Source: Microcystaceae cyanobacterium (GTDB taxonomy: Bacteria > Cyanobacteriota > Cyanobacteriia > Cyanobacteriales > Microcystaceae). From it: 64,000 bases of DNA. The translations under genes were made by a program, and so were the position numbers. Within the stretch, counting starts at the first letter, position 1. Each line of letters opens with the position of its first letter. The stretch is taken from the NCBI GenBank assembly GCA_041746575.1, contig JBGTGT010000055.1, positions 1-64,000 of the forward strand, read 5' to 3'. A model generated the notes under the pieces. That model ran no database searches and was not told the origin of the DNA. It was given only the letters and a program-made list of their open reading frames with translations. Shown piece by piece: positions 1 through 64,000 of the stretch.

Positions 1-285
1 CCTTTCCCTGAAAAACGACGAAATACTCCTGAGTTTTTCTTTTCTAGCAATCCTCTTATTTCTGCGTAAAGATTTTGGAGATAACCCTTTTTTAAAACTC
101 CCTTGACATCTGGCTTACAGTCTTAAGTTGTCACGAATGATGAACAGTAGGATCGAATGGCGGCGATGGTGCATTGAGAAATTGCCAATGGAGAAACGAT
201 AGAATGGTTTTGTATCTTTAGCTGATAACTGATGATCTCAATGTTGAAAGAAAGCGATCGCTGAAATCAAAGAACTTTCTTTTGA

Positions 286-1359
286 TTAGCTTTTTACTAA
301 AGGTTTTTGAAAAAACTGAGGGGTTTGATTACTAATATCCAAGCTCACCTTTGTCCCAATATCTAACTGGGTACTTAAAGACGTACGGGCGTGAATTTGG
401 TTACCCGAAGGCATGGCAAGGCAATAACGGTATTCTCTGCCTAAAAATTGCCGGTCTACAACGGTAATTTTCCCCTGATCATCGGGTGATAATAAAATAT
501 CTTCTTGACGAACCATGACCTCCCCTTGATGACAGTCAGCCTCCTTGTGTCCACAATCCCAACCCCCGATTTCTGTTTGCCAGCGATCGCCCCGACGACG
601 GGCGGGTAGGAAATTGGCTTGGGTGACGAATTCAGCCACAAAACGGGAAGTAGGACGGGTATACACCGCTTCAGGTATGCCAATTTGCTCAATTTTACCC
701 CGATTCATCACTGCAATTTTATCCGAAATGGCTAGGGCTTCCTCCTGATCATGGGTGACAAAAATAGCGGTAATTTGCGTTGCTTTGAGGATATGGCGGA
801 TTTCGTGGCGCAATCGTTGTCTGACTTGCACATCCAAGTTACTCAAGGGTTCATCGAGTAAAATTAAACTGGGTTGAGGGGCTAAAGCCCGCGCTAAAGC
901 AACCCGTTGCTGTTGTCCGCCCGATAGTTGATGAGGATAGCGGTTATCTAATCCCCCTAAACCAACAAGGGTTAAAACGTCCCCTACCTGTTGCTGAATC
1001 TGGCGTTTATTTAAAGGGGGTTTTTGGGTTTTTAGGCCAAAGGCAATATTTTCTGCAATCGTTAAATGAGGAAATAGAGCATAATCTTGAAAAACCATAC
1101 CTGTATTGCGATATTCAGGGGGAATATTCACCCCTTCTCCAGCAACCATTTGATGACTTAAAATGATGCTTCCTGTAGATGGTTGTTCAAATCCGGCAAT
1201 CATTCTCAAAAGAGTGGTTTTACCACAGCCAGAGGGGCCGAGTAATCCCAGTAAGTCCCCTTTATCGAGGGAAAAACTGACATTTTCTACGACAGGAAGA
1301 GCATGAGCGTGAAAATGCTTACTAATTTGATTAAGGGTTAGAATCGAAGATAACATCAT
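286..1359 (-). CDS. futC: Fe(III)/polyamine-type ABC transporter ATP-binding subunit (FutC/FbpC-like)
   Basis: Walker A GPSGCGKT, signature LSGGQQQR, Walker B LILLDEP, VFQDYALFPH, C-terminal TOBE-like tail. Confidence 0.75.
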   Translation of the reverse strand: MMLSSILTLNQISKHFHAHALPVVENVSFSLDKGDLLGLLGPSGCGKTTLLRMIAGFEQPSTGSIILSHQMVAGEGVNIPPEYRNTGMVFQDYALFPHLTIAENIAFGLKTQKPPLNKRQIQQQVGDVLTLVGLGGLDNRYPHQLSGGQQQRVALARALAPQPSLILLDEPLSNLDVQVRQRLRHEIRHILKATQITAIFVTHDQEEALAISDKIAVMNRGKIEQIGIPEAVYTRPTSRFVAEFVTQANFLPARRRGDRWQTEIGGWDCGHKEADCHQGEVMVRQEDILLSPDDQGKITVVDRQFLGREYRYCLAMPSGNQIHARTSLSTQLDIGTKVSLDISNQTPQFFQKPLVKS

Positions 1360-1489
1360 TTAACGTGACAACCAAAGAAATGGAGAACGGACTGTTTAAA
1401 CAACAGGAGTTATTATAAGAATTCCCCCTATCCTTTTTTAATGTATCATCTTATTTGAGGATCTTATTAAGAATCTTTATCAAGAATTT

Positions 1490-2221
1490 ATGAACCTTGC
1501 TCCTTCTGCGTTGCCGTCTTCAGTCCCTTTATTAAAGCAAATTAGCCTAATTCTCGCAGTAAAAGGGGTTGAATATAAAACCATTGCCCAATTTTTTTTA
1601 AAAGAGGCTCCCCCTGTACAAATTTTAGCGATTCCGACGGGATTAAATCCGGTTAAGTCTTTTCTCAATCAAGAATTTTCATCTATAGTAGATCAGAATT
1701 TACTGCCAAGGGGAGTTTTATTAATGGGATTGGGCGGAGGGTTGTCTTCTCACCTGTCTGTTGGCCAAATTGTTGTCTATCAGGGGTGTGGTTATGTATC
1801 AGAAGCGGGAAAATGGCAGTATTTAGACTGTGATTTAGAATTAACCCAAAAATTAGCTGACGCTCTTGGCGGAGACTGTCTTTTGAGCAAAGGAATCAGC
1901 GTTGATAGGGTAATAACGCAAGCTCAAGCAAAAAAAGCACTAGGGCAAAAATACGCCGTAGATATCGTGGATATGGAGGGATACGCCGTTTTAGATTTCT
2001 TTCAGCGTCGAGGCATTCCTGTTACTATTTTACGAATTATTAGTGACGATTGTCAGCAAAATTTACCCGATTTAAGCGATATTTTTGATCAAAAAGGCGA
2101 AATGATGCCTTGGATAGTAAGCCGTCAACTGCTCAAAAGTCCCTTGGCATCTCTTCGTTTGATTCGCCATGCTTTATCTGCCTTAAGAGAGCTAAAAGCG
2201 ATCGCCCAACGATTATCCTGA
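1490..2221 (+). CDS. Nucleoside phosphorylase-family protein (PNP/MTAN-like)
   Basis: LLMGLGGGL, VDMEGYA and ILRIISDD motifs of the PNP_UDP_1 fold. Confidence 0.7.
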   Translation: MNLAPSALPSSVPLLKQISLILAVKGVEYKTIAQFFLKEAPPVQILAIPTGLNPVKSFLNQEFSSIVDQNLLPRGVLLMGLGGGLSSHLSVGQIVVYQGCGYVSEAGKWQYLDCDLELTQKLADALGGDCLLSKGISVDRVITQAQAKKALGQKYAVDIVDMEGYAVLDFFQRRGIPVTILRIISDDCQQNLPDLSDIFDQKGEMMPWIVSRQLLKSPLASLRLIRHALSALRELKAIAQRLS

Positions 2222-2234
2222 TCCTAAAAAACCC

Positions 2235-3626
2235 CTAAAATTCTGCATTCAGAGGGGTTCTAGGGAAAGGAATCACATCACGAATGTTGCCCATCCCGGT
2301 CATAAACTGTACCACCCGTTCAAAACCTAAGCCAAAACCCGCATGGGGAACTGAACCATAACGCCGTAGATCTAAATACCACCATAGATCTTCTGGGTTC
2401 ATCTCTTGTTCTTGGATCCGTTGCGTTAAAACGTCTAAGCGTTCCTCCCGTTGAGATCCACCGATGATTTCACCAATTTTTGGCGCAAGAACGTCCATTG
2501 CCGCGACTGTTTTCCCATCATCGTTTAATCTCATATAAAATGCCTTAATACCCTTGGGATAATTCGTCACAATCATCGGTTTTTTAAAGTATTCTTCGGC
2601 CAAATATCGTTCATGTTCAGATTGAAGATCAATTCCCCATTCGACAGGAAATTCAAAGGGCTTCTCTGCTTTTTCGAGTATTTCAATCGCTTTTGTATAA
2701 GTAATACGCTCAAATTCGTTATTAATAATATTATCTGCCGTTTCTAATACCGTTTTATCGATGCGTTCATCAAAAAAGGCCATATCTTCGGGACAAGTCT
2801 CTAAAACCGATTTGAAGATATGCTTTAAGAAGGCTTCTGCTAAATCTTGATCTCCTTCTAAGTCGCAAAACGCCATTTCGGGTTCAACCATCCAGAATTC
2901 TGCTAAATGTCGGGAAGTATTAGAGTTTTCTGCCCGAAAAGTAGGTCCGAAAGTATAAACATTCTGGAAAGCCATGGCCATTATCTCTGCTTCTAATTGA
3001 CCGCTCACGGTTAAATACGCTTGTTTTCCAAAAAAATCTTGCGTAAAATCGGTTTTTTTGCCAGTAACTTGCGGTATTTTATCTAAATCTAAACTGGTAA
3101 CCGTAAATAACTCCCCTGCTCCTTCACAATCGCTAGCAGTAATAATGGGCGTGTGAACCCAAATAAAACCTCTTTCTTGAAAAAACTGATGAATGGCATT
3201 AGCACAGGCATTTCTAACCCTCATGACTGCCCCCATCGTATTAGTTCGAGGTCTAAGATGGGCAATCGTGCGCAAAAACTCAAAAGAATGTCGCTTCTTC
3301 TGTAAAGGATAATTTTCGGAGTCAGATTCTCCATAAAGGGTAAAATCGGTGGCTTTTAGCTCAATACGTTGCCCTTTACCTAAGGAAGGTGCCAGTGATC
3401 CGATCGCCTCTAGGGATGCACCCGTACTAATCTGCTTGATTAAAGTATGATAATCCGGCAAATTGGCGTCAATAATAACCTGTAAATTCTGTAAAGACGA
3501 ACCATCATTGACTTCAATAAAGGAAAACCCTTTAGAATCCCGCTTTGTTCTTACCCATCCTTGAATTTTTACCGTTTCGTCTGCTTGTCCGTTCCGAAGA
3601 ATGTCAATAATGCGATTAATTGTCAT
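2235..3626 (-). CDS. asnS: Asparagine--tRNA ligase
   Basis: OB-fold [42 protein letters not shown]. Confidence 0.97.
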
Positions 3627-3681
3627 GAGATTTAATTAAGTTTGTTGTTGCCTATTTTTTTATTATTTGCCCAAAATTTTC

Positions 3682-4752
3682 TCAATTTCCGCTTTTTTTT
3701 CGCCATACTTGCCAAATTAAATAGAATAATAATGCCGTTGAAGCGATCGCATAACCCCATCCACTGGGAATATTAGAAAAACCCAAGGCTAAACTACCCA
3801 CCCATAGGGTCAAAGCATAGATAAAAAGGACAGTTTGACGATGAGAAATACCGGCTTTAAGTAAACGATGGTGTAGATGTCTTTTATCGGCAATAAAGGG
3901 GGATTTTCCCTTAGTAAGCCGTGAAATAATTACTGCCGACATATCCACAATGGGAACGGCTAGAACCAAATAAGGCAGTAATACTGCTGTCACTGCCACC
4001 GTGGTAAAAGCCGCCGTTTTCACTAAGCCAATCACGCCAACCCCTGCAAGGGTGAATCCCATAAAGTAAGCCCCCCCATCCCCCATAAAAATCTGGGCAG
4101 GATTGAAATTATAGCGCAAAAAGCCCAACGATCCCCCCGCTAAGGCCGCCGCAATCAAGGCTGCCGCTGGCTGATCCATGAACAAACTGAGAATCAGCAT
4201 CACCACGGCTGAAATCCCACAAACCCCTGCCGCTAAGCCATCTAACCCATCAATCCAATTAATCGCATTCGCCATTCCCACTAACCAAATTATCGTAATA
4301 GGCAAGCTAAGCCAAGCAATATGAATCAAATCCCCAAAGGGGACGGATAAAAACTCAATTTTAACCCCTGCTTGCCATGCAGCAGTCGCCACGGCCGTTT
4401 GCATAATTAGGCGAGAAATGGGCGATAAACTCAGTAAATCATCCGCTAAGCCAATGAGAAAGAAAGCTAACGCCCCAAGCGTTACGCCCCAAATTTCCCA
4501 TTCTTTGTGAGGCGGTAACCAACCGAAGCCCCCTAACCACCAGATAATCAACAATGAGCAGAGAAATCCAGCAAAAATAGCGACTCCTCCCAAGCGAACC
4601 ATCGGACGTTGGTGCATTTTGCGCTGATTTGGGCTATCAACCCCCACCCCTTTATTTAAACCAATACGTTTGACAGTGGGAGTAATCCACCAGACCACGG
4701 TGAGGGCGATGGCAAAAGCAATAAAATGATAGCGTTCAGCAGGGATTAACAT
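3682..4752 (-). CDS. WecA/TagO-like polyprenyl-phosphate GlcNAc-1-phosphate transferase (MraY/WecA family)
   Basis: Multi-TM; GLADD, NAINWIDGLDGL, FMGDGG and HLHHRL motifs. Confidence 0.9.
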   Translation of the reverse strand: MLIPAERYHFIAFAIALTVVWWITPTVKRIGLNKGVGVDSPNQRKMHQRPMVRLGGVAIFAGFLCSLLIIWWLGGFGWLPPHKEWEIWGVTLGALAFFLIGLADDLLSLSPISRLIMQTAVATAAWQAGVKIEFLSVPFGDLIHIAWLSLPITIIWLVGMANAINWIDGLDGLAAGVCGISAVVMLILSLFMDQPAAALIAAALAGGSLGFLRYNFNPAQIFMGDGGAYFMGFTLAGVGVIGLVKTAAFTTVAVTAVLLPYLVLAVPIVDMSAVIISRLTKGKSPFIADKRHLHHRLLKAGISHRQTVLFIYALTLWVGSLALGFSNIPSGWGYAIASTALLFYLIWQVWRKKSGN

Positions 4753-4817
4753 GGGTCAGGATTAAAGGTGAATGGGAAACTTTACCCTAGCTTATCCGAT
4801 TATTGTAGAGGGTAAAG

Positions 4818-6089
4818 TTATGCCAGAACGGGAACAGACATCCGCAGATGGGAATATAAAGGGAAAGATTGACATAGATTCGCCACCCGACGGCGTCCCT
4901 TTTCTTTGGCGGTTTCATCCTCTGGTTTGTGGAGGCAATCAGCGATAATGTCTCCTATTTCTGTAAATTCGGCTTCTTTCATGCCTCTGGTCGTCATGGC
5001 GGGTGAGCCTAAGCGCAGACCACTGGTGACGAAGGGAGATTCGGGATCAAAGGGAACGGTATTTTTGTTGGCGGTAATATTAATTTCACTGAGAAGTTTA
5101 TCGGCTTGTTTTCCAGTCATACCGATAGATCGTAAATCCACTAACATCAGATGATTATCCGTTCCACCCGAAACCAGTTTTAAGCCCCGTTTCATCAGTT
5201 GATTGGCCATGGCTTGGGAATTGGCGATCACTTGGGCAGAATAGATTTTAAAGTCGGGGTGTAACGCTTCTCCAAAAGCAACTGCCCTGGCGGCGATGAC
5301 GTGTTCGAGAGGGCCACCCTGACTACCGGGGAAGACGGCTTTATCGAATTTTTTGCCTAATTCAGCATCTTTAGTCATAATTAAGCCTCCCCTCGGCCCC
5401 CGTAACGTTTTATGGGTGGTGGTGGTGACGACATCACAATGGGGAATCGGATTGGGGTGATGTCCAGTGGCGACTAATCCGGCAATATGAGCAATATCTG
5501 CTAAAAGATACGCTCCTACTTCATCGGCGATCGCTCGGAATTGGTCAAAATGAATCACTCTGGGATAGGCAGAGTAGCCACAAATAACGAGTTTTGGTTG
5601 TTCTTTGAGAGCTAATTCTCGAATCGTGGCGTAATTTAGTCGTTCTGTCTCTGGATCTACCCCATAATGGCAAGTTTCAAACCATTTTCCCGATACGTTG
5701 GCGGGAGAACCATGGGTGAGATGTCCCCCGTGGGATAAGTCCATGCCCATGATTTTATCACCGGGTTGTAGCAGGGCTAAAAAGACGGCAAAATTGGCTT
5801 GTGCGCCGGAATGCGGTTGAACATTGGCGTGTTCTGCTCCAAATAACAGTTTAACTCTATCAATCGCCAGTTGTTCAATTTTGTCTATAAATTCGCAACC
5901 CCCATAGTACCGTTTTTTGGGTAATCCTTCGGCGTATTTGTTGGTTAATACCGATCCTTGGGCTTCCAGCACTGCCGCAGAAGTAAAATTTTCGCTGGCA
6001 ATCAATTCGAGATGATCGCGTTGCCGTTGTAGTTCGTGATCGATCATTTCTGCGATCGCTGGATCCTGTTGCGCTAAAAAGTCAGTCAT
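4818..6089 (-). CDS. glyA: Serine hydroxymethyltransferase
   Basis: [32 protein letters not shown] (PLP lysine). Confidence 0.98.
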
Positions 6090-6242
6090 TGTCGTTCAAG
6101 CTAGTCAAGATAAATAAATAGTTAAAGGTTGAGGGTCACTCTCAACATTTTATTCTATCGTTACTCGCAGGATGCTATAGAATAAATACGTTTATGGGTT
6201 GAGACTTTTCTCGACTAACCTTACCGATGATTTAAAGATTTA

Positions 6243-6582
6243 TATGAATAAAATTAAGTTATATGCCATTTTAGGGCTAATGACTGCCGTTGTTCTCGGC
6301 GGAGGGATTATCCTTTTAACCGCCGGTAAAGTGGTAGGGCAACGGTTTTTTGGTCGCAATTTTGCGGAAAGGCAATTAGAAGATTATGTTTCTTCGGTAC
6401 TGAAACAGGATATCAATGGGGCAAGATGTCAAGCCATGGATTCGGATCAAAATGGCTATGTTTCTTGTGATTATACCCTTGTTTCTGCTCCTGAAAATGT
6501 TCAATCGATTGAATGTGCGGCTTGGGGATTAGATGGCTTTTTTAATCGTGGTTGTAAGACTCGTCTGCCGAATTTTCGCTAA
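6243..6582 (+). CDS. Hypothetical exported protein with four Cys (ATG at about 6243 more likely than the TTG at 6199)
   Basis: N-terminal hydrophobic helix; C..DSDQNGYVSC..C..C pattern. Confidence 0.6.
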
Positions 6583-6584
6583 AA

Positions 6585-7394
6585 TTACTTTAAATTTAGG
6601 AATTTATCCAAGGCCGCTACCATACTCGGCGGCCAACGGCGAATTTTTTGTACCCAGTCTAATTCTTGGTAACGATTATCCATTCCCACGGCGGCTACCC
6701 AATGACTTTCGGCTTCCCCTTGATTTCCTTGTTCCCACAAGGCAGCTGTTAAAGCGGCGCGCATATCGGGAAACATCGGGTATTTACGGGTCAAATTGCG
6801 CATTTTTGTAATGGCTTGGCTTTTTTGACCTGTTTCGTACAAGGCTAGGGCGGCATTAGCTTGAGCAAAGGCAAAACTGGGGGCTAAATTGGCGGCTTTT
6901 TGATAATCTTCTAGGGCTTCTTGCCATTTTCCTAAACCTCCTTTGGCATTGCCTCGGTTATTATAGGCCATGACGTCTTGGGGATTGAAAGATAAAACTT
7001 TGTCATAGTCAGTGATCGCCGCTTTGTAACGACCTAATCCTTCTAAGGCAGTGCCACGGTTTAAATAGGGATCTGGGGAAGTGGGTGCGAGATTTATTGC
7101 TTCATTGAAGTCGAGAATCGCTTCTTCTAGTTTAAATTGACTGACTTTGCTATTACCTCGGTTACTCCAGACGGCAGGATTAGTGGGAAAGGCATCAATT
7201 AACTGCGTCCAATAGGTTTCTGCTTGAGAAAAATTGCCTTTTTCGGTGACTTCTAAGGCTTTTTGGGCAATACTTTCGCCCCATTGTAACTGTTCTTCTG
7301 TAATCGAACTGGGACTATCTACTGCTAAGCTAGAAGGCATAGGATAAAGGAATGTGAGGCAAGCGATTAAGAGAATCAGAATGAGACGTATCAT
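6585..7394 (-). CDS. Exported tetratricopeptide-repeat protein
   Basis: Signal peptide; repeated W/YxNRG TPR units. Confidence 0.88.
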   Translation of the reverse strand: MIRLILILLIACLTFLYPMPSSLAVDSPSSITEEQLQWGESIAQKALEVTEKGNFSQAETYWTQLIDAFPTNPAVWSNRGNSKVSQFKLEEAILDFNEAINLAPTSPDPYLNRGTALEGLGRYKAAITDYDKVLSFNPQDVMAYNNRGNAKGGLGKWQEALEDYQKAANLAPSFAFAQANAALALYETGQKSQAITKMRNLTRKYPMFPDMRAALTAALWEQGNQGEAESHWVAAVGMDNRYQELDWVQKIRRWPPSMVAALDKFLNLK

Positions 7395-7437
7395 GCCACC
7401 GTTCAGCCTTGAGTAATTATTCCTCCTATGGTAGCGA

Positions 7438-7974
7438 TTAATCTTTCATTCTGTCCAAGTATTCTTGGTAACCGATTTGGTCGAGTTTTGCTTGCTTTTC
7501 TAATACGGTCTCCTGTAATTGTTGTCGAAATTGCTGTACCTTTTCCATAAGGGCTGAATCATGGGAAGCAAGGATTTGCACCGCTAGGAGTCCGGCATTT
7601 TGGGCGTTGTCAATGGCTACTGTAGCGACGGGAATTCCTCTAGGCATCTGGACAATAGAGTATAGGGAATCTACTCCTTGCAGATGACGGGTAGAAACGG
7701 GAACACCAATCACGGGTAAAGGGGTTAGAGCGGCTACCATCCCGGGTAAATGAGCGGCACCGCCTGCCCCTGCAATAATCACTTTTATTTCTCTTTTATG
7801 GGCGTTTTTTGCGTATTCTACCATTCTTTCAGGGGTACGATGGGCGGAAACAATCGCGACTTCGTGGGGAATATTAAAGGTTTCACAAATGGCGATCGCC
7901 GCTTGCATAGTGGGTAAGTCGGAATCACTACCCATAATAATACCAATTAGGGGAGAAGGGATTTCTGGATTCAT
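7438..7974 (-). CDS. purE: N5-CAIR mutase
   Basis: [36 protein letters not shown]. Confidence 0.98.
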
Positions 7975-8264
7975 AAATAAAGGAGAATTCTACCTCAATT
8001 AGTATATTGGATTAAGGAATTTTATCACTATCTTTGACTTGGTAGAATCAACAAAAGCTTACCAGTAAAATGGACACATTATTGGGAGAATATCAATTAA
8101 ATCGTTCTGTGATTATATTTTAACGGTAACCAGCTTAACACCATGATTTTTCAGAATAATTATTTTAAAATTAAGTTATTGACTTTTTTGAAGTGTGTAT
8201 GTTACTTTTGAATAGTCACTGCGTTTTAATGCTTATTTAAAAAATAAATAGAAATATAGAAATA

Positions 8265-9101
8265 ATGAGTCAAAATTCATAAAATCCCCTTGATATCTTA
8301 AAATTATTCGATTATAAAGATTTCAAAAAACATAAAGATCTTACCAAAATAAATCGAAATGTACCTGATTTTTTCAAAAAGTTCTCTTCATTCTTGAAGA
8401 GAGTTATTTTCTTGGTATATTCTAAAATTCCATTGCCTATAATTCTCTTTTTTAAAAGATATTTTTTGTTGTCTGAGAATAGATTTTTGATAAGTTATAT
8501 ATACTGTTCGATATATACTGTATTGGGTGTAATTTTATCAGGGTTTAAGATTGAAAATGTTAATATAGAAGATGCACTAAATATTCTAAAACTTAGTACA
8601 CTCTATTTATTATTATCTTTCGCTTCCGCGGTAGCTTTGATTATTAGCCAGTTCAAAAATAGAGAAAAGTTACCAAATATTATAGATAAACAAATTCAGA
8701 ACCTGTTATACAGTGATAATAGTAATCTTGCTATTATTTCCCTATCTAAAAATATCAATTATGAAAAATATTTAACCTACCTTAATTATTTGAAAGATTT
8801 AGAACTTGTTATTCAGTATCTCAGGGATAAAAGACAAGATAGAGAACAAGTTTCAGCTAAATTTTTGCCTTTTCTCTCAATATTATTATTAATTCTCATT
8901 ATAGAGGGGGTCAATCTTCCTAGTGAGCCGTTGCAAAACCATGACTTTTTGCGGGAGTTAGGAGTATGGGGATTACCTTCATTCCTTGTATTAGTCAATA
9001 GTTTGTTAAACTTTTTTCAAGAATTAACTTTTAGACAAGAATTACATTACTATAGAACTCAATTGCATCTTTTAAAGAGAGCGCAACATCAGAACAGATA
9101 A
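8265..9101 (+). pseudogene. AT-rich multi-TM hypothetical protein, probably with an early nonsense codon
   Basis: ATG at 8265 is in frame with ORF 8394-9101 but has TAA at codon 6 (8280-8282); the frame is otherwise open. Confidence 0.5.
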
Positions 9102-9188
9102 TAATTTACTAATTGATGAAGAAACAATTAGAAGAATTTATGATAGATAAATATAACGATCACCTCTAATTAAAAAACTTAAAAAACG

Positions 9189-9386
9189 TTAAAAGCCTAT
9201 TTGTTCAAATGAAAAATTATGTATATCAGTTCTTTGTTTAGCGTGTTCAATAGTTAATGCACAAATATTTCCGCTTTCATCTAAGTCTAAAATTGTATTG
9301 ACATCAAGTTCTTTGGTTTCAGCAATATTGTGATTGCGAAATTCGATATATAGGGTGTCGGTTTCTTCAAAGTATTTGATTTTCAT
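9189..9386 (-). CDS. DUF2283-family protein (putative antitoxin)
   Basis: MKIKYFEETDTLYI..LDLDESGNICALTIEHA pattern. Confidence 0.8.
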   Translation of the reverse strand: MKIKYFEETDTLYIEFRNHNIAETKELDVNTILDLDESGNICALTIEHAKQRTDIHNFSFEQIGF

Positions 9387-9619
9387 AGTTTAAAGTTTCT
9401 ATCAAAAAAAGCATTGTGTATCGTTTCGCCATCATCTAGCAAGATGACACGTAGGAATTTTCCTTGCATTTCTTCTATTTTAGCCCATCTGCGAATTCCC
9501 CCGTCTTGTTGTACTTCTTCCCGAATAGGATAGTTAATTGTTTTCTCTATCCATTCTAGCTTAATCATTACACGGTCAGGTCGTTGTCTAACCTGTTGAA
9601 AATATTGAGTAAATTTCAA
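9383..9619 (-). CDS. Small DUF4258/RelE-like protein paired with DUF2283 (putative toxin)
   Basis: 4-nt overlap with the DUF2283 gene; RVILLDDGETIHNAFFDR. Confidence 0.6.
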   Translation of the reverse strand: MKFTQYFQQVRQRPDRVMIKLEWIEKTINYPIREEVQQDGGIRRWAKIEEMQGKFLRVILLDDGETIHNAFFDRNFKL

Positions 9620-9801
9620 AGATTCTTTCCTTGATTCATCTGTAAACGAATTGCCTCTACTATTTTAGTTTCCCATTCAGGATTATTATAAGCAATCGAA
9701 ACTTTATTCGGTCGAGAATGTCTTCTGTCCATATAAGTATAAAAGGCTTCTTTAGTATCTTTGCGAGCAATTAAATATTGCTTTAATTCTTGCTCACTCA
9801 T
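9616..9801 (-). CDS. DUF6887-like small protein, 5'-degenerate second copy
   Basis: ELKQYL..EAFYTYMDR resembles 9893-10087; the upstream in-frame INYN* matches INYNS of the paralogue. Confidence 0.6.
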   Translation of the reverse strand: MSEQELKQYLIARKDTKEAFYTYMDRRHSRPNKVSIAYNNPEWETKIVEAIRLQMNQGKNL

Positions 9802-9892
9802 CTAATTATAATTAATATTTTCCTTTATGACTCCACCTCAATAAAAATTTCTTACATCAAACATAAAACCTACTAATAAATTCAATATAATT

Positions 9893-10087
9893 TTATGATT
9901 GATCAGATTGTAGATGAGGGATAATTTTCTCCTCCCAATCATTAGTGTCTAAGTCTATTGTAATCATTTTACCCTCTGCTTTAGAACGATCAACATATGT
10001 ATAAAAAGCATTAGTATCTTCTCGATGAGTTAAAACATATCGTCTTAATTCTTCTAAACTAAGACTATTGTAATTAATTGCGTTCAT
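9893..10087 (-). CDS. DUF6887-like small protein
   Basis: LSLEELRRYVLTHREDTNAFYTYVDR. Confidence 0.7.
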   Translation of the reverse strand: MNAINYNSLSLEELRRYVLTHREDTNAFYTYVDRSKAEGKMITIDLDTNDWEEKIIPHLQSDQS

Positions 10088-10272
10088 GGTTCATAGCCTC
10101 CAGAAGGTTTAATTTCAAAATCTAATTCTTGTGCTAATACATATAAATTTCCTGTTCTTTCATCAATTCTAACTAATTCAATATTACGGTATTGCCATTG
10201 GGGATAAATGGCATTGGTTAAACGATAGCACAAACGATAAAGTCCTTGAGCCTGTTGATCAGTTGGATTCAT
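10084..10272 (-). CDS. DUF6888-like small protein
   Basis: PTDQQ..YRLCYRLT..IELVRIDERTGNLYVLA; ATGA overlap with the DUF6887 gene. Confidence 0.7.
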   Translation of the reverse strand: MNPTDQQAQGLYRLCYRLTNAIYPQWQYRNIELVRIDERTGNLYVLAQELDFEIKPSGGYEP

Positions 10273-10459
10273 AAAGAAAGGTTATTTTGAATATTACTCA
10301 TTTTCATTGTAAACAGCAACTTGTCACCCTTTACCTGTTGTATCTATCCCACCTATAGATAAATTCTTATCTCCAGAATTCCTCACAATTCTAAAGCCTT
10401 CTCCCTAAAAAATTGTAAAATTCTTTTAAGATGCGTTAACTCTATATCAAGGGGATATT

Positions 10460-12658
10460 ATGACCGTTGCTAGCACAATACCAGCATTTTGTCAAGGAAT
10501 TCAATATTTTGGGCAAGACTTACCCGAATTTAAGAAATATATCAGTGAAGTTGCGATTAAAGAAGGAAAAACGGCGATTTCGTCCCCTAGTGACCCTGTA
10601 GCAGTTTATCAAACCCTCTTAGCGGCGGATGCTTTACGTTATTTAACCCTGCAAACCACTGCCACCAAAGCGTCAGGACATCCGGGGGGATTTGCCAGTA
10701 TTGCAGAAGCGATCGCATCCTTAGTGATGTTAGGTCATAAAAATATCATCACCGAAGTCGGACATCATGCACCTGGATTTTACAGTAATATGTTCCTTGA
10801 CCGTTCCCTCGAAGACATGGGTATTAAGACGGTAGAACAAATGGGAGAACGTTACCGAGAGATGCACGGACTTTTAGGTCATCTTTCGGGACAAATTCCC
10901 GGATTATTGAACCCTGCAGGTCCTCTGGGACAGGGACAACACTTTGCCATGGCTGGTGCAAAACTGCATCCGGGGATATTATTTCCCGTGACGATTGGAG
11001 ATGGGGGACTGGGTGAGCCTTATATAACAAGCAGTTTTGGGCATTTCAATACGGCTTATCCGAAAATTACGAACTTTTTGCCTATTTTAGTTTGGAATGG
11101 TTATTCCCAAGAACATCACAGCATGGTATCAACAAAAACCAACGCAGAGATGATTAACTATTGGCAAGGCAATGGGTTTCAAGAAGTTATCTTAATCAAT
11201 GCCAAAGACTTCGATGATACCAACCAAGCAGGGGAATATGTAGATAGCACTCAGTTTTCCATGGCAAAACGCTTAGAATTTATGCAAGCTGTCTTAGAAG
11301 CCACCGATAAAGCGGCAAAATCGGCATTAGGGGGTACATTAACCGTCCTAATTGTCAAACAGCTCAAAGGCGCAGGGGTTCACAAACGGGGTGCGGCTTC
11401 TCATAATTTATATGCAGGAGACACCTTAGAGAAGGATTATATTGTTAAAGCGCTGCAAGAGCGAGCCTTATCTCCGCGAGCATGGCAAATCGTCCGAACC
11501 AACTTTGAGCGCGCCGCAGGAGGCTCGGCATCCCATCAGGTGGTAACGGAGCAAGAATTATCCTTACCCGATTTAGGCCGTCTCCCCTTAAATGAATTTC
11601 CGGTACAGGGAGATAAACAGGTAGCAACAACGGCAATGGGGGAATTAGTCGTCTATGTGGGTAAAAAAGATCCCAATTTCGTGATTACGAATGCCGATGG
11701 TAATGCGGCATCAGGAATTAATAACATTAATGTGGGGTTGAAAATTATTCATCCGACGGTTGATGAGACCTATTTTCAGCAACCTCAAGGACAAGTCTAT
11801 GAACCGCTCAGTGAAGATGCTTGTGCGGGTTTAGCGGCGAGTTTAGCTTTATTTGGTGCAAGAACACTATGGTGTTCTTATGAGTCTTTTGCGATTAATG
11901 GATTACCAATTTGGCAAACGGTGACGCAAGCAATGGCCGAATTACGTCGACCGACTCCTTCTACGATAGCCTTATTCACTGCCGGCGCATTAGAACAAGG
12001 ACGGAATGGTTGGACGCATCAACGGCCAGAAATTGAGAATTATTTTGCGGCAATGATGCGAAATGGCAATGTTTTCCCTCTATTTCCTTGTGATGCTAAT
12101 AGTATTCAAGTTTGCTATGAATGGGCATTACATACGAAGAATAAAGGGGTTACCATTACAGCGAGTAAATCTCCTTTACCCATTCGCACAACCGTTGCAC
12201 AAACTCGTCAAGGGTTACAAGATGGTGGCATTATCTTACACGAAACCGAAGGTAAGAAAAAAGTCGTTTTTGCGGTGATTGGGGATATGACCTTAATTCC
12301 CGTTTTTGAAGCAGCAACGCGTCTTGAAAATGAAGGAATGGGTGTCCGCATTGTTTCGGTGATTAACCCCCGTCGTTTATATCGCCCCGATGACGTATCG
12401 TGGCAAACTTGTACGGAAAAAGAAAGTCATTTTTTAGACGATCATGGCTTTGAAATGCTATTCGGTGGCGATGCGTTAATTGGCGTAACAGGAGGAAGTT
12501 CTGCGATGTTAGAACCCATTATGTTACGCAGTAATTGTCAACGGGATACTTTCGCTTGGAAACGGGGTGAAACCACCGCCAGTGCCGGGGAAATTATGGC
12601 CTTTAATGGGTTAACCGCCGAGGCGTTAAGTAACCGTGCGATCGCTTTGGTTAAATAG
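10460..12658 (+). CDS. Cyanobacterial phosphoketolase/transketolase-like ThDP enzyme
   Basis: SGHPGG, GPLGQG, ThDP motif IGDG..WNG, NGWTHQRPE. Confidence 0.85.
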   Translation: MTVASTIPAFCQGIQYFGQDLPEFKKYISEVAIKEGKTAISSPSDPVAVYQTLLAADALRYLTLQTTATKASGHPGGFASIAEAIASLVMLGHKNIITEVGHHAPGFYSNMFLDRSLEDMGIKTVEQMGERYREMHGLLGHLSGQIPGLLNPAGPLGQGQHFAMAGAKLHPGILFPVTIGDGGLGEPYITSSFGHFNTAYPKITNFLPILVWNGYSQEHHSMVSTKTNAEMINYWQGNGFQEVILINAKDFDDTNQAGEYVDSTQFSMAKRLEFMQAVLEATDKAAKSALGGTLTVLIVKQLKGAGVHKRGAASHNLYAGDTLEKDYIVKALQERALSPRAWQIVRTNFERAAGGSASHQVVTEQELSLPDLGRLPLNEFPVQGDKQVATTAMGELVVYVGKKDPNFVITNADGNAASGINNINVGLKIIHPTVDETYFQQPQGQVYEPLSEDACAGLAASLALFGARTLWCSYESFAINGLPIWQTVTQAMAELRRPTPSTIALFTAGALEQGRNGWTHQRPEIENYFAAMMRNGNVFPLFPCDANSIQVCYEWALHTKNKGVTITASKSPLPIRTTVAQTRQGLQDGGIILHETEGKKKVVFAVIGDMTLIPVFEAATRLENEGMGVRIVSVINPRRLYRPDDVSWQTCTEKESHFLDDHGFEMLFGGDALIGVTGGSSAMLEPIMLRSNCQRDTFAWKRGETTASAGEIMAFNGLTAEALSNRAIALVK

Positions 12659-12786
12659 GGTTATGATTTTAAGGTGGGCTATTGATGTCCACCTTTATCT
12701 ATCTTTCGCCGATTATAAATATACGAAGAAAAGCAGTATTTTAAGTCTCTTGCTCATAAGAATTTCTCTATTGTGAAAACAAATTA

Positions 12787-13320
12787 ATGATTGCAGAAGG
12801 AGGACAAGTTATAGAAATGATTGATTTAAGACAAGCGGTATATTATGAATTTGTTGATGATATTACTGTGGAGATTTTTGATCAATATAAATGGGGACTA
12901 AAAAGACTCGGAATTGACTTTTCTCAAGAGCTTTTAGAGATGATTGTCTATTGTTCATTTGGCTTAGAAAGTACATTACTTGCTTTTTGTGCTTGGACTT
13001 TACGCAAAAAAGAAAAAGGAGAAAGCTTTAGTCGCGAATTATTAACAAATATTTTAATTGATGCCTTGAGAGAAGGGTGGATTCCCAGCGAGTTTCAAAA
13101 AGATTATCTTAAAAAGCACGGTAATATTTTAACTCATCCAAGAGAATCAATTTGGAAAGAAGCCGAAAAAATACTGGGATATGAGTTGAGGAACCAAACC
13201 ATCTCTGATATTACAGAAGAAGGTCAGTTGATTTTTAGGAATAATTTACAACTTACACCCAATGACACTGATAAATTGGCTATTTTAAGAACATATATTG
13301 TTAGATTAGTGAATGATTGA
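12787..13320 (+). CDS. Hypothetical protein (AT-rich)
   Basis: 177-aa ORF, no motif recognised. Confidence 0.55.
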   Translation: MIAEGGQVIEMIDLRQAVYYEFVDDITVEIFDQYKWGLKRLGIDFSQELLEMIVYCSFGLESTLLAFCAWTLRKKEKGESFSRELLTNILIDALREGWIPSEFQKDYLKKHGNILTHPRESIWKEAEKILGYELRNQTISDITEEGQLIFRNNLQLTPNDTDKLAILRTYIVRLVND

Positions 13321-13423
13321 AACTTGAAGTTTTGAATTCCTATTGTCCTTTTTTAACGCAATATTAAATTCGATTTTGATTAACGTGAATTTACCGTCAA
13401 ACCCACGTTAACAAAGGAGTCAT

Positions 13424-14443
13424 TTAAGATTCAATGGGTTTGAAACCATGTTTGAGCGAAAATTCGCCAATCTTTTCCATTTTCTCGACGGTAATTTGAT
13501 TACGTCCCCAAGAAAAATTGGTGTGATATTGTTCAAATTCTAGTAACATTGCTTCAGCAAAACAAGCAAACATTTGACGATTTGGCACATCCATGCTGAC
13601 AATTTCCATGATTTTCCAGTTAATATCGAGGAAATGTTCGACAATTCCCCCATTTAAAACCGTCACATCGGGATGTTGAATTTTGGTGCCTAAATTTTTG
13701 GGATAACCCCCATCAAGAATTAAACAGGGTTTTTTTAGGGTTTCTGGTCGAATCTCTACCCCTTTGGGCATACTAGCGACCCAAACAATCACATCTGCTA
13801 AGGGTAACGCCTCTTCTAACCCCATAATCTTACCCCGTCCCAGTTCCGCCTGTAAAGCATTTAAACGTTCTTGGTTACGAGCAATATAGAGTAAATCAGC
13901 GACATCTGATTTCTGATCGAGCCAGCGACAGACTGCACTGCCAATATCTCCAGTTGCACCACAAACAGCAACAGTTGCTTTAGATAAGTCTATATTTAAT
14001 TTCTTAGAAACCGTTTCCACTTGACGACAAATCACATAAGCCGTATGCGTGTTACCTGTCGTAAAACGATTGAAGTCTAATTCGACATTGCGAACTTGTC
14101 GGTTATTTTTCAGGTCAAATTCTTCAAAAATAATGGAAGAAAAGCCACCTAGCGCAGTAATGTTCAAATCTGCCTTTTGCGCTAAAGCCATAGCGTTTAA
14201 AATTTTCCGAATAGCCGCTTTAACTCGACGATTCATCAACATTTCAGGTAAGAAGCAAGATTCCACATACTTGCCTTCAATGATTTGTCCTGTCGCACTT
14301 TTAACCTGAAAATGATCTACAATTTGCGGGGGTGCAGAACACCAAAAATCAAGACCTTCATTGGCGTATTCGGGATAACCAAGGACTTCTGCAACGGATT
14401 GAGCGTGTTCTAAACTGGTAAGATGACCAATAAGACCAAACAT
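13424..14443 (-). CDS. aar: Long-chain acyl-ACP reductase (alkane pathway)
   Basis: [16 protein letters not shown]-terminus, [30 protein letters not shown]. Confidence 0.95.
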
Positions 14444-14747
14444 AGATTAAAAAGATAGGATTAGGTAACGTCAATAAGAAGAATAAGGAATTTTGAACAG
14501 TATCCTTTCAAAGATGATTAAGACTTCTTAACTATCATAGCGAAAAAAGGCCATTTTGAGGCTAACCCTATTTTTCCCGAACAAAAAAAGACGGTATTCA
14601 AAAATATTTTTGCTTATTTGTTCCTGTTTTTTTGGTCTCTATCTGCAACTGCAATGGATATTACAACCCCATCAAACTGTTGATTAGATAGTACATATTA
14701 TAGTCTCAAGGCATTTTGTCTTTTTTTATACTGTGAAGTGAGAACAG

Positions 14748-15326
14748 ATGATCATTAATCCCAGGCAAATTAATTTAGATTCCCTTCATCTAACTGATGA
14801 ACCATTTTATCAACTGTGTCAAGATAACCGAGATTTGCACCTTGAAAGAAATGTCAAAGGAGACTTAATTATTATGCCACCGATGGGAGGAAAAACAGGT
14901 CATAAAAATGCCAAATTAACTCAAAAACTAGAAAACTGGATGGACGAAGAAGATACAGGAATTTGCTTTGATTCATCAACAGGATTTAAGCTGCCAAATG
15001 GTGCAGAAAGATCTTCTGATGCCGCTTGGATACCTTTAGCAAAGTGACCTAATTTAACGCTTCAACAACGTCAAAAGTTTTTACCTTTATGTCCCGATTT
15101 TGTAATTGAATTTCGCTCCAAAAGTGATTACCTAAAATCTTTACCAGAGAAGAAGAAAGAATATAAAGAAAATGGCACAAAATTAGAATGGTTGCTCAAT
15201 TGCAAAGAGAGACAAGTGGAAATTTATCGTCAAGGAAAAGCAGTCAAAATTTTAGAGAATCCCAGTACCTTATCAGGAGAGAATGTGTTATCAAATTTTG
15301 TTTTAGATTTAGAATTTGTTGGGTAG
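14748..15326 (+). pseudogene. Uma2-family endonuclease with an internal stop
   Basis: FDSSTGFKLPNGAERSSDAAW, TGA at 15045-15047, then in-frame FLPLCPDFVIEFRS..ENG..VEIYR..LSGENVL to TAG at 15326. Confidence 0.9.
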
Positions 15327-15374
15327 CATCTAAGCAAAAGAAATTATCAATTAAATTATCTTGAAAACCAAGAA

Positions 15375-15530
15375 GGGTAAGAGAGGATGCTGTTCTAAAC
15401 TTTCGATTCTAGACAAATTTTGCTAACGTTACTATATTGGAGAGAGTATAAAACCTTCTTTCATATAAGGCAAGATTGGGGAGTTCATGAGTCGACAGCT
15501 AGTCGAATAGTAAAAAGAATTTACGATATT
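15375..15530 (+). mobile_element. IS5-family transposase fragment (HTH region only)
   Basis: QILLTLLYWREYKTFFHIRQDWGVHESTASRIVKRI is typical of cyanobacterial IS5-like transposases; similarity is lost after about 15525. Confidence 0.75.
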
Positions 15531-15591
15531 CTAATTAGCTACCTAATTAGAATATCGCAAGAGGTCTATTATGATGACTTTATGTCCCGTA

Positions 15592-16374
15592 TCATAACCA
15601 TCCTTGTAGCCTATAAATCAGAATTCCCATATACTCTTTTAACGCTAATGTGGTTAGGGATAAACGATGAGCATCAGGCAACAATCCTAATAGCAGTCCT
15701 TCCAAACTAAAGGGATCTTCTTCTCTTGTCACAAAGAAGTCCGTCGGCGCAGGAATTACGTCAATACCGAGTTTTTTAAAGATTAAGAGGGAGCGGGGCA
15801 GGTGAAAAGCGGAGGTTACCAAGATAATTTGTTTAATTCCTTGGCTTTCTAGAATTTTCTGCACATTCACTGCATTTTGATAGGTGTTTAAAGAGTCGGG
15901 TTCTTGCGTAATAATCTGAGCAGGAATTCCCATTAATTGAAGAACTTCTGCCATATCTTGGGCTTCTGAGCGAGTATTTCCAGACCAGCTAATTCTACCG
16001 CCAGCAACAATAATCAAAGGGGCTTTTTGTTCTCGATAAAGCTTAACGCCATATAATAAGCGATCGCCATGTTCATTCAAATCTACCATTGGACGCGGGG
16101 CTACGGGGGATTTTGTTGCCCCCCCTAAAATTACAATCGCATCGGCTTGCGGTATATCAGTAGGAGGAATAATACGGCTTTCTAGCGATCGCATCAGACC
16201 CTCACTTACCCAAGCATTACTAGCAAGTAAAATCACGAATAAGGCGATTAGAAGGGGATAGGGAGTCCAACGGGAACGTCTGCCCCACAAAAATAAAGTA
16301 ATAACCAACAAAACACAGGTTAATCCCAACGGATAGAGAAATAGAGGTAATATTTTGGATAGAAAGAGAAACAT
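15592..16374 (-). CDS. YdcF/ElyC (DUF218) family protein
   Basis: DAIVILGG, SEAQDM, SLNTYQNA, LVTSAFHLPR. Confidence 0.9.
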   Translation of the reverse strand: MFLFLSKILPLFLYPLGLTCVLLVITLFLWGRRSRWTPYPLLIALFVILLASNAWVSEGLMRSLESRIIPPTDIPQADAIVILGGATKSPVAPRPMVDLNEHGDRLLYGVKLYREQKAPLIIVAGGRISWSGNTRSEAQDMAEVLQLMGIPAQIITQEPDSLNTYQNAVNVQKILESQGIKQIILVTSAFHLPRSLLIFKKLGIDVIPAPTDFFVTREEDPFSLEGLLLGLLPDAHRLSLTTLALKEYMGILIYRLQGWL

Positions 16375-17410
16375 TTGAGTTGATGAGGAATATTATTTTT
16401 ACGCTTCGCGAATAATGGGTAAATCTAGCCAATCACTCAGTTCACCCACTAGCCAATCTAATTCAATTTCAGATAGTAAACCTTCTCCACCAATTGTAAA
16501 CTTTTTCGTTCCTGCCCAAATATTAATTTGTGGCTTAACTTCTGTCTTGCTACCTTCAGAGCTACTTTTGTATGATATCTTAGTCCGTTCTAACTTAATG
16601 ATATTATGGCGTGATGCTGGACGAGGACGTTGATAATTTAAACCAAAAAGTCGGTACTTCAAAGTGATTTTTTCTGAATTAATTTGTAACCAAACTTGTC
16701 CAAAAAGGGCGAACAAAATCCGCAAGGTGAACCAAATACCGACTCCGACATGCACTAGAGGGAAAAAAACAGCAAACCACTCTATTGTATTCATCGAATT
16801 CCCTGAACGGAGTGCCATTAGATACCAGTTTACCAAAAATCCATTCCAAACAGCTGCAAATCCAATGGTAGGCAATAACTCAAGGGTAAATCCTCGAGGC
16901 GGAATATAAATTTCCAGAAAATTATGCCTTTTATTAAGAATTACTTGAGAATCCGCGGGTTTTGTAGAAACTAAAAAAGCTTTTTTTCTGGTTTCTTCCT
17001 TTTCCAAAGCTTGTAATGCTTGATTAGCCGATTTCAATCGATGGTCAAGAGCAGGTTCAGTCATCCATTGTAACCAATCAATAAAAATAGATGAAAAGCT
17101 CACATGATTTTCAAAACAAATTTTAAGATTTCTTTGCGGCAAATCTGCCGGATGTTGTCCAGATGCTAGATAAATCAGTGTGCCCCTAAAGCGTACAGAT
17201 CAGAAGCAGGTACGGCTCGTTCTCCAAATTGTTCGGGAGGCATATAGCCGTAAGTTCCCACAACGGTTCGACGAGTTCCCTTTTCGCTAGCCGCCGCTTG
17301 CACAGAGCCAAAATCAACCAGATAGATTTGACCGACGCTATTCCCTGAACGATGGCCAGTAAAATGTTATTTGGCTTAATATCACGATGGATAATAGGAG
17401 GATATCGACT

Positions 17411-17650
17411 ATGAAGATAAGTCAGAACTTGTGAACTGTCCCGACGCTGACGCAAACGTACAGCGCGGGCTTCTTACCCAGAGACAAGCGCAGTAGTAGA
17501 TTTCTTTCGTCCTCTATTACTACGACTTACAGTCTGGCGATAAGCTTCTTGATGAAGTTGTTCATGGGGGAGACCCCCAAGACCACACTTCATCGCTTTA
17601 TCCCGCGTCCCACAGGTCAAAATTCGTAGTCCCTCATCTCTGAGATTAAT
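17411..17650 (-). ncRNA. Predicted TnpB omega/re-RNA (scaffold = tnpB 3' end plus right end; guide = flank AAGTTCTGACTTATCTTCAT)
   Basis: Inferred from the known IS200/IS605 architecture; 5' boundary approximate. Confidence 0.5.
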
Positions 17651-18748
17651 TGCGGCGTTAACATCTCTGTCGTGTTTTGTCTGGCAGTTTTCACAAGTCC
17701 AATGTCTGATATCAAGCGGCAAACTACCCACCTGATTTAAGCAAACATGACAAGTTTTTGATGAAGGGAAAAACCTATCAACTTCTTGATAAATCTTACC
17801 CTCATTTTCTGCTTTGTATTTAAGCAGGGTCATGAACATTCCCCATCCAACTTGTGCGATTGCTTTAGCTAGACAGTGGTTTTTCATCATGCCTTTTACA
17901 TTAAGATTCTCTGTCACAATGACTTGGTTTTCGTCTACTATCCTACGAGATAGCTTATGTAGATAATCTTCACGGCAGTTCGTTATTTTACGATGTACTC
18001 TAGCAACTTTTCTTCTAGACTTATTACGGTTGCTAGACCCTTCTTGGTGCAGTTGTTCATGGGGGAAACCCCCAAGACCACACTGCACCGCTTTTTGTTT
18101 TCTAGATAGTTGCTGCTGTTTTAGCTTTAAATTCTTTTCATGTTTGGCTAGGAATCTTGGATTGTCAAATTTAGAGCCATCGCTAGTAATAGCAAAATGG
18201 GTTAAACCTACATCAACACCTATCGCTTTTCCTTCTGTGGATGATTCTGGTTGTTCTTGATCATCTTTAAATAATATAGAAGCAAAGTATTGGTTACAGC
18301 AATTTTTAGATACAGTAACCGTTTTGATTGTACCCTCTATAGGTCTATGGATAATCGCTTTTATTTCTCCAATCTTTGGAAGGTTCAAGCTTTTTTCTAG
18401 AACTTTGACATTTTGAGGATACTGAATAGACTGTTTACCCTGTTTTGACTTAAACTTAGGATACCTTGCCCTACGTTCAAAAAAGTTATTAAAGGCAACT
18501 CCAAGATTTAAACAGGCTTGCTGTAAACACTGGGAATAAGTCAGTTTTAACCATTCATGCTCTTTTTTAAGAGCAGGTATTAGTTTCTTAACTTCATATC
18601 CAGACAAACCCTTCCCTGTCTCTTTATAGGTCTGATTCATCAAGTTTAGGCAATAATTCCACAGCCAACGAACATTGCCAAAACTTTGTTCTAGCGACTG
18701 TTGTTGTTCTGTATTTGGATATAGCCTTACTTTGACAATCTTTAACAT
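17474..18748 (-). CDS. tnpB: RNA-guided endonuclease TnpB with two 17-aa in-frame insertions
   Basis: KVRLYP HTH, RuvC-I GVDVG, RuvC-II VTENL, Zn finger CHVC/CENC, RuvC-III DRDVNAA. Confidence 0.95.
   Translation of the reverse strand: MLKIVKVRLYPNTEQQQSLEQSFGNVRWLWNYCLNLMNQTYKETGKGLSGYEVKKLIPALKKEHEWLKLTYSQCLQQACLNLGVAFNNFFERRARYPKFKSKQGKQSIQYPQNVKVLEKSLNLPKIGEIKAIIHRPIEGTIKTVTVSKNCCNQYFASILFKDDQEQPESSTEGKAIGVDVGLTHFAITSDGSKFDNPRFLAKHEKNLKLKQQQLSRKQKAVQCGLGGFPHEQLHQEGSSNRNKSRRKVARVHRKITNCREDYLHKLSRRIVDENQVIVTENLNVKGMMKNHCLAKAIAQVGWGMFMTLLKYKAENEGKIYQEVDRFFPSSKTCHVCLNQVGSLPLDIRHWTCENCQTKHDRDVNAAINLRDEGLRILTCGTRDKAMKCGLGGLPHEQLHQEAYRQTVSRSNRGRKKSTTALVSG
17546..17596 (-). repeat. 51-bp hairpin insertion, copy B (encodes AMKCGLGGLPHEQLHQE)
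   Basis: Outer stem GATGAAGT/ACTTCATC, inner stem TGGGGG-TCT-CCCCCA, flanking AAG duplication. Confidence 0.9.
18041..18091 (-). repeat. 51-bp hairpin insertion, copy A (encodes AVQCGLGGFPHEQLHQE)
   Basis: Outer stem GGTGCAGT/ACTGCACC, inner stem TGGGGG-TTT-CCCCCA, flanking AAG duplication; interrupts the usual SRKQK-GSSNR. Confidence 0.9.
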
Positions 18749-19485
18749 ACTTAGAGTGAATTGAATATCTTATAAAATATCTTAGCACAAGATTTTGATT
18801 GTGTGGCAAAAGTTTATTGGTCAATTTTCGGGGCATTGAACCCCTCAATTGACGAAGTCAGAGGAAGCCTCGGCTTTCCAAGCCGGAGTACCGATGACCC
18901 GCCTTTCATCCCGACGCTGACCCTATCGGGTACAGCGCGGGGCTTCTCTGCGGTGAGCTAATAGGGCTTTGGCAATTTGCTTTAACTCAGTTTCACTGAA
19001 GGTTCGTCCTGATTGAACCTGTTGTTCTAGGGAAGGCGCATCATATAGCTTTGTACCAGCGCAAAACCTCTATTCGAAAGACTTTCAGTCTCAAAGTAGT
19101 CAATATAGCGAGGAATGGCAGGATGCTCAAGCTCTTTTAAGGTCTGAGCTTCACGTTCAAACAGTTTAACCGTTTCCCATGTTAGTCCACTATTAAAAAT
19201 CAATCGTTTAACCACCACTAAATTTTGAGTTTGTCTGTCAAAAGCGAGTAGCGTCTGCTGACCCAATCCAAATCCTAGCTCTCGTCGAATTTCATAACGC
19301 CCTTGTAATACCTGCTCATTCATTAAAGCCACCTTAGAAATCTAGTAACTTTTGCTAATTTCTTTTGTTCTTATACGCAACAATTAGGCTACAAGGTTCA
19401 TCTCAATTTTTACTAAAAAGCGTAATAAGTCTTAACCATTGGAACATCCAACTTAACGAGAATTTTTTAAGTACCTATTTGAAGT

Positions 19486-20400
19486 CTATGCTTCCCCTGC
19501 ATGATAGGAACTTCTGACCAACGGCGCAGAACGAACCTGAGAAAACCCCATTGAACGGGCAATTTCGCCTAATTCTTCAAATTCTTCAGGTGTCCAGTAT
19601 CTTTGGACGGGTAAATGCTCCAAAGATGGACGCATATATTGACCTAGAGTGAGGCGATCGCAATCAATTTGGCGTAAATTCTGTAATGTTTCGATAATTT
19701 CCCTTTTTGTTTCCCCGTGGCCTAGCATTATGCCTGATTTCGTGGCAATCGTTGGCTCAAATTCCTTAACCCACCTTAGCACATTGAGCGATCGCTCATA
19801 TTTTGCGCCCCGTCGTACTTTATCCTGTAAGCGATATACCGTTTCGAGATTATGATTATAACAAGCGGGTTTTGCCTGAACAACGGTTTTAACTCTGTTT
19901 TTCTGACTACTTTCTTTGTCTTTGCCCCCAAAGAAATCGGGGGTTAGCACCTCTATCTGCGTTTGCGGATTTAACTGGCGAATCGCCGTCATCGTTTGCA
20001 CAAACCAACCTGCGCCACCGTCTGTCAAATCGTCCCTTGCTACGGAAGTTAAAACGACATAACGTAAGCCCAATAATTTGACTGATTCTGCGATTTTTTG
20101 GGGTTCTTCTGGGTCTAAAGCCATCGGAGCATGACCTTTATCCACTTGACAAAAAGCACAACTGCGGGTGCAAGTCGGCCCCATTAATAAAAAAGTAGCC
20201 GTTTGACGAGCGTAACATTCCCCCCGATTAGGACATCTTCCCTCTTCACAAATGGTATGGATTTGACGCTGTTTAATAATGCGTTGGACGGTGGACAATT
20301 CGCTGGCTCTACCGATAGAACGTTTTAGCCAAGGTGGCAGACTGGTGATTTCATCCCGCCATTGCTGATGAGGAGGAGTTTGGGTCATAAGTTCAGTCAA
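19486..20400 (-). CDS. lipA: Lipoyl synthase
   Basis: [12 protein letters not shown], radical-[17 protein letters not shown]. Confidence 0.96.
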
Positions 20401-20448
20401 TATAGAATTATGAAGCCATCTTAACGGCTTAGAACGTCAATTTATCAT

Positions 20449-21507
20449 TTAAGGGTGTCCATTCTCAATAATACCGCCGCCTAAGAGGATATCTCCTGCG
20501 TAGAAAACAGCGGCCTGTCCTGGCGTAATACCGAATTGAGGCTCATCAAAACTCAATTTAACCCGATTTTCCCCTAAGGGAATCACGGTTACCGGGGCAG
20601 GGGCGGAACGATAACGGACTTTCACCGTCGTTTGAATCGGGGTCGTGGGTTCAGCCATCGAAACCCAATTTAGGCGACCAACAGTACATTCGGCATTTCC
20701 TGCTTTGTCTCGCGTAGTGACGACCACTTGATTCATTGCGGCATCTAGTTTCACCACATACAGCGGGTCTGGGGCGGCAATTCCCAGTCCTTTGCGTTGT
20801 CCGATAGTGTAACGGTGAATGCCTTGGTGTTTTCCCAAAATATTGCCTTCTAAATCTATGATATTACCTTCTTTTTGCGTAATATACTTCTCTAAGAAAG
20901 CTTGCATTGAACCGTGGGCTTCGATAAGACATAAATCTTGACTATCGGGTTTGTCGGCCGTTTTTAAACCAAATTGGCTGGCGATTTTACGAGTTACTTC
21001 CTTTGTTTGTTCTCCTAACGGAAAAAGAGTGGATTTAAGGATATCTTGGCTTAAATCATAGAGAAAATAAGACTGATCTTTGTTTTTATCCACTGCACAT
21101 AATAATTGATACCGTTGACTCCCTTCGTCGTATTGAATACGGGCGTAATGGCCGGTGGCGATGCGATCGCAGTTAAACTGTTCCTTAGCATAGGTCAACA
21201 TGGGGCTAAATTTAACGGCCTTATTACATTGAGAGCAGGGTAGGGGAGTTATGCCATTCTCATAGCCTGACACTAAGTAATCAATAATATTGGCTTGAAA
21301 TACCTCTCGACTATCCACAATATGGTGAGGAATGCTCAATTGTTCACAAATAGAGGCCGCATCTACCATTCCTTCTGAGCAACATTGACCTTTCCCTTTC
21401 ATCAACCAGAGGGTTAAACCAATGACTTCGTATCCTTGATGATGGAGAGAAGCGGCGGCAACTGAACTATCCACGCCTCCTGATAAGCCGACCACGACCT
21501 GATTCAT
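20449..21507 (-). CDS. mnmA: tRNA 2-thiouridine synthase
   Basis: [35 protein letters not shown]. Confidence 0.96.
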
Positions 21508-21586
21508 AACTGTAATGGAAAATAATGTTTAGTATTTCCTTTCTAGGCTAACATTATCAATATTACAATGCCGGTATCAAAACTCG

Positions 21587-22231
21587 ATGACTGGGGGGAA
21601 AATGCCCTTAGGTCAAATGGTTCAAAATTTCGTGTTTGGAGTGTTTTCAATGAATAATTTATCCTTAACAGGAAGCTTTGCTGTCCTCGCTTGCGCTAGC
21701 TTTTGGTTTCAGCCTCTCATTACCTTGGCTCAAACTTTACCGCCGCCACCACCGATTGCTAACCCCAGCCAATCGCCGTTAAAAACATCTGTTCCTCAGT
21801 TGACGACTCCTCCCCCCTTAGAAGTTCCCACCTCTTCTCCGCTCCCCCTCGAAGTTCCCGTTGCCAGCCCCCAAACAGAGCCTTCTCAACCGATTCGGGA
21901 ATTTACCTTCCAAGCTCCCTCAGATAATACTCCTGAACCTGCCGAGACATCGATAAAGCTCCCTGTCGCATCTCCTACGACGACTATCCCAGTTAAAGCG
22001 AATTTTTATCGGGTTGAAGTTGCCGCCACCGATGAATCTATCTTAGAACAGGTCAGAGATATTGAACCCTTTGCCTTTTTTGAACGGGAACATCAAGTGG
22101 TTTATGCCGGACGTTTCCACCAACAAGACCAAGCACAACAAAGAGTTCAAGAATTGACCCAGAAAGGGTTATCTGCTCAAGTTGTCCCCGTCAGTCAAGA
22201 AAGTGGACAAAACCGCATATCCCCTCGTTAA
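21587..22231 (+). CDS. Exported Pro-rich protein with a SPOR-like C-terminus
   Basis: Signal-like segment, Pro/Ser linker, C-terminal AGRF..AQQRVQELTQKGLSA; start uncertain. Confidence 0.6.
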   Translation: MTGGKMPLGQMVQNFVFGVFSMNNLSLTGSFAVLACASFWFQPLITLAQTLPPPPPIANPSQSPLKTSVPQLTTPPPLEVPTSSPLPLEVPVASPQTEPSQPIREFTFQAPSDNTPEPAETSIKLPVASPTTTIPVKANFYRVEVAATDESILEQVRDIEPFAFFEREHQVVYAGRFHQQDQAQQRVQELTQKGLSAQVVPVSQESGQNRISPR

Positions 22232-22257
22232 ATCAGGATTAAGTGATAATCTAATAG

Positions 22258-22278
22258 CTGATACCTGATACCTGATAC
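22258..22278 (+). repeat. Heptamer tandem repeat (CTGATAC)x3, STRR-like
   Basis: ctgatac ctgatac ctgatac. Confidence 0.7.
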
Positions 22279-22285
22279 GAATGTT

Positions 22286-22807
22286 ATGCTGAGTGATCTT
22301 TTGTCTTCTGATTTAGGGACTTATACAAAGTGGTCGGGAATTTTAACCCTGTTGTGTTTGTTTTTGGCGATTCTTGCCTTTGTTCTCCAATGGGGTATCC
22401 GTTTCCGCTTAGTGGGTGCTACGGGCTTTATGATGGTTCTCACCGTTGGGCTGTTTGGCTTAGGGCTAGGGTTGCTTAATCGAGTGACCATTCCTGATGC
22501 AGTACGATACACCAGAGTGTTTGATAATGGGTCAAATAACGTTGTTATCTCTGTTCCTCAAGAGATTGATAAGACCCAACTGCAAGCGACGCTTAAACAG
22601 GCCGCCTATGACTTCTTTTCTTATGGGAGAACCGATTTAGGGGGAGACCATCAAATGACCATTCGTGCGAGAACCCTACTACATCCGAAACCCGGCCTCA
22701 CCCTACCGATTTATCTAGGACAAGCCAAACGTTCTCTTGGGCTTAGAGAAGATGAAGCGATGAAAATTGAGGTTTTTGACCGTAATTTTGCTAAATTAAC
22801 TCAATAA
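22286..22807 (+). CDS. ycf51: Ycf51 family protein
   Basis: WGIRFRLVGATGF, FDNG, FSYGR, IRARTLLHP. Confidence 0.88.
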   Translation: MLSDLLSSDLGTYTKWSGILTLLCLFLAILAFVLQWGIRFRLVGATGFMMVLTVGLFGLGLGLLNRVTIPDAVRYTRVFDNGSNNVVISVPQEIDKTQLQATLKQAAYDFFSYGRTDLGGDHQMTIRARTLLHPKPGLTLPIYLGQAKRSLGLREDEAMKIEVFDRNFAKLTQ

Positions 22808-22824
22808 ATCGTTTAATTTTATCT

Positions 22825-23097
22825 ATGACTGAACGAGAATTTGAAAGCATTAGTCGTCAGCTAGGTCGCCTAGAAGACAAGATAGACAATTTAGAGCGAA
22901 AAATGGGTCAAGATACTCAACTTTTGTCTGAGAAACTGGAACTTTATCGTCAAACGGGAGAGGCACAAATTCAATCTATTCGGGCTGAGGTAGAAGCGTT
23001 TCAAGAAGCCAATAAGCAACAGCTAAATGTCTCTCTAGGCGTGTTAGTTACGGCGGCGATTACGATTGTTGCTAGCGTGGTTATCGGAATGCAGTAA
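22825..23097 (+). CDS. Hypothetical coiled-coil protein with a C-terminal TM helix
   Basis: Heptad pattern followed by a hydrophobic tail. Confidence 0.6.
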   Translation: MTEREFESISRQLGRLEDKIDNLERKMGQDTQLLSEKLELYRQTGEAQIQSIRAEVEAFQEANKQQLNVSLGVLVTAAITIVASVVIGMQ

Positions 23098-23171
23098 TTG
23101 TCTAATTTTCCGCAAAGTCTAACCCTTTGCGCCTCGTATCAGCTTATATTTTAGTAGAAGATTCGATTGAT

Positions 23172-23429
23172 TCAAGTCAATGGCATCAAGAAAAAATGTA
23201 AGGTATAGGCAATGAAAATGGCTTGAAGGGCTAAAAGACCGATTAATGCTAGGGCAATTAAAACAATATACTGGAATACTAACTCAATTAGGGCTTGTTT
23301 AATGGCGTTGACAACCGATTCTTCTAACCCTCGATTGGTCATGATTTTGTAAATCAGCGATTCAACCGTATTATCCACTTTCTGAGTTAAGGATTTTTTG
23401 GGCGGTTTATAGGAATAGGAATATTTCAT
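23172..23429 (-). CDS. Hypothetical membrane protein
   Basis: 85 aa with a C-terminal TM segment. Confidence 0.55.
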   Translation of the reverse strand: MKYSYSYKPPKKSLTQKVDNTVESLIYKIMTNRGLEESVVNAIKQALIELVFQYIVLIALALIGLLALQAIFIAYTLHFFLMPLT

Positions 23430-23571
23430 GAGACTTGTGGCAAAATTTAAAGATTTCGGTGAAGATTGGTTATCCTCTAAAATCTAGCATTTAAATCCTC
23501 TCTCTCCCAATCTTATCTACCAGCGATCGCGCCTCTTAAAATTTTACCTCAATCGTTGATAAGTACATATT

Positions 23572-24324
23572 ATGACTGAGTACAGAAGCGAAAAGAGAGT
23601 TGCACTCGTTACGGGTTCGACATCTGGCATTGGGCTGGCAATTGCAAAGCGGCTTGTTGAAGACGGCTTTATCGTCGCCTTTCACTCTAGATCTTCCGTG
23701 ATAATAGGACAGGCGTTAGCGGCATCCCACCCCAATAACTCCTACTCCCAAGCTGATCTAGCTGACCAAAACCAAGTTCGTCATTTAGTTGCTGAAGTGC
23801 TATCTTACCACGGTCGGCTAGACGTATTGGTCAATAATGCGGGGATTAGTGCAACGATTCCTCATGCTTCTCTTAAGGAAGCTTCAGCAGAAATTTGGCG
23901 AGAACTTTACGAAGTCAACGTCATAGCACCTTGGACACTGATTACGGCGGCCGAAACGGCTCTACGTCAGACATCAAGTCGTGAATGTCCTAGTTGCATT
24001 CTCAATATTAGTTCTCACGCGGGTATTCGCCCGAAAGGAGCTTCAATCCCATATTCTGCCAGCAAGGCTGCTCTAAACCACATGACAAAGCTACTGGCAC
24101 TGAGTCTTGCACCGCAGATTCGTGTGAATGCGATTGCACCGGGTTTGGTTGAGACTCCGATGAGCAAAAATTGGACAGAGGCACGAAAACTTTGGGAAGA
24201 TCGATCACCAATGGGTAGGGCAGCGCAACCCGAAGAAATAGCACAGATAGCTTCCATGCTGATTGCAAGTCACTATATTACGGGCGAGATTTTGATTTCA
24301 GATGGGGGGCTAAACCTTACTTAA
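23572..24324 (+). CDS. Short-chain dehydrogenase/reductase
   Basis: TGSTSGIG, NNAG, YSASK, NAIAPG. Confidence 0.92.
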   Translation: MTEYRSEKRVALVTGSTSGIGLAIAKRLVEDGFIVAFHSRSSVIIGQALAASHPNNSYSQADLADQNQVRHLVAEVLSYHGRLDVLVNNAGISATIPHASLKEASAEIWRELYEVNVIAPWTLITAAETALRQTSSRECPSCILNISSHAGIRPKGASIPYSASKAALNHMTKLLALSLAPQIRVNAIAPGLVETPMSKNWTEARKLWEDRSPMGRAAQPEEIAQIASMLIASHYITGEILISDGGLNLT

Positions 24325-24379
24325 TAGTTCAAATCTACCATTTCACTGAAAAAAAAGGTAATTATCTTCTCAATAAAAA

Positions 24380-25813
24380 TTATGTAGATGCTCGAATTAG
24401 GGATTCAACTTTACTCTGTTCATCGGGCGTTAATTCACCTGATTGTCCCTTAACTTCTTTATAAATTTTGAGATATTCTGCGGCGGATTTGTACCAACTG
24501 AAATCTTGCTTCATGCCTCGTTTTTGTAATTTTGCCCAAGCATTTTTATAACGGAAACCTTCCCAAGCGCGCACCATACAAGTAAATAAATCAAGCGGTT
24601 CATAGCGATCAAAACAATAACCAGTTCCCGCCTCATTCACCGGATCATTAAAGGAAACCGTATCGACTAATCCCCCCGTATTGCGAACAATGGGAACACA
24701 ACCATAGCGCATCGCTAACATTTGACTGATGCCACAAGGTTCAAAGCGAGACGGCATCAAAAAGGCATCTGAACCCGCATAAACCCGACGAGAAAGGGCA
24801 TCATTGTAGAGTAATTGAATCGCTAACCGTCCCCGATGTCGAGAAGCTAATTGCCATAGTTGAGATTCATAATAGCGATCGCCTGTTCCTAAAATTAATA
24901 ATTGAGTATCAGTATAAGAAATAATTCGATCTAAAATTTGCATCACTAAATCGAGTCCTTTTTGTTCGACTAAGCGAGTGACCATTCCCACCAAAAAAGA
25001 ATTTTTATTCACTTCCAAACCGACTTCTTCCTGAAGAGTCACCTTATTTAACGTCCGTTTTTCTAAGGTTTCTGCTGTAAAATTATGGGGAATAAATCTA
25101 TCAGTGGCAGGGTTATAGCTTTCAATATCAATACCGTTTAAAATCCCTCGTATATTCCCACTAATAAAAGATAATAAGCCTTCTAGTTTTTCGCCATATT
25201 CTGCTGTTTGAATTTGCCCTGCATAGGTAGGAGAAACAGTGGTTACCCGTGTCGCAAACTGAACCGCCGCCGCCATCGTATTATGTCCTTGCATATACCA
25301 CGGACACCACGTAATCTTTTCTAAATACCATCGCCAAGGTCCTTGATAAGCAAGGTTATGAATCGTGAAAACGGTGGCAATTTCAGGAGTTTGCTGCATC
25401 CAAACAGGAATCATCCCAGAATGCCAGTCATGGCAGTGGATAACGTCGGGTTTCCAGTAATTCCACGCAAATTCAGCCGCTCCATTCGCAAAAAAGGTAA
25501 ACCGCCATGCTTCATCTTCACCACTATAGACGCGACGAGGGTCAAAAGCGGGATGACCAAACAGATACAAAGGAACGTCACTATTGGGCAGCAGAGTTTC
25601 GTAAACCGCAAAGTCATTAAACATGGCCGACCCTTTCCAGACGGGTTCGGCGGGAATATCCGTTTTATCGGGAAGAAACCCATAATAGGGCATAAAAATG
25701 CGCACGTCATAACCCAATTTCCGCAAGACTTTCGGCAATGCCCCGACAACATCTCCCATACCACCGACTTTGGCTAGAGGGGCGGCTTCTGCTGAAACAA
25801 ATAGAATCTTCAT
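24380..25813 (-). CDS. glgA: Glycogen synthase (start at MKILF)
   Basis: [31 protein letters not shown]. Confidence 0.96.
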
Positions 25814-26007
25814 TGTCTTGGTCTCTTCTCTGAATCTTGGTCTTATCCAAGTTTTACTATACTCTAAGGCGGTCGTTCTCACGTCATCTTAGGAGAAGAA
25901 ATCTCATGATTGATGATTCTTGTTTCTTCTTTGCATAAATATACAGAAATCCTGACAATAATTTTTTAAAATTTAAAGATAAGACCTCCAATTCTTGAAA
26001 AACCACC

Positions 26008-27648
26008 ATGATTTCTTCAGACCACATCTTTGCAGAAATTGCGATTATTATGATGATCGCAACGGTATTAGGAGCAGGGGCTGTGAGGCTAAGACAACCG
26101 CTCATTATTGCCTTTATTGCAGTGGGAATCCTCGTCGGGCCGGCTGGATTAAGTCTTTTAACGGCTCATGAATCGGTCAATTTATTAGCAGAATTAGGCA
26201 TTACTTTGCTGTTATTTGTAGTGGGTTTAAAACTCGATCTCCATGAAATTCGGACGGTGGGGAAAGTTGCATTAATAGCAGGAATGGGGCAAATTTTACT
26301 GATAGGAGGATTGGGGTTTGGTGTCGCCATTCTGTTGGGGTTTACGCCTTTAACTGCCGCTTATTTAGGGATTACTTTTACTTTTTCGAGTACTATTATT
26401 ATTGTCAAATTGTTATCCGATAAGCGAGAAATTGACGCCCTACATGGACGCATTGCCGTGGGAATTCTCATTATTCAGGATATTCTAGTGGTTTTGGTGA
26501 TGATTGGTTTAACGGCGTTTGCCGAAGCGTCTCAACCTTATTTATTCTTAACGATTTTTGGGGTGATAGTGAAAGGTAGTAGCTTTTTGGTGATTATCTC
26601 TGTTATTACTCGCTACTTGTTGCCTAAAATCTTAGATTTACTGGCCCAGTCTACAGAATTACTCCTTTTGTTTGCGATTACTTGGGCATTTTCTCTCGCA
26701 TCGGTAGGGAATGCTTTAGGTTTTAGTAAGGAAGTGGGGGCATTTGTGGCAGGGGTAACGTTAGCATCAACCGCTTACCGAGCAACCATCGGGGCTAAAT
26801 TGGTCAGCGTGCGGGATTTTTTGCTGTTGTTTTTCTTCATTAATTTAGGTATTCACGTTAATATTCACTATTTGACAGCAGAAATCGTTCCTGCACTGTT
26901 ATTTTCTGCTTTCATCTTAATTGGCAAACCCATCATGTTGATGATTCTCTTGGCAAGGATGGGATACAGCAGATACACCAGTGTGATTACCAGTCTATCT
27001 TTAGGACAAATTAGTGAATTTTCGTTGATATTAGCAACATTAGGTGTAAGTTTGGGGCATATTTCCCCTTCTATTCTAGGTTTGATTACCTTAGTCGGCT
27101 TAATCACTATGGGGGCTTCTACCTATCTGATTCTCTATAGTCATCCTCTTTATGAGCGGCTCACGCCCTATTTAACGTTTTTTGATTACCTTATCACTTC
27201 TCCTAATCGATCTTTAAAGGAGGCTTCCCTGATGGATTTCAGTCATGTTGATGTCATTTTATTCGGATTAGGACGCTACGGGGGCAATTTAATGCAACAT
27301 TTTCAGCAAATGGGATGGCACGTCTTAGGGGTGGATTTTGACCCTGAATTGGTTTCTTTTTGGCAGAAAAAAGGAATGTTAGCGTTTTATGGCGATGCGG
27401 AAAATCCCGATTTTATGGCGACGCTTCCCCTTCAACACGTTCGTTGGATCGTTAGTACCTTACCCAATAAGCGCATGGGGTTAATGCTATTACATACCTT
27501 AAAAAATCACTGTTTTAAAGGTAATATTGCTTTAACAAGTCATAATTTTGCCGAAAAAGAAATTTTATGTCAAGAGGGTGCAGATTTAGTACTTTTACCC
27601 TTTGAAGATGCCGCCCAAGAAGCTGCGAGACAAATTGTTTTATCTTAA
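26008..27648 (+). CDS. CPA2 cation:proton antiporter with a TrkA-N domain (KefB/KefC-like)
   Basis: Many TM helices, LLFVVGL, LGQISEFS, GLGRYG, YGDA. Confidence 0.9.
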   Translation: MISSDHIFAEIAIIMMIATVLGAGAVRLRQPLIIAFIAVGILVGPAGLSLLTAHESVNLLAELGITLLLFVVGLKLDLHEIRTVGKVALIAGMGQILLIGGLGFGVAILLGFTPLTAAYLGITFTFSSTIIIVKLLSDKREIDALHGRIAVGILIIQDILVVLVMIGLTAFAEASQPYLFLTIFGVIVKGSSFLVIISVITRYLLPKILDLLAQSTELLLLFAITWAFSLASVGNALGFSKEVGAFVAGVTLASTAYRATIGAKLVSVRDFLLLFFFINLGIHVNIHYLTAEIVPALLFSAFILIGKPIMLMILLARMGYSRYTSVITSLSLGQISEFSLILATLGVSLGHISPSILGLITLVGLITMGASTYLILYSHPLYERLTPYLTFFDYLITSPNRSLKEASLMDFSHVDVILFGLGRYGGNLMQHFQQMGWHVLGVDFDPELVSFWQKKGMLAFYGDAENPDFMATLPLQHVRWIVSTLPNKRMGLMLLHTLKNHCFKGNIALTSHNFAEKEILCQEGADLVLLPFEDAAQEAARQIVLS

Positions 27649-27730
27649 AAGTAGAATAGGATTTGCTAAACTTTGATTTCTTTTAAGACTTCTTTAGACT
27701 TTCTTAAAAATTGCTTTATATATTCATTAT

Positions 27731-27886
27731 TTAATCTTTATTTTGTTGTTGCCAAGTTTTCCATTTGTCAGAAATAGCTTGTGATTGAGATTGAAAGGTT
27801 TTTAACTTTTCTTCTCCGATGAGAACAATTTCTTTAATTTCTTGCAAAATCGTTTCTTGTTGTTGGGTTAGTTTAGTTTGTTTCAT
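27731..27886 (-). pseudogene. Small hypothetical gene, probably frameshifted
   Basis: GGAGG RBS; MKQTKLTQQQETILQEIKEIV..; an alternative frame continues QAISDKWKTWQQQNKD*. Confidence 0.4.
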
Positions 27887-27933
27887 GGTAGATCCTCCAA
27901 GGGTTGTTTAATAGCGTTAACGAGGCAAATACC

Positions 27934-28161
27934 TTACTTCATAGTAACTGCACTGCCGAAAAGAGAAATTTCTACTCCCTTTGCTTGATAATCTTCTTTA
28001 ACTAATTCCCAAGCATTTTTTAATTCTTCTAATGCTTCTAGTGGCGTATCACCAAACGCAGAAATATTTGGCATTTCTTGAAAATGCGCTAACCAGTCGC
28101 CTTGCTCATCAACGTATAGGTCAATGATCATACCATCAAAATTATAATTATCTAGAGACAT
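27934..28161 (-). CDS. hicB: HicB-family antitoxin
   Basis: WLAHFQEMPNISAFGDTPLEALEEL. Confidence 0.85.
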   Translation of the reverse strand: MSLDNYNFDGMIIDLYVDEQGDWLAHFQEMPNISAFGDTPLEALEELKNAWELVKEDYQAKGVEISLFGSAVTMK

Positions 28162-28395
28162 TTAAGATTCCTCCGTATAAGTAATAAATTGTTGAACTTG
28201 ATAGGGTTTTGCTTTTCCGTCTTTTCGAGGTTGAATGGGTAAGGGTTATCCTTTCGGTGAATACCATAAACGATGACTTCCTTTTTGACGGCTGAATGTC
28301 CAACCTGTTTGTTGTAATAGGGTTTCAAATTCACCGAAGGTTAAGTTTTGCGGATTTTGTTTTGCTTTTTTCCATAATTTTTCTCTCTTAGTCAT
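28162..28395 (-). pseudogene. hicA: HicA-family toxin with a nonsense codon
   Basis: MTKREKL..FGEFETLL..GWTFSRQKGSHRLW..*PLPIQP..KAKPYQVQQF; TAA at 28246-28248; abuts hicB. Confidence 0.88.
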
Positions 28396-28595
28396 ACGCT
28401 ATGGTAATGTAAGATGCCTAGATTGATTATACCTAATTTATTCTATGACGCTAAGTAATTTAATCACTATAGTCCATCAATTAATCACATTTTATCGTAG
28501 GGATTTAACACTGTTCAATCCTAGAAAAATTCATAATTTATAATTTAGAATTCATGATTTATTAAAGTCCATCAAACCATCACCTTAATCATCGT

Positions 28596-28823
28596 TTAAT
28601 CGGGGTTATTATTACTATAAAGCTCATTGATAAAGGCTTGAAAGTCGGGGTTATTTAGCAGGTTATTGCGAAAGTCTTGGGGAAGGGAAGCAAATAATTG
28701 ATCAAAGGTTTTGACTTCTCCTAACATTGCATAACATAATGCTTTATTGAAAATTGCTTCATGGTCATCCGGTTTAATTTCAAGGGCTTTGTTGTAGGAG
28801 GCGATCGCTTCATTATAAAGCTC
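28596..28823 (-). pseudogene. Orphan C-terminal TPR gene fragment
   Basis: EAIASYNKALEIKPDDHEAIFNKALCYAMLG..; DNA nearly identical to the TPR unit at about 30555-30610; no start codon. Confidence 0.85.
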
Positions 28824-28834
28824 AGATATAAATC

Positions 28835-29132
28835 TTAAGGAAAATAGCGATAAAATTCTTTTCGATGTAAGACTCTCATAACTTCTATCTCATTTCCGTT
28901 AACTTCGATTCCAACACGATAATCACTAACACGAATACGATAACGATAACCTTTCATGGCTTTGATATTCGTTAAACTTTCTACCTTTCATGGCTTTGAT
29001 ATTCGTTAAACTTTCTAAATTAGCTGCATTAGGAAGCGTTTCAAACGTTAAAGTCTTAATCCGTTTGTATATTGGTTGTGATTTCAATTTCTTTAAATCT
29101 TTCAGGAATAGTTGACGATAGCTTACCTGCAT
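28835..29132 (-). pseudogene. RelE/ParE-family toxin frameshifted by a 34-bp tandem duplication
   Basis: FLKDLKKL..; removing one 34-bp unit gives YRIRVSDYRVG..RVLHRKEFYRYFP*. Confidence 0.9.
28949..29016 (+). repeat. Perfect 34-bp tandem duplication
   Basis: acctttcatggctttgatattcgttaaactttct x2. Confidence 0.95.
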
Positions 29133-29138
29133 AATTAA

Positions 29139-29351
29139 TTATTCATCCAAATATTGTAAAGCTGTATCTTTATCCAACAAAGGAGTGTTTTTTGCTTCAT
29201 CCATTGTCTTATTTAAGCAATAATTTTCTATGTTTTCGGTTAAGTTTTCTAAATTAGTTTTTTCTTCGGGGAAAATAGTTTCCCAAATATCAATGGGGAT
29301 AATAACAGCTTTTTTGTTACCTTTTTCATCGGTTAAGTATTCAAGTTGCAT
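29139..29351 (-). CDS. Putative antitoxin partner of the RelE-like toxin
   Basis: YLTDEKGNKKAVIIPI, acidic, directly upstream of the toxin. Confidence 0.7.
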   Translation of the reverse strand: MQLEYLTDEKGNKKAVIIPIDIWETIFPEEKTNLENLTENIENYCLNKTMDEAKNTPLLDKDTALQYLDE

Positions 29352-29382
29352 AATTAACTTTCCTTTCTGTTTTGAGTGACTA

Positions 29383-29511
29383 TCAGAATTTTAGCAAATT
29401 TTGCTTAAGGTTATAGATATTTAATTCATCATTCATAATTTCCCTTATTCCATCAAAATCACTGTCGATTTTTGCCATCTCTTGATAAGTTTCATCAAGG
29501 TTAATCGCACG
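29383..29511 (-). pseudogene. Orphan alternative 3' end of the NTPase-TPR gene
   Basis: RAINLDETYQEMAKIDSDFDGIRE vs RAINLDETCREMAKTNSDFDSIRD at 30316-30385. Confidence 0.88.
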
Positions 29512-29526
29512 TTAAGGAGGACATTA

Positions 29527-29862
29527 TTAAGCCACGCCATAATCAGTATACGGTCGTTTATAAGGAGGATGCAATCCTAAAATGATGTCTTCTCTAGGAA
29601 CACCCATTTTAACTAATTCTTCTGCAGGATTTTGATCGGTTAGATTTTGCTGTAGCCAAATTTTACCATCTTTAATATCAATATGTATAATAGACCGATA
29701 AACTCGATTTAATCCTTCCCAACCGATATTCATCCATTGATAATGATCTCTTGTGGTATCAAAAATGAGTTGGACTTCGACATTATGATTAGATTCGTCA
29801 TCTTGGGAATAATCCTTTAATAAATCTTGAATCAATTTTCGATATTGTTCTATTTTATCCAT
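29527..29862 (-). CDS. xisI: XisI protein
   Basis: LIFDTTRDHYQ..GW..HIDIKDGKIWLQ..GVPREDIILG. Confidence 0.93.
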   Translation of the reverse strand: MDKIEQYRKLIQDLLKDYSQDDESNHNVEVQLIFDTTRDHYQWMNIGWEGLNRVYRSIIHIDIKDGKIWLQQNLTDQNPAEELVKMGVPREDIILGLHPPYKRPYTDYGVA

Positions 29863-30266
29863 TGGGTAATTACCTCATTCATCGGGTCATATATAATTAA
29901 TAAAATTTTATATTCCTGAATGGCATTTTTGGGAAAAACTAATTGAAAAAAGGTTTGATAAGCCTCTAAAGGAACAGCTAAATATAGTATGCGATTGGGT
30001 TCTATTTTTGTCAAAGCTAGTCGATAACTTAAAAATTGTCCTAATGCAGTATAAAAGTCAGTAATGGCAGAAGGATTAAGAAAACTTTTAATTTCTACTG
30101 CAATTTTTTCTCCTGCTTTCTCTGCGGCAATTAATTTTTCTGCTCCTAAATCAATTTGAAAGTTAACCTCCCCATATTTAAACTTTAAAGGATCATGGGT
30201 AATTGTCCATCCTTCTTTTTGTAAAGCTGTTTTAACTGACTCATGAAATAAATCTTTAGCAGACAT
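29850..30266 (-). CDS. xisH: XisH protein
   Basis: MSAKDLFHESVKTALQKEGWTITHDP..IDLGAE..KIAVEIKSF. Confidence 0.93.
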   Translation of the reverse strand: MSAKDLFHESVKTALQKEGWTITHDPLKFKYGEVNFQIDLGAEKLIAAEKAGEKIAVEIKSFLNPSAITDFYTALGQFLSYRLALTKIEPNRILYLAVPLEAYQTFFQLVFPKNAIQEYKILLIIYDPMNEVITQWIK

Positions 30267-30280
30267 AAAATTGTAAATGA

Positions 30281-32398
30281 TTAATGATTAATTATCTGTT
30301 TAAATAATTGCTCGTCTCGAATACTATCAAAATCACTGTTGGTTTTTGCCATCTCTCGACAGGTCTCATCAAGATTAATCGCACGGTGTAAGTTTTCAAC
30401 CGCAAGAGAAACATTATTTTGCAAGGCATAATAGCAAGCAATATTATAATAAACAATTGCATCATTAGGATTGATTTCTAAGGCTTTTTGATAAGAATTT
30501 AATGCTTCTTGATATTGTTTTGAACTCATTAACGCAACCCCTTTGTTATACCATGCTTGATGGTCATCCGGTTTAATTTCAAGGGCTTTGTTGTAGGATT
30601 GAATCGCTTCATCTAATTGGACTAAATTCCCTAAGGCAACCCCTTTGTTATACCATGCTTCATGATAATCCGGTTTAATTTCAAGGGCTATGTTGTAGGA
30701 TTGAATCGCTTCATGTAATTGGCCTAAATTCCCTAAGGCAACCCCTTTGTTATACCATGCTTCATGATAATCCGGTTTAATTTTAAGGGCTTTGTTGTAG
30801 GATTGAATCGCTTCATCTAATTGGACTAAATTCCCTAAGGCAATCCCTTTGTTATACCATGCTTCATGATAATCCGGTTTAATTTTAAGGGCTTTGTTGT
30901 AGGATTGAATCGCTTCTGCGTATTTTTCAAGATAATAGTATGTTGTTGCTAAATAAAACCAAATCTCTGCATCCTCTTTAACGGCAGTCACTAAATGTTG
31001 ATAACCGATTAAGGCTCGTGGATAAAGATTAACCTGATAAAGAAATAAACTAAAGTTTTTTAAAGCCTCTGTCATCAATTGTGGTTCAGCCTTAAACAAC
31101 TTTAAGATTAACTTCTCTAACTGTTTAGAATAATCGGTAATCTCAACTCGCTTGCCTCTCTCTTTAATTTGTCCATCACGGGGGGTTAAAATTCGTTCAA
31201 TAGCGATTAATTTATTCAAACTCTCTTTCAATCTAAACTGACACCATAATCTTTGCAAACGATTTCCTTCTACCATCAACAAAGCCGTTTTCTTGACTAA
31301 AAATTCATTCAACGGCACATAACACTGCTGTAATAAATCCACTGCATCATAAATCGCTTCTGCTAACTTATCCCGTTGAATCGCTGTCTGATAATGTTGA
31401 TGCCATGTTCCTTGTAAAGTTGGTTTAAAGGTCTGTTTCGTTAAAGCTAAATTCTGATTATCTAAACTGACTAAATTTTCGACTACATTGCGAAATGTTC
31501 CATCATTGGACACCGCCAAATCAATATAGTTTGCTTCCTGTTTAATCTTTGTTTTTGGGATTACCTCTTGAAATAATTCCACAATTGCGCTATCTTCAGG
31601 ATCAGGCATATTATAGACATGAAACTTACGCCAAAGATTTTGATATTTATCCCATTGCAATTTATCCAAAGGACTATCTTGACCTGCTCGATAGACTTCT
31701 TTTTCATTACGAGTAATCGCTAATACCCGAATTTCTTGGGGATCAGCCACATCATTTTCATAGGCTGTTAAAGTATCTAATAATCGCTCTTGTAAAGGAA
31801 TATTCATCGGCATTGCTAAATTATCTTTTCCTTGTGGATGCTTTTCAATTGCCTCACTGCGACGCATAAATTGATGTAAATCATCCAACAAAAACAGTAA
31901 CTTTCGATCTGTGCCAATCGCTTGTAATTGTTCTGCGTTCGGACGATCTAACCATTCCCCTAATGCTAATTTTAATATTGTCCATCCTTCATGATTTAAC
32001 TGTTGTGCGACTTCTGCCGCTTCTCTGGTTTTACCAATTCCTGTCCTCCCCATAATTAAAACCCAGCGATGTTCATGAAGATGTTGACACAATTCTTGGG
32101 TGATATTTCGCCCCTGAATGCGTCGCTGATAAGGAATATTTCTATCCGCTAAAACAGGGTTTTTATAGTCACTCACAGGAGGATAAACCAACGAAAAAAC
32201 ATCCCTATTCGGTTTAACCAACTCAAACGGTAAACGAGATGAAGGATCAAATGGTGGTGGATGCAAACGTTTAACCCAAAATATAAAAGCTGTTACCGCA
32301 ACTACCCCTCCCCCTGAAAAAAGATTATCAATGGTGACTTGATGGGTAGTATAGAATTGGGTTAATTTTGCGATCGCATTTAATATAACGTCCCACAT
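30281..32398 (-). CDS. Membrane-anchored P-loop NTPase with a C-terminal TPR array
   Basis: N-terminal TM, Walker A GRTGIGKT, Walker B LLFLLDD, about six TPRs. Confidence 0.85.
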   Translation of the reverse strand: MWDVILNAIAKLTQFYTTHQVTIDNLFSGGGVVAVTAFIFWVKRLHPPPFDPSSRLPFELVKPNRDVFSLVYPPVSDYKNPVLADRNIPYQRRIQGRNITQELCQHLHEHRWVLIMGRTGIGKTREAAEVAQQLNHEGWTILKLALGEWLDRPNAEQLQAIGTDRKLLFLLDDLHQFMRRSEAIEKHPQGKDNLAMPMNIPLQERLLDTLTAYENDVADPQEIRVLAITRNEKEVYRAGQDSPLDKLQWDKYQNLWRKFHVYNMPDPEDSAIVELFQEVIPKTKIKQEANYIDLAVSNDGTFRNVVENLVSLDNQNLALTKQTFKPTLQGTWHQHYQTAIQRDKLAEAIYDAVDLLQQCYVPLNEFLVKKTALLMVEGNRLQRLWCQFRLKESLNKLIAIERILTPRDGQIKERGKRVEITDYSKQLEKLILKLFKAEPQLMTEALKNFSLFLYQVNLYPRALIGYQHLVTAVKEDAEIWFYLATTYYYLEKYAEAIQSYNKALKIKPDYHEAWYNKGIALGNLVQLDEAIQSYNKALKIKPDYHEAWYNKGVALGNLGQLHEAIQSYNIALEIKPDYHEAWYNKGVALGNLVQLDEAIQSYNKALEIKPDDHQAWYNKGVALMSSKQYQEALNSYQKALEINPNDAIVYYNIACYYALQNNVSLAVENLHRAINLDETCREMAKTNSDFDSIRDEQLFKQIINH
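30535..30918 (-). repeat. Near-identical 102-bp tandem TPR-coding units (about four)
   Basis: Repeated EAIQSYNKAL(K/E)IKPDYHEAWYNKG with very few nucleotide differences. Confidence 0.9.
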
Positions 32399-32572
32399 AA
32401 TTCCGTCATATCAATTTTTCATATTATATATTTCAATTTATTCATTGTAGCGGCGCAAGCAAGGTTTGCGCCCACTCTCGTAGATGAAAGTTGCACCTTA
32501 GAGGATGAAAGTTGTATCCTATTGTAATTGGGATATCCCGTCAAAAATCGCTTTAAAATCTAAAATAGCCTT

Positions 32573-33526
32573 ATGTTAGGACTTTGGTTAGAAAATCAAC
32601 AACTCAATCTCCGTCAAGATTTAGATATCCCTCAACCTGCCCCAGATGAAGCCTTAGTTAAAGTGCTACAGGCCGGCATTTGTAACACGGATTTGGAGTT
32701 AATTCGGGGGTATTATCCCTATACAGGAATCTTAGGCCATGAATTTGTCGGTATCGTGACAGAAGGTCCGGATTATCTTAAGCAGAAACGAGTCGTGGGA
32801 GAAATTAACGCTGCCTGCGGCTATTGTTATTATTGCCAGAAAAAACAACCAACTCACTGCGAAAATCGAACCGTTTTGGGAATTGTCAACCGTAATGGCG
32901 CATTCTCTGAATATTTAACTCTACCTATTCGCAATTTACACCCGCTTCCTGCTCAAGTGTCCACCGATGCGGCAACCTTTACCGAACCCATTGCCGCCGC
33001 CTTAGAAATTCAACAGCAGGTGAAGATTGCCCCCAATCATCGGGTTTTAGTGGTTGGAGATGGCAAGTTAGGGCAATTAGTGGCGCAAACTTTGGCTTTG
33101 ACTGGATGTGATTTGTTTGTTGTCGGCCGTTATTCCGAAAAATTGGCTTTACTGGCGGATTTTGGCATTCAAACGGGATTTCAAGAGATGATTACAGCTA
33201 GAAGCTTTGATATTGCAGTAGAATGTACAGGAAATCCCGAAGGATTTGAATTAGCGAGGGTTTCTCTGCGTCCTAGTGGGGTTTTAGTCCTCAAAAGTAC
33301 TTATGCCGGCAAATTGACCCTTGATGCTTCTGCGATCGTTGTAGATGAATTGACGGTTATCGGTTCTCGTTGCGGCCCCTTTGAAAAAGCGATCGCTCTT
33401 TTAGAAGAAGATAAAATTAAAGTAGAATGCCTCATTCAAGGTCGTTATTCTTTAAAAGATGGATTAAATGCCTTTAAACACGCACAAAAACGAGGAAAAC
33501 TGAAGATTTTGCTAGAAATGGACTAA
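32573..33526 (+). CDS. Zinc-dependent MDR alcohol dehydrogenase-like protein
   Basis: GICNTD, GHEFVG, CGYCYYC..C. Confidence 0.92.
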   Translation: MLGLWLENQQLNLRQDLDIPQPAPDEALVKVLQAGICNTDLELIRGYYPYTGILGHEFVGIVTEGPDYLKQKRVVGEINAACGYCYYCQKKQPTHCENRTVLGIVNRNGAFSEYLTLPIRNLHPLPAQVSTDAATFTEPIAAALEIQQQVKIAPNHRVLVVGDGKLGQLVAQTLALTGCDLFVVGRYSEKLALLADFGIQTGFQEMITARSFDIAVECTGNPEGFELARVSLRPSGVLVLKSTYAGKLTLDASAIVVDELTVIGSRCGPFEKAIALLEEDKIKVECLIQGRYSLKDGLNAFKHAQKRGKLKILLEMD

Positions 33527-33541
33527 AAATAGGCAAAAGAA

Positions 33542-34963
33542 TCAAGAAAATAACCGCTTTAAAAAACGGTAAATTAATTGAAATAAGGTAGCCACCGCAA
33601 TCGCCGCTACTCCTCCCAATCCGGCATAGATCAAGATGGAATCAAAGCCTAAAGATCCTTGTAAAAAGGAGAAAAAATAAATAATTCCCGTTGAAATAGC
33701 GGCAAAAACTAATAAATCTACTCTTTCAATCCATTTTGCCCATTGCATCAACACAAGAACGGCAATGATGCCTAATCCAATATACAAAGCATTGGGAATT
33801 AGAGTGGTTATTGCCCCCTGAGAAAAGAAACTGTGTAGAGCAATCATGATGATTGTCCCTTCAAATCCTGTAAAACCCGCACAAAATAGCACTTCAAAGG
33901 CAGAAAAACGAGGAGGTCGGGCAATTTTAGCAGGTTTGGGAGGTTTAGAAACTTGAGGCGGAGGCGGCGTTGGCGAGGTAGGTTGAATGGCGGTTTTCGG
34001 TTGGGAAGATAAAGAAGGATTGAGGGCAGTCAGAACCTCTTCAGCAGACTGAAAGCGATCTTGGGGGGCATTCGCCAATAGTTTGTCTAAAATTTGACCT
34101 AAATTATCGCTAAGATTGGGGATATAGGGTCGCCAATTCCATTGATTGCGGTGATCATCGAATAATTCCTCAGAGGATTTTCCGCTTAATAAATATAAAC
34201 AGGTGGTTGCTAAGGCGTACAAATCGGTAGAAGGATAAACTTGGCTACCGCGCATTTGTTCGGGGGGAGCAAATCCCATAGAATAGACGCTAGTCGAACG
34301 AGTAGAAGGGCTTGCAACCGAGGTAACTTGCTTAACTGCCCCAAAATCCAATAAATAAAGCTTATTATTCTTATCCCTCATAATATTTGAAGGTTTAATG
34401 TCTCGATGAATAATATTCAAGTTGTGAATATAGTTCAAAATTGGTAAAATTTGGTTTAAGACAGTTCTAACTTCTGCTTCTGAGAATTTACCCCGTTTTT
34501 CGAGTTCTTCTTCTAGATTTTGACCATCAATAAACTCTTGAACGATATAGAAATATTGTTCTTCGCTTGTTTGTTGCAAATTGGGGACAACTAAAGGAAA
34601 AAAGGCAAACAAATCGGGAATCTGTGAGTGTTCGTTGCCGATTTCTTCTAAAACACTCGCTTCTCTTTCAAATAAGCCTTGTGCAACTTCGAGGGATTTA
34701 GGATCAAGATTGCCAGAGGGTTGAAATTGTTTGACGACACATTGACGAAGTTTGGTGGTATGGCGATCGCAAGCCAAAAAAGCTGCCCCAAATCCGCCTT
34801 TTCCGAGGAGTTTTAAGGTCAAATAGCGTCCCCCTAAAATTAACGGCATTCCACAGCTTTTACAGTATCGCTGTTGAACGGTTTTCAGGGTAGTTGCATG
34901 ATCGAGATCATCAAAACGATTTTCAGGACGAGGACAACTTGGACGCGTACAAAGGATTTCCAT
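33542..34963 (-). CDS. Ser/Thr protein kinase with an N-terminal 4-Cys motif and C-terminal TMs
   Basis: CTRPSC..CKSCG, LGKGGFG, HRDIKPSN, DFG, PPEQ. Confidence 0.93.
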   Translation of the reverse strand: MEILCTRPSCPRPENRFDDLDHATTLKTVQQRYCKSCGMPLILGGRYLTLKLLGKGGFGAAFLACDRHTTKLRQCVVKQFQPSGNLDPKSLEVAQGLFEREASVLEEIGNEHSQIPDLFAFFPLVVPNLQQTSEEQYFYIVQEFIDGQNLEEELEKRGKFSEAEVRTVLNQILPILNYIHNLNIIHRDIKPSNIMRDKNNKLYLLDFGAVKQVTSVASPSTRSTSVYSMGFAPPEQMRGSQVYPSTDLYALATTCLYLLSGKSSEELFDDHRNQWNWRPYIPNLSDNLGQILDKLLANAPQDRFQSAEEVLTALNPSLSSQPKTAIQPTSPTPPPPQVSKPPKPAKIARPPRFSAFEVLFCAGFTGFEGTIIMIALHSFFSQGAITTLIPNALYIGLGIIAVLVLMQWAKWIERVDLLVFAAISTGIIYFFSFLQGSLGFDSILIYAGLGGVAAIAVATLFQLIYRFLKRLFS

Positions 34964-35147
34964 CAGTTAATCTCAATCGGAATTAAGAACGGATTTCTGA
35001 ATCTCTAATTATAAATTAAGGTAGAAGTTAGATCTTCAGTTTACCGTAAAAATTACAAAAAAAGCTAAATTATTAAACTTCTTGAAGAATTCCATGATTC
35101 TGGTCAAGAAAGGCAAAAGGTCTATTATAAATTTCGGAAATAGCATC

Positions 35148-35440
35148 GATTATTGTGTCCCAAAATGTCGAGAAATGGTACGACAATGGTTTTCATGTTC
35201 TCAAAGGGATCAGTTTAACCGTTAATATAGGGGAAATAGTGATGTGAATGGGGGGCCATCGAGTTCCGGAAAATCCACCTTATATTCGCACCTTTAATGC
35301 CCTTGAACCCTATCGAAAAGGGTGTTGATGGTACATTGATTGGTCATAAAGGCATTGAATTTGTGCGGCGAGAAGTAGGAATAGTTTTTCAGCAGTTTAA
35401 CCTTTTTCCTCATTTGACCATTCTACAAAATGTGACCTAG
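35148..35440 (+). pseudogene. Decayed polar amino-acid ABC transporter ATPase fragment (GlnQ-like)
   Basis: VEKWYDNGFHVLKGISL, PSSSGKST, IRTFNALE and VGIVFQQFNLFPHLTILQNV spread across frames with stops. Confidence 0.85.
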
Positions 35441-35610
35441 GATTTGCTATTAGCATCTCTCTTAATTGTTGAGGGAAAACTTAACTTTTGACTCTAAGTT
35501 AAGTCAGATAGATCCTTAAGTTTTCTGTATCGACAGGTCTATTCTTTCATTTTATAAAAGTAGTAGTAACACCTACCTACCGATATATTAAACAGAGAAG
35601 GAGAAGCATC

Positions 35611-38493
35611 ATGGCTACTTTTACCGTCACGACAACCAGCGATGTTGTTAATGCTAATGATGGCGTTTTGAGCTTACGGGAAGCGATTACGGCGGCTGAG
35701 GCACTACCGGGGCGCGATCGCATTATTGTGAACAGTTTGGTCAATGTTGATCGTCCATTCTCTATCAATATCGGTAATAATCTTGATTTTCAGGGGAATA
35801 ACCAATTTTCAGGGGTTAATGGCAACAACCAAACTCAACTTTTCAGTATTGAGAACGCCGAAGTGACCTTTGAAAACTTTTTGCTAACCAATGGTGTTGC
35901 CAGAGGCGGTAATGGACTGCGAGGCGGTGGCGGTGGTGGTGGCTTCGGAGGTGCGCTATTCATCAACGGCGGGACAGTGACCCTGACTAACGTCCAATTG
36001 ATCAATAATCAAGCTATTGGTGGCAATGGTTCTAATGGTCGCGGAGACGGAGGACGGGGTGGGATTGATTCGAGTTCTGGTCAAAATGGCTTTAATGGTG
36101 GCAACGGTGGTGTATTGAGTCTCCCCTCATTCCATGCCATTGCTGCGGGTGGCAGTGGTGGTGAAGGAGGCACAAGAGGACTCTTGACGCGCGCACAATC
36201 CGGTGAAAGAGGCAACATAATCGGTAGAGCAGAGGGGGTAATTTTTTTTGGTAGCTTTTTTGGAACCGGCGGCGGCAGTGGCGGAGGAGGCGGTGGTGGC
36301 TTTGGTGGTTCTGCTGGTCTTAGAGGTGGCGATCAGGGTGCTGACGGTGGTAATGGTGGTAATGGTGGATTTGGTGGGGGTGGCGGCGGTGGCGGCGGTG
36401 GCGGTGGCGGCGGTGCTAACGTTCTTACAGGTGGTGCCGGTTCTCGTGGAGATGGTGGTCAAGGCGGTGCTGGTGGTGCCTTTGGCGGTAGAGGAGAAGA
36501 CGGTCAGGATGGTCAAGATGGTCGAAGCACTTTCTTTGGTGACAGTCCTGGTAATGGTGGACTCGGTGGTGATGGCGGTGGTGGTGCCGGCTTAGGAGGG
36601 GCAGTCTTCGTTAACGGAGGCACACTGATCCTCAATGAGAATGTCCGTTTCGATCAGAATTCAGCTACGGGAGGCACGGGGTTTGAGAATGGTCAAGGCA
36701 AAGGGGGTGCGATTTTTGCTCGACAGGATACCAATGCCCAAATTGTGGTTTTAGGACAAGACTTCGCGGAGGCTAGCGTCCAATTTACTAACAATACGGC
36801 TGCTGATGGGGATAATATCATCAGTTTTACCGACAATCCTAACGTTTTCTTAACTGACAATGCTAATACCTTCGGTAATATTGAGTTTCGTCCTCGTCCC
36901 ACCCCGGAGATCTCAGTTGATGTCGGTTTTAACAGCATTGCCACTTTTGTGGATGACAATGGAGATGGATTTCCTGAATCATACCTCGGTGCGGGTGACG
37001 GAACGATTCAAGTGATTCGCAATGGCAGTCCGGTTGTTATTCGGGATGTGGGTACGGATAGCGCACCGACATTTGCTGATATTGACAATGATGGTGACCC
37101 AGATTTATTTGTGGGTGATACTTTTGGGCGGATTCACTATTTTCGTAACCGAGGCAGCGTAACTTCGGCAAGTTTTGCCCCTCCGATTATTAATCCCTTT
37201 GGGATTACCAGTAATGGGGGTTTAGCGAAACCCGATTTAGTCGATATCGATGGCGATGGCGATCAAGATTTATTTGTGGGGACAGCAACAGGAACAATCT
37301 TGTTTTACCGTAATGTAGGGACTCGCACCAGTCCTAATTTTGTGCGAGGTGGCAATAATCCTTTTGGCATATCTGCTGTTATCGGCTCTGCTGCGCCTAA
37401 TTTCGTCGATGTGGGCAATGATGGGGATTTTGATGTCTTTATCGGAGCTTCCGATGGCAGAACTCGTTATTTTGAAAATATCGGAACTCCTACCAATCCC
37501 CGCTTTTTTGAACGTTCCCTTTCTGAACTGATTACACCTCTACCTGATGTTGGAACTAATGCGACACCTGTCGTCATAGATGCTAATGGAGATGGCATTC
37601 TTGATGCTTTTATTGGCGAACAAGATGGTACGTTCAATTTTGTGAATCGGGTTGTCATAGGGGGTCAATATCCTGTTCCAGTCAATTTAGGCGATGGCAC
37701 GATAGTTCTCGGCGGTTTTCGCGGGGTAGGTACTGAGGAAACCCCTCAATCTAATCCTGTTCTGATCGATGAATTGCACTTCTTTGGAGAAGGATTGACG
37801 GCTGAAAATCTCTTGTTAACTCAAGAGGGGGATGATCTTAAAATTAGCTTTGAAGGCATTAACGACACAGAAGTCATCCTCAGAAGCTTCGACCTCGAAA
37901 ATTTGGATAATTTAGCAAATGGGATAGGCAATATCCTCTTTGACGGAGATGCGGAAATTCAAGATAGTTTTGATGTCTTCGATGCTGATTCCCAACGAAA
38001 TCGGGTATTTAACCGCAACACAGTGACCTTTCTCAATGACTTAGATAACCATGTGCGAGGATTTCATCACTCTGACGATATTATCAATGGTCAAGGCGGA
38101 AATGACCTGATTCGAGGACTCAGTGGCGATGACTTACTGCGAGGTGGAGAGGGGAATGATACTCTCAAAGGGGGTCGAGGGGACGATCTCCTCGTCGGCG
38201 GAACGGGTAGCGATGTTTTGCATGGTGGTCGTGGCAACGATACCTTCCGTTTTGGTGGCGATATCTTCCAAGATGGGCTGTCCGATATAGATATTATTCG
38301 AGACTTCCAAGCGGGTGATGCCTTCGATTTTAGTGAATACCTGCAAGTAGGCGGACAGATTAGTTTTACTCGCCTTCAACAAGATTTACTGATCAGCCTA
38401 AGTAATGAGGATTCAATTGTTGTTGGGGGTAATCTCGATGCGGCACGCCAACAGCTTTTAGCACTTATTCCACCCATTACCACAGCGATTTAA
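35611..38493 (+). CDS. Large secreted Ca-binding surface protein (SLREA start, Gly-rich region, FG-GAP-like repeats, RTX repeats)
   Basis: DGVLSLREAI; PGRS-like GGxGG tract; DIDxDGDxDLFVG repeats; GGxGxD nonapeptides. Confidence 0.85.
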   Translation: MATFTVTTTSDVVNANDGVLSLREAITAAEALPGRDRIIVNSLVNVDRPFSINIGNNLDFQGNNQFSGVNGNNQTQLFSIENAEVTFENFLLTNGVARGGNGLRGGGGGGGFGGALFINGGTVTLTNVQLINNQAIGGNGSNGRGDGGRGGIDSSSGQNGFNGGNGGVLSLPSFHAIAAGGSGGEGGTRGLLTRAQSGERGNIIGRAEGVIFFGSFFGTGGGSGGGGGGGFGGSAGLRGGDQGADGGNGGNGGFGGGGGGGGGGGGGGANVLTGGAGSRGDGGQGGAGGAFGGRGEDGQDGQDGRSTFFGDSPGNGGLGGDGGGGAGLGGAVFVNGGTLILNENVRFDQNSATGGTGFENGQGKGGAIFARQDTNAQIVVLGQDFAEASVQFTNNTAADGDNIISFTDNPNVFLTDNANTFGNIEFRPRPTPEISVDVGFNSIATFVDDNGDGFPESYLGAGDGTIQVIRNGSPVVIRDVGTDSAPTFADIDNDGDPDLFVGDTFGRIHYFRNRGSVTSASFAPPIINPFGITSNGGLAKPDLVDIDGDGDQDLFVGTATGTILFYRNVGTRTSPNFVRGGNNPFGISAVIGSAAPNFVDVGNDGDFDVFIGASDGRTRYFENIGTPTNPRFFERSLSELITPLPDVGTNATPVVIDANGDGILDAFIGEQDGTFNFVNRVVIGGQYPVPVNLGDGTIVLGGFRGVGTEETPQSNPVLIDELHFFGEGLTAENLLLTQEGDDLKISFEGINDTEVILRSFDLENLDNLANGIGNILFDGDAEIQDSFDVFDADSQRNRVFNRNTVTFLNDLDNHVRGFHHSDDIINGQGGNDLIRGLSGDDLLRGGEGNDTLKGGRGDDLLVGGTGSDVLHGGRGNDTFRFGGDIFQDGLSDIDIIRDFQAGDAFDFSEYLQVGGQISFTRLQQDLLISLSNEDSIVVGGNLDAARQQLLALIPPITTAI

Positions 38494-38742
38494 TAAAATT
38501 TTCCGAGATAATTTCTCTGGATAACTGGTCATTTTTTTATTTTACTCAATTGAGCATTCACTCACCTCGACTATCTCAGGTGACATTTCGATTAATGCTC
38601 TTGGCTGATTTCCAATCTAATAGATTCCCTTGCTGAGGGAAACACTCGGAGCAAAAGCTAATGTGATTTTTTGCATTACGCTCTCTTACATCAGACTGGG
38701 TTCTGAATTCTGGGGTTTTAGGTCAAAATCAAGATAAAGACC

Positions 38743-39714
38743 TTAAACTTTGAGTTCGGGGGCTAAGAGCCGCTCTAAATTGGCAATATCGGGATAGCTA
38801 GAAAATTGGGGCAAAATCTCTTTCAGGAATGCTTCTGCCGCCTTAGAACGATAGCGGGTGGGGTTAATGATCACCGATAAAGTTCTTCTTACTTCGACCC
38901 CCTGAATGTGTTTCACTCGTAATGCTTGAATTTCTAATTCTTTCTCAATCGCTGTTAAAGAAACAAAAGCGACTCCCAAACCTGCTTGTACGGCATTTTT
39001 AATGGCTTCTATTGAGTTTAATTCCATTTCTACTTTCAGACGCTTGGTGTCAATATCATACATTGTCAACACTTTATCAATGACCTTGCGAATGGTCGAC
39101 TGGGAATCTAAATTAATAAAACTGAGGCGATACAAATCTTCCTTCTGAATGGTTTCTGCTAAGGCTAACGGGTGGGAAGCTGAGATGATTAAGGCTAATT
39201 CGTCATCGGCATAAGGAAAGATCTTGAGGGTTTCCTGTAATTCTGCTGGGATCTCGCCACCGATAATCGCCAAATCGACTTGTCCATTGGCTACCCCCCA
39301 AGCGGTGCGTCGGGTAGAATGAACCTGTAACTGTACGGAGACATCTGGGTAAGTTGCCCGAAATAAACCAATCATGCGAGGCAAAAGATACGTGCCCGTC
39401 GTTTGAGATGCTCCGACAATTAAGGTGCCACCCTGTAAATTTTGTAAATCTTCGATCGCCCGACAGGTTTCTTGACAAAGGGTCAGTATTTTTTCCCCAT
39501 AGCTCAGAAGAAGATGTCCGGCTTCTGTTAATTGAGCTTTTCGCCCTCCTCTGTCAAATAGAGGAACATTTAGTTGTTTTTCTAAGTTCTGCACTTGAAG
39601 ACTGACGGCCGGTTGGGAGACATACAACGTATCGGCAGCCCGCTTGAAACTTCCTTCTGCCGCGATGGCTTTAAGAATTCGGAGTTGATCGAGAGAAAAA
39701 GGGATGTCTGACAT
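38743..39714 (-). CDS. rbcR: LysR-family regulator RbcR/Ycf30
   Basis: [56 protein letters not shown]. Confidence 0.85.
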
Positions 39715-39976
39715 GGGCGTTTTATAAACAACGTATAAACTAAAGACGGCAGATCAAAAAGGGGTTGTTGCTGAGGGTTGACTTCTGATGTTGACAGTAG
39801 CACAACTAGGGGATCAAATTTATCGGAAACGAAATAACTTAACACGATGAGTAAGTCGGTAAAATTCATTAAAAATAGGAGTTATTAAGAAATAAAGAAG
39901 AGTAACCCCTCGTAACCTATCCGTTTGATCCTTGACGGCCTACATCGATGTTCAATTAATTTATCCCGACTAGCTT

Positions 39977-40534
39977 ATGCGTTATTCTACAATGATTATT
40001 TGTTCTGGATTTCATTCTTTAGGGTTAACCGAACAATTTTTGTTTCATCTGAAATCCCTTGATCCCCATTTATCTTATCTCATTTTTCCAACGAATTGCT
40101 ATCCCGCTTATTCAGCTTGGCATCTCGAACAATTTATCCGAGAAAATATTCCCAATTTGTCGAATCATTCTCTTTTATTTATAGGATTTAGTGCTGGAGT
40201 GGTTGCCGCTTTCTCAACGGCAATTAAATTGCAATTTGAAGGGATAAAAATTCAAGGACTCATCGCTTTTGATGGATGGGGTGTGCCTTTATTGGCGAAT
40301 TTTCCTCTTTTTCGTCTTAGCCACGATGCCTTTACTCATTATACTTCTGAATTTTTAGGCACAGGAAAAATGAATTTTTACGCTGATCCTGCCGTTGACC
40401 ATCTGACCTTTTGGCAATCGCCTCATTGTGTTCGAGGATGGCAAATTGAACCGATTGGTGTGGGTTCTTTTAGAAAAATACCGATCACTCTCATGGATTT
40501 TTTGAAAAATTTATTAAATTATTATAAATTTTAA
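39977..40534 (+). CDS. Hypothetical alpha/beta-hydrolase-like protein
   Basis: GFSAG nucleophile-elbow motif, DGWG. Confidence 0.65.
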   Translation: MRYSTMIICSGFHSLGLTEQFLFHLKSLDPHLSYLIFPTNCYPAYSAWHLEQFIRENIPNLSNHSLLFIGFSAGVVAAFSTAIKLQFEGIKIQGLIAFDGWGVPLLANFPLFRLSHDAFTHYTSEFLGTGKMNFYADPAVDHLTFWQSPHCVRGWQIEPIGVGSFRKIPITLMDFLKNLLNYYKF

Positions 40535-40699
40535 ATCAGGCATTATTTAATGATAAGATATAGTCTAATCTCGCCGAAATATTAAAATCTAAAATTAAAC
40601 GCCCAAACTGAAACTCACTTTGTATAATACTAGATACTATTGTGATAGTGTAATCATCATTTTTATCCCCATTTCCTGACTCTCTATCTCCCTTGTTCT

Positions 40700-42934
40700 A
40701 TGACTCACCCATTATGTATCGCTTTTATTTGGCATCAACATCAACCCCTCTACAAATCTCGTCAAGCGAGTACTGATATCACCGGACAATATCGTTTGCC
40801 TTGGGTGCGTCTGCATGGCGTTAAGGATTATTTGGATCTAATCTTGATTTTAGAAAAATATCCCAAGTTACATCAAACAGTCAACTTAGTTCCCTCTTTA
40901 ATCCTGCAATTAGAAGATTACGCTCAAGGACTAGCGATTGATCCCTATCTTGCTTTAACGGTTACCCCCGAAGTTCAGCTAAATCTAGGGCAAAAACAAG
41001 CAATTCTCAGCAATTTCTTTGACGCAAACCACCGTACTCTCATCGACCCCCATCCCCGTTACCGCGAATTGTACGAAGTTCGACAAGAAAAAGGCATAGC
41101 TTGGTGCTTAGAAAACTTTACTCCTCAAGATTACAGTGATTTGTTAATGTGGCATAATCTTGCTTGGATTGATCCCCTCTTTTGGTCAGATCCGGTTATT
41201 GAAACTTGGTTGAAACAAGATAGAAACTTTAGTTTAAGCGATCGCCAGCGTATTATTGCCAAACATCGGGAGATTATTCAGCAAATTCTGCCGAAACATC
41301 GTCAAATGCAGGAATCTGGACAATTAGAAATTACGACAACCCCTTATACTCATCCCATTTTACCTTTACTGGCCGATACAAATTCAGCGCGCGTCGCTAT
41401 TCCTGAAATTGGCTTACCGAAATATCGCTTCCAATGGGCAGAAGATATTCCGAGACATTTATACAAAGCCAGAGAGATATATCGAGATCGCTTCGGAGTA
41501 GCTCCTAGAGGGTTGTGGCCGTCTGAACAGTCCGTTAGTCCTACCATTTTATCCTATATTGCCCAAGCCGGTTTTCAATGGTTATGTTCTGATGAGGCAG
41601 TGCTAGGATGGAGTTTCAGCCACTTTTTCCAACGCGATGAAGTGGGAAATGTGAATCAACCCGAAATCTTGTATCGTCCTTATCGTTTAGGCACTGCTCA
41701 CGGAGATTTATCGCTGGTCTTTCGGGATCATCGTTTATCGGATTTAATCGGCTTCAGCTATAGTGCAATGGACGTAGAAGAAGCAAGTGATGATTTAGTA
41801 GGTCATTTAGAGTCTATTTATCGTTCTTATCGCAATTTTAGCCAAATAGATGCCACCCCTTGGTTAGTCACGATTGCGTTAGATGGGGAAAACTGTTGGG
41901 AAAGTTACGAAAAAGATGGTTTGCCTTTCCTAGAAAAACTCTATCAGCAACTGAGCGAGAGTCAACACCTAAAACTGGTAACTGTCTCTGAATATCTGGC
42001 TAAATACCCTCCTAAGGTAGAAATTCCCTGTCAACAGTTACATAGCGGCTCTTGGGTCGATGGCAGTTTTACGACATGGATTGGCGATCCCGTTAAAAAT
42101 AAGGCATGGGAGTTACTGGGTGCGGCTAGAGAAGTCCTAGCAAGTCATCCCGAAGCTACAGAAGCGAATAATCCTGAAGTCTGGGAAGCATTATACGCCG
42201 CCGAAGGGTCGGATTGGTTTTGGTGGTTTGGCGAAGGTCATTCCTCGAATCATGATGCCATGTTTGATCAATTGTTCCGAGAACATCTCTGGGCAATCTA
42301 CACCGCATTAAATGAACCCATTCCTGCTAATTTACGTCAACCCCTTGAAGATCACCATCGTAAGCGAGATTATCGTCCTGAAGGGTTTATTCATCCCGTT
42401 ATTGATGGTTACGGAGACGAACAAGACTGGGATAAGGCAGGAAAAATCGAAATTGGTGGAGCTTCTGGAACAATGCACCGCGCAAGTGCCGCACAAAGGC
42501 TTTACTTTGGCTTAGATCATCTCAAATTCTATTTACGGATTGATTTTAAACGAGGGATCAAACCGGGCAGAGACTTCCCTAACGAGTTACACTTGCTATG
42601 GTATTATCCCGACCTTCATCATGCCATTTCCCCAGCACCGATTGCTAATATTCCTAACAAACCCCCCATTAATTACTTATTTCGTCACCATGTTGGCATT
42701 GATCTTGTTTCTCAGTTGTCATGGTTTCAAGAAGCGCAACCTGATATCTTCTGGCAAGCAAAAACCCATCGTACCCAAGTGGCAATGGAGCAATGTTTAG
42801 AAATTGGAATTAATTGGGCAGATTTACAGATCAAACCCGATTCTCCCTTGCATTTAGTGGTAGTTTCAGCGGAGGATGGCGAATTCCGAGAAATGATTTT
42901 AGAAGATAAATTGGTAATGCTACAAGTGCCTTAA
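40700..42934 (+). CDS. Glycoside hydrolase family 57 protein
   Basis: WHQHQP, LPWVRLH, HPILPL, GLWPSE, ALDGEN, AEGSDWFWW. Confidence 0.93.
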   Translation: MTHPLCIAFIWHQHQPLYKSRQASTDITGQYRLPWVRLHGVKDYLDLILILEKYPKLHQTVNLVPSLILQLEDYAQGLAIDPYLALTVTPEVQLNLGQKQAILSNFFDANHRTLIDPHPRYRELYEVRQEKGIAWCLENFTPQDYSDLLMWHNLAWIDPLFWSDPVIETWLKQDRNFSLSDRQRIIAKHREIIQQILPKHRQMQESGQLEITTTPYTHPILPLLADTNSARVAIPEIGLPKYRFQWAEDIPRHLYKAREIYRDRFGVAPRGLWPSEQSVSPTILSYIAQAGFQWLCSDEAVLGWSFSHFFQRDEVGNVNQPEILYRPYRLGTAHGDLSLVFRDHRLSDLIGFSYSAMDVEEASDDLVGHLESIYRSYRNFSQIDATPWLVTIALDGENCWESYEKDGLPFLEKLYQQLSESQHLKLVTVSEYLAKYPPKVEIPCQQLHSGSWVDGSFTTWIGDPVKNKAWELLGAAREVLASHPEATEANNPEVWEALYAAEGSDWFWWFGEGHSSNHDAMFDQLFREHLWAIYTALNEPIPANLRQPLEDHHRKRDYRPEGFIHPVIDGYGDEQDWDKAGKIEIGGASGTMHRASAAQRLYFGLDHLKFYLRIDFKRGIKPGRDFPNELHLLWYYPDLHHAISPAPIANIPNKPPINYLFRHHVGIDLVSQLSWFQEAQPDIFWQAKTHRTQVAMEQCLEIGINWADLQIKPDSPLHLVVVSAEDGEFREMILEDKLVMLQVP

Positions 42935-42977
42935 AAAAATGAGACAGAATACCCTCTTAATCCTATCTAAATGGAGC

Positions 42978-43460
42978 AAGAGGACTCCCGCTACACCGAG
43001 GGTTAGCAGAGAATCCCATCAATAAACAGACTGGGTTGCGCAACGTTCTGTCAGGAGAAAGCTTACGCAGTTTGATATTGTGTGTAGAATTAATTATGAT
43101 GAAAAGGTATCCACATTTTGCACGAGCATGTTGACGCTAACTTACGAGTACAAGCTAATCTCAGATAGACAGCAAATTGAGGTCATCGAAAACACCTTAA
43201 ATGTTTGCCGTTCAGTTTGGAATTATGCTCTAAGAGAACGTAAAGATTGGCTCTTGTCTCGTAAATTTCCTGTAAATACTGGCTCTGTAAAACAAGAATA
43301 TATTATCCCTGTTGACACCGCTTATCCTAATTACCACAATCAAGCTAAAGCCTTAGCAGAAGAGAAGAAAACTAACGATTAGTTTGAAAAGCAGGAAACT
43401 GAAATGCGAGTTTAAGAATCCCCCGTCGAGGGTGTAGCTTGACGGCTGGAGTATGTTAAT
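42978..43460 (+). mobile_element. tnpB: Internally deleted IS200/IS605 element with a tnpB 5' fragment (43128-43382)
   Basis: MLTLTYEYKL..CRSVWNYALRERKDW N-terminus, followed by right-end-like AGAATCCCCGTC..GACGG..TATGTTAA. Confidence 0.75.
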
Positions 43461-43521
43461 AGTATTTATTAAGTTTCACGGAGTTCTTTCGACATTGTAG
43501 TCATCTAGTTTTTATTAGGAA

Positions 43522-44556
43522 TTAACTTTCCGTCATGACTCGTAGGCGAATGGTGATTTCTCCACTTTCATCTAATTGAACTTCAATCATCTCCCCAGAT
43601 AGGGTTTCTAACGCCGTTAAAAGCGATCGCAGATTGGGATTACTTGCCCCGGTATCCACATATAAGCGATCGGCTAACTTGCCAATTCGTTTCCAAGTAG
43701 TGTAAAGTTTTCCGACCATTTGTTCGAGTTGAGTCGCTTGCTTAACCAAATCAGAGGTTGTATTTAAACAATCTAAACGCAGGGCTTCTTCTAAAGCCAT
43801 TTCAATGTCAATGGGGGTTTTTCTTAAGGCTTGAACTTGAGCGGCGGCATCTAAATATTTGGCTAAATTACGGGCAGAAGTCGTTAGGGTTTTCGCCGTA
43901 TCCACATCAGGACTTTCTTGAATCTCTTTCTGAATGGCGGCTAAATGGGTACTGGGCAACTTTTCTAATTCTTTGACGAGTGGGGCAAGATAACGGGCAG
44001 GAAGCGTTCCATCTGAGGCTTTTTCTTTGACTTCCGTGGGCAATAATTCAGAACTCATGGCAGTCCATTCATCGGATAATTGTTTCACTTCCCGACGAGT
44101 AATGCGATCGCCTTTTTGAGCGGCTTCACTGACTAATTGTTGAATTTCGGGGGACGATTTAGCCGTTTCGACGAAGGCATTTTTACTAAAATTATTAATA
44201 CTAGCCGGATCAAGTAATCCTTCTGCTAACAAGGTATCCGCACTATTAGCCAATTGAATCAGAGAATAAGCTTGAGATTTAGTAATTTCCCGTTGTTTTA
44301 GCCAATTTAAGAAACCGGTTCCCCGTCCATCCCCTCCTTGCTTTTCTCGATCTCGAATTGCCCTTAAAATACGCCCGCGCCAGATATCGGTTTGTAAGTC
44401 GAAGCGATCGCACACTTTCCAAATAGCATCGAGTTGTTGCTGAAAATCGTGTTCTTGTAGGTCTTCATCTTCAGGATCCGGCAATTGGAAGTTAAAGTCA
44501 ACTGGGGTATCTAAGGCTTCAGCAATCTCTTGCGGGGAAGGGGAAAGGTGGGTCAT
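43522..44556 (-). CDS. Conserved hypothetical cyanobacterial protein
   Basis: 344-aa ORF containing several HIP1 sites, native-like. Confidence 0.75.
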   Translation of the reverse strand: MTHLSPSPQEIAEALDTPVDFNFQLPDPEDEDLQEHDFQQQLDAIWKVCDRFDLQTDIWRGRILRAIRDREKQGGDGRGTGFLNWLKQREITKSQAYSLIQLANSADTLLAEGLLDPASINNFSKNAFVETAKSSPEIQQLVSEAAQKGDRITRREVKQLSDEWTAMSSELLPTEVKEKASDGTLPARYLAPLVKELEKLPSTHLAAIQKEIQESPDVDTAKTLTTSARNLAKYLDAAAQVQALRKTPIDIEMALEEALRLDCLNTTSDLVKQATQLEQMVGKLYTTWKRIGKLADRLYVDTGASNPNLRSLLTALETLSGEMIEVQLDESGEITIRLRVMTES

Positions 44557-44713
44557 AAAAAGGAATCGGTGAAAAATATCAGACAGCTAAAATTCGGATC
44601 ATTATTGTAGCAGTAACCTGTTATTCGGTGATCAACGACCTGAAGGCGTCCTTTTTTGACTGACTGGGAGAGCGCGTTTTTGTTAGAATTACGGGGTGAA
44701 AATCTAAGAATCA

Positions 44714-46150
44714 TTGAACCTGATGGAAAATTCATGGCAGAAACTTTTGAACTTTTTAAGGTATCCGCTTTTTAAAGTTGGTGATAGTATTTTTACCCTC
44801 ATTTCACTGGCGGATTTACTCATTTTGCTCTTTTTAGTTTATGGGTTTGCCCGCTTAACAAAATGGATAGCCAAACGGTGGTTACTCGCCCGTTTAGGAG
44901 TAGATGATCTAGGCAGTCAAGAAGCGATCGCTAAATTATTAGCATACATTGTTGCCATTCTCGGTTCGATTTTAGGCTTAAGAATTGTCGGGGTTAATCT
45001 GACTTCTTTAGCGGTTGTTTTGGGGGGATTGGGTATTGGAATTGGTTTTGGTTTACAAGAGATCACCAGAGATTTTATCAGTGGCTTAATTTTACTTTTG
45101 GATCGTTCGGTTAAAGTAAACGATTATATTCAGTTGGCAGAAAATAACGGGTTTAAAGAAGTTAAAGGATTGATCAAAAATATCTCTTTTCTAGTGACAA
45201 TCATTGAAGTCGACAATGGAGGAAATTTAATCATTCCCAATAATGCCATTGTGTCTGCACCTGTCTTAAATTGGAGTTACGGCACCTCTCAAACCCTACT
45301 TGAAATTCCGATTAAAGTTCAACCCAATACAGATTTAGTTCTCTTGGCAGAAACGGTTTTAAAGGTAGCTTATCGTAATCCGAATATTTTAGCCGAACCT
45401 GCACCTCAATGGATTTTTAAGAAAATTGAAAGCAGTTACTGGGAGTTTGTTCTACAAGTCTGGATTAGAGATGTTCGGGATCAAGATAATATTATCAGTG
45501 CGCTGAATTACACGATTGAGTATTATTTACGTCAACAACGAATTCAATTAGCTTTTCCCACGCAACGCTTTCTATTCGATACGCCACCTACCTCACCGAT
45601 TTTACTAGAAGGGAATGGTTTAACGATCAATAAAGAAATTTCAGTCCGCGATTTACTGAAACAGATGGTTTATTTCAATACTCTTAATGAATTAGAATTG
45701 CGCCAATTAGTTGAGATTGGTTATCATCGTTATTTAAAGACAGAAGAAATTTTGTTTGATGAAGGAGATCCGGGGGATGCTTTTTATATTATTTTAGAAG
45801 GACGGGTAGAAATTTTTGTTTCTAAGATTAATAAGCAATTAGCGATTCTAGAAAAAGGAGCATTCTTTGGAGAATTAGCCCTCTTATTAGGCATTCCAAG
45901 AACAGCTTCAGTTAAGGCAATAGTGCCAACCACTTTATTTGCTATTGATAAGATTAAATTCCAAAATCTGTTACAAAGTTATCCCGATATGGCTGAAATT
46001 ATTATGAATAGTTTAGCCGGACATCAAGAAGAATTAACCCTGCGTCAAAAAGAATTACGAAAAATGGGACTGATTGATGAAAACGAAGACGATACAAATC
46101 CGGTGACTTGGATGCGAAAACGATTAGGAAAGTTATTTTTGAATAAATAA
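44714..46150 (+). CDS. MscS-family channel fused to a cyclic-nucleotide-binding domain (bCNG-like)
   Basis: GIGIGFGLQ..FISGLILL, IIPN; EGDPGDAFYII..FFGELALL..RTASV. Confidence 0.9.
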   Translation: MNLMENSWQKLLNFLRYPLFKVGDSIFTLISLADLLILLFLVYGFARLTKWIAKRWLLARLGVDDLGSQEAIAKLLAYIVAILGSILGLRIVGVNLTSLAVVLGGLGIGIGFGLQEITRDFISGLILLLDRSVKVNDYIQLAENNGFKEVKGLIKNISFLVTIIEVDNGGNLIIPNNAIVSAPVLNWSYGTSQTLLEIPIKVQPNTDLVLLAETVLKVAYRNPNILAEPAPQWIFKKIESSYWEFVLQVWIRDVRDQDNIISALNYTIEYYLRQQRIQLAFPTQRFLFDTPPTSPILLEGNGLTINKEISVRDLLKQMVYFNTLNELELRQLVEIGYHRYLKTEEILFDEGDPGDAFYIILEGRVEIFVSKINKQLAILEKGAFFGELALLLGIPRTASVKAIVPTTLFAIDKIKFQNLLQSYPDMAEIIMNSLAGHQEELTLRQKELRKMGLIDENEDDTNPVTWMRKRLGKLFLNK

Positions 46151-46193
46151 TTTTATAAGGATGTTCTGATAAATTGTCCCTACGTTATTGGTA

Positions 46194-46358
46194 AACGTGA
46201 GTTCGACAATTAGAAAATCTACGAGACTTCTTTATTTAATTTTTTTGTGCAGGGAGTTTGGGGGGCTAGTCCCCCAATTAAGAATTTGTTTTTCTTTTCC
46301 TAATCCCAATGAGAATGAATAAAAGGATTGAGATAATTGCCCTCGTCGAACTCACGTT
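46194..46358. mobile_element. 165-bp MITE-like element with perfect 14-bp terminal inverted repeats
   Basis: AACGTGAGTTCGAC ... GTCGAACTCACGTT; non-coding; no clear TSD. Confidence 0.8.
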
Positions 46359-46366
46359 GATTAAGA

Positions 46367-46957
46367 TTAAAAATCTACTTCATCCGCAAAACTTGCCCAA
46401 CGGCGAAAATAAAATGCCCCTGCAATTGAACCCCAAATCAATTCATCTGTTTCAGGATCATAACCCCGATCTAAACTAATTAGTTCGTCTTCATTAACTT
46501 CAAAACTATTATCTAAATAGGTGGTTTTATTATTGCGAACGACGAGACAATTTTTACCCGGTTTAACGACTCCTTTAAAGTGCGTTCCAGTCCATGTTAC
46601 CGTCATATCGCACCCCGATAACTTTTCGATATTCTCAGCCGTTAATTGCTTCAATCGTTCTGGCTCTCGCGCCGCCCCATAAAATTTTTCTTCTTCTTTA
46701 ACTTTATAATTTTCCCATTCAATACGCTCATCGACAATCTTCAGTTTAAAAACCCTTAAACGATAAGGACGGTTTAGCATGAAATCATAAGCTTGCTCTA
46801 AAAATAAAGCGGGTTCGCCCAGTTGGGCAAGGGATAAAGGACGAACACATACCCGTATATTGGCATATAAAGGGGGATTAGCAAAAGCTTGTTCTTGATT
46901 GCTAAAGTCTGCCGCCATCCAACGGGCTAAGGTTCTAATGTCGGTTGCGTGAGGCAT
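46367..46957 (-). CDS. cpcT: Phycobilin lyase, CpcT/CpeT family
   Basis: LARWMAADFSNQEQA, EQAY..PYR, DRGYD..IWGS. Confidence 0.9.
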   Translation of the reverse strand: MPHATDIRTLARWMAADFSNQEQAFANPPLYANIRVCVRPLSLAQLGEPALFLEQAYDFMLNRPYRLRVFKLKIVDERIEWENYKVKEEEKFYGAAREPERLKQLTAENIEKLSGCDMTVTWTGTHFKGVVKPGKNCLVVRNNKTTYLDNSFEVNEDELISLDRGYDPETDELIWGSIAGAFYFRRWASFADEVDF

Positions 46958-47021
46958 GAAAGCAAATCGGTAACTATGGTTGTTTATTTTACCCTATGAC
47001 GGTTATTTTCATTGCAGTTTA

Positions 47022-47576
47022 TTAAGGTTGGCTTTGTTCAATGACGGTTTGAGTCGGTTGTAAGAGTTCGCTGGGTTTTAATCCTACTCTGTGAACGATA
47101 AATAGAGAACTTCCCGCAAAAAGAGCGATAACTGCGACTAAACTACCGGTTAACATCCTGACTTGCTTACGTAAAGTTTGAACTTCTCGCAATTTTGCTT
47201 GGACTTCGGGGGGAGATAATTGACGATCAATAATGGTAACCGGCGCGATCGGTTCTTTTTTAAATTCTACCAGAGAATAAAGGTAATTCGCCACTAATTT
47301 GGGACAGTAAGCTTGAAAAATTCGCACTGCTAAAATAAGAATCAGGGGTTTAGAAGAGGAAGCAATCAATTTTAATAAAGGACTCACCACTTTTAAAGGA
47401 ATTTTTTGATTGACTAGATTGATGGTGCCAACATCATAAAGATTTCCTAAAATGAGCCTAGCAGTTGCTGTTTCGCGTTTGAAAAGATTATCTAATAATA
47501 ATAAAACATCTCGCATTTTTTCCTGTTCTTGTGCTTGTTCTTGCAAACTGGGAATCGGTTTAATGAGCTTAGACAT
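47022..47576 (-). CDS. Conserved hypothetical membrane protein
   Basis: 184-aa ORF with a late TM helix. Confidence 0.65.
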   Translation of the reverse strand: MSKLIKPIPSLQEQAQEQEKMRDVLLLLDNLFKRETATARLILGNLYDVGTINLVNQKIPLKVVSPLLKLIASSSKPLILILAVRIFQAYCPKLVANYLYSLVEFKKEPIAPVTIIDRQLSPPEVQAKLREVQTLRKQVRMLTGSLVAVIALFAGSSLFIVHRVGLKPSELLQPTQTVIEQSQP

Positions 47577-47752
47577 AAAAAATTAAGTAATTGTAAACTT
47601 CGTCAGTTTTATGATCACCATTCTCTTCTAAAATGACGAATTCTGCACTTTTTGACATTGATCTATCGGAAGAATGACCGTTATTTGATGCTTGAATTAC
47701 ATCATTTCGATGCAAAAAATGCCTTTTTATGCTTGCGTGACAATTTCATCTT

Positions 47753-47862
47753 TCAAAACAGGTAAAACGTCGTGCCAACCCCAACGACACTCTCAATCTC
47801 AATTGTGCCTTGACAGGCTTCTACACAACGCTGAACAATGGCCAAACCAATCCATTACCGAG
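47753..47862 (-). pseudogene. Histidine kinase HATPase_c C-terminal remnant
   Basis: (GNG)IGLAIVQRCVEACQGTIEIESVVGVGTTFYLF* = G2 box and final strands. Confidence 0.75.
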
Positions 47863-48066
47863 GATCAGTCGCACACGAATTAGGCTGGTTAAAACTATAG
47901 GGCGATTGTCACCTTTTCTTCTACCTTAACGTAAACAGGAACTATCTTTATTATATTTTTTTGAGGGTTTAGCGGCTGAGAAAATTTAATAAAGCGATCG
48001 CACATTTGTACGGTCAAAAGCCTACCAAAGTAGGCTAAGGAAGGGAATGAGGAAAGTCACTAACTT

Positions 48067-48513
48067 CTACAATTCGCCACGAATTTCTTCGACCATGCCA
48101 TCTCTAACGAGGACTTCAACCGATAGCTTTTTAACCAAGTTATCACCTTTTTCGAGACGAAAGAAGCTCTCCATTTGGGCTTGGACGACTTCCTGATTCA
48201 GTTCAACTAATTGAACTTGTTGCATTTGTTGGAGAAATTGGTTTTTTTGTTGCAACAGTTCATTCTTTTTCTGATTGATTTGGGATTGAATATTGTCAAT
48301 TTGTTGTTGAGTTTGAGGTCCGATGGGAATCGTACTTTGTTTCTGAATTTCTGAAATCATGCGTTGCCCTTGGGCATCGAGTTGTTGCATTTGACTATCA
48401 ATTTGATTGATTTGTAGCTGTAGCTGTTGCTGTGCCTCTTCTTTCCATGTTGGGGTTACAATCACTTTAATCGGAATGACTCGTTTTAAGGTTAAATACT
48501 TGGTTTCTTCCAT
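48067..48513 (-). CDS. YlqD-family protein
   Basis: LKRVIPIKVIVTPTWKEE..EVLVRDGMVEEIRG; ATG start MEETK preferred. Confidence 0.85.
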   Translation of the reverse strand: MEETKYLTLKRVIPIKVIVTPTWKEEAQQQLQLQINQIDSQMQQLDAQGQRMISEIQKQSTIPIGPQTQQQIDNIQSQINQKKNELLQQKNQFLQQMQQVQLVELNQEVVQAQMESFFRLEKGDNLVKKLSVEVLVRDGMVEEIRGEL

Positions 48514-48700
48514 GATTTTTTGATCCTGAGTAAGCAAATGGGTTAAGACTGACCTGTTATATCATCAATGATGTTCTGCCATTTGACAAGTAAGGCTATT
48601 ATCTTCAGCGACTGGCTAAGAGGCGAGCGTCTCAGTCTTCAGTCCAAAAACAGAGGGGAAGGGAAAAAGGACGCAACTTCTGCGCCCCTGAGTTAAATTG

Positions 48701-49024
48701 TTAAGCTTGATCGCTTTTTTGGGGAGAAATTACGAATTTATACAATCCGTAGAAAATAATCGCCAAAATACCTAAACTAATCAAGGAGGCGACTAATTTT
48801 AAGACCATATTCAAGAGGGAAAAAATCACTAAAATTCCCCCAATGACGACTATTGCTTTGATGGGGGTGGACAGGCCTTGATACCACAAGCGAAAGCGGT
48901 TAACGGTGGTTTCTAGGGTTTGGGAAGCGTTTTTCAACCGAATGGGGGTTGTCTCAAAGGTATCGTTTACCTCTTTTTCTAATTCTTCTAATCGTTGTTG
49001 CCACTGTTTTTGCTCGTCAGACAT
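48701..49024 (-). CDS. Hypothetical membrane protein
   Basis: N-terminal coil followed by two TM helices. Confidence 0.7.
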   Translation of the reverse strand: MSDEQKQWQQRLEELEKEVNDTFETTPIRLKNASQTLETTVNRFRLWYQGLSTPIKAIVVIGGILVIFSLLNMVLKLVASLISLGILAIIFYGLYKFVISPQKSDQA

Positions 49025-49359
49025 AGGACACTAGGGTGTATCGTGAAAAGGGTTCTCTTAATAATCTAGATCAACACGCCCCCAAGCGATCGCGCTTTGT
49101 TACGTAAAGTTGCGAAGCGGGGAAGTATAATTTAACCTCTTTGAGTTTTTAAGGAAAATCTTGGCTAAGATTGATTTTTTTGCAAATTCCCGAATTCTTC
49201 TCCCTAGTTCCTTCTGATTGCCCTCTGATTCTAAGAATAACGAATTTATTTTTTTTGAAGCAAATTGCGAGTTAATATCATACCCCTTTGGGCGCAAACC
49301 TTGCACCTTTACCATCACTACCCTATTGATATAAAACAATGAGTCAATACATTGAGAAT

Positions 49360-52300
49360 TTATGAGCTTGCCTCCGTATCATCAATAATTGTATCTCGGT
49401 CTAACAATAAGAGGTTTCTTAATTGTGCTGTATCTAATTGAGTTAACCAGTTTTCTCCCGCCTCAATCGTTTGTTCCGCAAGTTGTTTTTTACTTTCTAG
49501 CATCTCATTAATTTTCTCTTCTAAAGTGCCGCTACAGACGAATTTATGCACTTGAACATTTTGTTTTTGACCAATCCGAAAAGCGCGATCTGTTGCTTGA
49601 TTTTCTACGGCTGGATTCCACCAACGATCAATATGAAAAACATGATTAGCGCGAGTTAAATTTAAGCCTGTTCCTCCTGCCTTTAAGGACAAAATAAATA
49701 AATGTGGAGCAGAAGGATCATTTTGAAATCGATCTACCATTGCTTGACGTTGTTCTCGTTTAGTTGCACCGTAAAGCCAGAAAACATCTTGTTTGAATTT
49801 CTTTTCTAGATAGGACTTAAGCAGTTTACCCCATTCAGAAAACTGAGTAAAAATTAAGGCATGATCTCCTTCTTCGATTACTTCTTCTAACATTTCCTCT
49901 AATCTTAAAATCTTACCTGATCTGTTACTTTTGTCAAGGCTTTTTTCTTTATTAAAATGCGCAGGATGATTACAAATTTGTTTTAATTTCATTAGCAGAG
50001 TTAGAATTAAACCCTGTCGTTGAATCCCTTCAGCACCCGAAATTGTTGCTAAGGATTGCTCAACTAACTGTTGATAGAGTTGGGCTTGTTCTTGGGATAA
50101 ACCACAAAAAACGGTCATTTCTTGCTTTTCGGGTAAATCTTGAATAATACTTTTATCCGTTTTCAAGCGGCGAAGAATAAAAGGACGAACTAAAGAACGC
50201 AAAATTTGCAAGGATTCTTGATCCCCATATTTTTCAATGGGGGTAGCAAAACGTCTCTGAAAAAACTGTTTATTCCCTAAAAAGTCAGGATTTAAAAAGT
50301 CAAGAATTGACCATAGTTCTGACAAACGATTTTCAACAGGTGTACCTGTCAAAGCAATCCGAAAACCCGTTGCTAGTTGTCGCACCGCTAGAGATTGTTT
50401 TGCTTGAGAATTTTTAATATTTTGTGCTTCGTCTAACACAATTCCTTGCCAAGAAATGTTGACAAAAGTTTTTAAATCCCGATATACTAAGGCATAACTG
50501 GTAATCACAATATCCTTGTCTTTAACCCTACTTGCAAAGGCTTTGCCGCTGTTTCTATCACTGCCATGATGGACTAAAACGGATAAACTAGGGGCAAATT
50601 TTTGAGCTTCCCTTTCCCAATTATTAATCACAGAAGTTGGGCAAACAATTAAAGTTGGATTTTCCAGTTTATTTTCGGCTTTAAGATGAAGAAGAAAGCC
50701 TAATAATTGTAGGGTTTTCCCTAAACCCATATCATCTGCTAAACAAGCTCCTAAACCCCATTTTTCTAGAAAAACTAACCAACCAACCCCTCTTCCTTGA
50801 TAGGGACGAAGCGTTCCTTTAAAACCCATCGGATGGTCAATGGGTTGAACGGCTTCATTATTGGTTAAATGATTGAGTAATTCTTGTAAAATTCCAGTTG
50901 CTTCAAATTGAACAACAGGCAATTTTGCTAAGGTTTGCGTGACTCCAATTTGTAGACGAAGGGCATCTTCAACGGTTAAGTTTTCTGTGGCATAGGATTG
51001 ATTTAAAATAGATTGTGCCGCTCGAACATCGGCCGGTTGTAAGGCAATCCACTGTCCATTCACTTGAACTAATGGAGATCTTTGTGCGAGTAATTTATTA
51101 AAGTCTTGGATTGAAATTATTTGATCACCTATCAGCAATTTTAAATCGTAATTTAGTAAACTTTTTAAACTTAAATGTTCTCCTTTTTTGAGCTTCACTT
51201 CTGCTTCTAATTTTACCCCTAATCGTCGTTCTGTTGTTCCTTCTGCTAAACTGTGGGGCAGGATAACGCCTAAGCCATTATTTTGTAATTGCCATGCAGT
51301 TGAGCGTAAAAACTCATAAACTTGAATCGGATCTAAAGAACAATCATAAGGAATCTCTTGCAAGAGACTATCTGCAATGGGAGAATACAAACGAGAAGCC
51401 ATTCCTAAGCCTTTTAGGAGGGTTTCTGGCGCATTGTCTAGAATACGATTACCCGCCACTAAAGAGGGATTGGGATTATTAAAAATAGCCGCTGAACTGA
51501 TCAGGCAATTGGGATCATCTAAAGCCTGTAAATGATAAAGGAGTTTCCAGTTTAACGCTCCTGCTTCTAAAGATGTAATTGAGGGAGGTTCAAGTACTAA
51601 GCAAAGACGAAAAGCGTTTCTTTTAAACTGATTATTCTCAAAATTAATAATATATTCTTGATAAGAAAATGTCCAATTATAAAGAGAGTTTTTCAGTGTT
51701 TTTAGGGATTTAGTTGCCATGTCTAAATCTCCCGATGGATGAGTTAAAGATTGTAAAAAAGGTTGAATCATTAGGGGTTTAGTTCCCGTCGAAACCTGCG
51801 TAATCCCTTGACGAACTTGAGCATTCAAGATTTCAATTAAAAAATGAGAGAGAAGAAATTGAGGGTTTAATTCTTCATCCTTATCATCCGATTGGTCTAA
51901 GAAGCATTCATAGGCATAACAAGACCTCGGCATTTGCTGGGAAAACTGCGCCAATCGCGTTTGATCGATGGTACTATCTATTACTGGATACCAATAACTC
52001 TGCGGATGTTTAGGATGAACACCCGATAAAAATTTACCTCTCACTACCAAATCGAGAATCCAGCGATAAACGTGTGTCCAGTATTGTAAATCTTGTCCAA
52101 TTAACGAGTTATTTTCTAAAAGATTTAAAGGTAAGTTGATCAAAAACTCAATAGCAACTTCAACGTTTAATCGCATTCCTTCAACTTGCCAAGAAAAATA
52201 AGTCAGAGAATTTAAGTCAATATCTTGCTGTAATACAGTTGTGGAAAGTGTTGGAAAAACTTGATTTTTCTTTTTTGATTCCTGTGTAGGAAGGGTAATA

Positions 52301-52506
52301 ATTTCTTTTTCCCACGTTCCCTGTTTTCTGAATTGAAGACTCTTTTTTAAGATATCTTTTAATTCTGCCAACTGCAAAGCAAATGGATTATAAGGAGGTA
52401 ATTCATTCTTTTCTATTGCTGTTGTCTGGGGACGCCATGTTTCTCCCCAAATAAATAAATAACAATCGTCTGCTTGAACAATCCAACTACCATGTAAAGT
52501 TGCCAT
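49360..52506 (-). CDS. SNF2/SWI2-family helicase-like ATPase
   Basis: LADDMGLGKT, DEAQ, LTGTPVEN, SLKAGGTGLNL, QATDRAFRIGQ. Confidence 0.95.
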   Translation of the reverse strand: MATLHGSWIVQADDCYLFIWGETWRPQTTAIEKNELPPYNPFALQLAELKDILKKSLQFRKQGTWEKEIITLPTQESKKKNQVFPTLSTTVLQQDIDLNSLTYFSWQVEGMRLNVEVAIEFLINLPLNLLENNSLIGQDLQYWTHVYRWILDLVVRGKFLSGVHPKHPQSYWYPVIDSTIDQTRLAQFSQQMPRSCYAYECFLDQSDDKDEELNPQFLLSHFLIEILNAQVRQGITQVSTGTKPLMIQPFLQSLTHPSGDLDMATKSLKTLKNSLYNWTFSYQEYIINFENNQFKRNAFRLCLVLEPPSITSLEAGALNWKLLYHLQALDDPNCLISSAAIFNNPNPSLVAGNRILDNAPETLLKGLGMASRLYSPIADSLLQEIPYDCSLDPIQVYEFLRSTAWQLQNNGLGVILPHSLAEGTTERRLGVKLEAEVKLKKGEHLSLKSLLNYDLKLLIGDQIISIQDFNKLLAQRSPLVQVNGQWIALQPADVRAAQSILNQSYATENLTVEDALRLQIGVTQTLAKLPVVQFEATGILQELLNHLTNNEAVQPIDHPMGFKGTLRPYQGRGVGWLVFLEKWGLGACLADDMGLGKTLQLLGFLLHLKAENKLENPTLIVCPTSVINNWEREAQKFAPSLSVLVHHGSDRNSGKAFASRVKDKDIVITSYALVYRDLKTFVNISWQGIVLDEAQNIKNSQAKQSLAVRQLATGFRIALTGTPVENRLSELWSILDFLNPDFLGNKQFFQRRFATPIEKYGDQESLQILRSLVRPFILRRLKTDKSIIQDLPEKQEMTVFCGLSQEQAQLYQQLVEQSLATISGAEGIQRQGLILTLLMKLKQICNHPAHFNKEKSLDKSNRSGKILRLEEMLEEVIEEGDHALIFTQFSEWGKLLKSYLEKKFKQDVFWLYGATKREQRQAMVDRFQNDPSAPHLFILSLKAGGTGLNLTRANHVFHIDRWWNPAVENQATDRAFRIGQKQNVQVHKFVCSGTLEEKINEMLESKKQLAEQTIEAGENWLTQLDTAQLRNLLLLDRDTIIDDTEASS

Positions 52507-52617
52507 AAATTAAACAATGAAATAAAGAAATTTTAGAAAAACCTAATTTTTTCTCTTGGGAAATCTACGTTATATTGTAAGGGATACTTGTTCAATTTCT
52601 CAAGGGAATGCTATCTA

Positions 52618-53586
52618 ATGAATCCCAAGACAACTCGACGCAATTTACTATTAGCCGGACTGTCCATGATAAGCAGTATGGCTTGTGAACAAACGAAAAC
52701 CCCCTCTGTGAATGCAGTCACCCCTACCCCAGTCGCCACGATGCCTCAACGTCTCTTAGGTCAAACGGGTCTCTCTCTTCCTATTTTAGGACTAGGAGGG
52801 GCAGGCAGAACCCCTTTGTCAAAATCAGGTCAAGAAAAGGCCGCCATTGAATTGATAGAAGCTGCTTTTCGCTTAGGAATTCGCTATTTTGATACGGCGG
52901 CCAATTATGGGCCGAGTGAAGACTATTTAGGACAAGGATTACGCCCTTATCGTCGGCAAGTTATTCTAGCCAGTAAAACCGATCAACGCAACCGAGATGG
53001 GGCATGGCAAGAATTAGAGAAATCTCTCAAAAGATTGAATACAGATTATTTAGATATATGGCAACTACATCATGTCTCTTTTAAAACAGAATTAGACCAA
53101 ATTTTTCAGAAAAATGGTGCCATACAAGCCGTAAAAGAAGCACAAGAGCAAGGCGTAATTCGTCTAGCCGGTATTACAGGACACCACGAACCGGAGATTA
53201 TTGTCGAGGGATTACGGCGTTATCCCTTTGATATGACGCTAATTTGTCTCAATGCAGCAGAAATTCATCATCCTCGTTCATTTGCTTCAACTGTACTTCC
53301 TGTGACACAAGAGAAAAACATTGGGGTTATTGCAATGAAAATTCCGGCCTATGGGCGGTTATTTCAACCGAATCTTTTAGAAAAGATGGATCAAGCGATG
53401 GGATATGTTCTATCGTTAAAAGGGGTTCATAGTTGTATCATTGCGGCGGAAAATGTGGCTCAATTAGAAAGTAATATTAAGGTGGCAGATGCTTACCAAA
53501 TGTTAAGTCAAAATCAAATGAAAGAGATTGAACAAAAAACCGCTTCTGCTTGGCAAGAAATGACCTTTTTTCGTCAATGGACTTGA
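52618..53586 (+). CDS. Aldo/keto reductase with a twin-arginine signal
   Basis: TRRNLL Tat motif then SMAC; GIRYFDTAANYG, LASKT, DIWQLH. Confidence 0.88.
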   Translation: MNPKTTRRNLLLAGLSMISSMACEQTKTPSVNAVTPTPVATMPQRLLGQTGLSLPILGLGGAGRTPLSKSGQEKAAIELIEAAFRLGIRYFDTAANYGPSEDYLGQGLRPYRRQVILASKTDQRNRDGAWQELEKSLKRLNTDYLDIWQLHHVSFKTELDQIFQKNGAIQAVKEAQEQGVIRLAGITGHHEPEIIVEGLRRYPFDMTLICLNAAEIHHPRSFASTVLPVTQEKNIGVIAMKIPAYGRLFQPNLLEKMDQAMGYVLSLKGVHSCIIAAENVAQLESNIKVADAYQMLSQNQMKEIEQKTASAWQEMTFFRQWT

Positions 53587-53606
53587 TCAATTATGGAGTA
53601 TAAATT

Positions 53607-54386
53607 ATGAATGACGAAAATTTAATTCGGTTATCTCAAGCGCATTTAAACACTTTAGAAACTTGTCCCCCTCAATTTCAACGCTTATATTTAGATCAAT
53701 TAAGTTCTTCAACGAATCCTGAGCAGTTAGAAAAAATTACTTGGGGTAGTCAATTTCACTTGCTAATGCAACAACACGCCTTAGGGTTATCGGTTCAAGA
53801 TTTAGTTTTTTTGGATCAATCTTTAATCCAATCTTTGCAAGGATTATTAAGGGAAATTTCTCCAATTTGGGATCAGCCAAATGTATGGCAAGAAGCAGAA
53901 CATCATCGAACTTTAACCTTTGAAAACTATTTGTTGACCGCCGTCTATGATTTACTAATACTAGAAGAAAATTCTGCCCATATTTTAGACTGGAAAACCT
54001 ATCCTAAACCCGAGCAAAAAGATCGCTTAGTTAAGAATTGGCAAACTCGCTTATATCCCTATATACTTGCGGAAACTTCTTCCTATTTACCTAAGCAAAT
54101 TTCGATGACTTATTGGTTTGTTCAATTACCTGATAAACCTCAAAGTATCACATTTAAATATGACTTACGGCAACATCAAAAAAACCAAAGAGACTTACAG
54201 AATTTAATTAAATTACTGAGTCATTATTTAGAAAGCTATCAAAACAATAAGCTCGATTTTCCCCATCACTCTAATTGTGAAACGTTTTGCCCTAATGCCG
54301 CTTTTTTGTGGGCAGAAAAGACTCAAGAATCCTTAAGCCAACAATTATTACAAGAACTTGACTCCATCGAAGAAGTCATGATTTAA
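53607..54386 (+). CDS. PD-(D/E)XK nuclease family protein (AddB/Cas4-like fold)
   Basis: LSQ..CP..F, WGSQFH, YDLL..ILDWKT, WQTRLY, C-terminal CETFCP. Confidence 0.82.
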   Translation: MNDENLIRLSQAHLNTLETCPPQFQRLYLDQLSSSTNPEQLEKITWGSQFHLLMQQHALGLSVQDLVFLDQSLIQSLQGLLREISPIWDQPNVWQEAEHHRTLTFENYLLTAVYDLLILEENSAHILDWKTYPKPEQKDRLVKNWQTRLYPYILAETSSYLPKQISMTYWFVQLPDKPQSITFKYDLRQHQKNQRDLQNLIKLLSHYLESYQNNKLDFPHHSNCETFCPNAAFLWAEKTQESLSQQLLQELDSIEEVMI

Positions 54387-54396
54387 TTCATAAAAA

Positions 54397-56442
54397 TTAA
54401 GTCAAAATTTTTGCTAAAAAAGCCCACTTATCGGCGATTTCTTCAATAATTTTGCTCGTGGGTTTTCCGGCACCATGGCCGGCTTTAGTTTCAATCCGTA
54501 TTAAAATGGGATTATTTCCTTGGTGTGCAGATTGTAAGGTTGCCGTAAACTTAAAACTATGAGCAGGAACAACGCGATCATCATGATCTGCTGTTGTAAT
54601 TAAAGTAGCAGGATAGGCAATTCTTTCTTTGATATTATGCAAAGGAGAATAGGCATAAAGGGTTTTAAAATCTTCTTCAATGGCAGGATCTCCATATTCA
54701 GAACACCAAGCCCAACCAATAGTAAATTGATTAAAGCGTAGCATATCCATGACCCCTACTGAAGGCAAAGCGGCGGCGAATAATTCGGGTTTTTGAGTGA
54801 TACAAGCACCCACCAATAAACCGCCATTACTCCCCCCTCCTATGGCAAGTTTTTGCGAAGATGTATATTGATTTTTAATTAACCATTTTGCCGCCGCAAT
54901 AAAGTCATTAAATACATTTTGTTTATGCTGCTTCATGCCGGCTTGGTGCCACATTTCTCCATATTCTCCTCCTCCTCTCAAGTTAGCAACGGCGTAAATT
55001 CCTCCCCTTTCCATCCAGACCAAATTACTGACAGAAAAATTAGGCGTTAAAGAGACATTAAACCCGCCGTAACCATAAAGATAGGTGGGATTATTTCCAT
55101 TTTTTACTAAGCCTTTTTTATAGGTTAAAAATAGAGGAATTGATGTACCGTCTTTACTGAGATAAAAAATTTGTTCAATTTCGTAATCATTCGGATTAAA
55201 GTTAACATTGGGTTGACGAAATAAGGTACTTTTGCCTGTTGTTAAATCATAACGGTAAATCGTGCTGGGAGTCGTGAAATTAGTAAACGAATAGAAGGTT
55301 TCAGTATCGTTTTTTTGACCATTAAAACCATTAACTGTACCAATACTGAGTAATTGAATTTCCCCCATGAATTGACCTTGAAGGTTAAAAATTTTCACTT
55401 CAGAATGAGCGTCTTTGAGATAATTAACGATAAATTGATTATTAAGTAAAGAAACATCTTCTAACGTTTCTTCTGCTTCTGGGATAATCTCTATCCAATG
55501 ATCCTTATCAGGCTGATTAATATTAATAGCAATCACTCGACCTTTGGGGGCATCTAAATCGGTTTGAAACCAAAAAAGACTTCCTTCATTGTCGATAAAT
55601 TGATAGCTTGCCTCAAAGTCACAAATCAATTCTTTAATCGGGGTATTTTCTGATTGTAAATCTTGATAAAAAATCAGACATTTAGGATCTGTACCACGCC
55701 AAACTGTAATAATCAAATATTGTCCATCATCAGTCACAAAGCCATCAAATCCCCATTCTTTTTGGTCTAAACGTTGGTAAATTAAAACATCTTGATCTTG
55801 AGGTGTTCCTAAGAAATGATAGTAGAGCTTTTGATAATAATTGATGTCCTCAAGTTTTGTGTCTGGGTTGGGTTGATCGTAGCGACTGTAATAGAATCCT
55901 TGATGATCTTGTGTCCATGATACTCCAGAAAATTTCACCCACTTGATCTGATCCTCCAAGTCTATTTTAGTTTCAATCGTTTTTACTTTCCACTCGACCC
56001 AATCTGAACCTGATTGAGAAAGCCCATAAGCTAAATATTGACCATTCTCACTAATAGATAAACCTGCAAGTGAAACGGTTCCATCTTCCGATAAGGTATT
56101 GGGATCTAGTAAGATTTCTGGTTTATCTTCCAAACTTTTCAGCGTATAAAGAACACTTTGATTTTGCAGTCCATCATTTTTAAAATAGAAATAACGATCG
56201 CCTTTTTTAAAAGGAATACTATATTTCTCATAATCCCAAAGCTCTGTTAATCTTTGCTTAATTGGCTCTCGTTCTGCAATTTGTTCTAAATAATTAAAAG
56301 TTAATTCATTTTGCGCTTCTATCCAAGCTTGGGTTTCTTCTGTATCAGGATTTTCTAACCAACGATAGGGATCTTTAACCGCATTTCCGTGATAAATATC
56401 GACCTGATTGTCTTGACGTGTAGAGGGATAAGAGAAAACCAT
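54397..56442 (-). CDS. Prolyl oligopeptidase (S9A)
   Basis: DPYRWLE, YGYGGF, GGSNGG, DHDDRV, AGHG. Confidence 0.95.
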   Translation of the reverse strand: MVFSYPSTRQDNQVDIYHGNAVKDPYRWLENPDTEETQAWIEAQNELTFNYLEQIAEREPIKQRLTELWDYEKYSIPFKKGDRYFYFKNDGLQNQSVLYTLKSLEDKPEILLDPNTLSEDGTVSLAGLSISENGQYLAYGLSQSGSDWVEWKVKTIETKIDLEDQIKWVKFSGVSWTQDHQGFYYSRYDQPNPDTKLEDINYYQKLYYHFLGTPQDQDVLIYQRLDQKEWGFDGFVTDDGQYLIITVWRGTDPKCLIFYQDLQSENTPIKELICDFEASYQFIDNEGSLFWFQTDLDAPKGRVIAININQPDKDHWIEIIPEAEETLEDVSLLNNQFIVNYLKDAHSEVKIFNLQGQFMGEIQLLSIGTVNGFNGQKNDTETFYSFTNFTTPSTIYRYDLTTGKSTLFRQPNVNFNPNDYEIEQIFYLSKDGTSIPLFLTYKKGLVKNGNNPTYLYGYGGFNVSLTPNFSVSNLVWMERGGIYAVANLRGGGEYGEMWHQAGMKQHKQNVFNDFIAAAKWLIKNQYTSSQKLAIGGGSNGGLLVGACITQKPELFAAALPSVGVMDMLRFNQFTIGWAWCSEYGDPAIEEDFKTLYAYSPLHNIKERIAYPATLITTADHDDRVVPAHSFKFTATLQSAHQGNNPILIRIETKAGHGAGKPTSKIIEEIADKWAFLAKILT

Positions 56443-56558
56443 TTTTTAGATCAGATAAAAATTCTTTTTTATTTTAACGGATTTTATGGCTGTCGCATTC
56501 CGCTTCTTTGCTAAAATTCTAAATAGATAATATTTTCTAATTATGAAATTTTATAATT

Positions 56559-56774
56559 ATGAACCAAAGTACAACGAAAACGCCGGAATATATTAAACTG
56601 GATCAGTTTCTCAAAAAATTAGGTCTCGTCAGTACGGGAGGTGAGGCGAAATTTCGTATTCAATCTGGAGATGTTAAAGTTAATGGGCAAATTGAAACCC
56701 GACGCGGACGTAAGTTAATTGTAGGGGATCAAATAGAGATTGACCATGATGATTATGTCGTTGAAGAATTATAA
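56559..56774 (+). CDS. S4-domain RNA-binding protein (YbcJ/YaaA-like)
   Basis: IKLDQFLK..TGGEAK..VNGQIETRRGRKL. Confidence 0.9.
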   Translation: MNQSTTKTPEYIKLDQFLKKLGLVSTGGEAKFRIQSGDVKVNGQIETRRGRKLIVGDQIEIDHDDYVVEEL

Positions 56775-57424
56775 GGATTGATGATAATTGACTTTTGGGT
56801 TTCTGAGGAAGAATCAAAAGATGATAAATCTAGACACTGATTAAATAAATATTTCAAGTTGCGGTTAATATTCTGGGCTAATTCTTGATCTTCTGATGCT
56901 TCTCCGAGTTTAACAAATTCATCATCTTCTAAGGATTTTTCCCAAAACGTTTCATAAAGCATTTGAATAGGATCGAGATAGAATTCTTTTAAGTTTTTAG
57001 AGACATATTCCTTAAAACAAGAATACCAAAAAATAAGGGGGACAGAAATATCAATCAATCCTTCTATTGTTCCTTGATCGCTAATATTTTCGATATTTTC
57101 TAAAAGCTCTATCAAATCCATGTAAATAGGTTCTAAAAGGTATTCAGATAACATCGCTTGATCTTTAGGACGATACTGTCGCATATAGTCTTGTAACCAT
57201 TGTTGGCTTTTGCTTTTGTTTTGTTGAAACTCTTCAGTAGGACAATGTAAAACTAAATACTGATCTTCGTATTGATTTCCTAAATATTCTTCTAATATTT
57301 CATACCATTCGTCTTCTAATTTTTCGGCATGAAATTGTAAATCTTCTGTTCCTTTAATGATAAGATGGGTTTTCTTACCATATTCATCGCCTAATAATTG
57401 TTTTCTGCGTTTTGCTTCTCCCAT
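56753..57424 (-). CDS. Hypothetical acidic protein with an MGEAKRRK N-terminus
   Basis: Cyanobacterial MGEAKRRK motif; remainder unrecognised. Confidence 0.6.
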   Translation of the reverse strand: MGEAKRRKQLLGDEYGKKTHLIIKGTEDLQFHAEKLEDEWYEILEEYLGNQYEDQYLVLHCPTEEFQQNKSKSQQWLQDYMRQYRPKDQAMLSEYLLEPIYMDLIELLENIENISDQGTIEGLIDISVPLIFWYSCFKEYVSKNLKEFYLDPIQMLYETFWEKSLEDDEFVKLGEASEDQELAQNINRNLKYLFNQCLDLSSFDSSSETQKSIIINPYNSSTT

Positions 57425-57589
57425 CTTTATTTACCTAATCTAATGATCATAACTATTGTACTGGGCTGACCGAACTTAAGCAATCGCTCCTCAACAGAAT
57501 GTTAACAAATCGATTGAGTTCTTTCCGAGTTTTTTACTTCTTTTGTTTAGAATTAACGATGACATTTTTAAATATAACAGGATAGCAAA

Positions 57590-58100
57590 AATGATTAATC
57601 CCTTCAAACCGTTTAATTTAGGAATTATTGCTGGATTCGTGGGTACAGTAGCACTTGGATTGACTTCAACTACCCAAGCACAAGAGTCTGTTTCTCAAGA
57701 ACAAAAAAATGCGCTAGAGATTGCGACTCAATTAACCACACAACAACAACCCTATTATCAAAAAAATGGTGAATTTAATACCGATGTCAAAAAACTGGCT
57801 AAAGAGTTAGATATCACATTACCTTCTAGCTTCAACTATGGTATTCGGACTGGCTTTGAGTCTGCTTATATTTATGTAATGCCCGCCAAAACGGATCTCG
57901 CTGAGCAATTAAAATCTTATATTGGTGCGGCTTTTATCAATCCTAATAATAAGTCAGAAATGATCAGCATTCTCTGCGAAAATACTAAATTAGGGCGGAT
58001 GCGTCCTGCCGATCCCAAATTATTGATGAGTGGTGATCAACCGACGTTAGAATGTGGAGAAGGATCTGCTGCTGTACCCATTTCTGAAGCGAAAAAATAA
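57590..58100 (+). CDS. Type IV pilin-like G/H family exported protein
   Basis: Signal peptide; QQPYY..NGEF..LKSYIGA..ILCE..C. Confidence 0.7.
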
Positions 58101-58588
58101 CTTTTCTTAAAATATTTAAGTCACTTTGTATTAAATTGTAAATTGAATTTAAGGTGCAGATATCTCTGCATCTTTTTATTTTTTTATTGTGCAGTTCGCA
58201 ACTTGATGAGGTACACAATTAATAGTGGGGGTGCAAGGCTTGACGAATTTGTTGGAATTATTGTTCATCGGAGGTTTTAGGGATTTTTTCCCTGTTTTGG
58301 GTAACATTGCTGTCGGTTGAGGAGCAAGCAGTTGAGATCACCCTAAAAGAAAGCAAATTCAAAGATAATTTTTGTAAAATTATGATAAATATATCAAAAT
58401 CGAAGCTTAGAACCTTTTTGGGCAGTTTTAGTGGCGACTAATGGGACTTTTCTACCTCAGGCTAGAATGGATTATCAAATCATTAAGAAATATTACAGTT
58501 TTCCGGAGCATTTATATAACCTGATGTAGCCTTCAAGTATCCGAACGCGGACGTACCAACTTTATTTTTGTTCCACGGGAAAACGGAC

Positions 58589-59479
58589 ATGACTACACAC
58601 ACAAAACCGACTGACTCTTCTCCATCTCTGAAAAATAAAATTTTTTCGCTTACTATTGCTGATTTGCTAGCAATAATAATTGGTGCAATTTTACTCTATC
58701 TTGGAATTCAGATGACGGACATCAAGAAAGATGAAAATGCTCAATTTGAAATAGCTCATTCTCCCTTTACTGCCTCTGTGGTAATTGGATTGGGTAGTGC
58801 ATTAATTATTTATCGTTTACTAGGTGGCATTGATAAAGATTCGATTAATGTAAAGGGGAAAATTTTTGGATTAGATATTGAATCAGTTGGTGGAATAGCG
58901 ACTTTTATAGTGATTTTTGCAGGCGGCTCTTTGTTACTTCCTAAAGAAATGCGGAAACCTGAATTAACTTATAAACCTGATAATTATCCCTTGGTCATTC
59001 TTGATCATAATGGAAAAACGGTATCAACAATTAAGATCAATAGTAGCTTCGGTAGTATTTCCACAGATAAAACGATTACGGTTTCTCCAGAATTTGTTAA
59101 TCAAGTAAAAGAAATTTGTCAACAGGAAGAAGGATTTTGTGCGCCAGAAGTTAAGGAAGTTGTCTTTTTTATTAACCCCGATTTAGGTCAAACCAATCAA
59201 GGATTATCTATACCTTATGCTAGCGTTTGTCCCCGTCATAAATGGGATTCACGTGCTTTACTAATCCATACTAAAGATCATCTACCTATCCGGGTTAAGC
59301 CACTCTCCAATCGAGATTGTTCTAGTACTGAAAACCCACCCATTATTGAAATTGATCCTGTGACTGCCAGAAAACTAGATGTTGATAATGGAGTTAAAGG
59401 CAGTGCTGAAACTGCACCTAAAGAGTTAGCTGTTCCCATAAATCCAACGCAAATAGTTACAAGAGTCTCAACAAATTAA
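58589..59479 (+). CDS. Hypothetical membrane protein with a Cys-containing C-terminal domain
   Basis: Three N-terminal TM segments; four Cys in the soluble domain. Confidence 0.6.
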   Translation: MTTHTKPTDSSPSLKNKIFSLTIADLLAIIIGAILLYLGIQMTDIKKDENAQFEIAHSPFTASVVIGLGSALIIYRLLGGIDKDSINVKGKIFGLDIESVGGIATFIVIFAGGSLLLPKEMRKPELTYKPDNYPLVILDHNGKTVSTIKINSSFGSISTDKTITVSPEFVNQVKEICQQEEGFCAPEVKEVVFFINPDLGQTNQGLSIPYASVCPRHKWDSRALLIHTKDHLPIRVKPLSNRDCSSTENPPIIEIDPVTARKLDVDNGVKGSAETAPKELAVPINPTQIVTRVSTN

Positions 59480-59535
59480 TTATTTTTGAGCAAGTTATAA
59501 CCAAGTATATTGCTAATAACTAAGAGGAAAATTCC

Positions 59536-59682
59536 ATGAAACAGATTTTGTTGACTTTCATCTTTTTCATCAATCTTACAACGGTTGCCTATGCTGACTG
59601 TATTTTTGAAGGAGTTAGTTATCCCGAAGGTACGAGATTAGGTAGCTTGATCTGTAAAGATGGAACTTGGCAACCGAGATAA
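59536..59682 (+). CDS. 48-aa secreted two-Cys peptide (not in the ORF track)
   Basis: AGAGG RBS; MKQILLTFIFFINLTTVAYA-DCIFEGVSYPEGTRLGSLICKDGTWQPR*. Confidence 0.7.
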   Translation: MKQILLTFIFFINLTTVAYADCIFEGVSYPEGTRLGSLICKDGTWQPR

Positions 59683-59705
59683 TAATGACACCCATTTAAC
59701 TTTAG

Positions 59706-59733
59706 GTAGAGATGTTTCATGAAATGTCTCTAC
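59706..59733. repeat. GTAG-type REP-like palindrome
   Basis: GTAGAGATGTTTCATGAAATGTCTCTAC. Confidence 0.7.
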
Positions 59734-59745
59734 ACTCGTTTTTAT

Positions 59746-59986
59746 CTATAAAATCCATTCAACTGCCCAATCAGAGACAACCTTAGTCATTTTCGTTAAA
59801 TTTTGCGGATCAAGATGGGGACATACCCCTAAGACAGGAATTTGCGTTAAAGACTCAATTAAATCAATAGGCGTCCAATTTGCTAAGTCTTCCCCTGAAG
59901 CCCCATTGACATCGCTTAAGATAATCCCTTTTAAAGCAATCTTGCAAGAACGGGCGTAATTTACGTTAACCACCGCTTGAGCGATC
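59746..59986 (-). pseudogene. bioD: Duplicated, divergent 3' third of bioD
   Basis: Aligns to 60902-61142; 59903-59986 is identical to 61059-61142 and the distal part has substitutions. Confidence 0.95.
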
Positions 59987-60073
59987 AACTCAATGATTAA
60001 GCATTACCCATCATGGCAGTCTCACGCTCTTAAATTTAAGGTAGAATATAGAATATAGTAAGTTTATTTTATC

Positions 60074-60322
60074 TTGACAATGAATACACAAACTTCAATT
60101 AGTCAACGATTAAGCTTAGCCGAAATTTATCAATTCTATCCTAATCAGTGGGTTTTAGTGATTGATCCTAAATTAGATGATGACTTAAATATTATTGATG
60201 GACAAGTTATTTATGTCACTTCTAATAAAGAGGATTTATATAATTATTTACATCTAAGTGGTGAATATAATTCTGCTTTAGAATATACGGGGGACGATGA
60301 TGAAATAGGTTTATTAATATAA
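60074..60322 (+). CDS. DUF5678-like small acidic protein
   Basis: YPNQWVLV..GQVI..YTGD; coupled to the aspartyl protease gene. Confidence 0.6.
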   Translation: MTMNTQTSISQRLSLAEIYQFYPNQWVLVIDPKLDDDLNIIDGQVIYVTSNKEDLYNYLHLSGEYNSALEYTGDDDEIGLLI

Positions 60323-60324
60323 TC

Positions 60325-60735
60325 ATGAGTCAGAAAAAAATTTATCGTTTATCTCGCTACGGTATTAACTTACTAAAAACGAAAGCAGTTATTAGTGATG
60401 TAAATCAAAAACGTTATCAATATTTTTCTTTATTAATAGATACAGGTTCAAGTTTTACAATTCTTCCTCGTCGAGTTTTAGAACATTTAGGGTATAATTT
60501 AGATCAACCGATTCGCTATCAATCTTTAATAACGGGACAAGGTAATACATCTCCTTTACCTATTATTCGGGTAGTTTGGCTTAATTGTTTAGGTCATTTA
60601 ATAGAAGATTTCGAGGTTATTGTTTATGATATTCCTAACACTTTACAAGTAAATGGTTTATTGAGAATGGATTTTCTAAAGCAAACAAAAGCAATTTTAT
60701 CTTTAGAACAAGGAGAGATTTATTTTAAATCTTAA
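60325..60735 (+). CDS. Retropepsin-like aspartyl protease
   Basis: LIDTGS catalytic motif; GLLRMDFL (consensus GLLGMDFL). Confidence 0.85.
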   Translation: MSQKKIYRLSRYGINLLKTKAVISDVNQKRYQYFSLLIDTGSSFTILPRRVLEHLGYNLDQPIRYQSLITGQGNTSPLPIIRVVWLNCLGHLIEDFEVIVYDIPNTLQVNGLLRMDFLKQTKAILSLEQGEIYFKS

Positions 60736-60901
60736 GTTATCGTAAATTTTGAGCTTTTTTAAAAGTGATAAAGTGGGTATAAGCATCCTATAAAACCTAT
60801 TTAATATTCGCATTAAACGGGGTTAAGTTCTCGTTTACTCGGATTTCTCAATTGAATTTGACCGAAAGCTAAACCCATTTTACCCTCAACTTTTTAGATA
60901 A

Positions 60902-61573
60902 TTAAAAGATCCATTCAACTGCCCAATCAGAAACAATATTCGGCATTTCTATTAAATTTTGCGGATCAAGATGGGGACATATTCCTAAAACAGGAATTTG
61001 CGTTAAAGACTCAATTAAATCAATAGGCGTCCAATTTGCTAAGTCTTCTGGCGAAACGCCATTGACATCGCTTAAGATAATCCCTTTTAAAGCAATCTTG
61101 CAAGAACGGGCGTAATTTACGTTAACCACCGCTTGAGCGATCGCTCCTAATTTGACAGGAACAACTAAGATAATAGGGAGGTGCCAAGATCCCGCGAGAT
61201 CCCCAAGGGTTAATTCATCGGTGACGGGTGATCCTAAGCCTCCTAAGCCTTCTATGAGCGTAAAGGGATGTTTTTGAGTCACATTATTAAACGCTTGCCA
61301 AACGACCTTTAAATCAATGGATTTACCCTCTTTTGCCGCCGATAAAGGAGGAGCTAAAGGTTCAGCAAAACGGAGAGGTGTAATCACCTCAATTTGAGGA
61401 TTTTCTGCAAAAAGTGAGCGATAATGTTCCTCATCCCCCATTCCCGTCTGCATCAACTTTATTAATCCCATTGTCTCTTTCGGACGATAGGTTAAATAAT
61501 AAGATGCTAGAGCAGTGGTGACCATCGTTTTGCCCACACCTGTATCTGTTCCTGCAATGAGTAAAGCTGTCAT
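60902..61573 (-). CDS. bioD: Dethiobiotin synthase
   Basis: GTDTGVGKT, KLMQTG, PLAP, IEGLGG. Confidence 0.95.
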   Translation of the reverse strand: MTALLIAGTDTGVGKTMVTTALASYYLTYRPKETMGLIKLMQTGMGDEEHYRSLFAENPQIEVITPLRFAEPLAPPLSAAKEGKSIDLKVVWQAFNNVTQKHPFTLIEGLGGLGSPVTDELTLGDLAGSWHLPIILVVPVKLGAIAQAVVNVNYARSCKIALKGIILSDVNGVSPEDLANWTPIDLIESLTQIPVLGICPHLDPQNLIEMPNIVSDWAVEWIF

Positions 61574-61574
61574 T

Positions 61575-61616
61575 TAGAATAAAATAAAATAAATTGACCT
61601 AAGATTAAGCATAAAT
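61575..61616 (+). repeat. 42-bp direct repeat, copy 1
   Basis: tagaataaaataaaataaattgacctaagattaagcataaat, identical to 62879-62920. Confidence 0.95.
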
Positions 61617-61775
61617 TAGTCAGATGCTACTAATCAATATCATTAATCCTAATTCCTATTCGTCGTTTCTTGCTGTATTGAACCTAATCTCTGGCTATAT
61701 CGCTTGATTATCAACCCTCATGATTAAGTTAATATACTAGAAATGTAGAGATTAATCATCATTGCAATTGCAGAT

Positions 61776-61979
61776 ATGAAACTAAAAATCATCGTTCATC
61801 AAGCAGAAGAAGGCGGATATTGGGCAGAAGTGCCTTCCTTACCCGGTTGTACAACACAGGGAGACAATTTTGAGGAATTACTGGAAAATTTGTACGAAGC
61901 TATCGAAGGGTATTTATCCGTCGACGTAGACGCTCTCGATATTCAATCTGACGCTAAGGTGGTAGAGATTGCAATATGA
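61776..61979 (+). CDS. hicB: HicB-family antitoxin
   Basis: [26 protein letters not shown]. Confidence 0.92.
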
Positions 61980-62185
61980 AATCAATGTCAGGAAAAGCCC
62001 TAGCTAAATTATTAGAGAAAAATGGCTGGATATTGTTAAGAGTACAAGGGAGTCATCATATTTACCGGAAACTTGATGTTGCTCAAAAAATTTCCGTTCT
62101 GATACATAGCAATAAGGATCTCAAAATTGGCTTATTGAAATATTTGCTGAAAAAGGCAAATTTGTTAGACCAACTCGAAAATTAA
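61976..62185 (+). CDS. hicA: HicA-family toxin
   Basis: [26 protein letters not shown] overlap with hicB. Confidence 0.9.
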
Positions 62186-62289
62186 GCGAATTATGTTCTC
62201 GTGCTTGCCAATTACTTTTTATTCCCTAATATACTTTATACTGCTCTAAGACACCAAGACAACCGTTTTATCGCTTGCTCGACGGGAAG

Positions 62290-62857
62290 ACCTCAGGCGT
62301 AAAGAAAGGGTTTTTTACACAAAGCAGAAATCTTACGCTAGGATAAGTTTTGTGTTCAACTGTTCAGCCTGAGAATAAGTAGGCAACGGGAAGAACACGC
62401 TAAGAAACTGGCGAGAACCGTATATGCTTCTAACGACTGCATTTGCTACGAAGACTTACCGGTCAAGAATTTGGTTCGTAACCATCACTTGTCTAAAGCA
62501 ATTAATGACGCTGGCTGGTATCAATTCCGCAAATGGGTAGAGTATTTGGGTTGGAAATTAGGCAAGATAACCGTTGCTCTTCTGCCACAATTTACGACTC
62601 AAGAATGCCCTGTTTGTGGAAAAAGAACCGAAAAATCCCTATCAACTAGAACGCATAATTGTTCTTGTGGATACATAGAAAATAGGGACGTGGCAGCTAG
62701 TATTAATATCCTTAAAAAAGGATTGAGTACGAGAGGGCATCTCGGAACTTGGCTACTGGATAGTCAAAACGCTTCAGGAGAAATCCTGTTAAAGCAAGTC
62801 GAATCGTTGAATGGAGAATCTCCGCCCAAAGCCTAGCGACGTGCGTGAGAGTGTCAA
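62290..62857 (+). mobile_element. tnpB: IS200/IS605 remnant: tnpB 3' half plus right end
   Basis: SRQREEHAKKLAR..YEDL..INDAGW..TTQECPVCG..CSCG..NRDVAASINI; ends GAATCTCCG..GAGTGTCAA. Confidence 0.85.
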
Positions 62858-62878
62858 TGACCTTATCTAGCATAGCTC

Positions 62879-62920
62879 TAGAATAAAATAAAATAAATTG
62901 ACCTAAGATTAAGCATAAAT
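62879..62920 (+). repeat. 42-bp direct repeat, copy 2
   Basis: Identical to 61575-61616; directly upstream of miaE. Confidence 0.95.
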
Positions 62921-62926
62921 CAGCCT

Positions 62927-63526
62927 GTGTCCCCTCTGACTCTTCCCACCGTCAACATTTTGCAAACCCCTACCCAATTCGCTTGGGTGGAAATGGCGAT
63001 CGCCCATTTAGACACGATCTTACTCGATCATTCCCATTGTGAGCGTAAGGCGGCCAGCGCGGCCATCAATTTAATGTTTCGTTACCCGTCTAATACGCTA
63101 ATGGTGCGAAAACTGACTGCTATCGCCCAAGAAGAATTAGAACACTTTGAATTAGTCAATCAATGGTTAGATAAACGAGGAATTTCTCTGGCTCACTTGT
63201 CTGCACCTCCCTACGGTTCTCAGTTAAAAGCGGCGATTCGTCACCAAGAACCCCAACGGCTGTTAGACTTTCTCTTAGTATCCGCCTTAATTGAAGCCCG
63301 TTCCCACGAAAGGTTAGGATTATTAGCAGAATATTGCCCTGATCTCGATTTAGCGAAATTTTATCGCAGTTTAATGGCTTCAGAAGCCCGTCATTATGGC
63401 ATTTATTGGGTGCTAGCGGATCATTATTTTGAACGAGAGGAAGTAAAACAACGTTTAGAAGCGTTATCTATGATTGAAAGCAAAATTCTCTCTACTTTGC
63501 ACCCTGAACCCAGAATCCATAGTTAA
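62927..63526 (+). CDS. miaE: tRNA-(ms2io6A) hydroxylase
   Basis: DHSHCERKAA, EELEHF, IEARSHER, SEARH di-iron motifs. Confidence 0.92.
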   Translation: MSPLTLPTVNILQTPTQFAWVEMAIAHLDTILLDHSHCERKAASAAINLMFRYPSNTLMVRKLTAIAQEELEHFELVNQWLDKRGISLAHLSAPPYGSQLKAAIRHQEPQRLLDFLLVSALIEARSHERLGLLAEYCPDLDLAKFYRSLMASEARHYGIYWVLADHYFEREEVKQRLEALSMIESKILSTLHPEPRIHS

Positions 63527-63618
63527 GCAAACAGTCATATCGAATTCGTTTGATTTTGATTACACCCTTGTCGTTAAAGAATCGCAATCACGTCCAATTA
63601 AAAAGATTTGATATCATT

Positions 63619-63789
63619 CTAAACTTGAGGTTTCGGCTGATCGTGGGGAATTTCTGGAGCATTCTGTGGCATAACCTTATATTTCTTGACATTCTGCATA
63701 AATTGATCGCTATCCGATGATTTATCTGATAAATTCGCTTCAGACTCATTGACTTTACGGATTTTTTTGAGCTTAGCTTGACGTCCCAT
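63619..63789 (-). CDS. Small hypothetical protein (56 aa)
   Basis: AGAGGA RBS; MGRQAKLKKIRK..APEIPHDQPKPQV*. Confidence 0.6.
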   Translation of the reverse strand: MGRQAKLKKIRKVNESEANLSDKSSDSDQFMQNVKKYKVMPQNAPEIPHDQPKPQV

Positions 63790-63818
63790 TATTGCTAGTC
63801 CTCTTTTTAGCTTAACTT

Positions 63819-64000
63819 TTAAATAATCCCTTCTAATTCTAAGGCTTCAATCATTTGTAAACCGCGCGGATCGCCTAGCTTTAATAATGCGCCTTTAGCG
63901 TCCTCTTTAACCCCTAAATCTTCATCTTCCACCAACGCCTCTAATAGCGCATCTATTGCTGTCGCATAGACCACATTTGAGGGTAATTCTCGACACAATT
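63819..64000 (-). CDS. HEAT-repeat protein, C-terminal part (runs off the window)
   Basis: LCRELPSNVVYATAIDALLEALVEDEDLGVKEDAKGALLKLGDPRGL. Confidence 0.8.
   Translation of the reverse strand, partial: LCRELPSNVVYATAIDALLEALVEDEDLGVKEDAKGALLKLGDPRGLQMIEALELEGII

Follow-up and report, generated by a model that had tools for sequence, protein, structure and literature searches.

Two hairpin mini-elements as probable passengers in the tnpB gene of a cyanobacterial IS200/IS605-type element

The window analyzed here is a stretch of 64,000 nucleotides from a Microcystaceae cyanobacterium (contig JBGTGT010000055.1 of assembly GCA_041746575.1), which carries a complete insertion sequence (IS) of the IS200/IS605 type with tnpB as its gene (Table 1). 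The product of this gene exceeds the Pfam cut-offs for PF12323, PF01385 and PF07282, possesses zinc-finger cysteines arranged in CxxC pairs, and contains the stretches GVDVGL (177), VTENLN (278) and HDRDVNAA (359), which we take to be the RuvC motifs of TnpB. Imperfect palindromes with CCCGCGCTGTAC...GTCAGCGTCGGG in common lie at both ends of the IS. The tetranucleotide TTAG (18958-18961 in the window) precedes the left end in all three copies (C55, C90 and C91), while the right flanks differ among copies and no target duplication was seen. With its TnpB bearing all three Pfam domains, its end palindromes, TTAG at the left end and no target duplication, the IS thus resembles the tnpB-only (IS1341-type) members of the IS200/IS605 family, from which it differs by carrying two foreign hairpins in its open reading frame (ORF). 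The IS contains no tnpA, and none was found in the assembly: the Y1 transposase profile PF01797 gave no match in the 99.8%-complete assembly, while the same search found it in 6 of 14 known genomes used as a control. An AlphaFold2 model of the protein, built with 38 close homologues, reached a mean pLDDT of 57, with values below 50 over most of the RuvC half and both inserts, and is too poor to place the inserts as surface loops.

Table 1. Position of the IS, its gene and the hairpin units in the window.
Feature	Position	Strand	Description
Whole tnpB-only IS200/IS605-type IS	17431..18957	-	1527 bp; ends from sequence common to four contig ends of the same genome
tnpB ORF	17474..18748	-	424 aa, intact; Pfam HTH_OrfB_IS605, OrfB_IS605, Cas12f1-like_TNB
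Hairpin unit, site 1	18041..18091	-	51 nt; in tnpB coding strand
Hairpin proper, site 1	18046-18089	-	outer stem GGTGCAGT/ACTGCACC, loop TTT
Hairpin unit, site 2	17546..17596	-	51 nt; in tnpB coding strand
Hairpin proper, site 2	17551-17594	-	outer stem GATGAAGT/ACTTCATC, loop TCT
Conserved covarying 3' structured region, putative ωRNA scaffold	17431..17616	-	RNAalifold, 24 insertion-free relatives
Left-end imperfect palindrome of IS	18910..18942	-	CCCCGCGCTGTAC...GTCAGCGTCGGG
Right-end imperfect palindrome of IS	17440..17469	-	CCCGCGCTGTAC...GTCAGCGTCGGG

As the preliminary description of this DNA had claimed, the same unit occurs twice in tnpB, at exactly these coordinates, in one orientation and one frame, adding 17 residues each time. 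Insertion-free TnpB measures 390 aa, which is 424 minus twice 17. At site 1 the 17 codons, AVQCGLGGFPHEQLHQE, stand between K219 and G220 of the 390-aa form; at site 2 they encode AMKCGLGGLPHEQLHQE and follow residue 367, 17 residues past the NAAINL of the RuvC-III motif. The gene stays open because each unit is 51 nt long and is read in frame 0 without a stop codon. Only 44 nt of the inserted unit make up the hairpin proper. The two units differ at 5 of 51 positions, and these differences preserve the stem, again as first described: four of them form two compensated stem pairs (alignment positions 5/46 and 8/43), and the fifth is the middle base of the loop. Among 200,000 random sets of five substitutions, the frequency of sets that keep all pairs and contain at least two double changes was 3.3e-4. 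A scan with the 31-nt core, allowing up to 3 mismatches, returned these two matches and no further copy in the window, and two matches were reached in none of 100 shuffles. Throughout the whole assembly (4.2 Mb) only the two tnpB units match the core at up to 6 substitutions, and a covariance model and nhmmer added only divergent relatives. The clear copies in this genome are two, in one IS. An Rfam scan of 17300-19100 at E-values up to 1 gave only two chance matches, both to eukaryotic families.

The units had also been described as flanked by a duplicated AAG. The sequence does read AAG...AAG, yet this is no target duplication. Members of the subfamily that stand free in Moorena, Okeania, Xenococcus and Dapis start with AGCGATG and end with CATCAAGA(C/A) within unrelated flanks, and insertion-free relatives of the gene have CAAAAA^GGx where site 1 would be and GATAAA^GCy in place of site 2, so that AAG must be the end of the element itself. 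The free copies lacking a duplication, the AAG being the element's own end and no parent IS having been identified, the hairpin does not conform to a MITE.

The hairpin belongs to a dispersed family with a near-invariant core, GGTCTTGGGGG-NNN-CCCCCATGA, which contains an internal bulge and a mismatch and is enclosed by an outer stem that is variable yet complementary; the element length is 44-52 nt. The core is present in 25 of 401 sampled genomes, which bears out the suggestion of a small dispersed cyanobacterial repeat, and 19 of these genomes fall among the 45 of a single family, the one holding Nostoc-like genomes. The covariation persists in a larger alignment: across 25 distinct copies, 93.8% of cells are paired and 9 of 18 pairs show double changes. 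In 500 shuffles the observed values for percentage paired, for double changes (counted by pair or by cell) and for the covariation score were never reached; the count of further pair types was reached in 4. In an unselected core scan of named Nostoc, Moorena, Okeania, Xenococcus, Calothrix and other records, 82 copies were found, most of which lie between genes, within heptamer arrays, or inside other hairpins, including members of their own family. The arrays that enclose copies in the Nostoc, Calothrix and Anabaena records are of the CATTGGT type, and copies there are also nested in hairpins; copies stand at G-runs of other hairpins as well, and self-nesting occurs at TTGGGG^G in Moorena loci. 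Flipped loops (AAA) were seen in L031 and L203. Other proteins, among them a Mob_Pre/Toprim protein and an OprB porin, contain in-frame copies too. The hairpin of the tnpB subfamily is without GG flanks. Insertion into hairpins was considered as a general rule and rejected: flank pairing is weak overall (mean duplex energy -4.9 vs -4.3 kcal/mol, one-sided p 0.03, from non-independent copies) and its signal comes from a subset (15% vs 4.5% at or below -8), making it a feature of nested copies only.

Several known repeat systems invite comparison. SDR1-8, the small dispersed repeats of Nostoc punctiforme and its relatives, were reportedly described by Elhai and colleagues in 2008 with a length of 21-27 nt. 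They are likewise very small, gene-less and hairpin-forming, occur mainly in heterocystous cyanobacteria, sit in heptamer (STRR) arrays and inside other repeats, and sometimes lie in conserved genes, their mobility being deduced from presence and absence. The hairpin family disperses in the same manner, given its concentration in one family and its copies in heptamer arrays and nested within repeats. In contrast, its units exceed the SDR range in length, its stem is long and imperfect, with a core that hardly varies and an outer part that is hypervariable yet compensated, and it extends to Moorena, Okeania, Xenococcus and Dapis. SDR5 and HIP1 are mentioned in a passage of PMC5861425. The REP/REPIN-RAYT system, with its GTAG- or CGTC-tagged repeats, offers a second parallel: these too are short imperfect palindromes, mostly intergenic, with nested insertions (PMC3733652 reports some copies of several REP families inserted within other palindromes), no target duplication and presumable recognition as folded single strands. 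Unlike them, the hairpin has neither a GTAG nor a CGTC tag, its feet being GAG.../...CG(T) or AGCG.../...CAAGA, and its outer stem varies freely. A cognate RAYT (Y1, IS200-like) gene, which in such systems is typically flanked by the repeats, was sought in the window's genome, where PF01797 had no match. Three 16-nt core strings gave no match in the full-text literature searched, word searches of the literature returned nothing on this hairpin family, and the supplements of PMC3733652 do not contain the core strings either.

The distribution of the inserts among relatives of the gene illustrates how patchy their presence is. Among the best 120 homologues, 5 have the same 17 residues at site 1, with one more in another frame, and 13 have them at site 2; 102 have neither. 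Alignment with insertion-free homologues gave exact presence and absence of 51 nt between close relatives: in the closest empty relative (L170) the flanks of site 2 match the window bar one base and exactly 51 nt are absent. It could nevertheless be argued that none of this reflects recent mobility, each site having been hit once long ago and the patchiness having arisen from recombination among ISs and repeated precise deletion. Indeed, the IS family is a mosaic (between the window's IS and that of L170, identity is 81.5% over the 5' part and 94% over the 3' part), and recombination could therefore have spread an insert. The short direct repeats at the junctions (AAG, and AAGC at site 2), together with the hairpin, would favor slippage deletion and make precise loss possible. 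A locus with both inserts (G104) has an IS only 80.5% identical to the window's. According to the starred branches of a FastTree tree, the state of site 2 must have changed at least 6 times; the tree is unrooted, has local support values only and does not distinguish gain from loss. Nonetheless, we regard such an ancient origin as quite improbable. In 10 tnpB loci the insert is 96.5% identical while its flanks reach 81% and 86%. The immediate flanks in the window (21 nt on each side) are of the empty L170 type, unlike the Nostoc-type filled sites, and gene conversion would require a tract that stops precisely where the insert does. Site 1 inserts comprise three different stem variants and one other frame, and two proteins that agree at 400 of 402 aligned residues (99.5%; P0011 and P0052) differ by the presence of the insert in one only.

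The same comparison qualifies the earlier claim that the element preserves the reading frame. Both units in the window are in frame; elsewhere the hairpin is read in a different frame or runs the opposite way, and frame preservation is a property of the survivors, not of the hairpin element. A counterpart is provided by the Rickettsia palindromic elements (RPEs), reportedly described by Ogata and colleagues in 2000. RPEs are ~100-150 nt long and are not known outside Rickettsia. They are mentioned in a passage of PMC3733652. As with RPEs, a palindromic repeat sits in frame in genes that stay open and the added peptide is a passenger; here the ORF is open at 424 vs 390 aa and the peptide is absent from orthologues. 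The difference is that the host gene of the hairpin itself belongs to a mobile element, so that the repeat is multiplied by transposition of its host.

That multiplication can be read from sequencing depth. Three runs show IS-internal contigs at a depth ~3-fold that of the flanks (88 vs 28, 37.5 vs 13 and 100 vs 32), four contig ends carry IS ends, and the contigs over the IS have no variant letters. The IS thus exists at about three identical copies, each with both hairpins. The contigs of four runs, from which the assembly itself may derive, include no joint that skips a hairpin, and no insertion or excision event was seen directly; as contigs drop rare variants, this does not bear on rare empty alleles. 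Core scan, covariance model and nhmmer revealed no free copy of the conserved-core type in this genome. Since the only two clear copies both lie in an IS present at about three identical copies, the hairpins have spread here by hitch-hiking, as had been proposed.

The companion proposal, that the element targets IS605-type DNA, perhaps through single-stranded intermediates, fares less well. It would make tnpB the preferred home of an element that might integrate into the ssDNA transposition intermediate or be processed by an IS200-type TnpA. The recurrence of the same two nucleotide positions in several lineages, and the divergent relatives of the hairpin directly past RuvC-III in at least four other tnpB lineages (contigs C22 and C28 of this genome; L106 and L064), could reflect real targeting and not tolerance alone. 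A third insertion site exists in tnpB genes of 28-30% identity (L015 and L037), all five covariance-model loci of this genome lie in or adjoin tnpB, and the absence of a target duplication is reminiscent of IS200/IS605 transposition. In one locus (L023) a free hairpin stands ~75 nt upstream of an IS200-like tnpA; the idea that the hairpin is the TnpA-binding end of an IS200 element was discarded, the other palindrome of that locus being unrelated. Among 50 pattern matches examined in genomes where the family is common, the 14 inside tnpB exceed the small part of these genomes that tnpB would be expected to fill, but this number is inflated by IS copying and by a search pattern drawn from the tnpB subtype, and the other 36 lie outside tnpB. 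In the unselected core scan a tnpB frame overlies only 3 of 82 copies and is missing from 79, most copies residing in heptamer arrays or at G-runs of other hairpins. No Y1 transposase was found in the assembly, and the end palindromes of the IS, the left one included, are unrelated in sequence to the 51-nt element. Moreover, positions 359-369 of the tnpB family harbor many unrelated mini-inserts as well, and this crowding at the C-terminal site indicates that the site is permissive. Specific targeting is therefore, in our estimate, unlikely.

Site 2 coincides with a further feature of the IS. Folding of 24 insertion-free relatives with RNAalifold predicts 37 pairs, 22 of them with compensatory changes, in a 3' structure that ends at the conserved AGTTCAC right end, includes the right-end palindrome as its last stem and has no match in Rfam. 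The structure is probably the ωRNA. In the predicted fold site 2, between alignment columns 64 and 65, is part of an unpaired linker that separates a small stem (17602-17616) from long-range stems, which replaces an earlier placement in the apical loop of a local GATAA/TTATC hairpin. Such a position raises the question of whether the hairpins are functional additions under selection on the IS, either as stem-loops with a possible role in stabilizing, processing or delimiting ωRNA or tnpB mRNA, or as peptide loops that modify TnpB. The hairpin is more conserved than its host gene, its outer stems are complementary in every tnpB variant seen (GATGAAGT, GGTGCAGT, GATGCAGT and GACGCAGT), and two paralogues contain an identical hairpin read in different frames, indicating that what persists is the DNA or RNA rather than its peptide; besides, the IS with both inserts has multiplied. 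Yet recent insertion from a conserved source explains high conservation equally well, site 1 is far from the ωRNA region, and the same element is mostly intergenic elsewhere. Most of the closest homologues do without either insert, and in a comparison that covered 151 genomes of the order and their 30 best loci, the site 1 insert occurs in 0 of 30 and the site 2 insert in 0 of the 29 that could be judged. We consider a selected function very unlikely.

In this study, we propose, with a probability of roughly 0.65, that gene-less hairpin mini-elements of cyanobacteria entered a tnpB-only IS at two tolerant places and then rode along as passengers. One subfamily, built as AGCG-stem-core-stem-CAAGA over 51 nt, would have entered the IS in the Lys-rich linker past the first RuvC motif (site 1) and in the tail past the third (site 2), a stretch that also belongs to an unpaired linker in the 3' structured RNA. 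The hairpins would thereafter be copied at each transposition of the IS, yielding the ~3 identical copies seen here, and would travel with it between genomes, including into this genome without free copies. The outer stem would be free sequence under the single demand that it must pair. The two inserts are likely to stem from separate insertions, which may have happened more than once in the tnpB family. A trans-acting protein presumably recognizes the conserved core, and the sites may recur because they are permissive. A bolder reading, to which we assign a low probability, regards the hairpin as a hyperparasite of RNA-guided transposons that prefers unpaired linkers at the ωRNA end and the Lys-rich linker of tnpB, persists as a folded nucleic acid irrespective of the encoded peptide, and uses the IS as a vehicle into genomes without its own moving machinery; the hairpin may then alter processing or stability of the ωRNA.

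In summary, the hairpin family is scattered through many cyanobacterial genomes, and its presence in this IS is a clear and fairly ordinary case of one small selfish element carried by another. A cyanobacterial hairpin repeat is thereby documented with exact empty sites, and compensated changes keep its structure even inside an ORF. A tnpB-only IS can bear two inserts of 17 codons and still multiply. Two positions in TnpB and one linker of the presumed ωRNA are tolerant to insertion, which may help the engineering of TnpB-based editors, and annotators should be aware that TnpB proteins of 390 to about 450 aa owe their differences in length largely to such mini-inserts. If the ωRNA region were truly targeted, this would add a new layer of parasitism on RNA-guided transposons.

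The tnpB gene carries two 51-nt hairpin units on its coding strand, inserted in the same reading frame as the preliminary description had claimed. Five of the 51 positions distinguish them: one is the middle loop base, and the other four make up two compensated changes in the outer stem (GGTGCAGT/ACTGCACC vs. GATGAAGT/ACTTCATC), which is perfect in both units. Random sets of five substitutions preserve all pairs with at least two double changes at a frequency of 3.3e-4 (200,000 trials). A scan with the 31-nt core (≤3 mismatches) returns only these two places in the window, a number reached in none of 100 shuffles.

Features of the host tnpB, its insertion sequence (IS) and the hairpin family in the genome (window positions unless another contig, C, of the assembly is named)
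Feature	Position	Strand	Remarks
tnpB ORF, 424 aa	17474..18748	minus	Pfam HTH_OrfB_IS605, OrfB_IS605, Cas12f1-like_TNB
tnpB-only IS, 1527 bp	17431-18957	minus	delimited by sequence that recurs at four contig ends of the assembly
Hairpin unit, site 1	18041-18091	minus	51 nt, in frame
Hairpin unit, site 2	17546-17596	minus	51 nt, in frame
Ser/Thr protein kinase gene	17186-17455 and 19027-19332	minus	interrupted by the IS
Divergent relative	C22:18313-18364		RRQCGLGVSPREATAV; C-terminal tail of a 412-aa tnpB paralogue, directly after NAAINILKIG
Divergent relative	C28:640-691		within a tnpB C-terminal remnant
Divergent relative	C11:79479-79530	other strand	~85 nt upstream of a third tnpB

The covariation of the stem persists when 25 distinct copies, which align gap-free, are scored for a structure that contains one mismatch, a bulged A and a bulge of two bases. 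Little or no variation is seen in the core GGTC(T)TGGGGG-NNN-CCCCCA(T)GA, and the three outermost regular pairs are hypervariable. Paired cells amount to 93.8% (82.2% in shuffles) and 9 of 18 pairs have changed on both sides. The percentage paired, the double-change pairs or cells and the covariation score were reached in 0 of 500 shuffles, the further pair types in 4 of 500. Slid registers give 47–53% paired, and the inner pairs 11-39 and 13-37 also covary, from UA to CG, which fixes the register. No Rfam family matches. The ends AGCG... and ...CAAGA are common to the tnpB copies and a free subfamily (AGCGATGCAGCGCGG...GCGACTGCATCAAGAC) from Moorena, Okeania, Xenococcus and Dapis with unrelated flanks, and relatives that lack the insertions show CAAAAA^GGx (site 1) and GATAAA^GCy (site 2), which identifies the 51 nt as the element itself. 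The AAG described at the flanks is present, but its reading as a target-site duplication is ruled out, as it is the element's 3' end meeting an AAAG target. Two otherwise typical copies (L031:1491-1541 and L203:1501-1531) have a flipped apical loop (GGGGGAAACCCCC in place of GGGGGTTTCCCCC), as if the hairpin tip had inverted.

The expected family of small dispersed cyanobacterial repeats indeed extends well beyond tnpB. The core pattern (≤3 mismatches) matched 25 of 401 genomes of the phylum, with 19 of 45 in one family and, besides the window's genome, 1 of 20 in the window's own. Outside the window, 50 of the 51 matches listed (with six more beyond the list) were examined: 14 lie in tnpB, a share biased upwards because the pattern derives from the tnpB subtype, and 36 elsewhere. 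An exact scan of named genome records with a shorter core yielded at least 122 stretches. The 80 loci fetched from these hold 82 distinct copies from Nostoc, Calothrix, Rivularia, Anabaena, Moorena, Okeania, Dapis, Xenococcus, Pleurocapsa and others, the majority intergenic. Heptamer arrays (...CATTGGTGAGCCAG...CTGGCGAACCCGAAGGGTCATT...) contain many of them, and several are nested at the G-run near another hairpin's tip (CCCCCCTTTTTAAGGGG^GG) or in themselves (TTGGGG^G, Moorena), which fixes the exact ~44-nt boundaries of the AG...CGT(G) subfamily. Loci with nested copies are L072, L079, L110, L113, L120 and L124 (Moorena), L058, L059, L112 and L123 (Nostoc) and L201-L205 (genome G162). Open frames of at least 120 aa run over a copy in 16 loci; Pfam identifies tnpB in 3 of these frames, two of them in opposite orientation, and other families in 8, including Mob_Pre/Toprim, OprB, a sigma-70 factor, DUF928 and tyrosinase. 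Neighboring genes at 17 non-tnpB loci are ordinary, and one free copy precedes by ~75 nt an IS200-like tnpA that has an unrelated palindrome of its own.

Among the best 120 of 7722 TnpB matches, which are 71–83% identical from end to end, a size of 390 aa is the most frequent and equals 424 minus 2 × 17. Close relatives that lack an insert show empty sites exact to the nucleotide. The same 17 residues, A[VM][QK]CGLGG[FL]PHEQLHQE, occupy site 1 in 5 of the 120, one of which has six extra residues nested in the loop, and a sixth homologue translates the insert in a different frame (RLSVVLGVSPMNNFIKK). The site 2 insert occurs in 13. Positions 359–369 in this tnpB family are crowded with unrelated short in-frame inserts, e.g., LRLRSVQV, LRLRSVQVFNLSAAEG and CQSPQVGKPAHGAGS; proteins with such inserts include P0011, P0027, P0028, P0043, P0062, P0077 and P0079. 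LRLRSVQVFNLSAAEG is a 16-aa form of the 8-aa LRLRSVQV, whose 24 nt are reportedly the size of catalogued small dispersed repeats (SDRs). Such mini-inserts account for much of the TnpB length variation in this family (390 to 447 aa).

We favor several recent insertions from a conserved source as the reading of these sequences. On a FastTree tree made without the insert columns (unrooted, local support values only), the 12 site-2-only proteins imply 11 state changes, at least 6 of them forced by branches with support ≥95, and the 5 site-1-only proteins imply 3, at least 2 forced. P0011 matches P0052 at 400 of 402 aligned residues, but a 17-aa and an 8-aa insert set the two apart. One old gain followed by recombination and precise loss is improbable in our judgment. 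Slippage is possible at the junction repeats, and the IS is a mosaic relative to its closest empty relative, locus L170 (81.5% identity over the 5' 746 nt, ~94% over the 3' 452 + 118 nt), a pattern that indicates recombination between IS lineages. However, ten tnpB loci filled at site 2 (45 pairs) have a mean identity of 96.5% in the insert vs. 80.9% in the upstream 300 nt and 86.3% in the downstream 110 nt. The window's 21-nt flanks on each side are, one base apart, those of L170 (the gene of P0002, from the window's own family), and differ at many positions from Nostoc-type filled sites, so that a conversion tract would have to stop exactly at the insert. A single gain is further opposed by three site 1 stem variants, each perfectly complementary: GATGCAGT in genome G104, GGTGCAGT in the window and Calothrix proteins, and GATGAAGT in P0049 and P0061. 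G104 has inserts at both sites, and its IS shares only 80.5% identity with that of the window. As to repeated insertion, a tnpB family at 28–30% identity has the element at yet another site, the third, which follows the second RuvC motif. Within this family, two paralogues from genome G050 (L015:1438-1488 and L037:1491-1541) hold an identical 44-nt hairpin at the same site in different frames (KATQCGLGGFPHEQLRQE vs. KRRSVVLGVSPMNNCVKK), via a one-base loss before the hairpin and a one-base gain after it.

A scan of the window's whole genome assembly turned up no free copy in which the core is conserved. The covariance model and nhmmer returned, besides the two units, only the three divergent relatives, in which the apical stem is altered by compensated changes (GGGG/CCCC, GTTGG/CCAAC). 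In this genome the family is present only within or adjoining tnpB, as import with insertion sequences predicts. The right end of the IS recurs on contigs C88 and C89 and the left end on C90 and C91; imperfect palindromes at both ends are related to each other (CCCGCGCTGTAC...GTCAGCGTCGGG), TTAG precedes the left end in all three copies, and the right flanks are unrelated. In their last 150 nt, C90 and C91 have 14 nt more in common upstream of this TTAG (AAAATGCTTACTTT), absent from the window's copy, reflecting either similar targets or a longer form of the IS. In contig sets from four public runs, possibly those behind the assembly itself, the IS interior has ~3x the depth of its flanks in three (88.4 vs. 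28.1, 37.5 vs. 13.2, 100.1 vs. 32.1), and neither a variant letter nor a joint skipping either hairpin was found in the four. There are thus ~3 identical IS copies, each with both hairpins, and the hairpins hitch-hike on the IS in this genome, as had been suggested. Despite these copies of a tnpB-only IS, the assembly, which is 99.8% complete, yielded no Y1 transposase (PF01797); a helper transposase may reside in unbinned DNA or have been lost. The interrupted kinase gene is probably a pseudogene. Its downstream part (HRDIKPNNILL...) seems frameshifted too.

RNAalifold, run on the last ~180 nt from 24 relatives without the insertions, yields a structure of 37 predicted pairs, 22 with compensatory changes, that ends at the conserved right end AGTTCAC. 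By analogy with characterized TnpB systems, this structure would be the ωRNA scaffold. Site 2 maps to the junction of alignment columns 64 and 65, within a six-base unpaired stretch flanked by a small covarying stem (columns 45–59) and by long-range stems from column 66, and on this model an added stem-loop should disturb the fold little. In the protein, site 2 lies 17 residues past NAAINL, which we take to be part of the RuvC-III motif, within the region that holds most of the family's other mini-inserts; site 1 interrupts the Lys-rich linker LSRKQK^GSxNR. The predicted TnpB structure was too low in quality to inform on either site.

The passenger stage is directly visible here: a 51-nt insert, stop-free in frame 0 and in a tolerant place, is copied with the IS. 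By analogy with REP/RAYT systems or IS200 ends, we infer that a protein may recognize the folded single strand, which would account for a conserved bulged core with a paired outer stem of free sequence. The closest known kinds are the SDRs of Nostoc, the in-frame palindromic elements of Rickettsia and REP elements, whose GTAG/CGTC tag is absent from our element. The Nostoc repeats were reportedly described by Elhai in 2008. Noteworthy are the clean covariation inside an open reading frame and the fact that the same tnpB sites recur; targeting of the ωRNA region by the hairpin element would be of interest too, though we consider it unlikely.
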